Source of the DNA: Anaerolineales bacterium | Lineage (GTDB): Bacteria > Chloroflexota > Anaerolineae > B4-G1 > DUEL01 | Direction of reading: 5' to 3' | Length of the DNA: 32,528 nt | Assembly: GCA_015662065.1 (NCBI GenBank) | Contig: DQUX01000240.1 | Location: forward strand, 1-32,528 | Shown: one piece after another, positions 1 to 32,528 of the stretch | How the letters are laid out: every line of letters begins with the position of its first letter | How positions within the stretch are numbered: the stretch's first letter is position 1 | Made by a program: the position numbers and the translations under genes | Notes under the pieces: generated by a model | Seen by the model: only the letters and a program-made list of their open reading frames with translations | Told to the model about the DNA's origin: nothing | Database searches by the model: none

Positions 1-65
1 CATAGAAGGGGAATTTAGGGTACAATTGCAGATAGGTCAGATACAATCAATAAAGTAGGGAACCA

Positions 66-1190
66 ATGGAGGCAACGACAGGAAGCCGTCGGACCGATAC
101 CTGCGATGTGGTCGTGGTCGGCGCGGGGATCGTGGGGGCGGCAGTGGCCGTCCGGATCGCCCGGTTCGGGATGCAGGTGGCCGTGCTGGACGCCCAGAAG
201 GTGGCCGGCGGGGCCACAGGGCGAAGCGCCGGGATGGTCGTCGCCGGCCTGCCCGGCCACTACCGGCGGGCGGTGAAGGCTTTCGGACGGGAACAGGCCC
301 GCACCCTATGGGCGCTGACCATCGAGGGGCGGGAGCGGCTGGCCGAGAGCGCCAACCGCGTGGGGGTGACCCTGGAGCGGGTGGGCAGCCTGGCGGTGGC
401 GGTGACGGAGGAAGAAGTAGAAACCTTGCGGGCGTCGGCGGAACTCCTGCGAGAGGACGGCTTCGACGCCTGGTTCGGCACCACCGACCCCCTGGGACGG
501 GGCTTCCTGGCCACCCTTCGGCAGCCCGATGACGGCGTGGTGGACGTCGCGGAGCTGACCCGGGCGCTCCTCTCCTCGGCCCCCATCGCCGTCCACACCG
601 ACACCGAGGTCTACGAATTGGAGCCAACGGGAGAGGGAGTGCGGGTATGGGCCCAGGGGCGGAACGTGCGCTGCGGTAGGGTGGTGCTTACGGTGGACGG
701 ATACGCCTCCCTCCTGGACCCGGCCCTGAGCCAATGGGTGACGCCAGGGCGCGCCCTCATCGTCACCACGGAGCCGTTGGCCGGGGCAGGATTCCCCATC
801 CCGTGCTACGCTAACTACGGCCACAAATATGCCTGCCCGCTACCGGATGGGCGCTGGGCCCTGGGAGCCTGGTGGCGCCCCCGTCCAGGGGCTGCCCCCA
901 TCGAACCGGACCAATCCCTCCGGGAGGGTCTGGGCCGCTTCATCACCCGCTATTTTCCAGAGGTAAGGGGACGCATCGCCGGCCGCCGCTCCGGGGTGAT
1001 GGGCTTCACCTCCGACGGGATCCCCGTCGTGGGACGCCTCCCCCCCCCATCCCCCGTCGTCTTCGCCCTGGGGTTCGGCGGGTGGGGGCTGAGCTGGGCC
1101 TTCGTGGCCGCCGAGCGGCTGGTGGAGTGGATCCTTCAGGACACCGACCCCGGCATCCTCTCGGTGGAGCGACTTACCGGCAACCGGTAA
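66..1190 (+). CDS. FAD-dependent oxidoreductase, DAO family (glycine / D-amino-acid / sarcosine oxidase-like)
   Basis: 374-aa ORF. N-terminal Rossmann dinucleotide motif DVVVVGAGIVGAAVAVRIA. Length and C-terminal FALGFGGWGL segment are typical of DAO-type flavoproteins. ATG at 66 follows an AGGGA Shine-Dalgarno-like sequence and an AT-rich upstream region. Confidence 0.8.
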   Translation: MEATTGSRRTDTCDVVVVGAGIVGAAVAVRIARFGMQVAVLDAQKVAGGATGRSAGMVVAGLPGHYRRAVKAFGREQARTLWALTIEGRERLAESANRVGVTLERVGSLAVAVTEEEVETLRASAELLREDGFDAWFGTTDPLGRGFLATLRQPDDGVVDVAELTRALLSSAPIAVHTDTEVYELEPTGEGVRVWAQGRNVRCGRVVLTVDGYASLLDPALSQWVTPGRALIVTTEPLAGAGFPIPCYANYGHKYACPLPDGRWALGAWWRPRPGAAPIEPDQSLREGLGRFITRYFPEVRGRIAGRRSGVMGFTSDGIPVVGRLPPPSPVVFALGFGGWGLSWAFVAAERLVEWILQDTDPGILSVERLTGNR

Positions 1191-1218
1191 CAAGCAACGA
1201 GCAACCGGCAACCAGCAG
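1181..1218. repeat. Tandem heptamer array, CAACSRG family, 5-6 units
   Basis: Units read directly: caaccgg / taacaag / caacgag / caaccgg / caaccag / cag. The array starts in the last codons of the flavoprotein gene and contains its TAA stop. It fills the whole 28-nt convergent gap up to the stop of the homocysteine methyltransferase gene at 1219. Confidence 0.8.
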
Positions 1219-2088
1219 CTACCTCACCGCCCGCGCGATAGCCTCGATGTGGGCGGGGGTGGAGCCGCAGCAACCGCCGACGACCCGCGCCCCCAGGTCC
1301 ACGAACCGCCGGGCGTACTCCGCCATCACCTCCGGCGTGCCGTCGTAGAGGACCTCGTCTTCCACCATCCGGGGGAGGCCGGCGTTGGGCTTGACGATCA
1401 GAGGGACACCGGGCGCTGCCTCCCGCATCCGGCACACCGCCTCCTCGGTCATCTCCAGGCTGGCCCCGCAGTTGGCCCCGAACCCGTCCACCCTCAGCTC
1501 CGCAAGCACCTGCGCCGCCTGTTCCGGGCGGACCCCCATATTGGTCCGGCCTTTGGCGTCGAAGGAGAGGGTCACCGTGAGGGGCAGGTCGGGCGCGACC
1601 CGACGGGCCCCCTCCACCGCCGCCCGCACCTCGTCCAGGCTGGACATCGTCTCGATGTAAAGGAGGTCCACCCCGGCCTCGGCCAGACCGGCCGCCTGCT
1701 CGGCGAAGAGCGCCACCGCCTCCTCGTAGGTGCGCTTCCCCAGGGGGACCAGCAACTCCCCCAGCGGGCCGATGTCCCCGGCCACGTAGGCCCGGTCGGC
1801 GGCCGCCTCCCGGGCGATCTCCACCGCCCGTCGGTTGACCTCGGCCACCCGGTCGGCCAGGCCGGCGTGGCTCAACCGCGCTCGCGTCCCGCCGAAGGTG
1901 CAGGTCAGGATCAAATCCGCCCCGGCCTCGACGTAGGCCCGATGCACATCGGCGACCACCTCCGGCCGCTCCAGCACCCAGGCCTCGCCGGGGGTGCCCA
2001 CAGGCAGCCCGGCAGCCTGGAGCATCGTCCCCATCGCGCCGTCGGCCACCAGGACCGGTCCATCCTTTAAGCGCGTCAGGAAGTCCAT
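1219..2088 (-). CDS. Stand-alone homocysteine-binding S-methyltransferase domain protein (MetH module-I / PF02574-like)
   Basis: 289 aa from the ATG at 2088 (MDFLTRLKDGPVLVADGAMGTML...). Zinc-cysteine signature GANCG ... VGGCCGSTP. The ATG overlaps the TGA of the upstream corrinoid gene (ATGA at 2086-2090). The 29-codon N-terminal extension in the ORF track (to 2175) is Gly/Arg junk lying inside the upstream gene. Confidence 0.85.
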   Translation of the reverse strand: MDFLTRLKDGPVLVADGAMGTMLQAAGLPVGTPGEAWVLERPEVVADVHRAYVEAGADLILTCTFGGTRARLSHAGLADRVAEVNRRAVEIAREAAADRAYVAGDIGPLGELLVPLGKRTYEEAVALFAEQAAGLAEAGVDLLYIETMSSLDEVRAAVEGARRVAPDLPLTVTLSFDAKGRTNMGVRPEQAAQVLAELRVDGFGANCGASLEMTEEAVCRMREAAPGVPLIVKPNAGLPRMVEDEVLYDGTPEVMAEYARRFVDLGARVVGGCCGSTPAHIEAIARAVR

Positions 2089-2738
2089 CACCCTACTCCC
2101 ACCAACCGGCGCACCACCGTCACCGCCTCCCGAGCGTTCTCCGCGTACCCATCCGCGCCGATCCGCTCCGCCCACTCCGGCGAGGCGGGCGCTCCGCCGA
2201 TGACCACCCTCACCCGCCCCCGCATCCCGGCCTCCTCCAGCGCCTCGATCACCGCCTGCTGATTGCGCATCGTCGTCGTCAGCAGGGCAGAGAGACCCAC
2301 CACGTCGGCATCCACCTCCCGGGCCCTGGAGACGAAGGCCGCCGCCGGCACATCCACTCCCAGGTCGTGGACCACGAACCCGGCCGCCTCCAGCATCGTC
2401 GCCACCAGGCTCTTGCCGATCTCGTGGATGTCCCCCTCTACCGTGCCAATGACGACGACCCCCGGCGCGGACCGGACCTGCTCTCGGGCCACCATCTCCG
2501 GACCGAGAACCGACATCGCCGCCTTCATCGCCTCGCCCGCCATCACCAACTCAGGAATGAAATACTCGCCCTCCTCGTACAGCCTCCCCACCTCCTCCAT
2601 CGCCGGGGAGAGGACCTGCTCGACCGCCCCCAGGGGGTCTGCCCCGGCGGAGAGGGCCCGGGCGGCGAGTTCCCGCGCCCGGTCGGGGTCGCCGTCTATG
2701 ACGGCCTGGCTTAGGGGTTGGAGAAGTTCATCGTTCAT
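2088..2738 (-). CDS. Corrinoid (cobalamin)-binding protein, MttC/MtgC-like
   Basis: 216 aa from the ATG at 2738 ([17 protein letters not shown]...). B12-binding cap plus Rossmann domain with the DxHxxG lower-ligand motif (VEGDIHEIGKSLV). The longer track ORF (to 2870) only adds translation of the heptamer array. Confidence 0.85.
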   Translation of the reverse strand: MNDELLQPLSQAVIDGDPDRARELAARALSAGADPLGAVEQVLSPAMEEVGRLYEEGEYFIPELVMAGEAMKAAMSVLGPEMVAREQVRSAPGVVVIGTVEGDIHEIGKSLVATMLEAAGFVVHDLGVDVPAAAFVSRAREVDADVVGLSALLTTTMRNQQAVIEALEEAGMRGRVRVVIGGAPASPEWAERIGADGYAENAREAVTVVRRLVGVG

Positions 2739-4266
2739 CTCTAGCACCTCGTTGCTGGTTGCTGGTTGCTGGTTGCTGGTTGCTCGTTGCTCGCTGCTCG
2801 CTGCTCGTTGCTCGTTGGGGCAGTCGGTCCATTCCAGCGGCCTGGGCGGCCCGGAGAGTGATGGCGGCAAGCTCCGACACTACCTCAGGGGGGAGTTCTC
2901 TCGGCTCGTAGGCGGCGATCAGCGCTTCTGCCCGCTCATGGGCCCGCCGGACCACGTCCTTGCTCCCCTTCGCCTCCCAGTTCCGGCGGAAGTCCCGGTC
3001 CATCACCTCGCTAGGGATGAACAGTTCCTCTCGGTACCACCGCCGGGTGTGGGGGTTGGCCAGGAAGTTGCCGGCATGCCCCACCTGCCGGATCAGATCG
3101 ACCGCCAGGGGGATTCCCCGCTCGGCGACGCCGGCCACCAGCCGCTTCGCCATCCCCACGATCTCGGCGTCGATCACCAGCTTCTCCAAACTGAAACAGC
3201 TCTCAAAATCCAGCATTCCGGGTCCGCTGATCATATTGATGCCGGCCAGCGCCCCCAGGACCGCGCCGATGCCGCTCTCAAAGCCGCACTGGGCGTCGAC
3301 GATTTTTGCGTCGGACATCCCCAGGTAGGCGTGGGTGGGCAACCCCAGGTGCTTGCCTACCTGGGCGTAGGCACAGTCGATCATCATCGTCTCGACAGCC
3401 CCCATCGGCGTGGTGCCGGTGCGCATGTCGAAGGCGGCGGGGGAGCCGCCCCAGACGATGGGGGCGCCGGGGTTGGTGAACTGGTGGATGACCACGCCGC
3501 TCAGGTTCTCCGCCGCGTGCTGGACCACGGAGCCCAGCAACGTCGCCGGGCCGGTGGCCCCCGCCAGCGGCATGCTCACCAACTCCGCCGGTATCCGGTA
3601 GCGGGCACAGTCCATCAGGTTCTCGCAGGTGATCTCGGACCAGAGCAGCGGCGGGGAGGGGCAGACGTCGAAGACGGCGGTCGGTTTCTCCGCCAGCGCT
3701 TCCTCGCTGCCCGCCACCGCCACCAGCAGGTCCTTCATCACGTGCCAGGTCTCAACCCCGAAGGCCCCGGTGATCACCGGTTTCCCGGTATAGAGGAGGA
3801 CCAGGTAGAGCCGATAGAGGTCGGCGATCTCCTCGGGCACATCGGCGCAGACCAGGGCGGTGCTGACCCCGTCCATCGGGAGAAGGGAGTCGGCCAGCTT
3901 GATGTAGCGAACGAAGTCGGCGGTGACCGGAGTACGGGAGGTCACGGCCCCGTGGTCGAGGATCTCAATGGCCGCCGAGCCGGGGTCGAAGTGGACGTTG
4001 TCCCCGCCGTAATGGACCGCAGGCCGGCCCTCGAAGTCGTACAGGTAGAAGGACTTGGGAGCCGTCTCCAGCGCCCGATGCACCAAGTCGGCCGGGATGC
4101 GAGCGACCTTGGCCTCCAGGTCGACCTGGGCTCCGTGATCTCCCAGCAGGCGGAGCGCCCGCTGTGAGTGGACCCGCACGCCGGGGTCCTGCAGGAGTTC
4201 GATGGCCTCCTCAACGACCCGACTCACCGTCTCCGGGGAGAGAAACTGAAGAGTTGGTCTGATCAC
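2728..4266 (-). CDS. Trimethylamine methyltransferase (MttB, PF06253) family protein, non-pyrrolysine type
   Basis: 512-aa uninterrupted ORF with family-typical sequence throughout (...[25 protein letters not shown]...[20 protein letters not shown]...DAQCGFESG...). GTG start at 4266 lies 8 nt after GGAGGAGG. There is no in-frame TAG. The last ~30 codons translate the heptamer array ([22 protein letters not shown]...). The stop at 2728 overlaps the next gene's ATG by 11 nt. Confidence 0.85.
2748..2817. repeat. Tandem heptamer array, 10 units of CTSGYTG (minus strand CARCSAG)
   Basis: Units read directly: ctcgttg, ctggttg x4, ctcgttg, ctcgctg x2, ctcgttg x2. The plus strand has no A and the minus strand has no T, so the array is stop-free in all six frames. 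It lies in the 3' end of mttB, immediately upstream of the corrinoid-protein start. Confidence 0.9.
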
Positions 4267-4302
4267 GACATGTACCTCCTCCGGGGAGTGGATGCGGGCG
4301 CA

Positions 4303-4331
4303 AGTATATGCGGGCAGCCGGATTTCGTCAA
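4303..4331 (-). promoter_or_regulatory. Sigma70-type promoter of the mttB operon
   Basis: Minus strand reads TTGACG (4331-4326), 17 nt spacer, TATACT (4308-4303). It lies about 35 nt upstream of the GTG start at 4266. Confidence 0.6.
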
Positions 4332-4348
4332 GGATGGGCGCAACATCC

Positions 4349-4376
4349 TTGGCAACCCGTCCCCCTGTGGTATAAT
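4349..4376 (+). promoter_or_regulatory. Sigma70-type promoter of sucCD with extended -10
   Basis: TTGGCA (4349-4354), 16 nt spacer, TGG-TATAAT (4368-4376). It lies about 40 nt upstream of the sucC GTG. Confidence 0.6.
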
Positions 4377-4418
4377 CCCTCGTTGTTGACTCAACGTCCT
4401 TCAGCAGGAGGCGAACCG

Positions 4419-5579
4419 GTGAAACTACACGAATACCAATCCAAGCGCATCTTCGCGCAGTACGGCATCCCCATCCCCGAGGGAGACGTGGCGACGACCC
4501 CCTCGGAGGCCCGTGCCATCGCCGAGCGGCTGGGCGGCCCGGTGGTCGTCAAGTCCCAAGTGCTGGTCGGCGGGCGGGGGAAGGCCGGCGGCATCAAGCT
4601 GGCCCGCACCCCCGACGAGGCGGAGCAACTGGCGGCCCAGATCCTCTCCCTCCAGATCAAGGGGCTGCCCGTGCGCAAGGTCCTGGTGGACCAGGCAGCC
4701 GACATCCGCCAGGAGATCTACCTGGGCGTGGTGGTGGACCGGGCCGCCGCCCGGCCGGTGATGATGGCCTCCTCCGAGGGCGGCGTCGAGATCGAGGAGG
4801 TGGCCCGCGTCAACCCCGAGGCCATCAAGAAGGTCCACATCGACCCCTTCATCGGCCTGCGCTCCTACCAGACCCGCCGGCTGGCCAAGGGGATCGGGCT
4901 GGATCCGGCCCTGCACCGGCCGTTCGACCGGATCGCCCGGGGGCTGTACCGGGCCTTCGTCGAATCGGATGCGTCGCTGGCGGAGATCAACCCCCTGGTG
5001 GCGACCGGTGAGGGAGGGGCGCAGGGCCTTGCACCCCTACTGGCGGTGGACGGCAAGATGATCCTGGACGACAACGGCCTCTCCCGCCACCCCGACCTGG
5101 CCGAGATGCGGGACATCGACGAGGAGACCCCCACGGAGCGGGAGGCCCGCGAGGCCGGGCTCTCCTACGTGCAGTTGGACGGCGAGATCGGCTGTATGGT
5201 CAACGGGGCCGGGCTGGCGATGGCGACGATGGACATCACCAAGCACTTCGGCGGCGCGCCGGCCAACTTCCTGGATATCGGCGGCGGGGCGAAGGCAGAC
5301 CGGGTGGCGGCGGCCCTGAGGCTGATCCTGGCCGATCCCAACGTCAGGGCGGTTCTCTTCAACATCTTCGGCGGCATCACCCGCTGCGACGAGGTGGCGA
5401 AGGGGATCCTCACCGCCCTGGAGGAGGTCAAGCCCCAAGTCCCGATGGTCGCCCGTTTGGTGGGGACCAACGAGGAAGAGGGGCGGCGGCTCCTGGAGGA
5501 ATCGGGCTACGCGATGATCACCGCCACCACCCTGGCGGAAGCAGCCCAGAAGGCAGTGGCGGCGGCGCGGAACCCGTAA
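4419..5579 (+). CDS. sucC: Succinyl-CoA synthetase (ADP-forming) beta subunit
   Basis: 386 aa from the GTG at 4419 ([22 protein letters not shown]...), 7 nt after AGGAGG. ATP-grasp and ligase-CoA regions are recognisable. The track ORF start at 4308 lies inside the promoter region and adds non-homologous sequence. Confidence 0.95.
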
Positions 5580-5586
5580 CACGCAA

Positions 5587-5627
5587 CACGCAATGCGCAA
5601 TATACGCTCCGTATTACGTATTTCGTG
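5587..5627 (+). repeat. Imperfect AT-rich hairpin built from inverted CAAYRCG-type heptamers in the sucC-sucD spacer
   Basis: Left arm cacgcaatgcgcaatatacg (5587-5606), loop ctc, right arm cgtattacgtatttcgtg (5610-5627). About 15 of 18 positions pair. It is preceded by further heptamers taacacg / caacacg from 5577. Confidence 0.6.
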
Positions 5628-5646
5628 ACATAGGAGTGGGAAACCG

Positions 5647-6519
5647 ATGGCTATTCTAGTGGACAAGAACACCCGCCTCGTCGTCCAGGGCATCACCGGG
5701 CGCGAGGGGGAGTTTCATTCACGGCAGATGTTGGAGTACGGCACACAGGTGGTGGCCGGGGTGACCCCCGGCAAGGGCGGCCAGACCGCCTGCGACGGCC
5801 GGGTGCCGGTGTTCGACACGGTGCGGGAGGCGGTGGAAGCGACCGGGGCCAACAGCTCCGTAGTCTATGTACCGGCCCGCTTCGCACCAGACGCCATCCT
5901 GGAGGCGGCCGACGCCGGGGTGGACCTCATCGTCTGCATCACCGAGGGGATCCCGGTTATGGACATGATCCGGGTGAAGGCGTATCTCGATCAGAAGGGA
6001 GCCCGGCTGGTCGGCCCCAACTGCCCCGGCCTTCTGACCCCCGGTGAGGCGAAGGTAGGCATCATGCCGGGTCATATCGCCACGCCGGGCCCGGTAGGGG
6101 TCGTCTCCCGCTCCGGCACGCTGACCTACGAGGTGGTCTACGCGCTGACGGCGCGGGGGATGGGGCAGACGACCTGCGTGGGCATCGGCGGCGATCCCAT
6201 CATCGGCACCCGCTTCGTGGATGTCCTGGAGATGTTCGAGGCGGACCCGAAGACGGAGCGGGTGGTGATGATCGGCGAGATCGGCGGCAATGATGAGGAA
6301 ATCGCGGCGCGGTTCATCGCCGAGCGGATGACCAAGCCGGTGGTGGCCTTCATCGCCGGGCAGACCGCGCCGCCGGGCAAGCGGATGGGCCACGCGGGGG
6401 CGATCATCGAGGGAGGCGAGGGCACCGCCGCGGGAAAGATCGCCGCGCTGGAAGCGGTGGGCGTGCAGGTGGCCGAGCACCCCGAACAGGTCGCGGAGCT
6501 GGTGGCGACCGCCGGCTAG
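5647..6519 (+). CDS. sucD: Succinyl-CoA synthetase alpha subunit
   Basis: 290 aa: [21 protein letters not shown]..., [16 protein letters not shown], and the phosphohistidine loop GHAGAII. AGGAG lies upstream of the ATG. Confidence 0.95.
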
Positions 6520-6541
6520 CCCTCGCCCCATCCCATTGAGT

Positions 6542-6565
6542 AGGGGCGCAGCATGCTGCGCCCCT
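6542..6565. terminator. Perfect 24-nt GC-rich palindrome between convergent genes (bidirectional terminator candidate)
   Basis: aggggcgcagca|tgctgcgcccct lies 23 nt after the sucD stop and abuts the stop codon of the convergent GNAT gene. No clear U-tract on either side. Confidence 0.6.
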
Positions 6566-7682
6566 ACAGCCTCCGCTCGTAGATTCGGTGCGCCTTGTAG
6601 AAATCCGCCCCCAGCGCCTCCAATTCCTGCATCATCTTCGTGTTCTGCTCGTTGATCTGCACCAGGTCGGCGTGGAGAAAACCCCGCTCTTTAAACGTCT
6701 TGAACATCTCATAGTAGAGAACAGCGTTCGCGCCCAGCCCCCGGTACTGGGGGAGGATCCCCGCCCCGTTGAAGTTGATCCAGCGGGTGCGGCGAAACTC
6801 CCACAGAAGCAGCGCCCAACCGAAGGGATAGAGCCGCCCCTTACAGCGCCGCAGCGCCGCCGACACATCGGGGAAGCCCAGCAGGAAGCCGACGATCTGC
6901 TCCCCCTTGGCGACGACCTTGACCAGGTCCGGCCGGGTCAGCGAAATGAGGCGGTCGGCGACCTTTACCGCATCCTCGCCGGTGATGGGCACGAAGTCCC
7001 GGTTCTCCACAAAGGCAGCGTTGTATGCTTCAATCACGCGGGGGGCGATCGCCCGTAACTCGTCCTTGGTGCGGAAGCGAAGCACCTTAAACCCCCGTCG
7101 CTCTTTCACCTTCTCTGCAATGCGGCGGAACCGCTCCGGGAGCTGAATGTCGCCGGGCAGATAACAGGATAAGTAGTCGGTCTGTTTCCGGAACCCCGCG
7201 TCCCGGATAAAACCGTCGTAGTAGGCGTAGTTGTAGGCGACCCCCATCGCCGGGCGATGCTCAAAGCCCTCAACCAACGCCCCCAGCGCATCCCCGGCGG
7301 CGAACCCCTCGGGGCCGCTCATCTCCCCCAATCCCCGGCTCCGGGCCCAATCGAAAGCGGCGGCGAATAGAGCGCGGGCGACCTCGATATCCTCTACCGC
7401 CTCGAAAAGGTAGAAAAACGCCCCCCGCCTGCCCCGGTAAGCGTTCCGCTTGCGCGGCTCCAGGACGGCGATCCGTCCGACCACCTTGCCCCCCTGGAGG
7501 GCCAGGAAGAAATCGGCATCGGAATGGCTGTAGAAGAAGTGGCGCTCCCGGTCCAACTGCTTCCGCGCGCTGGAGACCAGCGGTGGGACCCACTGGGGGC
7601 AATCCCGGTACAGCCGGAAGGGGAACTGGACAAACCGCTCCACATCGCGGGGGTCGCTCGTATCTACCTTATGGATCTCCAT
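6564..7682 (-). CDS. GNAT-superfamily N-acyltransferase-like protein (two-domain, ~370 aa type)
   Basis: 372 aa. C-terminal GNAT motif-A-like GILPQYRGLGANAVLYYEM. The N-terminal FPFRLYRDCPQWVPPL segment is typical of a conserved uncharacterised GNAT family. ATG is preceded by GGGAGGAAG. Confidence 0.6.
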   Translation of the reverse strand: MEIHKVDTSDPRDVERFVQFPFRLYRDCPQWVPPLVSSARKQLDRERHFFYSHSDADFFLALQGGKVVGRIAVLEPRKRNAYRGRRGAFFYLFEAVEDIEVARALFAAAFDWARSRGLGEMSGPEGFAAGDALGALVEGFEHRPAMGVAYNYAYYDGFIRDAGFRKQTDYLSCYLPGDIQLPERFRRIAEKVKERRGFKVLRFRTKDELRAIAPRVIEAYNAAFVENRDFVPITGEDAVKVADRLISLTRPDLVKVVAKGEQIVGFLLGFPDVSAALRRCKGRLYPFGWALLLWEFRRTRWINFNGAGILPQYRGLGANAVLYYEMFKTFKERGFLHADLVQINEQNTKMMQELEALGADFYKAHRIYERRL

Positions 7683-7827
7683 CGTTTATCTTCCTCCCTT
7701 ACAGGCGCGGCGCGCCTGGGAGCCGTTAAAGGGGCCAAATCGTGCCGGGAATCCGGTCCGATGGGTATGAGAACGGCCGGTTGGGGAAGTGCATCGCACC
7801 CTCCCACCGCCCCGTGTGGCTGTAGTA

Positions 7828-8673
7828 CTAAGATGGGGCGGCGAAGTAGCCGGCCGCCAGCACCCCCGGCCCGGCATGGACGACGATGGCGGGGGGCAGG
7901 AGATAGATAGGGACCTCGGACAGGCCCAGCGCGTCGGCGAAGTCGGCGGCCAGGGCCTGCGCCTCCGCCTCGGCGTCGGCGTGCATCACGCAGAGGAGGG
8001 CGTCGGGGCTGCGGGGGCACCCCTCCAGCACCAATTCCCGCAGCCGGGCCAGCGCCCGTCGCTTGGTCCGTTGCTGCTCCAACGGCTCCACCCGTCCGTC
8101 CTCCAGCGTGAGGATGGGCTTGACCTGCAGGAGCCCTCCCAGCAGGGCCTGCGCCCCGCCGATCCGCCCCCCCTTGTGCAGATACTCCAACGTGTCCACG
8201 ACGAAGAAGACCCGTTGGCGGGCCATCAGATCCCGCACCCTCTCCACGATCGTATCCGCGTCCATCCCCTCCCGGGCCCACCGGTCGGCCTGGAGAACCA
8301 TAGTCGCCAGCGGCCCGGCGATGGTGCGGGTGTCCACCACGCGGATGTTGGCGTCGGGGAAGTCCTGCGCAGCGACGGTGGCCGAACGGACAGTGCCGCT
8401 GAGCTCGGTAGAAGGGTGCAAGCAGATGATCGTATCCCCCTCCGCCACCAGACGTTCGAAGACAGGGGTGAACAGGGCCGGGGGCGGCGCTGCGGTCTTA
8501 GGGAGAACCGGTGAGGCGCGCAGCTTCTCCAGGAAGGCGGCGGTGTCCAGTTCCGTGTCGTCCCGGTACGACTCCTCGCCAAAGATGATGATCTGAGGCA
8601 GAACCGGGATGTCGAGTTCCACGGCCTGGTGCAGGGGAAGACCGGAGGTCGTGTCGGTGACAATCCTGATCAT
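7828..8673 (-). CDS. DegV family fatty-acid-binding protein
   Basis: 281 aa: MIRIVTDTTSGLP...DIPVLPQIIIFGEESYRDD...PKTAAPPPALF, with DegV-typical length and motifs. Confidence 0.85.
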   Translation of the reverse strand: MIRIVTDTTSGLPLHQAVELDIPVLPQIIIFGEESYRDDTELDTAAFLEKLRASPVLPKTAAPPPALFTPVFERLVAEGDTIICLHPSTELSGTVRSATVAAQDFPDANIRVVDTRTIAGPLATMVLQADRWAREGMDADTIVERVRDLMARQRVFFVVDTLEYLHKGGRIGGAQALLGGLLQVKPILTLEDGRVEPLEQQRTKRRALARLRELVLEGCPRSPDALLCVMHADAEAEAQALAADFADALGLSEVPIYLLPPAIVVHAGPGVLAAGYFAAPS

Positions 8674-8734
8674 CCGGCAACTCCATATTTTCCTGGTAGC
8701 CGGCCAAATGACTGCACGAAGGGCGTGTCCTCCC

Positions 8735-9667
8735 TCAAGCGACGGCGGCCGCCGTCCGCCGCTCCCTCCGTCGCTCCCACATCACTACCAACGGCACCGC
8801 GATGAAGATCGATGAATAGGTCCCACTGAGCATCCCGACCAGCATCGTGGAGATGAACGGCCGGATCGTCTCGCCGCCGAAGAGGATGATGGCGACCATC
8901 ACAAAGATGGCGTTCAACTGCGTCGCCAGAGAGCGGTGTATCGTCTCCAGAATAGACCGGTTGGCTACTCGCCCGAAGGACTCCCCCCGGTAACGGGGAA
9001 GATTCTCCCGAATGCGGTCGAAGACGACGATGGTATCCTGGACCGAGAAGCCGCTGACGGTGAGGATGGCGGTCAGGAACAGCGCGTCCACCTCCCAACC
9101 CTGGAGAATCCCCATCAGGACGTAGAACCCCAGGGCGACCAGGATGTCGTGGAGCATCCCGATGATGGCCGCCGCGCCGTAGCGGAAGGCGTGGGGAACC
9201 CGGCGGAAGGACCACCAGATAAAGGCCAGGATGATGACCGACGCCACAGCCACCGCCATCCCCGCCGCCCGGGTCACCTCGCCGCCGACGATAGGGGAAA
9301 CCGCCTCATAGGTCAGAAGGTCCCGGTTCACCGGCGCGACCTGCGCGTCCAGGTCGGCGAGGATGGCCTGAACCTGCTCCGGGGCCGCCTCCCTCGTGCG
9401 GACCTGCCAGGCGTTCTCCTCCGGCGCGCCCAGCCGCTGCACGATGGCCTCATCCAACCCGTGGGCGGCGAAGACCGCCCGGATGGCCGCCTCCTCACCA
9501 GGGCGGTCGAAGTGGAGGACGAAAAGGCTACCGCCGGTGAAGTCGATGCTCATCCGCACCGGCGCTCCGAAACGGACCAGGCTGAAGAGCATCGCCGCGA
9601 TGCCCAGCAGGACGACGGTCCCCGAACCGATGAAGTACCAGCGTCGCTTCTCAACGATGTTGAACAT
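8735..9667 (-). CDS. secF: Protein translocase subunit SecF
   Basis: 310 aa with the SecF N-terminus (FNIVEKRRWYFIGSGTVVLLGIA) and six TM segments. Sits 12 nt downstream of secD. Confidence 0.9.
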   Translation of the reverse strand: MFNIVEKRRWYFIGSGTVVLLGIAAMLFSLVRFGAPVRMSIDFTGGSLFVLHFDRPGEEAAIRAVFAAHGLDEAIVQRLGAPEENAWQVRTREAAPEQVQAILADLDAQVAPVNRDLLTYEAVSPIVGGEVTRAAGMAVAVASVIILAFIWWSFRRVPHAFRYGAAAIIGMLHDILVALGFYVLMGILQGWEVDALFLTAILTVSGFSVQDTIVVFDRIRENLPRYRGESFGRVANRSILETIHRSLATQLNAIFVMVAIILFGGETIRPFISTMLVGMLSGTYSSIFIAVPLVVMWERRRERRTAAAVA

Positions 9668-9679
9668 TCCCCTGCTCCT

Positions 9680-11179
9680 CTACACGCCCAGCAGCCAACG
9701 CCGGGAGCGTAGCCAGTCGCCCGCTAGGTGGAAAGCCAACCGCACGAAAGTGCGCGTCGCCACCACGGCGGTGAAGAGGTTGATGACCGTGCCGATGGCC
9801 AGCGTAAGGGCGAAACCCTTGACCATACTGGCCCCGAAGTTGGTGCCGAAGAAGTACAGCACGGCACAGACGATGAGCGTGGAGACCTGCGAGTCGCGGA
9901 TAGAGGTCCAAGCCCGGCTGAAGCCGGCCTCGGCCGCCGCCCGCAGGCCCCGCCCCGCCCGCAGCTCCTCCTTCATCCGCTCGAAGACCAGGATGTTGGC
10001 ATCCACCGCCATCCCGGCCGAGAGCAGGAACCCGGCGATGCCCGGAAAGGTCAGCGTGACGGGGAGCAGCTTGTACAGGGCCAGATTCAGCAGAGCGTAG
10101 ATAACCAGAGCCACGTCGGCCAGACCGCCCGGCAGCCGGTAGTAGATCAACATAAACAGCAACACGACGGAGAGGCCGACGACGCCGGCACGGATGGATC
10201 GCCCCACCGAGATCTCCCCCAGCGTCGGGCCGACGGTGCTGATCGTCTCCACCCGCAGCGGCACCGGCAGCGCGCCGTAGTGGAGCTGGATCGCCAGATT
10301 GCGCGCCTCCTGATAGGTGGCGTTCCCCAGCGAGATCGTCCCCCGCCCGTCGGGAATGGCGTCCCGAATGACCGGGCAGGAGATGACCTCCTTGTCCAGA
10401 ACGATGCAGAGGTATTGCCCCACGTGGGAGGCGGTGTACTCGGCGAAGGTGGCCGCCGCATCTGGGTACAGCTCGAAGGGGATCTGATACTCATTGGTTT
10501 GGGATCGATCCAACCCGACCTGCTTCAGCCCCGCGCCGGTGAGGATCGTCTCGTACACCCGGTCGCCGGTCGTGGGCGTGACCGGCGCAGTGGGCGTCAC
10601 CCCCGCCGTGGACGTGAGGGGCGATGCCGGCGTGATTGGGCCGGTGAGGGCCACCCCGGGGGTCGGCACCAGGGCGGGCGTGGCCGTCGGCACCGCCGTG
10701 GGCTCCCCTATGGACGGCCCGCCCAGCGTCGTGCGGACCACCGTCCCCTCCGGCAGCCAGGTGTAGCCAGCGTCGATGAACTCCAAGAGCGCCGTTCCCC
10801 GGATCGCCTCGACCGCCAGTTCGGGGTCCTCGATCCCCGGTAACTCGACAATGATCCGCCGGTCCCCCTGGGCCTGCACCACCGGCTCGGTGAGGCCCAG
10901 GCCATTGACCCGGTTCTCAACGATCCGGCGGGCGGTCTCCATCGCCACCGGGTCCGCCGCCTGGCCCTCCGGGATGTCGGCGGCCAGGAGCACCTTGAGG
11001 CCGCCCCGCAGGTCCAGTCCGTAGCGAATGGCGATCTCGCGCCCCCCCTCCGGCCGCCAGAACTGAAGGTTCTCAAACCAGGCCGGATGATCCACATCCA
11101 GGTCCACGTATAACGCCAGGCCAGCCAGGACAACGATCAAGACCAGCAGGGCAATGTTCCTTCTATCCATAACTTTCAC
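9680..11179 (-). CDS. secD: Protein translocase subunit SecD (with Thr/Pro-rich insertion)
   Basis: 499 aa with a periplasmic P1 region and C-terminal SecD/SecF TM bundle (GIAGFLLSAGMAVDANILVFERMKEE). GTG at 11179; an alternative ATG at 11170 is equally possible. Confidence 0.9.
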   Translation of the reverse strand: MKVMDRRNIALLVLIVVLAGLALYVDLDVDHPAWFENLQFWRPEGGREIAIRYGLDLRGGLKVLLAADIPEGQAADPVAMETARRIVENRVNGLGLTEPVVQAQGDRRIIVELPGIEDPELAVEAIRGTALLEFIDAGYTWLPEGTVVRTTLGGPSIGEPTAVPTATPALVPTPGVALTGPITPASPLTSTAGVTPTAPVTPTTGDRVYETILTGAGLKQVGLDRSQTNEYQIPFELYPDAAATFAEYTASHVGQYLCIVLDKEVISCPVIRDAIPDGRGTISLGNATYQEARNLAIQLHYGALPVPLRVETISTVGPTLGEISVGRSIRAGVVGLSVVLLFMLIYYRLPGGLADVALVIYALLNLALYKLLPVTLTFPGIAGFLLSAGMAVDANILVFERMKEELRAGRGLRAAAEAGFSRAWTSIRDSQVSTLIVCAVLYFFGTNFGASMVKGFALTLAIGTVINLFTAVVATRTFVRLAFHLAGDWLRSRRWLLGV

Positions 11180-11214
11180 GCGCCCCCTTGCGCAGACAAT
11201 AGGAAACGGAGTGG

Positions 11215-11243
11215 ATTATAGCCGAGGGCAAACGTTCTGTCAA
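11215..11243 (-). promoter_or_regulatory. Consensus sigma70-type promoter of secDF
   Basis: Minus strand reads TTGACA (11243-11238), 17 nt spacer, TATAAT (11220-11215). It lies about 35 nt upstream of the secD start. Confidence 0.7.
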
Positions 11244-11247
11244 ACAA

Positions 11248-11276
11248 TTGACATCTCTCCCACCCAATGCTATACT
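11248..11276 (+). promoter_or_regulatory. Sigma70-type promoter of the metallophosphoesterase gene
   Basis: TTGACA (11248-11253), 17 nt spacer, TGC-TATACT (11268-11276). The ATG at 11267 used by the ORF track lies inside this promoter. Confidence 0.7.
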
Positions 11277-11326
11277 CGCGAGAGCGAGACGACATCCCGC
11301 CTACGCTCCCCAGGACGGAGGTGACG

Positions 11327-13291
11327 ATGGACAAGCCCACTCCCCAGGTTGATTACCTTTTCATCAGCGATCTGCATGTCTCCCTTGGATACGACCCCGA
11401 ACGGCGCGCCTACCACGCCCGCGAGGATTTCTTCTTCGACGACGCTTTCTTCCGCTGGCTCCAATGGGCCAATGGGACCTGCCCCCCAGACCGGCGGTGG
11501 GAACTGGTCTTCGTCGGCGACGGCTTCGACTTCCTCCCCGTCGACCTAGAGATGGTCCACCGGTATTTCGAGGCGCGGGACCGCCGCTGGAAGGAGCTGG
11601 ACCCGGCCGATCGGGGCCAGGCAGTGGCCTACTGGCGGCGGCAGTTCGGCGGCGATGAGCATCTCCCCCCTCACGAACGGGTCCCCGACTGGATACGCTG
11701 GCTCTTCTTCGAGGACGACGCGCGGGAGGGACGGGTCCGGCTGACCCCTGCCCCACGCAGAGAGCTGCTGACGATGGCCCCGGAGGCCATCGCTCCCGAT
11801 TGGGCGGTCCACCTCTACGGCGGCCTCGACCCCTCCATCGAGGAAGCAGCTCGGGAGATCGCCCCCGCTTTCGGGCTGGGGCGGCCGCTGAGGGAACCGG
11901 AGGTGGCCTTCCAGGTCGTGGAAGGCGAGGCCCCCCCCAGGCCAGAGCGGGATCGATTGCAGGAGGAAACCTTCGAGCAACGGTACGGCTTCCTGCCCAC
12001 CCAGGCTAAATCCATGGCCCGCCTATACTTCATCTATCGGGGCCATCCCGTCTTCTTCCGCGCCTTGGCTTGGTTTGTGGGTCAGGGCCACCGGGTGACC
12101 TTCCTGCGCGGCAACCACGACCTGGAGCTCTTCTGGCCGGGGGTGCAGGCACTGCTTCGGCGATTCGTGGCCCGGGAGCACCCGGCCGCCTTCGACGACC
12201 GGCCCTCCCCCCCTCCCCTGCCCGACCTGGATGAGCGGATCACCTTCCGGCCCGGCTGGTTCTACTACCGGCCTGGCCTGTTCTACGCCGAGCACGGCAA
12301 CCAATATGAGCCGATCAACTCCTGCCCCAACTTCCTCCGTCCCCTCCTGCCCACCGACCCCCGGCTCCTCAACCCGCCGGTGGGCAACGTGGGGGTGACC
12401 ACCGTCGTCGCCAATATGGAAGACGAATACCCGGAATGGGAGAACCGGGGCAAGCACGCCGTCGTTATCAAGGAACTGGTCCGCCGCTACCCCCACCAGG
12501 CGTTCCTCATCGTCACCCGCCACGTCCGCGACTTCCTGTGGATGGCCCAGCGGCTCTGGCAGGCCACCCAGGGAGAGAAGCAAGAACCGACCGAGGAGGA
12601 CTTCCGCCAGTACGCATCGTCGGTCGGCCTCCCCCCGGAGACGGTGAGGGCCATCTATTACGAATGGGATCCCCCGCTCCTGGTGCGACACCCCCTGGCC
12701 TGGTTCCTCTTCAGCCCCGGCGGCCACGTCCTCAAAGCGCTGCTGGTCCTGCTCGTAGCCGCCCTCGCGGTGGGCGGGGGCCTGCTCTGGTACCTGGTGA
12801 TCGCCCCCTTCTTAGCCAGCCTGATCCCGCCCAACTTCCTCTCCACCACCATCGGCCCGGCGCTGCAACTTCTGGGGAAGATCCTCCTGTGGCTCCTGCC
12901 CCCCCTGGCCCTGGAAGCGGTGCGCCGCTCCCTCGCCCGGTGGTATCCCCATCCCCTGATGTACTGGGCCGCCCGACGGGTCCACAGACACCTACGGGAG
13001 ACGGATCGCCATCTGCGCTTCTACATCCTCGGCCACGACCATAAGACCGACGTGCGGATCGTGGAGCGCAAGCCGGACCACAAGCACGTCTACTACCTGA
13101 ACACCGGCTGTTGGTTCCCCGAGTTCGTCGAGGGAACCCGGCGGCTGCAGACCTTGGGTCAGGACGTACAGTTCACCTTCGTGCGACTGGTTCAGCGACA
13201 GGAGGGTGTAGAGGCCGATCTACTGCGCTGGAACGACGACGCGGGCCGGGCCGAGCAGCAGATCGTGCCGCCCGCCCGACCGGAAGAGTAG
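11327..13291 (+). CDS. Membrane-anchored calcineurin-like metallophosphoesterase with large insertions
   Basis: 654 aa from the ATG at 11327, 6 nt after GGAGGTG. MPE motifs occur in order: FISDLHV (DxH), FVGDGFDF (GDxxD), RGNHDLE (GNHD/E), AEHGNQY (H), ILGHDHK (GHxH). Two to three hydrophobic helices (ALLVLLVAALAVGGGLLWYLVIAPFLA, LLGKILLWLLPPLAL) lie between the last two motifs. Confidence 0.75.
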   Translation: MDKPTPQVDYLFISDLHVSLGYDPERRAYHAREDFFFDDAFFRWLQWANGTCPPDRRWELVFVGDGFDFLPVDLEMVHRYFEARDRRWKELDPADRGQAVAYWRRQFGGDEHLPPHERVPDWIRWLFFEDDAREGRVRLTPAPRRELLTMAPEAIAPDWAVHLYGGLDPSIEEAAREIAPAFGLGRPLREPEVAFQVVEGEAPPRPERDRLQEETFEQRYGFLPTQAKSMARLYFIYRGHPVFFRALAWFVGQGHRVTFLRGNHDLELFWPGVQALLRRFVAREHPAAFDDRPSPPPLPDLDERITFRPGWFYYRPGLFYAEHGNQYEPINSCPNFLRPLLPTDPRLLNPPVGNVGVTTVVANMEDEYPEWENRGKHAVVIKELVRRYPHQAFLIVTRHVRDFLWMAQRLWQATQGEKQEPTEEDFRQYASSVGLPPETVRAIYYEWDPPLLVRHPLAWFLFSPGGHVLKALLVLLVAALAVGGGLLWYLVIAPFLASLIPPNFLSTTIGPALQLLGKILLWLLPPLALEAVRRSLARWYPHPLMYWAARRVHRHLRETDRHLRFYILGHDHKTDVRIVERKPDHKHVYYLNTGCWFPEFVEGTRRLQTLGQDVQFTFVRLVQRQEGVEADLLRWNDDAGRAEQQIVPPARPEE

Positions 13292-13317
13292 TTTGGCAAT
13301 GTCACATTATGCTCTGA

Positions 13318-13334
13318 GGGGGTCTGTGACCCCC
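13318..13334 (+). terminator. Short GC hairpin after the metallophosphoesterase gene (weak terminator candidate)
   Basis: gggggtc-tgt-gaccccc: a 7-bp stem starting 27 nt after the stop at 13291. No U-tract follows. Confidence 0.3.
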
Positions 13335-13425
13335 GACTTGGGCTGAAAACGGTAGTTTCGGCCGGAGACGCAGGTCGCAGACCCGCCGGGAGCCTTCAAA
13401 CAATTCCAAGGAGGAAAAGGAACCT

Positions 13426-13833
13426 ATGGCCGTCAAATTCCCGTCGGATGAATGGATCAAAGCGCTCAGTGCACAGCTCAACGCCAGCGAGGCCTACGAG
13501 AAATCGGCCAGAGACTGGGAAGGGGACTTTGTCTTCGTGGTGGAGCCAGACGACGCCTACCCGGAGACCGCCTACCTGTTCCTGGCCCTCTATCACGGCA
13601 AAAGTCCCGATGCGGCGATGGTGGCGAGCGAGGATGAGCGGGAGGTGGAGTACGTCCTCCGCGCTCCCTTCAGCACGTGGCGCCAGGTCATCGAGGGAAA
13701 GCTGGATCCTATCCAGGGGATGATGACCCGCAAGCTGAAGCTGAAGGGCAATATGATGAAGATTATGCGCTACCCCAAAGCGGCCCAGGAGATCGTCGCC
13801 TGCTGCGCCCGGGTGCCCACCGACTTTGGATAG
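13426..13833 (+). CDS. SCP2 sterol/lipid-carrier domain protein
   Basis: 135 aa. The C-terminal GKLDPIQGMMTRKLKLKGNMMKIMRY is the SCP2 signature segment. AGGAGGAAAAGG lies upstream of the ATG. Confidence 0.8.
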   Translation: MAVKFPSDEWIKALSAQLNASEAYEKSARDWEGDFVFVVEPDDAYPETAYLFLALYHGKSPDAAMVASEDEREVEYVLRAPFSTWRQVIEGKLDPIQGMMTRKLKLKGNMMKIMRYPKAAQEIVACCARVPTDFG

Positions 13834-13846
13834 GAGGGATAGCCCG

Positions 13847-15010
13847 ATGTGGTACTTCGTCTCCCCCGAGATCGTCTTCGGCGAGGGAGCGCTGGATGCC
13901 CTCGACGAGCTGGAGGGAAAGCGGGCCCTGATCGTCACCGACGCCACGCTGGTCGAGCTAGGACTGGTGGACCGGGTGAAAGTCCACCTGGATAACGCCG
14001 GCATCGAGGTGCACCTGTTCGATGAGGTGGAGCCCGATCCCAGCGTGCCCACCGTGCGCCGGGGGGTGGAGGCGGCCCGGGAGTTCCAGCCGGATTGGAT
14101 CGTCGGCCTGGGAGGCGGCTCTCCAATGGACGCGGCGAAGGCAATCTGGGTGCTATACGAGCGGCCCGATCTGGAGCCGGCCGAGATCAACCCCTTCATC
14201 CGTCTGGGGCTCCGCCAGAAGGCCCGCCTCATCACCATCCCCACCACCAGCGGCACCGGGGCGGAGGTGACCTGGGGGATCGTGCTGACCGACCCGGAGG
14301 AGCAGCGCAAGATGGGGCTGGGCAACCGGGAGAACGTCGCCGACATCGCTGTTGTGGATCCGGCGATGGCGGCGGGGATGCCCCCCCAGTTGACCGCCGA
14401 CACCGGCCTGGACGCCCTCACCCACGCCGTTGAGGGGTACACCTGCACCTGGCACACCGACCTGACCGACGGGCTGTGCGTCAGCGCCGCCCGCCTCATC
14501 TTCCAGTACCTCCCCCGCGCCGTCGCCGACGGCTCCGATATGGAGGCCCGCGAGCGGATGCACAACGCCGCCACCTGCGCCGGGCTGGGCTTCGGCAACA
14601 GCATGGCCTCGATGGCCCACGCGATGGCCCACGTGTTGGGCGCAGTGTTCCACGTCCCCCACGGCCGCGCCGTGGGTATCTTCCTTCCCTACACCATCGA
14701 GTTCGCCGCCAGCGAGGCCCCCGACCGGTTCGCCGAACTGTCCGGCCTGCTCAACTGCTCCCAGGAGGAAGGGGAGAAGGGAGCGCGGGCGCTGGCCGAG
14801 TCGATCCGCTGGCTATGCCGGGAGATCGGCAGCCCCACCGGCGTCGCCGAGGCCGGCATCGACCGGGAGGGCTTCGAGGAGCAGTTGGAGAAGCTGGTGG
14901 AAGACGCCTTCAACGACACCCAGATGGTCACCACTGCCCGCTCCCCCGCCCACGACGAGTTGCGTCAGCTCTTCCTGCACGCCTACGAAGGGAAACCGGT
15001 CGATTTCTGA
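13847..15010 (+). CDS. Iron-containing (group III) alcohol dehydrogenase
   Basis: 387 aa from the ATG at 13847, after GGAGGGA. Motifs GLGGGSPMDAAKAI, DALTHAVEGY and HAMAHVLGAVFHVPHG. Sits 13 nt downstream of the SCP2 gene. Confidence 0.9.
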   Translation: MWYFVSPEIVFGEGALDALDELEGKRALIVTDATLVELGLVDRVKVHLDNAGIEVHLFDEVEPDPSVPTVRRGVEAAREFQPDWIVGLGGGSPMDAAKAIWVLYERPDLEPAEINPFIRLGLRQKARLITIPTTSGTGAEVTWGIVLTDPEEQRKMGLGNRENVADIAVVDPAMAAGMPPQLTADTGLDALTHAVEGYTCTWHTDLTDGLCVSAARLIFQYLPRAVADGSDMEARERMHNAATCAGLGFGNSMASMAHAMAHVLGAVFHVPHGRAVGIFLPYTIEFAASEAPDRFAELSGLLNCSQEEGEKGARALAESIRWLCREIGSPTGVAEAGIDREGFEEQLEKLVEDAFNDTQMVTTARSPAHDELRQLFLHAYEGKPVDF

Positions 15011-15015
15011 TCGCC

Positions 15016-15049
15016 GAGACGCTGAGAACACCGAGGACACTGAAAACAC
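15016..15049. repeat. Intergenic short-period repeat: GAGACGC head plus three tandem 9-mers YGARRACAC
   Basis: gagacgc tgagaacac cgaggacac tgaaaacac. The first 20 nt match 31700-31719 at 18 of 20 positions. Confidence 0.75.
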
Positions 15050-15077
15050 CGGCAGATGTGCCTTCTCTGCGCCCCCT

Positions 15078-15105
15078 TTGACCCGGGGCTGGGCCGCGGT
15101 AGTCT
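15078..15105 (+). promoter_or_regulatory. Candidate promoter upstream of the M20 amidohydrolase gene
   Basis: TTGACC (15078-15083), 16 nt spacer, TAGTCT (15100-15105). It would give a leader of about 200 nt. Confidence 0.3.
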
Positions 15106-15187
15106 TCCGGTGAAGTGTTGTTGTGCGCAAACCCGCCCAGACGCGAACGTCCGGGCTCACAAACCAAACCCTGCGGGCTGAGGGCCG

Positions 15188-15205
15188 GCCCCCGAAGGGG
15201 GCTTT
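15188..15205 (+). terminator. GC hairpin followed by TTT (adh terminator or leader attenuator candidate)
   Basis: gcccc(c)-gaa-(g)ggggc then ttt. It lies 178 nt after the adh stop and 104 nt before the M20 start. Confidence 0.35.
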
Positions 15206-15308
15206 GCCGACCGAGCCGGGCGGTTAGGTGCCCGGCGGGATGGGCAACCAATACCAACGCTCAAGAGGGAGACTGCCTGGGCCGCGCACATCGTTAAAGG
15301 AGGATCAT

Positions 15309-16481
15309 ATGCCACACTTTCGCACCGAGGCGGAGAGGCTACGGGATCGACTGATCGCCTGGCGGCGGGATTTCCACATGCACCCAGAGCTGGCCTTCGA
15401 GGAGCAGCGGACCGCCGGGATCGTCGTCGAGCACCTGGAACGGCTGGGGTACCGGGTGAGGAGGGGAATCGCAAAGACGGGCGTGATCGGCGTCCTGGAG
15501 GGAGGCAGGCCCGGCCCGGTGGTGATGTTTCGCTTCGATATGGATGGGCTGCCGGTCACCGAGGAGACCGGGGCCGAGTACGCTTCCCGGGTGCCGGGAC
15601 GGATGCACGCCTGCGGCCACGACGGCCACGTGGCTCTGGGAATGGGGCTGGCGGAACTGCTGGCTGCTCGACGAGAAGAGATGGCCGGCACAGCCGCGCT
15701 GCTCTTCCAGCCCGCCGAGGAGGGGGGCAATGGGGCCGAAGTGATGGTCCAGGAGGGGGCGCTGGAGAACCCCCGACCCGACGTCTTCCTGGCCACCCAC
15801 GTCTGGATCGAGAAGCCGGTGGGGACGGTGGACGTGAGCCCCGGCCCGGTGATGGCGGCGGCGGAGAAGTGGACCTGCACCATCCACGGGCAGGGCGGCC
15901 ACGGCGCCCTCCCTCAGCAGGCAGTGGACCCCATCGTGGCCGCCGCCTATGTGGTGACCGGTCTGCAGACGGTGGTGAGCCGCAACGTGAACCCGCTGGA
16001 CACGGCGGTGGTGAGCGTCGGATCGATCCACGGGGGCGATGCCTTCAACGTTATCCCTCCAGAGGTGCAAATGACCGGCACCATCCGCACCTACCAGCCG
16101 GCCACCCGAGAAACTGTCCTGCAGCGGGTGCGAGAGGTGATCGATGGGGTGGCGACCGCCTGCGGAGCCCACGCCGAGCTGGAGATCACCCCGCTCACCC
16201 CCCCTGTGATCAACGACCCGGAGGTCGTCGAAGTGGTCCGTCGGGCAGCGGAAGCGGTGGTCGGTCCGGAGCAGGTTGGGTCCGGCGAGCGGACGATGGG
16301 CAGCGAGGACGCCGCGTTCTTTATGGAAGAGGTGCCGGGATGCTATTTCTTCCTGGGCGCGGCCAACGCCGAGAGAGGACTGACCGCCCCCCACCATAAC
16401 CCCCGCTTCGACTTCGACGAGGAATCGCTGGTGCTGGGGCTGACGATCCTGGCTGAGGCGGCGGGGGCATACCTGCTGTGA
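15309..16481 (+). CDS. M20D-family amidohydrolase (N-acyl-amino-acid amidohydrolase / hippurate hydrolase-like)
   Basis: 390 aa from the ATG at 15309, after AAGGAGG. Motifs FHMHPELAFEE and HACGHDGH, with a typical dimerisation-domain insert. The track ORF start at 15228 adds 27 non-homologous codons. Confidence 0.9.
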   Translation: MPHFRTEAERLRDRLIAWRRDFHMHPELAFEEQRTAGIVVEHLERLGYRVRRGIAKTGVIGVLEGGRPGPVVMFRFDMDGLPVTEETGAEYASRVPGRMHACGHDGHVALGMGLAELLAARREEMAGTAALLFQPAEEGGNGAEVMVQEGALENPRPDVFLATHVWIEKPVGTVDVSPGPVMAAAEKWTCTIHGQGGHGALPQQAVDPIVAAAYVVTGLQTVVSRNVNPLDTAVVSVGSIHGGDAFNVIPPEVQMTGTIRTYQPATRETVLQRVREVIDGVATACGAHAELEITPLTPPVINDPEVVEVVRRAAEAVVGPEQVGSGERTMGSEDAAFFMEEVPGCYFFLGAANAERGLTAPHHNPRFDFDEESLVLGLTILAEAAGAYLL

Positions 16482-19400
16482 GCTCGATCTCTCCAACCAC
16501 CACGTGGTCGGCCACGGGGGCCCCTCCCTCGCCCACCACCGGCAGTCGCTCCATCGTCGCCAACAGGTAGACGCCGACGATGACCCGGTACCGGCCCGGC
16601 GGGGCCTCTGGCGCGAGGAGGACCTGGTAGGGGTCGGTGATCTCCTGGCCTGGCTTCCACTGAGAAGTGGGTAGGGTCCCCTGCACCGGCCAGCTATCCA
16701 CCTGGCCGTGCAGCCGCCCATCCGGCCCCAGGAGCTGGACGGTGACGGTGTAGTCCTCCTCCATCATCCGTAGCGCTCGCCACCGCAGCGTGACGGGTAG
16801 GACTTCCCCCGGACGAAGCCGCTCCGCCCCCACCGCCGCCGCCACCAGCAGCATGCGACCGTCGAAATCGGCCAGCCCCCCCGGGCTGGGTCCCACCTCC
16901 ACGGCCGCCAGCACGCAACCATCGGTCGGGCGGGCCAACCAGCGACAGCGGGCCCCCCACCCCCTACACCCTACCCGCAGACGATAGGTCCCAGGTACGT
17001 CGGGGGCCGCCAGCCACACCCGGCTCCATGCCACCCCCGGCGCGACCCATCCCTCCGCTCTGCCCACGGCCTGTCCGGCCTCGTCTACCCATTCCAGACG
17101 CACCGCCCCCCCGTCCTCCACGCCCGCCCACGCCAGGTCCACCGCCACCGGGGAGCCGGCGGGGACCGCGGCTGGCAGGTCGTACCCCATCAGCCACGCC
17201 TTCTCCAGGAGTATCTGCACCCGGTGCGGGAGCTCGCCCCCCGGCTCCCCTCCCTCCACCTCCACCTGCGCCAGCCCCCACCAGATATCTCCTCCGTCGG
17301 CAGCCACCCCCTGCTCGGAGAACCGGGGGAAGAGGGCCACCTCCAGGCTGTAGCTCCCCGGCGGAAGCCAGGGGGGGATCGGCACCGGATGGTAGTCGGC
17401 CACCACCGCGCCGGGCGGCCAGCCGTTGGTGGGGTAGTGCCTCCCCACCGGTCGGACGCCGTCGGAGACCCAGGCCACCTCCCCGGCCCCATCCACCAGC
17501 CGTAGCCGCACCTCCAGGTCCTCCCGAGGGACGGCCGCCGCCCGCCAATAGAGAGTCAGGTGATAAAGGGAACGACCCTGGGGGTCCAGTTCCAGATCGA
17601 AGGCCATCAGCTCCACCGGCCCAAGGGTCGCTCCCGCCGTCTCCGCCCCCGGCGGCGGCTCCGCCCGCGGCTCCGTCCCCACCTCCACCAGCGGCCCCAG
17701 CGAGCGGAGGTGGAAGCTCTCCAGGTGGGGCAGGTAGCGGGCCAGGTAGACCGTCTGCCCGGCCGCCAGCCGGGCCGCCAGGTCGGCCCGGTACTCCTCC
17801 TCGGTGAAATGGACCACCAGGTCCAGGTCGGGCCGCAGCCCCTCAACCTGCTGGAGGTAGTAGAGGGGGGCGAACTTCTCCCCGTCGGCCAGGATCGCCG
17901 CGCCCGGCCTGATGGGCAGGCTCAACACGTACCGCCCCCACCGCTCCGCCTCCACCCGCCCGCTCTGATCAACCACCGGAAGATTGAGCCAGATCCGGCT
18001 GAGGGGGAGGAGGGCGAAGAGGGCGATCAGGCAGGAAGAGAGGAGCTTAACCCCGCCCCTGCCACCCTCTCCCCCTCTCCCGGTGGGAGAGGAGGAGGGG
18101 GAAGGGAGAAGGAGTGAGGTCGCCGCCCCTAACGCAGCCGTCCCCACCCCCACCCCCATCCACAGCGCCAGGATGAGGTGGGCTGGCAGCAGGAAGACGG
18201 AGATGTCCGGCACTAGGTAGATCAGCCCGTAAAAGGCATAGGCGAGGAAAGCCAGCCCGCTCACTAGCGCCAGCCGGGGCCGACGCGCCCCGAGCCAGCC
18301 CAGCCCCACCACCGCCAACATGACCCCCACCCAACCGAACGGCTCCAGCAGCATCCGTCCCACGATAGCGTACCGGGTGGGATCGCGCAGGAGCGCCGGT
18401 TGGAGCGCACCGCCGAACTGCTGCCCGGTCACGTAGGCGAGGAACTCCCCCGCCCTCATCCATCGCCCGTCGTGGAGGGCGGGCCAGCGGAGGGGGATGT
18501 AAGCGTAGAGAGACAAGCCCAACAGGAAGAGGAGCCCGCATCCCAACCACCCCCACCACTCCATCCGGGGGCGGGCGAGGAGGAGGATCAGCACCAGTGC
18601 CGGGAAGAGGAGCACCGTCGTCAGGTGGTTGGTGAGGGAGAGGCCCGAGAGGAGGGCCAGCCTCCACACCACCCGCCTCCCCCCCCTGCCCTCCAGTACC
18701 GTCGTCGCCAGCAACAGGAGCCCGGAGACAAAGAGGAGGTTCAGCGCGTAGACCTCCGCCACCACCGTCTGGGACCAGAAGACCCGGGAGAAAGCAAAGG
18801 CAAGAGCGACCAATAGCTGCGACGCACCCCCGACGTCCGTTGCTCTCCCCCTAACTCCCCCTTGGACGATGGCTCTGCGTCGTGCTCCTCCCGATAGGTG
18901 CGTCGCAGCGGCCCTGCCAGCCCGCCCGCCCGGACTGGCGGGCGAAGCGTTTTCACGCCGCCCCCCTTCCGGTGGGTGCATCACGGCGGCCGGATGTTTC
19001 CTTCTAAACGCAAAGAGGGCTCTTTTTATTCCCCTTCGCGGCCTTTGCGACCTTTGCGGTCGGGACGGTGGATCGTCGCCAGGGGCGAACACGCGTCCGA
19101 GAAGCTCATGGAAGAGAACCACCGCCCCCGTCCCAAAGACAGCCGAGGTCATATTCACCCGCCAAGCCACCGAGCCGAAGGGGAGCAGGGAGAAGAGCTT
19201 GCCCAGGAGGATGTAAAGGGGGTAGCCGGTGGGATGGGCGATCCCCAGCGCGGGGGCGACCACCTGGAACTCAAACGTGTCCGCCTCCCCCACCGCCTGC
19301 CCCATCGTCCGCAGGTAGAGGCCGAGGACGACCAGGGCCAGGAGGAGGACAGCCCACCTCCTGCCCGGCCCCCAGGCGAGAAAGAGGGTCAACCCCGCCC

Positions 19401-19671
19401 CCCCTGCCAGCAGCACCAGCCCCATCAGCGGGTCCGGCTGGGGGGAGAGCAGGTAAGCCAGCGGGAGGAGCAGCCCCACCCAAGCCCCGGCCCGGCGGGG
19501 GGCGAGCGCTCGCCAGAGAAGAAGCCCGACCCCACCTCCTGCCAGCGCCATCCCGCCCACGGCCAGAGGAGAGGAGAAGAGAGGGCGCAGGTAGAGGGCC
19601 TCGCCCAGGTAGCGGGCCAGGCCCAGGGACCAGAGGCAGGCAGCCAATATCCAGCGCAGCGCTTTGCTCAT
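16321..19671 (-). CDS. DUF2723 / TMEM260-like GT-C fold glycosyltransferase with three C-terminal beta-sandwich repeat modules
   Basis: 1116 aa from the ATG at 19671 (MSKALRWILAACLW...). Family motifs GEADTFEFQVVAPALGIAHPTGYPLYILLGKLF and FWSQTVVAEVYALNLLF, plus many TM helices. The C-terminal ~430 aa are three related modules (LTLYWRA...PTNGWPPG...PPGSYSL / ...PGTYRLRV / ...LPTSQWKPGQ...PPGRYRVIVGVY). The first 201 codons of the track ORF (to 20274) lie inside the PBP2 gene in another frame and are discarded. Confidence 0.8.
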   Translation of the reverse strand: MSKALRWILAACLWSLGLARYLGEALYLRPLFSSPLAVGGMALAGGGVGLLLWRALAPRRAGAWVGLLLPLAYLLSPQPDPLMGLVLLAGGAGLTLFLAWGPGRRWAVLLLALVVLGLYLRTMGQAVGEADTFEFQVVAPALGIAHPTGYPLYILLGKLFSLLPFGSVAWRVNMTSAVFGTGAVVLFHELLGRVFAPGDDPPSRPQRSQRPRRGIKRALFAFRRKHPAAVMHPPEGGRRENASPASPGGRAGRAAATHLSGGARRRAIVQGGVRGRATDVGGASQLLVALAFAFSRVFWSQTVVAEVYALNLLFVSGLLLLATTVLEGRGGRRVVWRLALLSGLSLTNHLTTVLLFPALVLILLLARPRMEWWGWLGCGLLFLLGLSLYAYIPLRWPALHDGRWMRAGEFLAYVTGQQFGGALQPALLRDPTRYAIVGRMLLEPFGWVGVMLAVVGLGWLGARRPRLALVSGLAFLAYAFYGLIYLVPDISVFLLPAHLILALWMGVGVGTAALGAATSLLLPSPSSSPTGRGGEGGRGGVKLLSSCLIALFALLPLSRIWLNLPVVDQSGRVEAERWGRYVLSLPIRPGAAILADGEKFAPLYYLQQVEGLRPDLDLVVHFTEEEYRADLAARLAAGQTVYLARYLPHLESFHLRSLGPLVEVGTEPRAEPPPGAETAGATLGPVELMAFDLELDPQGRSLYHLTLYWRAAAVPREDLEVRLRLVDGAGEVAWVSDGVRPVGRHYPTNGWPPGAVVADYHPVPIPPWLPPGSYSLEVALFPRFSEQGVAADGGDIWWGLAQVEVEGGEPGGELPHRVQILLEKAWLMGYDLPAAVPAGSPVAVDLAWAGVEDGGAVRLEWVDEAGQAVGRAEGWVAPGVAWSRVWLAAPDVPGTYRLRVGCRGWGARCRWLARPTDGCVLAAVEVGPSPGGLADFDGRMLLVAAAVGAERLRPGEVLPVTLRWRALRMMEEDYTVTVQLLGPDGRLHGQVDSWPVQGTLPTSQWKPGQEITDPYQVLLAPEAPPGRYRVIVGVYLLATMERLPVVGEGGAPVADHVVVGEIELTAGMPPPPQPGSSAPAPAIPRRSRSGGYGGGRSVLSRRWPRPGRNSIPAPLP
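18065..18101. repeat. REP-like 17-bp-stem hairpin inside the DUF2723 coding sequence
   Basis: ccctctccccctctccc-ggt-gggagaggaggaggggg. Of 17 stem positions, one is a mismatch and one is a G:U wobble. It translates as SPSSSPTGRGGEGGRGG between two TM helices. Confidence 0.7.
18816..18909. repeat. Perfect 13-bp inverted repeat with 68-nt spacer inside the DUF2723 coding sequence
   Basis: gctgcgacgcacc (18816-18828) and ggtgcgtcgcagc (18897-18909). A second 8-bp GC hairpin cgcccgcc-cggact-ggcgggcg follows at 18923-18944. Confidence 0.8.
19035..19061. repeat. Three tandem 9-mers TTYGCGRYC inside the DUF2723 coding sequence
   Basis: ttcgcggcc / tttgcgacc / tttgcggtc, next to an AT-rich stretch (ctctttttattcc). 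It translates on the minus strand as RPQ-RSQ-RPR. Confidence 0.8.
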
Positions 19672-19712
19672 CCGCGTCCCCGCTTCCCCGCGTCCCTGCG
19701 CCCCTGCGCCTC

Positions 19713-21758
19713 CTACGGCCTTGCAGCGGTCGACCGGCCGTGGAAGTACCAATCCAGCACCTCCTGAGCCACCGGCACCGCCGCCACCGACCCCTCCCCG
19801 CCATTGTAGATAAAGACGATCACAGCGATCTCGGGGGCCTCCACCGGGGCAAAGGCTATAAACCAGGCGTGGGTCGGCTGGGCCAGACCTGTCCCACAGA
19901 TCCCCATCTGCTGGGCGATGTCGTCGCAGAACTGGGCCGTGCCGGTCTTGCCCGCCACCCGCACCCCGTCCACCTGCCCCCGCGTCGCTGTCCCGTAGGC
20001 CACCGCGCCCTCCAACCCCTCGTGGATCAGGGTCCAGTTCTCTGGGGAGATGGGCAGGGTGCGGATGATCTCCGGCCGGAAGGGCTGTACCACGTTTCCC
20101 CCGGCATCGGTGATGTGATGGACGATCTGAGGCCGGTAGAGGATGCCGCCGTTGGCGGTGGCGGCCATCATGTTGAGCATCTGCAAGGGAGTGACCAGCA
20201 GATACCCCTGTCCAATGGACAGGTTGTAGGTGTCGCCTGTGGACCAGTTCTCGCCGATGGTGAGCCGCTTCCAACGGGCCGTGGGCACCAGGCCGGCGGC
20301 CTCCAAAGGGAGCTCGATCCCGGTCGGTTCCCCCAGCCCAAAGAGGCGGGCGTAGTCCGTCATCCGCTCCAGCCCCAACCCCTCGAAATCCGCCTCCTCA
20401 AGCCCCCCACCCACCTGATAGAAGAAGATGTCGCAGGAATGCGCCAGCCCGTGCACAATATCCAGCCATCCGTGACCGGAGCGGAGCCAGCAGTGAAAGG
20501 GCTGAGCACGACCCGGGTCGTTGGGATAGTACTTGTTGGGCACAACAATGGTTCCGGGACAATGCAACCGGGTGCGGGAGGTCAGCACCCCCTCCTGAAG
20601 CGCCGCGGCGGCGGGGATGATCTTGAAGATGGATCCCGGCGGCAGTTCGTCGAATACGGCGTGATTCAGCAGGGGGCGGTGCGGGTCATCCTGCAGCCGC
20701 TGGAGGACCTCGGGAGAGATGCCCTGAGCGAAGAGGTTGTTATCGTAGGTGGGCAGGCTGACCATCGCCAGGACCTCCCCTGTCTGCGGGTTCATAACGA
20801 TGACCACCCCCCGCCGGGAGTTGACGTTGGGACGGGTCATCCCCCGCCAGAGGGCGTCCTGGACCACCTGTTGTAGCTTCAGATCGATCGTCAGATAGAC
20901 GTTGTGGCCGGGCACCGGCGGCTGCTCCTCCCCCAGCACCCGCACCAGCCGCCCCACGACGTCCTCCTCCTGAAAGCGTTGCCCCGGCTTTCCCTTCAGC
21001 CAATCCTCGAAGGAGGCCTCGATCCCTGCGTAACCGATCCGGTCGGTCGTGGGATCGTACCCCTGGTCCGCGTAGGCCTCCGCCTCCGCCGCCGGGATCG
21101 CCCCCAAGTAGCCCACCAACTGGGCGACCAGCGAGCCGTAGGGGTACTGGCGGCGGGAGACAACCCCCACCCGAACACCGGGAAACGTGAGCCCCTCGCC
21201 CTGAGCGATGATCAACGCGATCTCTCGGTCCACCTTCCGGGCCACGACCAGCGGTTCGTAGGGGGCTATTCTCTCCGCCTTCTCCACCATCTCCCGAAGC
21301 CCTGGAGGAGCGTCGGGCTGGGGGAGCGAGCCGGTCAGACGGCGCTCCAGCCACCGGCCCGGGTTGGCGGAGGGGGCCGGCTCAGAGCGCGTGTAGGGCA
21401 GATCAAGCAGGGCGGCCAGCCGCCGCAGCACTGCCTCCCGCTCTAGATCCTCCTCCGGCAGCAGGGCGGGGATGACAGCCACCTGGAAAGCGGGGACATT
21501 GCGCACCAGCAACTCCCCGTCTCGGCCATAGATGAGCCCGCGGGGGGCCGGCAACCGCACCAGCCGGGCCCGCTGCTCCTGCGCCTGCGCCATCCAGTAG
21601 TCCGCCTCCCTCACCTGGAGCTGATACAGGCGGACTCCGAAGAGCCCCAGGACGGTCAGGAAGACACAGGCCAACAGGACCAGGCGGGGAGAGGCGATCA
21701 GGAGGGCGAGCCGTCGGGCCAGCCCGCGGGGCGGAAGCTGAGGAGCCCTAGGCGCCAT
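19713..21758 (-). CDS. mrdA: Penicillin-binding protein 2 (elongasome class B transpeptidase)
   Basis: 681 aa from the ATG at 21758; a TTG one codon upstream at 21761 is the alternative start. N-terminal TM anchor, then LYQLQV...YWMAQAQEQR, SxxK (SIFK) and KTG (GKTGTAQ). The start overlaps the mreD stop by 11 nt. Confidence 0.9.
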   Translation of the reverse strand: MAPRAPQLPPRGLARRLALLIASPRLVLLACVFLTVLGLFGVRLYQLQVREADYWMAQAQEQRARLVRLPAPRGLIYGRDGELLVRNVPAFQVAVIPALLPEEDLEREAVLRRLAALLDLPYTRSEPAPSANPGRWLERRLTGSLPQPDAPPGLREMVEKAERIAPYEPLVVARKVDREIALIIAQGEGLTFPGVRVGVVSRRQYPYGSLVAQLVGYLGAIPAAEAEAYADQGYDPTTDRIGYAGIEASFEDWLKGKPGQRFQEEDVVGRLVRVLGEEQPPVPGHNVYLTIDLKLQQVVQDALWRGMTRPNVNSRRGVVIVMNPQTGEVLAMVSLPTYDNNLFAQGISPEVLQRLQDDPHRPLLNHAVFDELPPGSIFKIIPAAAALQEGVLTSRTRLHCPGTIVVPNKYYPNDPGRAQPFHCWLRSGHGWLDIVHGLAHSCDIFFYQVGGGLEEADFEGLGLERMTDYARLFGLGEPTGIELPLEAAGLVPTARWKRLTIGENWSTGDTYNLSIGQGYLLVTPLQMLNMMAATANGGILYRPQIVHHITDAGGNVVQPFRPEIIRTLPISPENWTLIHEGLEGAVAYGTATRGQVDGVRVAGKTGTAQFCDDIAQQMGICGTGLAQPTHAWFIAFAPVEAPEIAVIVFIYNGGEGSVAAVPVAQEVLDWYFHGRSTAARP

Positions 21759-22221
21759 CAAACGTAAACCCCTCCGGCCGCGTGCGGCGGTCCAGCCAGC
21801 TCAGCGGCCAATGCACAAAGGGAGCCAGCACCGCGTTCAGGACCGCCGAGGGGGCGGCCACGTGGGATAGAGCGTATCGCCAGTCCACCGGGTGAGCCGA
21901 CCAACCTAAAATCAGCAGCAACACCAGGTGGTAGGCGAAGCAGGTGATCAGCACCAACAGAAACAACTGCAGGAAGGTGGAGCCCAACTCCCGTCCCCAC
22001 TGCTGGCCCACGAAGAGCGCCGCCAGCAGGAGGGAGAAGGTGATGGCACCGAAAGGCCCACCGGAGAAAAGATCGAGCAGGATGCCGCCGATGAAGGCCC
22101 AGACGGTGCCCTCGACCGAGCCGCGCAGGAAGGCCCACCCGGCCACGACCAGGAAGACCAGGTCGGGACGCCCTCCCAGGAGGGAGACTTGGGCCAGCCC
22201 CAGGTCCTGGACCAGGGCCAC
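21748..22221 (-). CDS. mreD: Rod shape-determining protein MreD (5' end uncertain, probably longer)
   Basis: 157 aa from the GTG at 22221 (RPDLVFLVVAGWAFLRG...GGILLDLFSG). The frame stays open upstream and encodes a further hydrophobic helix (WVILSLYVVLPLLTA), but with no ATG/GTG/TTG codon. Confidence 0.75.
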   Translation of the reverse strand: MALVQDLGLAQVSLLGGRPDLVFLVVAGWAFLRGSVEGTVWAFIGGILLDLFSGGPFGAITFSLLLAALFVGQQWGRELGSTFLQLFLLVLITCFAYHLVLLLILGWSAHPVDWRYALSHVAAPSAVLNAVLAPFVHWPLSWLDRRTRPEGFTFDGA

Positions 22222-22270
22222 CGCGGTCAGAAGCGGCAGGACGACGTACAGGCTGAGGATGACCCACCCC

Positions 22271-23191
22271 CTACGGCTGCTCGCCCGGCTCCGCCTCCTC
22301 CTGAACCAGGGGCTGGAAGGAGGCGATGATCAGCACCAACTCCACCCGTCGGTAGTCCACCGCCGGGCGCACCACCGCCTCCTGGTGGAGGGCGAAGTCC
22401 TGCTGCTGGACCTCGGCCACCTGCCCGACGACCAGCCCCCGGGGGAGGACGCCCCCCAGGCCGGAGGTGAGGACAACATCCCCCACCAGCACCTCGTCCT
22501 CCTGAGGGATGTAGATCATCCGCAGAGAGCCGTCGGGCCGACCACGGACCAGGCCGGTGGCGCGGGATTGCTGGAGGAGAGCGGCCACACCGCTGCCGGG
22601 GTCGCTGAGCAACTGCACCTTACTGGTGTGCGGGCCGACCTCGGCGATGCGCCCCACCAGGACCGCGCCGCCGGTCACTACGGGCATCCCCGCCGCCACC
22701 CCTTCCTCCGCGCCGGCGTTGACGGAGAGATAGTGCAGGTAGGGGTTGGGCTCCTGCCCCACCACATCGCCGCAGGGGGCGTTGAGACAGGCAGACCGCC
22801 CGACCACGTCGGCCCCCAGGAAGGCCCAGGTGGGGTTCTCGGCGGCGAAGTTGAGCAGGACGCGCAATTGGGCCGCCTCCGCCTCGAACTCCCGCAGGCG
22901 GACGTTCTCCACGGAGAGGGCATCCACTCGCTCCCGCAGCTCCTCCACCTCGGCGCGCAGCTCCCGCGCCTCCCGCACCGTCTGGAACAGGTCGCCCGCC
23001 CCCTCCACCAGCGCGGCCGCCCCCCGCTGGAGCGGGGCGACGACGATCTGAAGCGTGTTCTCGACCGGGGTCAGAACCCCGGTTTCGTGAAGGGCCAGAA
23101 GCAGGATGGCGAGAAGGAGGAAAAGCAAAGGCAGCCAGGAACGGTACGCTCCGCGTCTCACCGCACCTCCCAACGCGCGCCGCCGGTTCAC
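22271..23191 (-). CDS. mreC: Rod shape-determining protein MreC
   Basis: 306 aa: N-terminal TM (WLPLLFLLLAILLLAL), a coiled-coil (LRAEVEELRERVDALSVENVRLREFEAEAAQLR), then beta-barrel domains. GTG at 23191; an alternative GTG at 23161 has a better GGGAGG Shine-Dalgarno sequence. Confidence 0.85.
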   Translation of the reverse strand: MNRRRALGGAVRRGAYRSWLPLLFLLLAILLLALHETGVLTPVENTLQIVVAPLQRGAAALVEGAGDLFQTVREARELRAEVEELRERVDALSVENVRLREFEAEAAQLRVLLNFAAENPTWAFLGADVVGRSACLNAPCGDVVGQEPNPYLHYLSVNAGAEEGVAAGMPVVTGGAVLVGRIAEVGPHTSKVQLLSDPGSGVAALLQQSRATGLVRGRPDGSLRMIYIPQEDEVLVGDVVLTSGLGGVLPRGLVVGQVAEVQQQDFALHQEAVVRPAVDYRRVELVLIIASFQPLVQEEAEPGEQP

Positions 23192-23232
23192 GGCGGCGCG
23201 GCGGACGTTTGATGCCTGTGCCCTTGGCCGGA

Positions 23233-24309
23233 TCAGACCGGGGGCGCGCTGGTGCTGCGACGGTCGGTGCTGACCAGGACCTGGCGCAACAGGTCCAGCT
23301 CCTCCAGAACCTTGCCGGCCCCGCGTGCCACACAGGTCATCGAGTCCGGCGCCAGCCAGGTCCGCATATGCGCCTCCTCGCCGATCCGCTCCACCAGCCC
23401 CTTCAACATAGAGCCCCCCCCGGCCAGGCAGATGCCGGTCTCCATCAGGTCGGCGATCAACTCCGGCGGCGTGTTGTCCAACGTCTCTTTGATCAGGTCA
23501 ACGATGATCCCCACCGACCCGGCGAGGGCCTCCCGGATCTCGATGCTGCTCACCTCGATCGCCTCAGGCAGGCCGGTGACCACGTTGCGGCCGCGCAGGA
23601 GCATCGTCTTCTCCTCCGGGAGGGGGTAGGCGGAGCCGATGGCGATCTTCACCCGTTCTGCCGTCCGCTCGCCGACCAGGAGGTTGTACTTCTGGCGGGC
23701 GTAATGGATGATGTCCTCGTCCATCTCGTCGCCGGCCACCCGAAGCGACCGGCTGACGACGATGCCCCCCAGACAGAAGACGGCCACCTCGGTGGTGCCG
23801 CCGCCGATGTCCACGATCATACTCCCCCGAGACTCCATAATAGGCAGACCTACGCCGATGGCAGCCGCCATCGGCTCCTCGATGAGGTAGGCCTCCCGCG
23901 CGCCCGCCGCCAGAGTGGCGTCGTAGACCGCCCGCTTCTCCACCTCGGTGACGCCGCTGGGGATACCGACGACGACGCGGGGGCGGGGAAAGGGGACGAA
24001 GGACTGCTCGTGGGCCTTCTTGACGAAGTAGTCCAGCATCGCCTGGGTGACCTCGAACTCCGAGATGACGCCATCCCGCAGCGGCCGGATGGCGATGATG
24101 TTGGACGGGGTCCGCCCCACCATCTCCTTGGCCTCCGCGCCGATGGCCAGCACCTTCTTGGAACCCCGCTCGATGGCAACCCAGGATGGCTCGTTGATAA
24201 CGATCCCCTTGCCGCGAACAGCGACCAGGGTGTTGGCTGTGCCCAGGTCTATACCGATGTCGAGGGAAAAGAGGCCCAGTAGGGCATCTATAGGATTGAA
24301 CAAGGGCAT
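23233..24309 (-). CDS. mreB: Rod shape-determining actin homologue MreB
   Basis: 358 aa: DIGIDLGTANTLV, DIGGGTTEVAV and GICLAGGGSMLKGL. ATG is preceded by GGTGAGGAG. Confidence 0.95.
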   Translation of the reverse strand: MPLFNPIDALLGLFSLDIGIDLGTANTLVAVRGKGIVINEPSWVAIERGSKKVLAIGAEAKEMVGRTPSNIIAIRPLRDGVISEFEVTQAMLDYFVKKAHEQSFVPFPRPRVVVGIPSGVTEVEKRAVYDATLAAGAREAYLIEEPMAAAIGVGLPIMESRGSMIVDIGGGTTEVAVFCLGGIVVSRSLRVAGDEMDEDIIHYARQKYNLLVGERTAERVKIAIGSAYPLPEEKTMLLRGRNVVTGLPEAIEVSSIEIREALAGSVGIIVDLIKETLDNTPPELIADLMETGICLAGGGSMLKGLVERIGEEAHMRTWLAPDSMTCVARGAGKVLEELDLLRQVLVSTDRRSTSAPPV

Positions 24310-24373
24310 CTCCTCACCGCCTTCAGACGTCCGCCCAGGGCCAAACCGTGCCTTCCCTGGGATCGGCGGGGAG

Positions 24374-24401
24374 ATTATACCACAAATCGGGCGGTTGAGA
24401 A
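24374..24401 (-). promoter_or_regulatory. Extended -10 promoter of the mreBCD-mrdA cluster
   Basis: Minus strand reads TTCTCA (24401-24396), 16 nt spacer, TGG-TATAAT (24382-24374). The 12-mer tgtggtataatc is identical to the sucC promoter (4366-4377). Confidence 0.55.
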
Positions 24402-24418
24402 ACGGGGGTTAACGCTTA

Positions 24419-25174
24419 TTAGAAGAAAAGCTCATGGAAGTCCCGCCCCAGTTCGGTGGGACCTCCAAAGGCGGCGCGAGCCTCCTCCAGCCAGCGGTCG
24501 GACAGGGCGGGGTCGGGCGGGTAGTGAACCAGGACCAGCCGGTCGACGCCGGCCTGCCGAGCCACCTCTCCCGCCTGAGCGGGGCTGGAGTGACCGAGGA
24601 AGACCCCCGTGGCCTCGTGCAGCAGCAGGTCCGCCCCCCTCGCCAGGTCCACCAACGCCGGGCAGGGAGCGGTGTCGGCTGAGTAGGCCATCGCCCGGCC
24701 CGTGCGTCGGTCCTCAAAGCGGAACCCCAACGTGGGCACCAGATGGACCACGGGGGCCGCCGTCACCCGGAGACCCGCCACCTCCACCCCCTCCGCTCCT
24801 CCCTGGGGAGATATCGGTACCGGCACGACAGGGTAGAGTTCCTCCCACCGCTCCCACTGAAAGAGATCCATCATCGCCAACAGCCGATCCAACGTGTCTG
24901 GCAGCCCAAACACGGGCAGCGGCTGCTTGCGGCCCAGGAGCCACAGGTCCACGATGAGAAGGGGTACCCCCGCCACGTGATCGGGGTGGAAATGGGTGAG
25001 GATCAGCCCCTGGAGGCGGTCGAAGGACAGACCTGCCCGGGCCAATCGGGGCATAGGGCTCTCGCCGCAATCCACCAACAGGAACCCACCCTCCCCCTCC
25101 ACCGCCAGGCTGGTGGTGCCGTTCTCCGGGGTCGGAACGGCGGCGGCTGTGCCCAGCAGGATGACACGGGCCAC
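24419..25174 (-). CDS. MBL-fold metallo-hydrolase (RNase Z / beta-lactamase superfamily)
   Basis: 251 aa: ILLGTAAAVP...LLVDCGE and the HxHxDH motif (LTHFHPDHV). The GTG start lies 3 nt after the stop of the upstream permease gene. Confidence 0.8.
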   Translation of the reverse strand: MARVILLGTAAAVPTPENGTTSLAVEGEGGFLLVDCGESPMPRLARAGLSFDRLQGLILTHFHPDHVAGVPLLIVDLWLLGRKQPLPVFGLPDTLDRLLAMMDLFQWERWEELYPVVPVPISPQGGAEGVEVAGLRVTAAPVVHLVPTLGFRFEDRRTGRAMAYSADTAPCPALVDLARGADLLLHEATGVFLGHSSPAQAGEVARQAGVDRLVLVHYPPDPALSDRWLEEARAAFGGPTELGRDFHELFF

Positions 25175-25177
25175 CGG

Positions 25178-26680
25178 CTAGCCCCCGTACACCTTCAGGA
25201 CCAGGAAGGGGGTGATATGGACCTCGATCCAGGCAGCCACGGTCAGCATCGGCAGCACCACTGCCAGGAACAGCTTGATGAAATCGGCCAGGGCCTGGAG
25301 CCATCCCTCACCCACCGTCATTCCCCGAGGCGGAGCGATGAACGTGGCCCCCAGCCGCACCGCCAGGCCGGTGGCGATGAGGGCGGCCGGCAGTTCCAGC
25401 ACCCCGTGAGGCATCACAAAGGTCAAGAGGAAGAGAAACGGATCGTACTCCGCCCAGGCGGCCTGGAACCCCACATAAGCGATGACCGCCAGCGGGGCCA
25501 TCAACAGCGCCACCGCCAGAGAGCCGAAGGAAAAAGTGCCCAGGAGGGCCGCCGCCAGAAGCGAACGGGTGTTGTTCTGCAACACCCCCCAAGTGGTGAA
25601 AGCCGGCAGCCAACTGGTGGTGGAAAGCCCGGTGAAGCTCTCATCCGTGATCGAATCCAAGGCCAGGGAGCCCGCCGGCAATCGGAAACGGACAGCAAAA
25701 TCCCACCCCACCCACACCGCTCCGAGCAGACCCGCCACCACCAGGGCCAGCGCCAGCCAGGAACGGCGCAGCACCGCCGGGACCTCCCGCAGGTATAGCC
25801 CCACCAGCGTCCCCAACCAGCGCCAGGGGCGGGGGACACGGGCCAGGTCGAGGCCGAAGAGCCATCGCTCCCAACCCAGGTGCCGCCGGAACATCCGCCA
25901 CAGGTTGCCCACGTTCAGCTCGTCGATCTCCCGTCCCAACAACTCCTCCCGGTTGAACAGGCGGATCCCCATCCGCACCAGCATCACATCCACCACGATC
26001 AGGAAAGCCAGGACGTCCCACAAGATAGCATTGCCCGCCTGGAGAATGATGATGCTCTCCCCCTGCACCAGCAGGGCCATCGGGATGATGACGAAGCTGG
26101 CCAGCAGATTGGCCGCCCGCACGCTGGTGGTCTGGCTGGAGATGATGACCGCCCCGGAGACCATGACCAGTGCCTCGGCGGCCGTCAGGACCAGGATCTG
26201 GATCAGCAGCACCGAGGAAGGATGCCACCCCTGCCGCCAGAGCACGGCGGTGTACACAGTGATCCCCAGGCAACCCGCCACCAGGGGAAGGAGCAGCGCC
26301 GCGAGGGTCTTGCCCAGGTAGAGCTGAAGGTCCGAAAGCGGGGTCAACAGCAGCGGCTCCAGGCTCCGCCGCTCCTTCTCCCCCACGAAGGTCTCCAGCG
26401 CGATGACCAGGGAGACGGAGACGGGGAAGAACCCCACGACCATCAGCATCAGCGGAAGCAGCCGCCTCTCGATCCCCTCCACCCCCCACCGCTCGTAGAA
26501 CATGTTCTGCGTGCGCACGGTGATGAAATTCATCAGGAGCGGAAAGGCCAGGGTCAGAACGAAGATGGGCAGAAGAATGCGCCAGTCCCGGAGGCTATCC
26601 AGGATCTCCCGCCGGGTGAGGGTCAGCACCTGCCGCCCCCACTCCCGCCCCCTATCCACCCTGGAGGATAGAACGCTCAT
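25178..26680 (-). CDS. ABC-2 (NatB-like) permease fused to a SpoIIM/DUF95-like membrane domain
   Basis: 500 aa from the ATG at 26680 (ATGA overlap with the ATPase stop). The N-terminal half has the NatB-type FVGEKERRSLEPLLLTPLS motif. The C-terminal half has the SpoIIM-type VMPHGVLELPAALIATGLAVRLG motif. Confidence 0.7.
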   Translation of the reverse strand: MSVLSSRVDRGREWGRQVLTLTRREILDSLRDWRILLPIFVLTLAFPLLMNFITVRTQNMFYERWGVEGIERRLLPLMLMVVGFFPVSVSLVIALETFVGEKERRSLEPLLLTPLSDLQLYLGKTLAALLLPLVAGCLGITVYTAVLWRQGWHPSSVLLIQILVLTAAEALVMVSGAVIISSQTTSVRAANLLASFVIIPMALLVQGESIIILQAGNAILWDVLAFLIVVDVMLVRMGIRLFNREELLGREIDELNVGNLWRMFRRHLGWERWLFGLDLARVPRPWRWLGTLVGLYLREVPAVLRRSWLALALVVAGLLGAVWVGWDFAVRFRLPAGSLALDSITDESFTGLSTTSWLPAFTTWGVLQNNTRSLLAAALLGTFSFGSLAVALLMAPLAVIAYVGFQAAWAEYDPFLFLLTFVMPHGVLELPAALIATGLAVRLGATFIAPPRGMTVGEGWLQALADFIKLFLAVVLPMLTVAAWIEVHITPFLVLKVYGG

Positions 26681-27594
26681 CCCGCCTCCTCGACCACCCG
26701 CAGGTACACGGCCTCCAGGCTGCGCGGCACCTCGCTCAGGGTGACGACCGGGACCCCCGCCTCCGCCAGCGCCTGCAAGAGCGGCGGGTTGACTGCCTCC
26801 GGATCCTCGGCCACGTAACGGACCCACCCGGGACCCCACTCTAGGGGGCGCGCGAAACGGGAGACGAGGGACACCACACCGTCGGGGGCAGCCGCCACCC
26901 GCAGCTCCATCACCGGTGGTCCCAGCAGACGGCGCTTCAGCTCGGCGGGGGTACCCAGGGCCACTATCCGCCCCCGTCGGATGATGGCGATGCGATCGGC
27001 CACGATCTCCGCCTCGGCCAGGTTGTGGGTACAGACCAGGATGGCTCGCCGCTCGTCTCGGAGGGAGAGAACGGCGTCCCGCACCAGCTTGGCGCTATGG
27101 GGGTCCATTGCCGACGTGGGCTCGTCCAGCAGGAGCACCGGTGGCTCATGGAGAAGGGCCCGGGCCAGGGCCATCTTCTGCCGCATCCCCTTGGAGAACT
27201 CACCGATCCGCCGATCCCACGCCTCCGGCATAGCGAACTGCTCCAGGAGCTGGCGGGCCCGCTGTTCCCGCGTCTGGCCGTCCAGCCCATAGATGCGACC
27301 GAAGAAATCCAGATACTCCCCACCCTGCATCCGCAGGTAGAGCCCTGGGTGCTCGGTCAGCATCCCCACCCGTCGGCGGACGCCGATGGGGTCCCGGAGC
27401 GTATCGATCCCCGCCACCACGGCATGCCCTCGCGTCGGCCGCAGAAGCGCCGCCAGCATCCGCACCGTCGTCGTCTTCCCGGCCCCGTTGGGGCCCAGAA
27501 GAGCTACGATCTCGCCGGGAGCGACGGAGAAGCTCACCCCATCCACGGCGGTGAACCCGTCAAACTGCTTCGTCAATCCCTCCAACCGGATCAT
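26677..27594 (-). CDS. ABC transporter ATP-binding protein (ABC-2 / DrrA-NatA type)
   Basis: 305 aa from the ATG at 27594 (MIRLEGLTKQF); a GTG at 27618 is the alternative start. Walker A GPNGAGKTT, signature FSKGMRQK, Walker B LLLDEPTSAMD. Confidence 0.9.
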   Translation of the reverse strand: MIRLEGLTKQFDGFTAVDGVSFSVAPGEIVALLGPNGAGKTTTVRMLAALLRPTRGHAVVAGIDTLRDPIGVRRRVGMLTEHPGLYLRMQGGEYLDFFGRIYGLDGQTREQRARQLLEQFAMPEAWDRRIGEFSKGMRQKMALARALLHEPPVLLLDEPTSAMDPHSAKLVRDAVLSLRDERRAILVCTHNLAEAEIVADRIAIIRRGRIVALGTPAELKRRLLGPPVMELRVAAAPDGVVSLVSRFARPLEWGPGWVRYVAEDPEAVNPPLLQALAEAGVPVVTLSEVPRSLEAVYLRVVEEAG

Positions 27595-27624
27595 CACCCA
27601 GCACCCAACATCGAGCACCCAGCT

Positions 27625-30600
27625 TCAAGCATCCGACTCAGCCACCGGCACTGTGAAGGTAAAAGTGCTCCCCATACCCGGCTCGCTCTCCACCCAGATC
27701 CTCCCCCCCTGAAGTTCCACCAGGCTCTTCGTGATCACCAACCCTAGCCCGGTCCCGGGAACGCTCCGCACCACAGGATGCTGAGAGCGGAAGTACTTGG
27801 TGAACAACCGCTCCTGCTCCTCCGGCGTGATGCCGATGCCGGTGTCGGACACGGAGCAACGGATGAAATGGCCATCTACCAGCTCGGCCAGAACGCGGAT
27901 ATGTCCCCCCTCGGGGGTATATCTATAGGCATTGCTGAGCAGATTGACGAGGATCTGGACCAGCCGGTTGCGATCGGCCGCCACTGGCGGAAGGGGGGGG
28001 CTGACCTCCACCTCCAGCGTCTGCCCCTTGGCCTCCACCTCTCGCCTCACCGACCGCACCGCCTCTTCGACCACCTCCTCCATCGCCACCCGGCCGATCT
28101 CCAGCCTCAGCCTCCCGGCCTCGATGCGGGAGATGTCCAACAGGTCCTGTACCAGCGCATCCATCCGGGCTACGTTGGAGCGGATCACCTCCAGGAACGA
28201 CCGTTGTCTCTCCGTCAGCTCGCCCGCCGCGCCCTTCGCCAGCAGATCGGCATACCCCTTGATAGAGGTCATCGGCTGTTTCAGCTCGTGGGAGACGAAG
28301 GAGATGAACTCGGTCTTGGCACTGTTGGCCGCCTGAACCGCCTCAAACAGCCGGGCGTTCTCGATGGAGATGGCAGCATGGTCCGCCAAACGGACGACAA
28401 ACTCCAACCCCTCCTGGTCCAACTGCCCCCTCTGAGAGGACTCCAGGGCGATAACGCCGACGATCTGCTCCTCCCGCCGGATGGGCACCGTCAGTTGAGA
28501 TACCATCCCCGGCACCACCGGCGCATAGTCGGGGTCGGCCGTCACATCCTCCACGAGCTCCGCCTTGCCGGTCCGCACCACCCGGCCCGCCAGCCCCTGC
28601 TCCAGTGGCCAGAGATCCTCCCTGTGGGTGGCGACCAACTCCTCCGGGTAGCCCTGGCTGGAGAGGAAGTGCAACCCCCGTCGCCCCCCCTCAGTCTCCA
28701 CGATGACAGCCACGAGCCCTATGTCGGCCCCCGTCATCCGCACCGCCCAGTCCAGCGTGATCTCCATCACCCGCCGGTAATCCAGCGCAGCGTTGAGCTC
28801 CCGGTCGATGCGCTGCATCATCGAGAGCTCCTCGACCCGGGCGGCCAGCGCCTGATCCGTCATCGTGAAGAGCCGGGCGTTCTCAATGGCGACGGCTGCG
28901 TTGGCGGCGAAGGCCGTCAACAGGTGCCGATCCTCGACGTCAAAGGATTTGCCATCCCGCCGGTTGAGCAGCTCGATGACGCCGATCACCCGCCCCCGGG
29001 CAACCATCGGCACACAGACCACAGAGCGGGTGACAAAATCCGAGCGCTCGTCCAGCCCCGGATACCATCGCTCGTCCCGCCGGACGTCGTCCACGATGAT
29101 GGGGCTGGCCGACTCCGCCACCCGGCCGACGATGCCGACACCCATTGGCAGCCGCATCCCCACCAGGTCGGCCGTCCGCGGCCCGGTGACCACCTGGAAG
29201 ACCAGCTCTCCCGTCTCCTCATCCACCAGGAGCAGCGACCCGGCCTCCGCCCGCAGGAGCTCGATGGCCTTCTGCATGATAAGATCGAGGACGACATCCA
29301 GCTCCAGGGTGGAGGTGATGACGCTCCCCACCTCGTTCAGGGCCTCCAACTGACGCGCCCGCCTCTCCATCACCTGGTACAGACGGGCCTTATCCAGGAT
29401 CGCCGCCGCCTGGTCGGCGATAGCCTTGAAGACCTGAACTTGCTCCTCCGTGTAGACGGTGTCGGGATCGAAGCTGGAGATATTGATCACCCCCAGGATC
29501 CGATCTCGGGCGACGAGGGGTATGCCCATCCAGGCCCTGCCGGGCTTTCCACCCGCCCGGACCCCCCGCCGTCGGCATTCGGTCAGGTAGTCATCGGTGA
29601 CGATGGTCCGCCCGGTTCGGACGATGACGCCGGTAAGCCCCTCTGTGTCCGACCAGACGTCGTCGGGGTAGCGCCGCTCCCCGTTCTCCACATAGAAGGC
29701 AAAGCGGAGGGTCCGCGTCTCGGGATCGTAGAGGGCGATGTAGAAGTTGGTGATGTCCAAAACCCGGCTGGCCTGGGCATAGATCAACTCCAACAGATCA
29801 TCCAGCTCCACCGCATAGCTGACCGACTGCGCGATCAGTCGCAGGGTCTCCAGCTCCCGCAACCGCTGCTCCAGGTCCGAGACCAGGTGAATCCGGTCTA
29901 TAGCGGTCGCAATCTGCGGGGCCAGGGTCTCCACAAACCACACATCGGCAGCACGGAACCGCCGCGCGCGGGTAGGGCCGATCACCATCCACCCTCGCCC
30001 GGAAAGGGGAACGAAGAGCCCTGGTCCCAGCCGGGCCAGCCGTTCCCGCTCCGCCTCCAATCCCACCGGCAGGCCAGCCCCGGCCGTCAGATAGTGAGGT
30101 CCCGCCTTGGCGGTCATCCACCGGGCCAACGGGCCGTCGGACCGGAAACGTACCGGGGGCGGGGCCTCCCCCATCAGCACCTGAGGCACGTACTGCCCGG
30201 TCCGTTGGTCCAGCAGATAGAGCAGGGCATACCGGGGCGCGAGGGCCTTCTCCAGCACCTCCGCGATCGCCGCGGTCACTTCCCCATCCGACCGGGCCGC
30301 CGCCACCTCCTGGGCAAAGCGCTGCAGCGCCTCCTCCGGAGTGACCCGGCGACCCAGCACCGCCCGGTCCACCAGCCGTTGCAGCGCCGTCCGAGCGGGC
30401 TCCCCGCCCAGCGCCACCGACAGCGCGAAGATCACCAGCACCACCGGGTGGAACGGGGAGATCGTCGGCAGGAAGAGCCTCCCCAGACCAGTGAGGAAAA
30501 GGTACAACGCCAACACCCCGATGGCCAGCAACACGTGGGTCGCGGCGCGGCGCACTATACAGTCGATATCCAGCGTGCGGCGACGCAGAAGGGTGTAGCC

Positions 30601-31599
30601 GATGGAGAGGGGGAAGAGGACCAGCCACGGTAGGATAAGCAGCGGGACAAAGGGGACATCCAGGGAACGGGTGACTAACACCCACATCACGTAGGGGCCA
30701 AAGCCCAGCAGCGCCCCCCAAAGGACGGTGCGGGCCTGGGCCCGGACGATAGGCGAGGGAGAGAGGAACCGCCGGGCCGCCATCAGCCCCACCAACCCCA
30801 GCGCGCCTATACCCGCCCATCCCATACCCCAGAACCACGGGTCGAAATAGGCGGTGGGCGCGTCCCAGCGCTTTGTCGCCCCCACCGCAACAACCGCCAC
30901 CGCCACGCCCGGTAGGTAGAATAGGAGCGGCAACCAGCGGACACGACGGAGCAGCCCGACCGGCTCAGGGAAGACCAACGCCAGGTGCAGGCCGAAGCTG
31001 CCAGCCAGCGGGATGGCGGCGACCCAGCCCCACCAGGCCAGATGGGTGGTGAAGGTGTCGAAGAGAAGCCCGCCGATCAGAGCCAGGACAGCACAGAAAG
31101 CGACGAAGATGGGGGTGGCCCTCTCCTCAGGGGCTGCCCGGAGGACCCAGACCCCGATGGTCAGGAAGGCCCAGCCCAGCAGGTTGGGCAGAAGGAAGAA
31201 GTTGAGCAACCCATCTCCCGGTAGGCGGACGAGCCGGACGGCGACCTTCACCCGGCCCCCTTCGGGGTCCTCCGCCGTCAGCACAACCTCGTCCCCCACC
31301 TGATAGTCGGCCAGGGCCTCCACCAGAGCGGTGGTATGCCGGAGGGGCCGACCGTCCAGGGCGACCAACCGTTGCGGGAAGCGAAGCCCGGCCGCGTACC
31401 CCGGCCAATCCAGTCTCCCCATATCGTTGATGATCATCGTGGGCTCGGTGAAGACCCCCGGGAAGGGAAGCCGGGCGGTCCCCCAGCCAACGACGGCAGC
31501 AAAAAGCAGCGCGGCCACAGCCACCAAAAGCGCGGCTACAGCAGCAAAGCGGCCCCCATCGGCCCACTGGCCCCGTTCCAAGCTCGTTAGTCGTTGCAC
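27625..31599 (-). CDS. Large sensor histidine kinase: TM - PDZ-like - 7TM - multiple GAF - HisKA - HATPase_c
   Basis: 1324 aa. PDZ-like AAGLRFPQRLVALDGRPL...VGDEVVLTA after the first TM, then a block of about seven TM helices, then about four GAF-like repeats. H-box FISFVSHELKQPMTSIKGY, N-box LLSNAYRYT, G-boxes DTGIGI and GTGLGL. No receiver domain. The GTG start at 31599 has no convincing Shine-Dalgarno sequence, so the start is uncertain. Confidence 0.85.
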   Translation of the reverse strand: MQRLTSLERGQWADGGRFAAVAALLVAVAALLFAAVVGWGTARLPFPGVFTEPTMIINDMGRLDWPGYAAGLRFPQRLVALDGRPLRHTTALVEALADYQVGDEVVLTAEDPEGGRVKVAVRLVRLPGDGLLNFFLLPNLLGWAFLTIGVWVLRAAPEERATPIFVAFCAVLALIGGLLFDTFTTHLAWWGWVAAIPLAGSFGLHLALVFPEPVGLLRRVRWLPLLFYLPGVAVAVVAVGATKRWDAPTAYFDPWFWGMGWAGIGALGLVGLMAARRFLSPSPIVRAQARTVLWGALLGFGPYVMWVLVTRSLDVPFVPLLILPWLVLFPLSIGYTLLRRRTLDIDCIVRRAATHVLLAIGVLALYLFLTGLGRLFLPTISPFHPVVLVIFALSVALGGEPARTALQRLVDRAVLGRRVTPEEALQRFAQEVAAARSDGEVTAAIAEVLEKALAPRYALLYLLDQRTGQYVPQVLMGEAPPPVRFRSDGPLARWMTAKAGPHYLTAGAGLPVGLEAERERLARLGPGLFVPLSGRGWMVIGPTRARRFRAADVWFVETLAPQIATAIDRIHLVSDLEQRLRELETLRLIAQSVSYAVELDDLLELIYAQASRVLDITNFYIALYDPETRTLRFAFYVENGERRYPDDVWSDTEGLTGVIVRTGRTIVTDDYLTECRRRGVRAGGKPGRAWMGIPLVARDRILGVINISSFDPDTVYTEEQVQVFKAIADQAAAILDKARLYQVMERRARQLEALNEVGSVITSTLELDVVLDLIMQKAIELLRAEAGSLLLVDEETGELVFQVVTGPRTADLVGMRLPMGVGIVGRVAESASPIIVDDVRRDERWYPGLDERSDFVTRSVVCVPMVARGRVIGVIELLNRRDGKSFDVEDRHLLTAFAANAAVAIENARLFTMTDQALAARVEELSMMQRIDRELNAALDYRRVMEITLDWAVRMTGADIGLVAVIVETEGGRRGLHFLSSQGYPEELVATHREDLWPLEQGLAGRVVRTGKAELVEDVTADPDYAPVVPGMVSQLTVPIRREEQIVGVIALESSQRGQLDQEGLEFVVRLADHAAISIENARLFEAVQAANSAKTEFISFVSHELKQPMTSIKGYADLLAKGAAGELTERQRSFLEVIRSNVARMDALVQDLLDISRIEAGRLRLEIGRVAMEEVVEEAVRSVRREVEAKGQTLEVEVSPPLPPVAADRNRLVQILVNLLSNAYRYTPEGGHIRVLAELVDGHFIRCSVSDTGIGITPEEQERLFTKYFRSQHPVVRSVPGTGLGLVITKSLVELQGGRIWVESEPGMGSTFTFTVPVAESDA

Positions 31600-31643
31600 T
31601 TCGTCTATTCCACGCTCCGGCTTGGCCGTCCGGCGCGCTCTCT

Positions 31644-31672
31644 ATTCTAGCACGTTCCAGAGCAAAAGTCCA
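31644..31672 (-). promoter_or_regulatory. Candidate extended -10 promoter of the histidine-kinase operon
   Basis: Minus strand reads TGGACT (31672-31667), 17 nt spacer, TGC-TAGAAT (31652-31644). It lies about 45 nt upstream of the GTG at 31599. Confidence 0.35.
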
Positions 31673-31696
31673 TAGCAGCCCGTTTTTGTTCTTACT

Positions 31697-31778
31697 ACGG
31701 AGACGCGGAGAACACAGAGTCTTCACGGAGAAACCGGGACTTCTCACCATTTCTCCGTGTCCTCCGTGCCTCCGTGGT
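31697..31778. repeat. Inverted arrays of CGGAGA-type 8-10 nt units forming a long imperfect hairpin
   Basis: Forward units acggagacg / cggagaaca / ... / cacggagaaa, then inverted units tttctccgtg / tcctccgtg / cctccgtg. The perfect 10-bp core is cacggagaaa (31724-31733) paired with tttctccgtg (31750-31759). Confidence 0.8.
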
Positions 31779-31796
31779 GTTTAGCCTGCCGTAAGA

Positions 31797-31869
31797 GGCG
31801 TAACTTCTGTCATTGTAACACGGACTCGAGGCCCGCCCGGTGTCGGTGAAGTTACAGTTCGATTACGCC
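31797..31869. repeat. Nested or alternative inverted repeats downstream of the ECF ATPase gene
   Basis: ggcgtaacttc (31797-31807) can pair with gaagttac (31848-31855), and its ggcgtaa part with ttacgcc (31863-31869). The region lies between the ecf-type gene stop and the HK promoter candidate. Confidence 0.6.
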
Positions 31870-31895
31870 GAAGTGAACGGGGGGTAAAGGGGGGA

Positions 31896-32528
31896 TCACG
31901 GCCGCTCCAGCCCGTGGGCTTCCAGCAGCCGCTCGTCTGAGAGGATCTCGACCGTGGGCCCATCCGCCACGATCCTCCCGCCATCTATGATGACGGTGCG
32001 GGGCAACAGTTCCATCACCAGCCGCATGTCGTGGGTAGCCGCCAACATCGTCTGCGGCAACTCCCGCAGCAGGCCGATCAACCGCCGACGCGCGCGGGGG
32101 TCCAGCCCCGCCGACGGCTCATCCAGCACCAGCACCTCCGGCTGCATCGAGAGAACCGTGGCGACGGCGGCCCGCTTCTTCTCCCCCAGGCTCAGGTGGT
32201 GGGACAACCGCTCCTCGAACCCCTCCAGCCCCACCTGAGAGAGCGCCCAGGCCACCCGTTGGCGCACCACGCTCTCCGGCAATCCCGCGTAGAGAGGACC
32301 ATAGGCCACGTCGTCGAAGACCGTCGGGGAGAAAAGCTGATCGTCGGGGTCCTGGAAGACCAGCCCCATCCGCGCCCGCAGTCGCCGGAGGTTCCCATCG
32401 CGCAGCTCCTCGCCGAACACACGGATGGTGCCCTCCCCCTGGAGCAGGCCAGCCAGCAGAAGCAACAGGGTGGACTTACCCGCCCCGTTAGGCCCCACCA
32501 GGGCCACCTTCTCCCCCCGCCCGACCGC
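31896..32528 (-). CDS. ECF / cobalt-type ABC transporter ATP-binding protein (CbiO/EcfA-like), 5' end outside the window
   Basis: The frame is open to the window edge (...AVGRGEKVALVGPNGAGKST). Walker A, signature LSLGEKKR, Walker B VLVLDEPSAGLD, and a C-terminal ...LLEAHGLERP typical of the family. Confidence 0.85.
   Translation of the reverse strand, partial: AVGRGEKVALVGPNGAGKSTLLLLLAGLLQGEGTIRVFGEELRDGNLRRLRARMGLVFQDPDDQLFSPTVFDDVAYGPLYAGLPESVVRQRVAWALSQVGLEGFEERLSHHLSLGEKKRAAVATVLSMQPEVLVLDEPSAGLDPRARRRLIGLLRELPQTMLAATHDMRLVMELLPRTVIIDGGRIVADGPTVEILSDERLLEAHGLERP

Follow-up and report, generated by a model that had tools for sequence, protein, structure and literature searches.

The cluster type to which the present locus belongs was described by Williams et al. 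in 2022 (Environ Microbiol, PMC9324843) in Ca. Electryoneota and 'diverse bacteria', together with the hypothesis of a corrinoid-dependent methionine synthesis for which the methyl donor was left unspecified. Its three core genes, for an MttB homolog, a corrinoid protein (Cor in the gene orders given below) and a homocysteine methyltransferase (HMT), are the same as those found here, the comparison being made by published description; its MttB homolog belongs to an uncharacterised clade, apart from MtgB and MttB and nearer to MttB (PMC9324843), which matches the placement of ours. The Williams cluster is, however, a four-gene one with a separate PF02965 activation protein, whereas our operon has the order MttB-Cor-HMT and no such gene; it also differs in its Anaerolineae host and in the position of the MttB-Cor pair, upstream of an HMT gene already syntenic with those for a DAO-family flavoprotein and ClpB.

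In Ruegeria, the genetic data of Mausz et al. 2025 (PNAS, PMC12478193) indicate that the demethylation of glycine betaine and the synthesis of methionine rely on a single corrinoid protein. In this MtgBCDE system, found in Ruegeria pomeroyi, Sinorhizobium meliloti and marine bacteria, the MttB-family MtgB, the separate corrinoid protein MtgC and the separate PF02574 protein MtgE depend on one shared carrier, as would be the case here; our HMT best matches the model of the Sinorhizobium-type 'Bhmt', equated with MtgE in PMC12478193. Conversely, MtgBCDE, shown for glycine betaine, also comprises the pterin-binding MtgD, RamA and DUF1638, genes that are missing from the 32.5-kb stretch analysed and from the 7.5 kb beyond it, and in marine taxa mtgE is mostly unlinked from mtgBCD, whereas our HMT gene lies inside the operon; furthermore, our MttB homolog lacks the glycine betaine site of MtgB and the corrinoid protein is MttC-like.

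Stand-alone PF02574 and PF02607/PF02310 proteins, like ours, are also part of the three-part split methionine synthase of Phaeobacter inhibens (Price et al. 2018, PMC5764234), whose corrinoid protein is annotated as a methylamine corrinoid protein (PMC5764234); its donor module, however, is a pterin-binding protein using methyl-tetrahydrofolate (methyl-THF), while the adjacent donor module is here an MttB homolog. A non-pyrrolysine methyltransferase (MT1) with its cognate corrinoid protein is likewise found in the Desulfitobacterium and Eubacterium systems (MtgB, MtcB, MtpB, MtyB and MthB with MtgC/MtqC and MtgA/MtqA), but there the acceptor is THF, via an MtrH-type enzyme, whereas we propose homocysteine; these enzymes bind acidic quaternary amines via Arg312 (PMC13080624), a position held by His or Gln in our clade. 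Finally, methanogen MttB/MttC (PDB 7xcl, 7xcn) are the best structural-database matches of our MT1 and corrinoid protein, although methanogen MttB contains pyrrolysine (UAG) and the acceptor is coenzyme M, via MtbA, while our enzyme has Met317 and no UAG. The operon is a clean new example of a cluster type already proposed in 2022; the novelty implied by an earlier sequence-only reading of this DNA is not sustained, since the same cluster and hypothesis (PMC9324843) and the MtgBCDE model (PMC12478193) had been published.

The three-gene operon and its products

The window, i.e. the whole 32.5-kb stretch of DNA analysed, comes from an Anaerolineae (Chloroflexota) bacterium. Three genes, all on the minus strand, follow one upstream promoter; the features discussed are:

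66..1190, plus strand: DAO-family flavoprotein, 374 aa, convergent on the operon (PF01266)
1176..1217, no strand: second heptamer array, 6 copies, opposite orientation
1219..2088, minus strand: stand-alone homocysteine S-methyltransferase, MetH module-1 / 'MtgE' type, 289 aa (PF02574, E 1.5e-76)
1264..1278, minus strand: GGCCG, Cys273 and Cys274, second and third putative zinc ligands, aligned with GGCCG of Thermotoga maritima MetH
1465..1479, minus strand: GANCG, Cys207, first putative zinc ligand, aligned with GINCS of T. maritima MetH
2088..2738, minus strand: corrinoid (B12-binding) protein, MttC/MtgC-like, 216 aa (PF02607 and PF02310)
2415..2432, minus strand: DIHEIG, the DxHxxG base-off/His-on cobalamin-binding motif, residues 103-108
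2728..4266, minus strand: MttB-superfamily methyltransferase without pyrrolysine, 512 aa, GTG start (PF06253, E 6.6e-85)
2748..2817, no strand: tandem array of a heptamer in 10 copies, reading CAACGAG/CAACCAG in minus-strand orientation (TRF score 98)
3316..3318, minus strand: ATG codon of Met317, aligned with pyrrolysine 334 of MttB
4275..4282, minus strand: GGAGGAGG, ribosome-binding site 8 nt 5' of the GTG of the MttB homolog, read directly from the sequence
4303..4331, minus strand: operon promoter, sigma-70-like, TTGACG-17-TATACT, 10/12 matches
4349-4376, plus strand: divergent promoter TTGGCA-16-TATAAT, toward sucC, 11/12 matches

The sequence-only reading had described the three co-oriented genes, their promoter, the full-length MttB-family protein free of in-frame TAG, the 216-aa corrinoid protein with GDIHEIG, the 289-aa HMT with GANCG and GGCCG, the 11-nt overlap between the first two genes and the convergence of the DAO gene, and all of these are present. 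In the 3.5 kb scanned, 2 promoter-like sites were found against 0.2 expected from shuffled sequences, and products of the same 512, 216, 289 and 374 aa result from independent gene calls in other assemblies of this organism. The corrinoid/HMT junction, previously given as an ATGA overlap at 2086-2090, is instead TGATG, in which the stop codon of the former and the start codon of the latter share 1 nt, at position 2088.

The MttB homolog matches PF06253 over residues 4-472 (285.4 bits, cut-off 25) and its reading frame has no internal stop. The corrinoid protein exceeds the TIGR02370 cut-off (226.7 bits against 215.3); its GDIHEIG, residues 102-108, is followed by SALL (residue 150) and IGGA (residue 180), and the protein scores 194 bits with MttC (PDB 7xcn_M) versus about 100 bits with the B12 domain of MetH. 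The HMT covers 283/283 positions of PF02574 (258.4 bits). Its Cys207 and Cys273/274 align with the cysteines of GINCS and GGCCG in T. maritima MetH, which are the zinc ligands of that structure, and it reaches 180 bits with the homocysteine module of the same protein. Thus the acceptor-side enzyme is, as judged from its sequence, MetH-like, and the set is a hybrid one, with MT1 and corrinoid protein of methylamine type (231 and 194 bits) and an MT2 of MetH type. The best NCBIfam model for the HMT, NF005718 (betaine--homocysteine S-methyltransferase), gives 306.6 bits, under its cut-off of 338, so that the protein is a relative of this MtgE / Sinorhizobium-type family and not as a scored member.

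We regard it as fairly probable that the three products form a corrinoid-dependent chain of methyl transfer that ends in methionine. The MttB-family enzyme (MT1) would demethylate a small methylated substrate, passing the methyl group to Co(I) of the MttC-like corrinoid protein; the zinc-dependent MetH-type HMT (MT2), probably translationally coupled to the corrinoid protein, would then transfer it from methyl-Co(III) to homocysteine. In evolutionary terms, this reading has a mobile MttB-corrinoid cassette inserted directly 5' of an HMT gene already resident. The analysis shows which domains and catalytic motifs are present, how the operon is built and that its genes are repeatedly linked elsewhere; the direction of the methyl flow, homocysteine as acceptor and all that concerns the donor are inferred. 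The earlier description of the locus as a MetH whose methyl-THF module is replaced by an MttB-type one agrees with the MetH and MttC scores and with the repeated MttB-HMT adjacency, in three gene orders, reported below. Occasional reductive reactivation of the corrinoid would need a gene outside the window; inside it, a domain search, in accordance with the earlier statement that a RamA-type activase and a pterin-binding methyltransferase are missing, detected no RamA, PF02965 or PF00809 genes.

The methyl donor

The best PDB match of the MttB homolog is MttB itself (7xcl, 231 bits), followed by MtgB (208 bits), and in a neighbor-joining tree its clade is the sister of the pyrrolysine-dependent MttB. 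Identity with the latter (TIGR02369) is rejected, with 398 bits against a cut-off of 525 and no in-frame UAG. The residue aligned with pyrrolysine, whose inspection had been proposed, is Met317; in this column the 85 clade members have Met (42), Leu (40) or Ala (3). A match to the Rfam model PYLIS_3 begins exactly at the Met317 codon, but at 26.9 bits it lies under the 38-bit threshold and is due to coding homology.

According to Picking et al. 2026, glycine betaine is contacted in MtgB by Y97, R312, H348 and F356. Of these, R312 binds the acidic moiety of the substrate by a salt bridge and is present without exception in the characterised quaternary-amine enzymes (PMC13080624). The corresponding residues of our enzyme are S97, H312, S347 and E355, in agreement with a pairwise HMMER alignment, and among the 85 clade members the four columns contain S (85), H/Q/N (54/30/1), S (85) and E/L (82/3), with Arg at column 312 in none. 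Identity with MtgB, the glycine betaine:corrinoid methyltransferase, is therefore rejected, 0/4 contacts being kept, and so is a MtcB/MtpB/MtyB/MthB-type identity, because His312 replaces Arg312, whose conservation is taken from PMC13080624 and not from an alignment made here. These substitutions suggest that the methyl donor is probably neither glycine betaine nor another acidic quaternary amine, contrary to the quaternary-amine or betaine donor first proposed.

A bolder proposal, which we hold to be quite unlikely, is that the clade, with its invariant Ser97 and Ser347, near-invariant Glu355 and Met/Leu at the pyrrolysine position, demethylates, without pyrrolysine, a non-acidic methylamine such as trimethylamine or some other N-methyl compound of cationic nature, and that together with the corrinoid protein and the HMT it would form a folate-independent, B12-dependent methionine synthase. 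If the chain proposed above works, some bacteria can draw on a methyl donor from the environment for folate-free methionine synthesis, and B12 demand and methylated-amine turnover would be tied directly to amino-acid synthesis. The clade is large and spans several phyla, and the residues by which all characterised relatives are defined are missing from it. The window holds the smallest version of the system, three genes behind a single promoter with nothing accessory, which makes it a convenient construct for reconstitution.

Gene linkage in relatives and competing readings

Conservation of the triad had been put forward as a test, and its outcome is mixed. The triad is present in further assemblies of the same organism (L168-L171, with no PF02965 gene in L168 as in the window) and is kept, in different surroundings, in two relatives whose HMT is 82-86% identical (L081, L084); in five others (L001, L002, L003, L085, L086) the HMT is 75-80% identical and no MttB or corrinoid gene is nearby. 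More generally, several close relatives have HMT alone or MttB alone, and in many members of the clade the MttB gene stands by itself. Of 80 metagenomic MttB relatives with 48% or more identity to ours, 23 have an HMT gene within 6 kb; of 34 MttB loci flanked by 3 kb or more of sequence on each side, only 9 have HMT. The gene orders are MttB-Cor-HMT, MttB-Act-Cor-HMT and Cor-HMT-Act-MttB, Act denoting a protein with the MetH activation domain (PF02965), whose gene is often present at these loci. The four-gene form of Williams et al. is found in L054, L060, L072 and about 15 metagenome loci, and an HMT-anchored genome scan retrieved the triad also in MAGs labelled Ignavibacteria, Chlorobiaceae and Planctomycetota. 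The MttB-HMT link is thus recurrent, not obligatory. The closest MttB relatives, with 81-83% identity, belong to HMT-free loci of the order SBP_bac_3-Cor-MttB-SBP_bac_3, and the same type of MttB-Cor cassette occurs away from HMT in L103, L106 and L109. A Cor-HMT pair with RamA and without MttB (L022) fits a methionine-synthase core with exchangeable donor modules.

Of the competing readings, the one that survives best, although we consider it unlikely, follows the Ruegeria MtgBCDE model: the corrinoid protein would be shared, the methyl group from the MttB homolog would go mainly to THF, as part of catabolism, by way of a pterin-binding methyltransferase whose gene is not linked to the operon, and the HMT would use the shared carrier to make housekeeping methionine, normally from methyl-THF, so that the operon would not be folate-independent. 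Both mtgC and mtgD are indeed required for the two functions (Mausz et al., PMC12478193), the HMT orthologs standing alone in close relatives must work with unlinked partners, an MTHFR gene lies 7 kb from the triad in L071, and a Chloroflexia locus (L009) has MttB-RamA-Cor-HMT-DUF1638 with MTHFR and Pterin_bind farther along. However, the MttB of L009 is only 30% identical and outside our clade, no PF00809, MTHFR or RamA gene occurs in the window or the next 7.5 kb, and pterin-binding genes account for 0/76 neighbours of MttB relatives without HMT.

A coincidental adjacency, which appears improbable, would make the HMT an independent housekeeping gene upstream of which a mobile MttB-corrinoid cassette has landed, its methyl group going to another acceptor via an enzyme encoded elsewhere. 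The HMT-DAO-ClpB-ClpB synteny without MttB-Cor in L086 and L002 is in line with it, as are the lone MttB genes and those MttB-Cor cassettes, with corrinoid proteins from the same lineage, that adjoin shikimate dehydrogenase instead of HMT (L106, L109). The frequency of 23/80 in three independent orders would, however, be far above the expectation for a gene present one to two times per genome; moreover, the corrinoid/HMT junction has a 1-nt overlap or is similarly tight, and PF02965 activation genes sit between MttB and Cor-HMT.

That the HMT is a cobalamin-independent BHMT/MmuM-type thiol methyltransferase using betaine, S-methylmethionine or SAM directly, with the DAO oxidising the amine product, is highly improbable: the name of the NF005718 model and the conserved HMT-DAO adjacency speak for it, but the score is below the cut-off of that model, the Sinorhizobium-type 'Bhmt' has been reinterpreted as an MtgE module by Mausz et al. 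(PMC12478193), BHMT and MmuM reach 77 and 79 bits against the 180 of the MetH module, and the DAO gene, being convergent, is not co-transcribed.

The DAO protein itself matches glycine and sarcosine oxidases weakly (best PDB match glycine oxidase, 48 bits), and its best NCBIfam match, ThiO, gives 74.6 bits, far under the cut-off of 250.8. Its gene adjoins HMT in L086 and L002, both without MttB and corrinoid genes, and in L087, where the contig begins 32 nt before HMT and the upstream side is out of view. It is a syntenic neighbour of HMT, probably outside the methyl-transfer system, and its suggested role as oxidiser of the demethylated product is not supported, since the synteny holds without the other two genes.

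Of the two heptamer arrays, the one at 2748-2817 is read through as a C-terminal extension of the MttB homolog of about 22 residues, not found in relatives of 485-490 aa, and the 11-nt mttB/cor overlap exists only because of this lengthening. The array at 1176-1217 forms with 2753-2790 a 38-nt inverted pair, 84% complementary, that flanks the corrinoid and HMT genes; part of this array also falls within a weak terminator-like hairpin, at 1200-1223 on the minus strand.

Operon structure and protein families

The operon is made of three tightly packed minus-strand genes, as the sequence-only reading had described, and the domain models PF06253, PF02607/PF02310 and PF02574 were all matched by their products.

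Features of the operon
4331-4303, minus strand: promoter-like site match, TTGACG-17-TATACT
2728-4266, minus strand: MttB homologue, 512 aa; PF06253 (MTTB) over residues 4-472, E 6.6e-85
2088-2738, minus strand: corrinoid protein (Cor), 216 aa; PF02607 and PF02310
1219-2088, minus strand: stand-alone homocysteine methyltransferase (HMT), 289 aa; 283/283 positions of PF02574, E 1.5e-76

The promoter proposed earlier is present. Two promoter-like sites, this one included, were observed in the 3.5 kb scanned, against 0.2 expected from shuffles; the second is divergent and faces sucC. The G+C content of the window is 66-70%. A GGAGGAGG site lies 8 nt upstream of the GTG start of the MttB homologue, and products of 512, 216 and 289 aa are reproduced by independent gene calls in other assemblies of the same organism (L168-L171). 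The Cor/HMT junction, previously read as an ATGA overlap, is TGATG, with 1 nt shared. The 11-nt mttB/cor overlap does exist, with the qualification that it arises only because a heptamer array (2748-2817) is read through as a C-terminal extension of about 22 residues; MttB relatives are 485-490 aa long, compared with 512 aa in the window.

This array contains 10 tandem copies of CAACGAG/CAACCAG, and a second one, with 6 copies, is found at 1176-1217 in opposite orientation. The two form a 38-nt inverted pair, 84% complementary and 1535 nt apart, which brackets the corrinoid and HMT genes, and long-range pairing could occur on the operon transcript. About 2 Mb of compared loci contain just one further array of this kind, at 919-939 in L087, located between the HMT and the DAO-family flavoprotein gene (DAO) of the closest relative.

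Control by a cobalamin or SAM riboswitch was rejected, since an Rfam scan of positions 1-6000 (E up to 1) gave as its sole match a sub-threshold PYLIS_3, the mttB pyrrolysine insertion sequence, reflecting coding homology. This match (3219-3318, minus strand; 26.9 bits, E 0.014, with a gathering score of 38 bits) begins exactly at the Met317 codon, which stands where true mttB has UAG; it is most simply explained as residual coding homology with true mttB.

By sequence comparison the three proteins form a hybrid set. The MttB homologue has a higher score with pyrrolysine MttB (7xcl; 231 bits) than with glycine-betaine MtgB (208 bits). The corrinoid protein, which carries DIHEIG at residues 103-108 and passes the TIGR02370 cut-off, gives 194 bits with MttC and about 100 bits with the MetH B12 domain. 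HMT reaches 180 bits against the Thermotoga maritima MetH homocysteine module, and its scores with BHMT and MmuM are only 77-79 bits; its cysteines, Cys207 in GANCG and Cys273/274 in GGCCG, are in motifs that align with GINCS/GGCCG of the T. maritima module. The best NCBIfam model for HMT is the Sinorhizobium-type 'betaine--homocysteine S-methyltransferase' (306.6 bits, under the 338 cut-off), and its closest database relatives (75-89% identity) all come from Anaerolineae/Chloroflexota metagenome-assembled genomes (MAGs).

Linkage of the three genes in other genomes

In a scan anchored on HMT, with one genome per species, the MttB-Cor-HMT triad recurs in L054, L060, L071 and L072, MAGs labelled Ignavibacteria, Chlorobiaceae and Planctomycetota plus one unclassified. 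A gene for a MetH activation-domain protein (PF02965; Act) sits between MttB and Cor in L054, L060 and L072. A distant version is found in L009, a Chloroflexia MAG, where MttB is 30% identical and the order is MttB-RamA-Cor-HMT-DUF1638, followed by MTHFR and Pterin_bind. An Anaerolineae MAG (L022) has a Cor-HMT pair with RamA and without MttB.

Conservation among close relatives, a question raised by the sequence-only reading, is partial. The bare triad is kept in two metagenomic loci, L081 (HMT 82% identical, convergent DAO) and L084 (HMT 86% identical, different surroundings); L001, L002, L003, L085 and L086, with HMT 75-80% identical, have no MttB or Cor gene nearby. An HMT-DAO-ClpB-ClpB synteny is common to L086, the window and L081, and L086 is without the two upstream genes. 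Since the HMT(-DAO) synteny exists without MttB-Cor, our conclusion is that HMT, together with DAO, was resident and that MttB-Cor is an accessory cassette placed upstream. DAO thus goes with HMT rather than MttB, and the role earlier suggested for it, oxidation of the demethylated amine, was rejected as unsupported.

In L084 (1308-3578) a CdhD-like 4Fe-4S protein (359 aa) and a 363-aa protein without Pfam match are encoded ahead of the triad; both were rejected as candidate activases, as neither recurs near any of 80 MttB relatives. In many Anaerolineales MAGs (L033, L035, L037, L042, L044, L046, L047, L050, L058, L059, L079) tblastn matches to the HMT and corrinoid protein queries are spaced as in a multidomain MetH, and a more distant stand-alone HMT (41-46% identical) is found 1-5 kb downstream of them. 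This arrangement suggests that one locus may hold two homocysteine methyltransferase modules.

The reciprocal scan, anchored on MttB, covered 80 metagenome loci with MttB at least 48% identical and revealed HMT within 6 kb in 23 of them, in the orders MttB-Cor-HMT(-DAO), MttB-Act-Cor-HMT and Cor-HMT-Act-MttB. Where at least 3 kb was available on both sides (34 loci), HMT was present in 9, Cor without HMT in 11 and neither in 14. MttB is thus associated with HMT far more often than by chance; the association has arisen or persisted in several gene orders, and is facultative, not obligatory. In the corrinoid-protein phylogeny, built to look for Cor-HMT co-adaptation, grouping follows gene order (MttB-Cor or Cor-MttB) and not strictly the presence of HMT. 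In L100 (1790-3715) a gap of 90 nt, without a corrinoid gene, separates the MttB homologue from the HMT that directly follows it; a 2.2-kb insert between MttB and Cor in L098 was discarded as unrelated opposite-strand genes.

Proposed methyl transfer and methyl donor

The best-supported interpretation is a four-step transfer of a methyl group to homocysteine. The MttB homologue would methylate the corrinoid protein in its Co(I) form, and HMT would pass the methyl to zinc-activated homocysteine, leading to methionine; the corrinoid protein and HMT would be translationally coupled, and corrinoid reactivation would be supplied from elsewhere in the genome. As noted earlier, RamA and pterin-binding methyltransferase are lacking: no RamA, PF02965 or PF00809 gene was found within the window. 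The analysis shows directly the domains, the motifs, the structure of the operon and its recurrent linkage, and we infer the direction of methyl flow, the acceptor and the donor. The main rival is a Ruegeria-type hub, in which an unlinked pterin enzyme would also let the corrinoid protein exchange methyl groups with THF; among 76 neighbours of HMT-less MttB loci no pterin methyltransferase or RamA was found.

Methyl transfer to homocysteine by such a set of proteins is not a new interpretation. Williams et al. 2022 (PMC9324843) described in diverse bacteria a cluster of a non-pyrrolysine MtgB/MttB homologue, a homocysteine S-methyltransferase, a corrinoid protein and an activation protein, and suggested that it serves corrinoid-dependent methionine synthesis, the donor being unknown; the present locus is a compact Anaerolineae member of this cluster type. 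Price et al. 2018 (PMC5764234) established a MetH split into three parts, together with a RamA-like activase. Mausz et al. 2025 (PMC12478193) assigned by genetics one corrinoid protein to both an MttB-family glycine-betaine demethylase and a PF02574 subunit, and reinterpreted the Sinorhizobium 'Bhmt' as such a subunit. The literature search found no biochemical characterisation of the cluster or of the window's MttB clade.

In a neighbour-joining tree of 88 sequences, computed without bootstrap, all 85 members of this clade are sister to pyrrolysine MttB, with MtgB and the L009 protein outside. According to Picking et al. 2026 (PMC13080624), the glycine-betaine site of MtgB consists of Y97, R312, H348 and F356, and every quaternary-amine enzyme characterised so far keeps R312 and acts on an acidic substrate.

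Residues aligned with the MtgB site and with pyrrolysine in the 85 clade members
MtgB Y97 column: Ser (85)
MtgB R312 column: His (54), Gln (30), Asn (1)
MtgB H348 column: Ser (85)
MtgB F356 column: Glu (82), Leu (3)
Pyrrolysine column: Met (42), Leu (40), Ala (3)

Since the MtgB contacts, including Arg312, are absent across the clade, the window protein is not an MtgB, and glycine betaine or another acidic quaternary amine was rejected as the default donor. The sequence-only reading is right in outline and probably wrong on the betaine donor, and the part it proposed for DAO lacks support. The near-invariant Glu355 and the lack of a basic residue would fit, by inference only, a substrate without carboxylate.

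The MttB genes nearest to that of the window (81-83% identical) are found without HMT, in SBP_bac_3-Cor-MttB-SBP_bac_3 loci or after an ECF module, and neighbours of HMT-less MttB loci include SBP_bac_3, ABC transporter genes and the ECF module. At these sister loci the SBP_bac_3 genes flanking MttB suggest that the substrate may be a polar solute taken up by the cell, and such solute-binding and transporter neighbours may offer a route to identifying the substrate. The SBP_bac_3 arrangement was seen in L089, L090, L093 and L094 (around 5300-8600; MttB 80-83% identical), and in L091 (3397-5967) MttB is preceded by the ECF transporter module (CbiQ and two ATPases); HMT is absent from these five loci.

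Other genes of the window

A 674-aa ORF (11267-13291, plus strand) has coding-like codon bias and no Pfam match even at E 0.01. On the minus strand, an ORF of about 1125 aa (16321 to about 19698, its true start uncertain) lies immediately downstream of the PBP2/MreBCD cell-shape genes; its sole match is a TMEM260-like O-mannosyltransferase, and its codon-position G+C is atypical (second 0.55, third 0.77).

Follow-up and report, generated by a model that had tools for sequence, protein, structure and literature searches.

The ten-unit heptamer array at the mttB-corrinoid junction is probably one member of a genome-wide, STRR-like class of heptamer repeats filling intercistronic spacers and permissive protein loops. 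In the whole MAG (2.50 Mb in 426 contigs, 66.7% GC), about 210 heptamer arrays with at least three copies were counted after merging, and with the array being only one of these, its site at mttB needs no operon-specific explanation. The following features are found in the window, i.e., the whole stretch of 32,528 nucleotides that was analysed.

1176..1217, plus strand: second array of the CAACSAG unit family, CAACCGG TAACAAG CAACGAG CAACCGG CAACCAG (TRF and sequence)
1219..2091, minus strand: third operon gene, with a homocysteine S-methyltransferase domain
2088..2738, minus strand: corrinoid (B12-binding) protein gene, 216 aa, with B12-binding_2 and B12-binding domains
2728..2738, minus strand: overlap of mttB stop and corrinoid start, 11 nt (TGA 2730-2728, ATG 2738-2736)
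2728..4266, minus strand: non-pyrrolysine MttB-family methyltransferase gene, 512 aa, GTG start, without internal stops
2745..2750, minus strand: Shine-Dalgarno-like motif GAGGTG, located 6 nt ahead of the corrinoid ATG; the initial GAG of the motif is the end of the last heptamer
2748..2817, minus strand: 10-unit heptamer array, 70 nt, in the mttB-corrinoid spacer and translated as MttB tail (TRF and sequence)

By TRF, the array at 2748..2817 has a period of 7, 10.0 copies and 93% matches (score 98), in agreement with the ten tandem 7-nt units described in an earlier reading of the bare sequence (hereafter the sequence-only reading). On the minus strand, the units follow in the order CAACGAG (twice), CAGCGAG (twice), CAACGAG, CAACCAG (four times) and CAACGAG; the tract is thus imperfect, with three unit variants and a longest pure run of four CAACCAG copies. 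The sense (minus) strand is devoid of T and, as had likewise been claimed, does not contain a stop in any frame. Matches to a three-unit CAACSAG pattern (at most one mismatch) occur seven times in the window, compared to 0.00 expected from 100 dinucleotide-preserving shuffles, and among the 32 CAACSAG arrays of the genome the one at mttB ties for the longest. In folding, the junction RNA shows less structure than its shuffled counterparts (z = +1.72), 196 of 200 of which fold at least as well.

The Pfam domain MTTB (PF06253) spans residues 4-472 of the 512-aa MttB (E = 6.7e-85), and the presence of this domain without an in-frame TAG, next to a corrinoid gene, places the locus in the non-pyrrolysine MttB operon type. 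The ORF translation agrees with the proposed read-through of mttB across the array to a stop at 2728, lying 11 nt beyond the corrinoid start (ATG 2738), and the same 11-nt overlap is present in the gene calls of three other contigs (L014, L015 and L027). The corrinoid start at 2738 is backed by orthologues (N-terminal counterpart MTETLLQTLGQAVIDG). TTG 2870, from which the corrinoid gene would be read through the array, was rejected as alternative start, since the orthologues begin at the position corresponding to ATG 2738. Frame arithmetic done by hand in the sequence-only reading holds when variants with one unit more or less are translated computationally. As had been worked out for the loss of one unit, simulated arrays of 9, 6 or 12 units result in an in-frame MttB-corrinoid fusion (723 aa with 9 units), the corrinoid frame staying open across the array (ORF 2088..2870). 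With 11, 8 or 14 units, MttB ends with ...PATRC* at the TAG 2 nt ahead of the corrinoid ATG, again as derived for the gain of one unit, and 10, 7 or 13 units lead to the mttB/corrinoid overlap.

For tracing the history of the junction, orthologues from seven related genomes (74-83% identity) were compared. In these, the MttB stop follows 2-10 codons after the conserved ...AAG(M/F)(D/E)RLP. An array is absent from the MttB end in six of the seven, and G021 bears an octamer array (GACTCGCT three times, then GATTCGCT) with the MttB stop inside. In G010, G008, G007 and G019, mttB is followed by the corrinoid gene after array-free spacers of 11-110 nt, and in G009 and G003 by another gene. From a 5.8-billion-protein collection, the best 120 of 7,999 MttB homologues (76-87% identity; MAG proteins with Anaerolineae or Chloroflexi as annotated source) have lengths of 473-570 aa and all contain PF06253 only; 92 of these 120 are 484-487 aa long, with a mode of 485 aa and ending with ...RLPPR. 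Natural MttB-corrinoid fusions had been suggested as something to look for, and among these best 120 of 7,999 homologues neither a protein of fusion length nor one with a B12-binding domain was found. Since the orthologues end about 2 residues after RLP, the 27-aa tail of the MttB in the window is array-derived and not conserved. Its last approximately 27 residues, rich in Q, A, T, S and N and of low complexity, come from array plus spacer, and with the Pfam domain ending at 472/512 and orthologues mostly of 485 aa, the earlier idea of a repeat-encoded low-complexity tail is well founded; the C-terminal comparison that had been proposed for this places the end of the orthologues before the array-derived part.

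Arrays at the same junction are found in closer relatives. The relative L013 (>90% identity) has at least 5.7 units, TCACCGG CAAACCG TAGCCAG CAACCAG CAACGAG CAACC..., with the contig ending within the array and the MttB stop being the TAG in the third unit. In L016 (81% identity), about 4.5 units are present, CAG CAACCAG x3 TCACGAG GTAA cccag ATG, placing the mttB stop (TAA) 5 nt before the corrinoid ATG; its terminal ACGAGGT...AGATGAAC is homologous to that of the window, and this junction motif is common to both. L017 (84% identity) has a degenerate array of about 6 units, which includes a TAA. Judged from the occurrence of arrays at this position in closer relatives, the array is an old resident of the mttB-corrinoid spacer in a sub-clade, and its length, sequence and stop position drift.

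Within the species, five assemblies could be compared. The four further ones (NCBI GCA_012961425.1, ENA ERZ23486699, JGI 3300005753 and ENA ERZ27236696) were found via the 90%-identity protein cluster and the contigs encoding its members, and the five together represent at least four sample or assembly accessions, some of which may share raw data. They are base-for-base identical over the ten units and the flanks at the level of consensus sequences, which hide minority alleles, and this holds also for the one assembly showing an A-to-V difference in MttB. The locus is present in four hydrothermal-vent sequencing runs, and their k=31 unitigs break inside the array. An exact flank-gap-flank scan of metagenome and genome contigs gave no match in that collection, from which the window's own or very near genomes may be absent. 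The sequence-only reading had inferred that slipped-strand changes could switch the operon between coupled, uncoupled and fused states. Its frame logic stands, and so do differences in unit number and stop position between lineages; the locus-specific switch, however, is not supported, as unit counting gave ten in all five same-species consensus assemblies, and an invariant count is what that reading itself had named as speaking against the proposal. Because the same ten units are found in five assemblies and about 200 such arrays are distributed over the genome, rapid switching between coupled, uncoupled and fusion states at the mttB array is unlikely. Of the characteristics of phase-variable SSR loci, unit-number polymorphism was not seen across the five consensus assemblies, the tract is not long and perfect (three unit variants, longest pure run 4), and a realised fused product is missing among the best 120 of 7,999 homologues.

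At the level of the genome, 7 is the commonest tandem-repeat period among arrays of at least four copies (126 arrays), followed by periods 6 (49), 8 (42) and 9 (16). Multiples of three would be expected if the pattern were driven by coding. A limited number of unit families recurs, namely AACCAGC (18 arrays), AACACGC (16), AAACCTG (12), AAACGTC (10), AATGACC (8) and AACTTCG (8), and the AATGACC family we take to be a rotation of STRR2 TTGGTCA. For defining gene context, an own codon-usage model was employed (2,260 genes, 88% coding), and array orientation was scored via the coding potential of 240 nt on each side for arrays of at least 28 nt (n=129). Coding flanks are co-directional in 114 of these 129 arrays, convergent in 5 and divergent in 10, with 83% of the background gene pairs being co-directional. 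The A-rich (T-poor) strand is the sense strand in 86 of the 114 co-directional arrays and the T-rich strand in 28; among non-coding arrays, the corresponding numbers are 54 versus 13. Of the co-directional arrays, 37 are preceded by the upstream stop (with a gap mostly of 0-30 nt) and 22 contain it; in 8, mttB among them, it follows within 60 nt of the array. About 30 arrays swallow or abut the upstream stop codon. The distance from the array end to the next start codon is mostly 10-45 nt, and at least 9 of the 32 CAACSAG arrays run straight into a Shine-Dalgarno sequence and start codon, as at the mttB junction. In summary of the four features examined for the dispersed heptamer class (STRR / LSSR-7 / TAACTGA-type), a 7-nt tandem unit, many arrays in few families, gene-edge spacer placement with orientation bias and variation at orthologous sites were all found.

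The CAACSAG unit is patchily distributed, occurring in three genera and families and being absent from most relatives: 53 matches were obtained in this genome, 49 in G004 and 21 in G024, whereas 23 of the 30 relatives have none (reversed-pattern controls gave 0-4 matches). A MITE-like mobile element with conserved flanks or target-site duplications was considered and rejected; apart from decayed units, the flanks of the 32 CAACSAG arrays have nothing in common, hence the arrays do not belong to a larger mobile element. Enrichment of arrays at contig ends was not seen in this MAG, and arrays as cause of its fragmentation were rejected on this ground.

About 37 arrays are embedded in an open frame that is coding both before and after the array. 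Seven array-bearing ORFs were tested by Pfam and all turned out to be single genes, so that the assumption of neighbouring genes fused by arrays, which would have meant the fused state proposed for mttB existing at other loci, was rejected for 7/7. In an IleRS-like class I aminoacyl-tRNA synthetase, the array peptide TPATSNQQSASSIQ is located between the catalytic and the anticodon-binding domains. HypF contains three arrays, two of them within Pfam domains which exceed the Pfam profiles by approximately the array length; a single array is present in each of GH31, GH38 and a B12-radical-SAM enzyme, and two HdrA-like paralogues show different unit families at the equivalent loop. Alignment of the IleRS with seven relatives reveals a hypervariable segment of 11-15 aa at the array spot in every relative, with loop DNA such as (CCCAAAG)x5 in G021 and CCGGAAA CTCCCAA CCCCCAA CCCGAAA in G001. 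A plain insertion relative to orthologues was accordingly rejected for the IleRS array, all relatives having the same-length hypervariable segment and several of them building it from other heptamers. Since other genera host other heptamer families at this site, the site remains permissive and its arrays are replaced.

From these data, the following sequence of events may be proposed for the junction. A CAACSAG-family array fills the short mttB-corrinoid spacer, starting directly after ...AAGMDRLP, and would have overwritten the ancestral mttB stop, placed by the orthologues about 2 codons past RLP. As the sense strand is without T, no frame has a stop, and the ribosome would read on and add the tail of about 27 residues; translation is then predicted to end at the first stop in frame, by chance 11 nt into the corrinoid gene. 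Over evolutionary time, the array presumably grows, shrinks and decays, most likely by replication slippage, from which we infer its origin, and by point mutation. With length change and decay between lineages, the position of the mttB stop wanders. In the sampled population, the array is fixed at 10 units at the consensus level. Any function of the array is more likely a general, RNA-level one than a locus-specific coupled/uncoupled/fused switch. Candidate roles of this kind are an unstructured, G-poor and C/A-rich spacer that might keep the downstream ribosome-binding site open and a heptad-register site for a single-strand-binding protein. We infer rather than observe the balance between neutrality and a general RNA role, and an RNA-level role is possible; the sense-strand bias (86:28, non-coding 54:13) and the placement upstream of ribosome-binding sites hint at function, so that calling the arrays neutral passengers may be too weak. 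Slippage alone leaves the period-7 preference, the recurring unit families and the patchy spread of CAACSAG in relatives unexplained. Few unit families at dozens of loci and such a patchy spread are not predicted by purely local random slippage, and sequence-specific selection or a copying process may be behind the recurrence of unit families.

Other explanations of the junction have to be weighed against this class-wide reading. That the repeat was collapsed or expanded during assembly, with the true stop lying before or in the array and tail and overlap being unreal, could be suspected from a MAG in 426 contigs, from the unitigs breaking within the array and from the contig of L013 ending in its own array. 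However, the array does not differ by a single base between five assemblies from different pipelines, contig ends show no excess of arrays and relatives independently carry arrays at the same junction. Moreover, a 70-nt array is shorter than the typical read length. We regard an artefact as extremely improbable. A phase-variable contingency locus, where frequent slipped-strand mispairing switches between overlapping, separated and fused states, is in line with the correct arithmetic, all three states being one unit change away, and with the differences in unit number and stop position among related lineages. In addition, heptamer repeats drive phase variation in some pathogens (PMC12721329), and 7-nt indels have been found between close cyanobacterial strains (PMC4679880). 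Nevertheless, we regard it as very unlikely, considering the identity of the 10 units in five assemblies, including the strain with a different MttB residue, the absence of a fusion-length homologue among the best 120 of 7,999 and the interruption of the tract by unit variants, the longest pure run being 4. Likewise, arrays reside in frame within ordinary genes, one of them for an essential-type synthetase; frequent slippage by 7 nt would be lethal or costly there, which speaks against it, and the about 210 arrays of the genome are not linked to one gene class.

Somewhat less remote, although still unlikely, is a cis-acting RNA element that sets downstream translation as a heptad-register binding platform (e.g., for Csp-like or S1-like OB-fold proteins) or as a standby site, the MttB tail being a side effect. 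In favour of this are the A-rich sense strand in 86 of 114 co-directional and 54 versus 13 non-coding arrays, the array ends lying mostly 10-45 nt before starts, with at least 9 of 32 CAACSAG arrays abutting Shine-Dalgarno sequence and start, and, at mttB itself, the last unit supplying the GAG of GAGGTG within an unstructured junction RNA. The same has been proposed by MacGregor for TAACTGA repeats, and CspB binds with one protein per heptamer (PMC4679880). On the other hand, close orthologous operons work without any array, unit families vary by site and genus so that a single sequence-specific binder is unlikely, and many arrays are located in coding sequence or in convergent gaps (e.g., 1176-1217), for which an effect on translation initiation is not plausible. 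Alternatively, the bias in orientation could arise because the hydrophilic peptides that the A-rich strand encodes are tolerated. More far-reaching, and rather improbable, is the idea of a self-propagating or selected, sequence-specific repeat class, instead of passive products of slippage, which is copied between loci, possibly between lineages, colonises long-lived permissive sites (operon spacers upstream of ribosome-binding sites, surface loops of essential enzymes) and acts as RNA heptad-register binding or standby sites, with the mttB unit number tuning the methyltransferase:corrinoid stoichiometry via the termination-reinitiation distance.

Membership in a dispersed heptamer class, the preferred reading, has precedents in cyanobacteria, Beggiatoaceae and Xanthomonas, and different here are the host lineage, the plural unit families and the stop-free sense units. 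TAACTGA direct repeats are known from marine Beggiatoaceae and some Cyanobacteria and Bacteroidetes, where they are intergenic, forward-oriented and positioned just upstream of start codons, and binding of S1, Csp or CsrA has been proposed (MacGregor, 2015, PMC4679880). Similar to the arrays found here, hundreds of heptamer sets occur per genome, some overlap upstream ORF ends and some are in frame in variable loops, the phylogeny is patchy, 7-nt indels exist between related strains and the RNA has no predicted structure (PMC4679880). In contrast to the single TAACTGA family, several unit families are present in the genome studied here, and its main units are stop-free in sense, whereas TAACTGA includes stop codons and can be accommodated by ORFs only when reversed (PMC4679880). 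Owing to the stop-free sense units, translation as C-terminal tails and sense-strand loops is possible. The hosts differ as well, with the arrays of up to 10-11 units described here belonging to a GC-rich member of the Chloroflexota.

Cyanobacterial STRR heptamers have been reported from Calothrix and Nostoc, with GGGGAYT arrays in the pec operon, as summarised in PMC4692102. They share with the present arrays the few heptamer families, the dispersed tandem arrangement, the frequent position between co-transcribed operon genes and the occurrence in filamentous bacteria, but the units are different and the G-rich cyanobacterial arrays can form G-quadruplexes (PMC4692102), in contrast to the G-poor, unstructured CAACSAG. 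Over-representation of heptameric long SSRs in prokaryotes (Mrazek et al., 2007) and a polymerase-footprint slippage hypothesis for the origin of heptamers are both cited in the same paper. Each Xanthomonas genome contains about 185 arrays of the intergenic heptamer GGGAATC, at positions that are conserved (Rehm et al., 2015, PMC4692102). They resemble the present class in their extensive length and sequence variation between related species and in the occurrence of inverted pairs, yet GGGAATC is G-rich with G4 potential and described as intergenic (PMC4692102), whereas a large fraction of arrays is translated here. In Haemophilus influenzae, phase-variable heptamer repeats are located upstream of hmw1A (PMC8262952, PMC12721329). 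With these, the mttB array has in common tandem heptamers whose unit number could in principle alter expression. However, hmw1A-type tracts are perfect, long, population-variable and situated at surface-antigen genes, while the mttB tract is imperfect, invariant in five assemblies and a member of a genome-wide class.

When this MttB is annotated, its 27 additional residues and the 11-nt overlap should be considered as by-products of the genome-wide repeat class, not as functional domain, regulatory switch or assembly error. The genome offers a clear case of stop-free microsatellites being able to remove a stop, shift a gene end and remodel loops, even in an aminoacyl-tRNA synthetase, and permissive sites are re-used by different repeat families in different genera. 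Period-7 preference, few units, sense-strand bias and patchy spread are questions shared with cyanobacterial STRR and the TAACTGA repeats of Beggiatoa, for which the GC-rich Anaerolineae from hydrothermal vents studied here, i.e., a GC-rich Chloroflexota lineage, may represent a further, distantly related test group.

Gene end and repeat also coincide at the second array of the window. It sits in the convergent gap between a gene for a DAO-family flavoprotein and the last gene of the operon, and the TAA stop of the DAO-family gene is part of the unit TAACAAG. This array is identical in L015.

The operon at window 1219-4266 (minus strand) has genes for an MttB-family methyltransferase of the non-pyrrolysine type, for a corrinoid protein and for a homocysteine S-methyltransferase-domain protein (PF02574) that stands alone, and it is adjoined by a convergent gene for a DAO-family flavoprotein. 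From this gene content and the flavoprotein neighbor, a quaternary-amine-fed, split methionine-synthase-like route is suggested. The gene order of the operon is kept in several relatives (homologous loci L015 and L017). In the NCBI annotation, MttB is a protein of 570 aa (records P0006 and P0007), whose start codon precedes the GTG at window 4266 by 58 codons (window 4267-4440, minus strand). Over this assignment, we favor the GTG as probable start, resulting in a 512-aa protein, because of the orthologues and the GGAGGAGG motif located 8 nt before it.

A tandem array at the mttB-corrinoid gene junction is also present in G021, a relative from another family:

L004:1455-1505, minus strand, octamer array at the mttB-corrinoid gene junction

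This array is composed of three copies of GACTCGCT followed by GATTCGCT and GATTCGAC, and the MttB stop codon TGA falls within it. Period 8 is the third commonest array class in the genome assembly holding the window (G000), with 42 arrays of at least four copies. In the search of 31 related genomes, the CAACSAG unit family of the window's mttB-corrinoid junction was abundant in only three, representing different genera and families (G000, G004 and G024), and it was not found in those holding the closest MttB orthologues. Occurrence of the family across these genomes is thus patchy.

Heptamer arrays also lie inside genes. The inter-domain loop of IleRS bears arrays differing from genus to genus:

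L019:1720-1760, (CCCAAAG)x5, G021
L020:1785-1820, CCNNAAA-type units, related genome G001
C82:3028-3067, CAACCAG type, G000

This loop is an old permissive site which has been refilled by various repeat families. The HypF gene of G000 (contig C149:1458-3939, plus strand) contains three heptamer arrays, all in frame: two belong to the CAACCAG family and one to the T-rich AACTTCG family. Pfam domains (Sua5/YrdC and HypF_C_2) enclose two of the three arrays. In two HdrA-like paralogues of G000 (contigs C272:2930-2962 and C402:15480-15510), arrays of different unit families occupy an equivalent Pyr_redox_2 loop, the AAACCTG type encoding NLKPEAPKPET and the CAACCGG type SNRQPATGNQ.

Some G000 arrays are paired, an inverted array (CTSGTTG)n preceding a forward array (CAACSAG)n of the shared unit:

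C79:~5640-5708, in frame within a YfhO-like membrane protein gene
C169:7258-7334
C363:~1540-1603
C101:567-618

Such pairs would be predicted to form long hairpins. The window itself holds further heptamer arrays:

5578-5593, AACACGC units, in the sucC-sucD spacer
27595-27623, CACCCAG x4

Overlapping the latter, TRF also gives a period-14 row at window 27600-27631, the whole site spanning 27595-27631.

Follow-up and report, generated by a model that had tools for sequence, protein, structure and literature searches.

An 84-codon in-frame insertion of non-coding-like DNA between two transmembrane helices of a TMEM260-like glycosyltransferase from an Anaerolineales bacterium

Introduction

MITEs are multi-copy elements of less than 500 bp that lack a transposase, carry terminal inverted repeats (TIRs) of about 4–30 bp and a target-site duplication, and are typically AT-rich. 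REP and BIME elements are imperfect palindromes of 20–40 nt, often headed by GTAG, of which many extragenic copies exist. In the case of the Rickettsia palindromic elements (RPEs), the same element, encoding a conserved peptide, is found in frame within several unrelated genes. Both RPEs and MITEs form multi-copy families with conserved ends, and target-site duplications are present when the elements are young. RPEs and intragenic MITEs (ERIC, BOX, QMITE1) have been described as ~150–400 bp of hairpin-forming, non-genic DNA that resides in frame in housekeeping genes (PMC10969869).

Here we analyse a stretch of 32,528 nt from an Anaerolineales bacterium (the window), in which a glycosyltransferase gene carries a long in-frame insert. 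As with RPEs and intragenic MITEs (PMC10969869), the insert supplies the protein with a surface or loop peptide and leaves its fold intact. Unlike them, it was found as a single copy across the window and the other loci that we fetched, lacks a target-site duplication and a convincing TIR, and is not AT-rich overall. The insert resembles ordinary loop indels in that it lies at a helix–helix turn whose length varies in 43% of the homologues, and in that it is predicted to be disordered, compositionally biased, positively charged and cytoplasmic. It differs from typical loop indels, which are shorter and show codon adaptation, by its size (+84 aa), the absence of such adaptation and a perfect 13-bp inverted repeat.

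Results

Host gene and extent of the insert

The host gene and the insert have the following positions:

16321–19671, minus strand: TMEM260-like/DUF2723 GT-C glycosyltransferase gene, assigned by ORF, Pfam, PDB, AF2 model and synteny
18835–19086, minus strand: in-frame, lineage-specific insertion of 84 codons, delimited by orthologue anchors; the 3' boundary is possibly up to 18819

The gene runs from an ATG at 19671 to a stop at 16321 and encodes a protein of 1116 aa. The protein matches PF11028 (TMEM260-like/DUF2723) at 110 bits (Pfam cutoff 24.2), with the match broken into two stretches that flank the insert, and it matches the TMEM260 structure 9rql in the PDB with an E-value of 1.7e-36. 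Its AF2 model (mean pLDDT 84) has a GT-C fold, for which Foldseek returned ArnT, ALG9/12, STT3 and PMT. Residues D131 and H146, invariant among 46 homologues, align with D52 and H67 of TMEM260, both of which are luminal and essential (10.64898/2026.03.17.711096). A score above the curated threshold, the GT-C fold and the outer-loop Asp and His thus place the protein in the PF11028 GT-C family. Outside the insert, the enzyme is intact, and its outer-face loop retains the donor-binding Asp and His. The protein has in common with human TMEM260 and the GT-C protein O-mannosyltransferases (9rql, PF11028) both the transmembrane GT-C module and the equivalents of D52 and H67. Differences from human TMEM260 are found in the C-terminal region and at the insert, where the human protein has ~11 residues and the host protein ~95. 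The gene is located directly downstream of mreB-mreC-mreD-PBP2; in relatives, it lies between PBP2 and minCDE-rodA. We also observed an odd C-terminal extension of ~50 aa, which overlaps a convergent peptidase gene.

To delimit the insert, we compared the segment between the anchors WRVN and WSQ across homologues. This segment comprises 132 aa in the host protein and 48 aa in 57% of the homologues, among them the nearest orthologue (P0002, 74% identity), which is without the insert. The excess over the 48-aa form is 84 aa, corresponding to 252 nt (18835–19086). Since no empty-site orthologue is closer than P0002, the boundaries are uncertain by ±5 codons, and the extent of 18819–19086 (89 codons) given in the original prediction falls within this range. 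The same prediction, which was made from the sequence alone, had noticed ~90 extra codons between two conserved DUF2723 blocks and a reading frame that stays open and in phase. We find 84–89 codons beyond the orthologues, located between the transmembrane helices TMH2 and TMH3, and an unbroken ORF of 1116 codons. The probability of staying open by chance had been put at a few percent. An estimate from composition agrees with this (~4.6%), but a captured genomic fragment would be stop-free and in phase with a probability of ~13%, since the window is GC-rich and 39% of all its 84-codon frames contain no stop.

All sampled populations carry this allele, which is real and fixed, and all available sequences of it belong to one clonal population. 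Seven contigs from different samples and sources (JGI, ENA, Logan) encode the identical protein. Furthermore, six independently assembled contigs are 99.85–100% identical to the window and have no base difference within the gene. This comparison of contigs rules out a misassembly, against which the original prediction had cautioned, as well as a population polymorphism.

Composition of the inserted DNA

We compared the insert with 3909 windows of 88 codons from 14 neighbouring genes. Its GC3 is 0.59, below the minimum of 0.75 among these windows. The codon log-likelihood ratio is −0.70 per codon, compared to +0.48 ± 0.13 (minimum 0.16) in the neighbouring genes, and the log2 RSCU is −0.63, compared to 0.56 ± 0.14 (z = −8.6). 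AGA and AGG make up 10 of the 17 Arg codons in the insert and 5% of the Arg codons in the neighbouring genes, and the codon profile is coding-like on either flank of the insert. The DNA had been described as resembling intergenic regions and not genes; GC3, codon log-likelihood ratio and synonymous usage are all non-coding-like, and these tests are much stronger than the earlier impression by eye. We rejected the reading that the insert stems from coding DNA read in a different frame or on the opposite strand, as the codon log-likelihood ratio is negative in all six frames (best −0.29). As the GC content of the insert equals that of the genome (0.67 in both the insert and the window), the insert is not AT-rich overall.

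Repeats and structure within the insert

The following unstranded features were found in and next to the insert:

18816–18828: outer arm of a perfect 13-bp inverted repeat, GCTGCGACGCACC, overlapping the codons GASQ(L) at the junction between insert and TMH3
18897–18909: inner arm of the same repeat, GGTGCGTCGCAGC, within the insert
18923–18944: 8-bp GC hairpin CGCCCGCC/GGCGGGCG with a 6-nt loop (arms 18923–30 and 18937–44)
18878–18991: two 36-nt direct-repeat units (18878–18913 and 18956–18991), 72% identical and 78 nt (26 codons) apart
18991–19030: patch with the lowest GC content in the gene (0.40), read on the plus strand as a weak hairpin and a subsequent T-run
19033–19058: tandem 9-mer repeat CCTTTGCGA, 2.9 copies at 88% identity, in units of three codons
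19066–19079: imperfect TIR partner of 18819–18832, 11/14 complementary, the sole TIR-like feature of the whole insert

All of the small-scale features named in the original prediction were recovered. The perfect inverted repeat (68-nt spacer) and the GC hairpin are present at the positions given, and the AT-rich patch contains the lowest-GC 40-mer in the gene, the next lowest having a GC content of 0.50. Three tandem 9-mers had been placed at 19035–19061; the tandem repeat is present, shifted by 2–3 nt from these coordinates.

We next asked which of these features exceed chance. Of 2000 dinucleotide shuffles, 4 contained a perfect inverted repeat of 13 bp or longer (p ~0.002); none of the 118 other 271-nt tiles of the window did. 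When mismatches were tolerated in the scoring, the best inverted repeat was unexceptional and was matched in 23 of 300 shuffles. The tandem 9-mer score was equalled in 6 of 300 shuffles, the 36-nt direct repeats scored only marginally above shuffled sequence, and the 11/14 terminal inverted repeat is estimated to be at about chance level (p ~0.05). The perfect repeat does not lie at the termini of the 252-nt insert: it covers only 94 nt at one end, and the codons under its outer arm can be aligned to orthologue sequence. The motif GGTGCGTCGCAGC is confined to the two arms; with two mismatches allowed, there are four matches compared to 2.2 expected. The perfect repeat (p ~0.002) and the stacked hairpins exceed the structure expected from simple slippage; they would be compatible with an element that is mobile or structured.

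A stable long stem is predicted in the insert, with folding z-scores of only −1.7 and −1.6. A search of the insert against Rfam gave no match at the gathering threshold and a best relaxed match at chance level (23 bits, E 0.08), and ARAGORN detected no tRNA in it. We thus rejected a structured RNA or a tRNA-derived element. No promoter-like site was found at the insert, and intein junction residues are absent from the insert peptide, which begins APGDD.

Search for other copies

Neither the 32.5-kb window nor ~150 kb of further loci that we fetched, of which ~45 kb came from five related loci of Anaerolineae, contained another full or partial copy of the insert. Plasmid, phage and viral collections contained no match to the insert, and our searches found no donor locus for its DNA. 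An 18-mer of the insert had 12 matches in genome_contigs, all seed-only matches of 18–33 nt in unrelated taxa, with the source locus not among them. The gapped inverted-repeat pattern gave no match in metagenome_contigs, a collection without the source organism. The insert peptide yielded 600 degenerate-pattern candidates in genome_contigs and metagenome_contigs, none of which was confirmed, and the source locus was not returned. Concatenated six-frame protein queries returned nothing, and their positive control failed (a local phmmer search with the same query recovered P0001 at E 1.5e-51).

In a phmmer search of the 89-aa insert peptide against 1.84 billion representative proteins, only P0138 and P0139 were found (E ~2e-4). 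We judged both to be chance matches to repetitive, eukaryote-like proteins. This library is collapsed at 50% identity and did not return the host's own protein; inserted variants could therefore be hidden in it.

Reading the sequence by eye, we saw no direct repeat flanking 18835/19086 or 18819/19079, and thus no target-site duplication; these boundaries are uncertain by ±5 codons. The insert has the size of a MITE (252–270 nt, below 500 bp) and no ORF with homologues; its GC content of 0.67, with one 40-nt patch at 0.40, is not that of an AT-rich element. As to REP and BIME elements, GGTGCGTCGCAGC is present only in its two arms, is intragenic and is unrelated to the one GTAG...CTAC palindrome of the window. 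This REP-like palindrome is located at 6540–6567 and has no similarity to the insert. The insert had been labelled a MITE/REP-like composite. This label is not supported for a sequence with no second copy in the window or the fetched loci, no target-site duplication, a TIR of only 11/14 and no overall AT-richness.

The encoded loop

The insert peptide is rich in Arg, Ala, Gly and Pro and contains 19 K+R compared to 5 D+E (net charge +14). In the AF2 model, residues 196–259 have a pLDDT of 38–51 and are bordered by TMH2 (helix 168–195) and TMH3 (helix 260–293). In the alignment to TMEM260, the insert falls in an 11-residue gap flanked by residues 109 and 121. The loop is predicted to be cytoplasmic, on the other side of the membrane from the conserved donor-binding residues. 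Taken together, our results support the earlier proposal that non-coding-like DNA was inserted into a loop of a multi-pass membrane enzyme whose gene remained intact.

The TMH2–TMH3 loop is extended by 2 to 42 residues in 40 of 94 homologues (43%), and the +84 of the host protein is the largest extension, twice the size of the next largest. Summed over the extended loops of the 40 homologues, there are 137 K+R compared to 61 D+E. The +42 insert of P0068 also has a low GC3 (0.61 compared to 0.82). We detected no homology between the host insert and the inserts of P0003, P0068, P0041 and P0004. The original prediction had named a homologous segment of similar length and sequence in orthologues as evidence against an insertion; this applies in part, as extra residues often occur at the same loop in orthologues, but their sequences are not homologous to the insert. 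The alignments indicate that the TMH2–TMH3 loop has been extended independently in many relatives.

Discussion

We consider it probable, if well short of certain, that the cytoplasmic TMH2–TMH3 turn underwent a recent in-frame expansion, tolerated and specific to this lineage, and that the insert was built from non-genic DNA and is not a conserved domain. The DNA might have been supplied by one or few non-homologous insertion events and then been shaped by local duplication or slippage in units of 9 nt and ~78 nt, both of which are multiples of three. A strand-switch event could have created the perfect 13-bp inverted repeat. According to the positive-inside rule, a positively charged loop suits the cytoplasmic face. 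Survival of the allele may be due to its open, in-phase frame and to its cytoplasmic placement, which is far from the active site and suits a positively charged, floppy loop. The insert would most likely be neutral or nearly so, and its run of rare AGR codons could slow translation.

The same DNA might instead be mobile: a small palindromic element resembling MITE/REP elements or RPEs, or several such elements combined, that transposed into the gene and persists by its chance in-frame position. Its length within the MITE range, its non-coding-like composition, the significant perfect 13-bp inverted repeat with further hairpins and the 11/14 imperfect inverted repeat at its two ends would all suit such an element. 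Furthermore, in-frame intragenic MITEs are documented, for example as RPEs (PMC10969869), and the genome contains the REP-like palindrome at 6540–6567. However, this palindrome is not similar to the insert, no second copy is present in the window or the other fetched loci, neither candidate boundary has a target-site duplication, and the plasmid, phage and viral collections gave no match. In addition, the perfect repeat is non-terminal, with its outer arm within orthologue-alignable codons, and the GC content of the insert is that of the genome. We thus regard a mobile element as unlikely. A further reading is quite improbable: the TMH2–TMH3 turn of this elongasome-linked enzyme would be a place where non-genic DNA repeatedly lands or is turned into coding sequence, and the insert would be one copy of an as yet undescribed small palindromic element that is mobile in Anaerolineae and can insert in frame, making it the Chloroflexota equivalent of the RPEs.

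Another explanation is that the insert was selected, either as a cytoplasmic, Arg-rich disordered region (e.g. for docking to an elongasome partner) or as an embedded RNA structure or antisense element. The wholly unadapted codon usage, the uniqueness of the peptide among 1.84 billion representative proteins, the unrelated sequences of the inserts in other lineages, folding z-scores of only −1.7 and −1.6, the lack of an Rfam family at the gathering threshold (with relaxed matches at chance level) and the lack of a promoter-like site speak against this. Such a function is thus very improbable, even though the gene belongs to the mreBCD-PBP2 cluster (between PBP2 and minCDE-rodA in relatives), the allele is fixed in all sampled populations, and a stable long stem as well as a plus-strand hairpin with a T-run are predicted. 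An assembly chimera or a recently inactivated pseudogene could account for the abrupt compositional break and for the C-terminal extension over the convergent peptidase gene, but is scarcely credible when six independently assembled contigs (99.85–100% identical) agree across the gene without a difference. The disrupted gene that had been offered as the alternative is likewise unlikely, as the 1116-codon ORF is intact, both flanks are coding-like and the essential donor-binding residues D131 and H146 are conserved.

If the expansion from non-genic DNA is correct, the locus is a clean natural case of ~250 nt of non-genic DNA that is read as protein in a conserved and probably functional membrane enzyme. 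The insert is a single clonal allele and opens no long-standing question; its weight would grow if a family of in-frame palindromic elements existed in Chloroflexota. If the expansion holds, the cytoplasmic TMH2–TMH3 turn of TMEM260-like GT-C enzymes also tolerates an insertion of more than 80 residues, a property of use in the tagging or engineering of such enzymes and in work on the birth of disordered segments.

An in-frame insertion in a TMEM260-like glycosyltransferase gene

The insert lies within a gene whose product matches Pfam PF11028 (TMEM260-like, formerly DUF2723) with 110 bits in two stretches, the segment falling between them.

Host gene and insert
19671 (ATG) to 16321 (stop), minus strand: TMEM260-like GT-C glycosyltransferase gene, 1116 codons
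18835-19086, minus strand: insert as bounded by the flanking anchors; up to 18819 as originally predicted

A profile built from 46 homologues matches the human TMEM260 structure 9rql (E 1.7e-36), and the top structural matches of the AlphaFold model (residues 1-620, mean pLDDT 84, pTM 0.85) are the GT-C enzymes ArnT, ALG9/12, STT3, PMT and AftB. Both flanking anchors (WRVN..S and F/LWSQ) were identifiable in 94 homologues. Between these anchors, 54 of the 94 have 48 residues, whereas the window protein has 132, that is, 84 additional residues or 252 nt. The closest orthologue, P0002, also has the short form; as it is 74% identical, the DNA alignment places the boundaries no more closely than to about ±5 codons. 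Human TMEM260 has approximately 11 residues at this position in the alignment. The segment, predicted from the sequence alone to be an insertion, is thus borne out as one.

The insert is real and not an artefact. An identical protein is encoded by seven contigs from differing samples and sources (JGI, ENA, Logan), and a further NCBI protein (HIE37765.1) has a single residue changed, at a site remote from the insert. Six contigs compared with the window are 99.85-100% identical to it and show no difference within the gene, which argues against an artefact; that the segment is one, or that the gene is a pseudogene, has only a very slight probability.

The insert has the character of non-coding DNA

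The strongest result of our analysis is that the insert DNA is non-coding-like. Its third-position GC (GC3) is 0.59, compared to at least 0.75 in all 3909 windows of 88 codons from 14 neighbouring genes (median 0.875). The codon-usage log-likelihood ratio (LLR) is -0.70 per codon, compared to +0.48±0.13 for real in-frame windows (minimum 0.16), and the mean log2 RSCU, conditioned on the amino acid, is -0.63 compared to 0.56±0.14 (z=-8.6). Furthermore, AGA and AGG make up 10 of the 17 Arg codons, but 5% of Arg codons in the neighbouring genes. A 25-codon profile is coding-like on either side, with the drop confined to codons 201-284. From these codon and GC3 statistics we conclude that the insert does not descend from a gene, whichever the frame, and that the codon usage of this genome has left no imprint on it. 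An origin from coding DNA read in another frame or strand is ruled out, as none of the six frames is coding-like (best score -0.29).

The insert expands a variable loop

In the AlphaFold model, residues 196-259, between transmembrane helices TMH2 (168-195) and TMH3 (260-293), have a pLDDT of 38-51, which indicates a predicted disordered region. D131 and H146 are invariant among the 46 homologues and align to D52 and H67 of TMEM260, two essential luminal residues in contact with the mannose donor (10.64898/2026.03.17.711096). This equivalence places the loop preceding TMH2 outside the cytoplasm, and by analogy with GT-C topology we infer that the TMH2-TMH3 turn is probably cytoplasmic. The charge of the insert (19 K+R, 5 D+E) fits the positive-inside rule.

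The same turn carries 2 to 42 extra residues in 40 of the 94 homologues. These inserts show no sequence relationship from one clade to another, are often rich in Arg, Gly, Pro and Ala, and sum to 137 K+R compared to 61 D+E. GC3 is depressed in the 42-residue insert of the homologue P0068 (0.61 compared to 0.82), whereas others, such as that of P0041 (0.86), show no depression. The window insert marks the far end of a family-wide tendency rather than a unique type of event. The P0068 insert (L010 3001-6114) also holds a palindrome, GGCGATCGCC, with a HIP1-like core, GCGATCGC.

Origin of the insert

Every DNA feature listed in the original prediction was found.

DNA features of the segment
18816-28/18897-909: perfect 13-bp inverted repeat, 68-nt spacer
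18923-44: 8-bp GC hairpin
18991-19030: lowest-GC 40-mer of the gene (GC 0.40; runner-up 0.50)
19033-58: tandem 9-mer repeat, 2.9 copies

When the segment was shuffled 2000 times with its dinucleotides preserved, 4 shuffles gave a perfect inverted repeat of 13 bp or longer, and no such repeat was present in any of 118 further 271-nt tiles of the window; in the window as a whole, inverted repeats of 12 bp or more within 150 nt number only four. The tandem 9-mers stand out to a moderate degree (equalled in 6 of 300 shuffles). A 36-nt direct repeat (72% identity) scores close to chance in the shuffle test, as does the best inverted repeat when mismatches are tolerated. The prediction had put the probability of a stop-free, in-phase segment at a few percent. 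Composition yields about 4.6%. In this GC-rich window, however, as many as 39% of all 84-codon frames are stop-free, which would give a captured genomic fragment a chance of about 13%.

The prediction had further described a MITE/REP-like composite insertion tolerated in a loop. An in-frame, non-genic insertion tolerated in a loop stands, but the MITE/REP label is left without a target-site duplication, one defining feature. We give a mobile origin a lower, though appreciable, probability. No related sequence was found elsewhere in the window, in the remaining loci retrieved (five from related Anaerolineae among them) or in plasmid, phage and viral collections, and neither candidate boundary is flanked by a target-site duplication. 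The sole inverted repeat at the termini matches at 11 of 14 positions. The perfect 13-bp repeat does not mark the ends of the insert, and its outer arm overlaps GASQ codons that align to orthologue sequence. A local strand-switch or inverted duplication would account for this pattern no less well than the end of a transposon. A phmmer search of 1.84 billion representatives (50% clusters, which may hide inserted variants) with the insert peptide returned only two chance matches.

We favour, as the probable explanation, a recent, lineage-specific expansion of the hypervariable cytoplasmic TMH2-TMH3 turn by non-genic DNA. Internal duplication of units that are multiples of three may have contributed to some extent, and the insert would owe its retention to being in phase, positively charged and distant from the active site. 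A selected function or an embedded RNA is less probable than a mobile origin. The insert is a further case of an already known phenomenon, and the observation is better supported than could be known from the sequence alone.

Other repeats and the gene neighbourhood

A further lineage-specific insertion in the glycosyltransferase gene, about 20 residues long (LLLPSPSSSPTGRGGEGGRGGVKLLSS; 18001-18112, codons ~515-545), lies in a different loop, itself variable among orthologues. Its DNA contains three short tandem repeats (9-, 8- and 7-mers), with a codon LLR of -0.31 and a pLDDT of 58-64. Beyond the end of the orthologues, a C-terminal extension of about 50 residues (TAGMPPPPQPGSS...IPAPLP; 16321-16480) shares about 160 nt with the convergent gene for an M20 peptidase. 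The extension is strongly non-coding-like (LLR -1.18, GC3 0.40) and resembles the outcome of a lost stop codon, or of read-through into the antisense strand of the neighbour.

Translated short-period repeats occur in the orthologues P0003 (MTNEQMTNDGMTNEQ, N-terminus), P0035 (VIGHWSLVIGHWSL) and P0041 (PPPSNLQPPPSTLQSPTSNLQ); from these, tandem DNA repeats appear to have been read in frame repeatedly within this family.

Heptamer tandem arrays of the window
1176-1217 and 27595-27623: ACCAGCA x6 and CACCCAG x4
2748-2817: CTCGTTG/CTGGTTG x10

The array at 2748-2817 sits where two minus-strand genes meet and is read in frame at the C-terminus of a 512-aa ORF and within the N-terminal extension of a 260-aa ORF. 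A perfect 28-nt palindrome with a REP-like GTAG...CTAC head and tail (GTAGGGGCGCAGCATGCTGCGCCCCTAC, 6540-6567) is found where a small interval separates two minus-strand ORFs (5719-6531 and 6564-7682); its sequence is unrelated to that of the insert.

Source annotations assign the organism to Anaerolineae. The gene order in the window is mreB-mreC-mreD-PBP2-[GT-C], and distant Anaerolineae have mreC-mreD-PBP2-[GT-C]-minC-minD-minE-rodA. This conserved synteny in a cell-shape cluster, drawn from the orthologue loci L010 and L011, from L012 and from the window, suggests an uncharacterised envelope or elongasome role for the gene. Directly upstream of its ATG, at the 3' end of the PBP2 gene or in a short spacer, lies an octamer tandem repeat (CCGCGTCC, 4.6 copies, 19672-19708).
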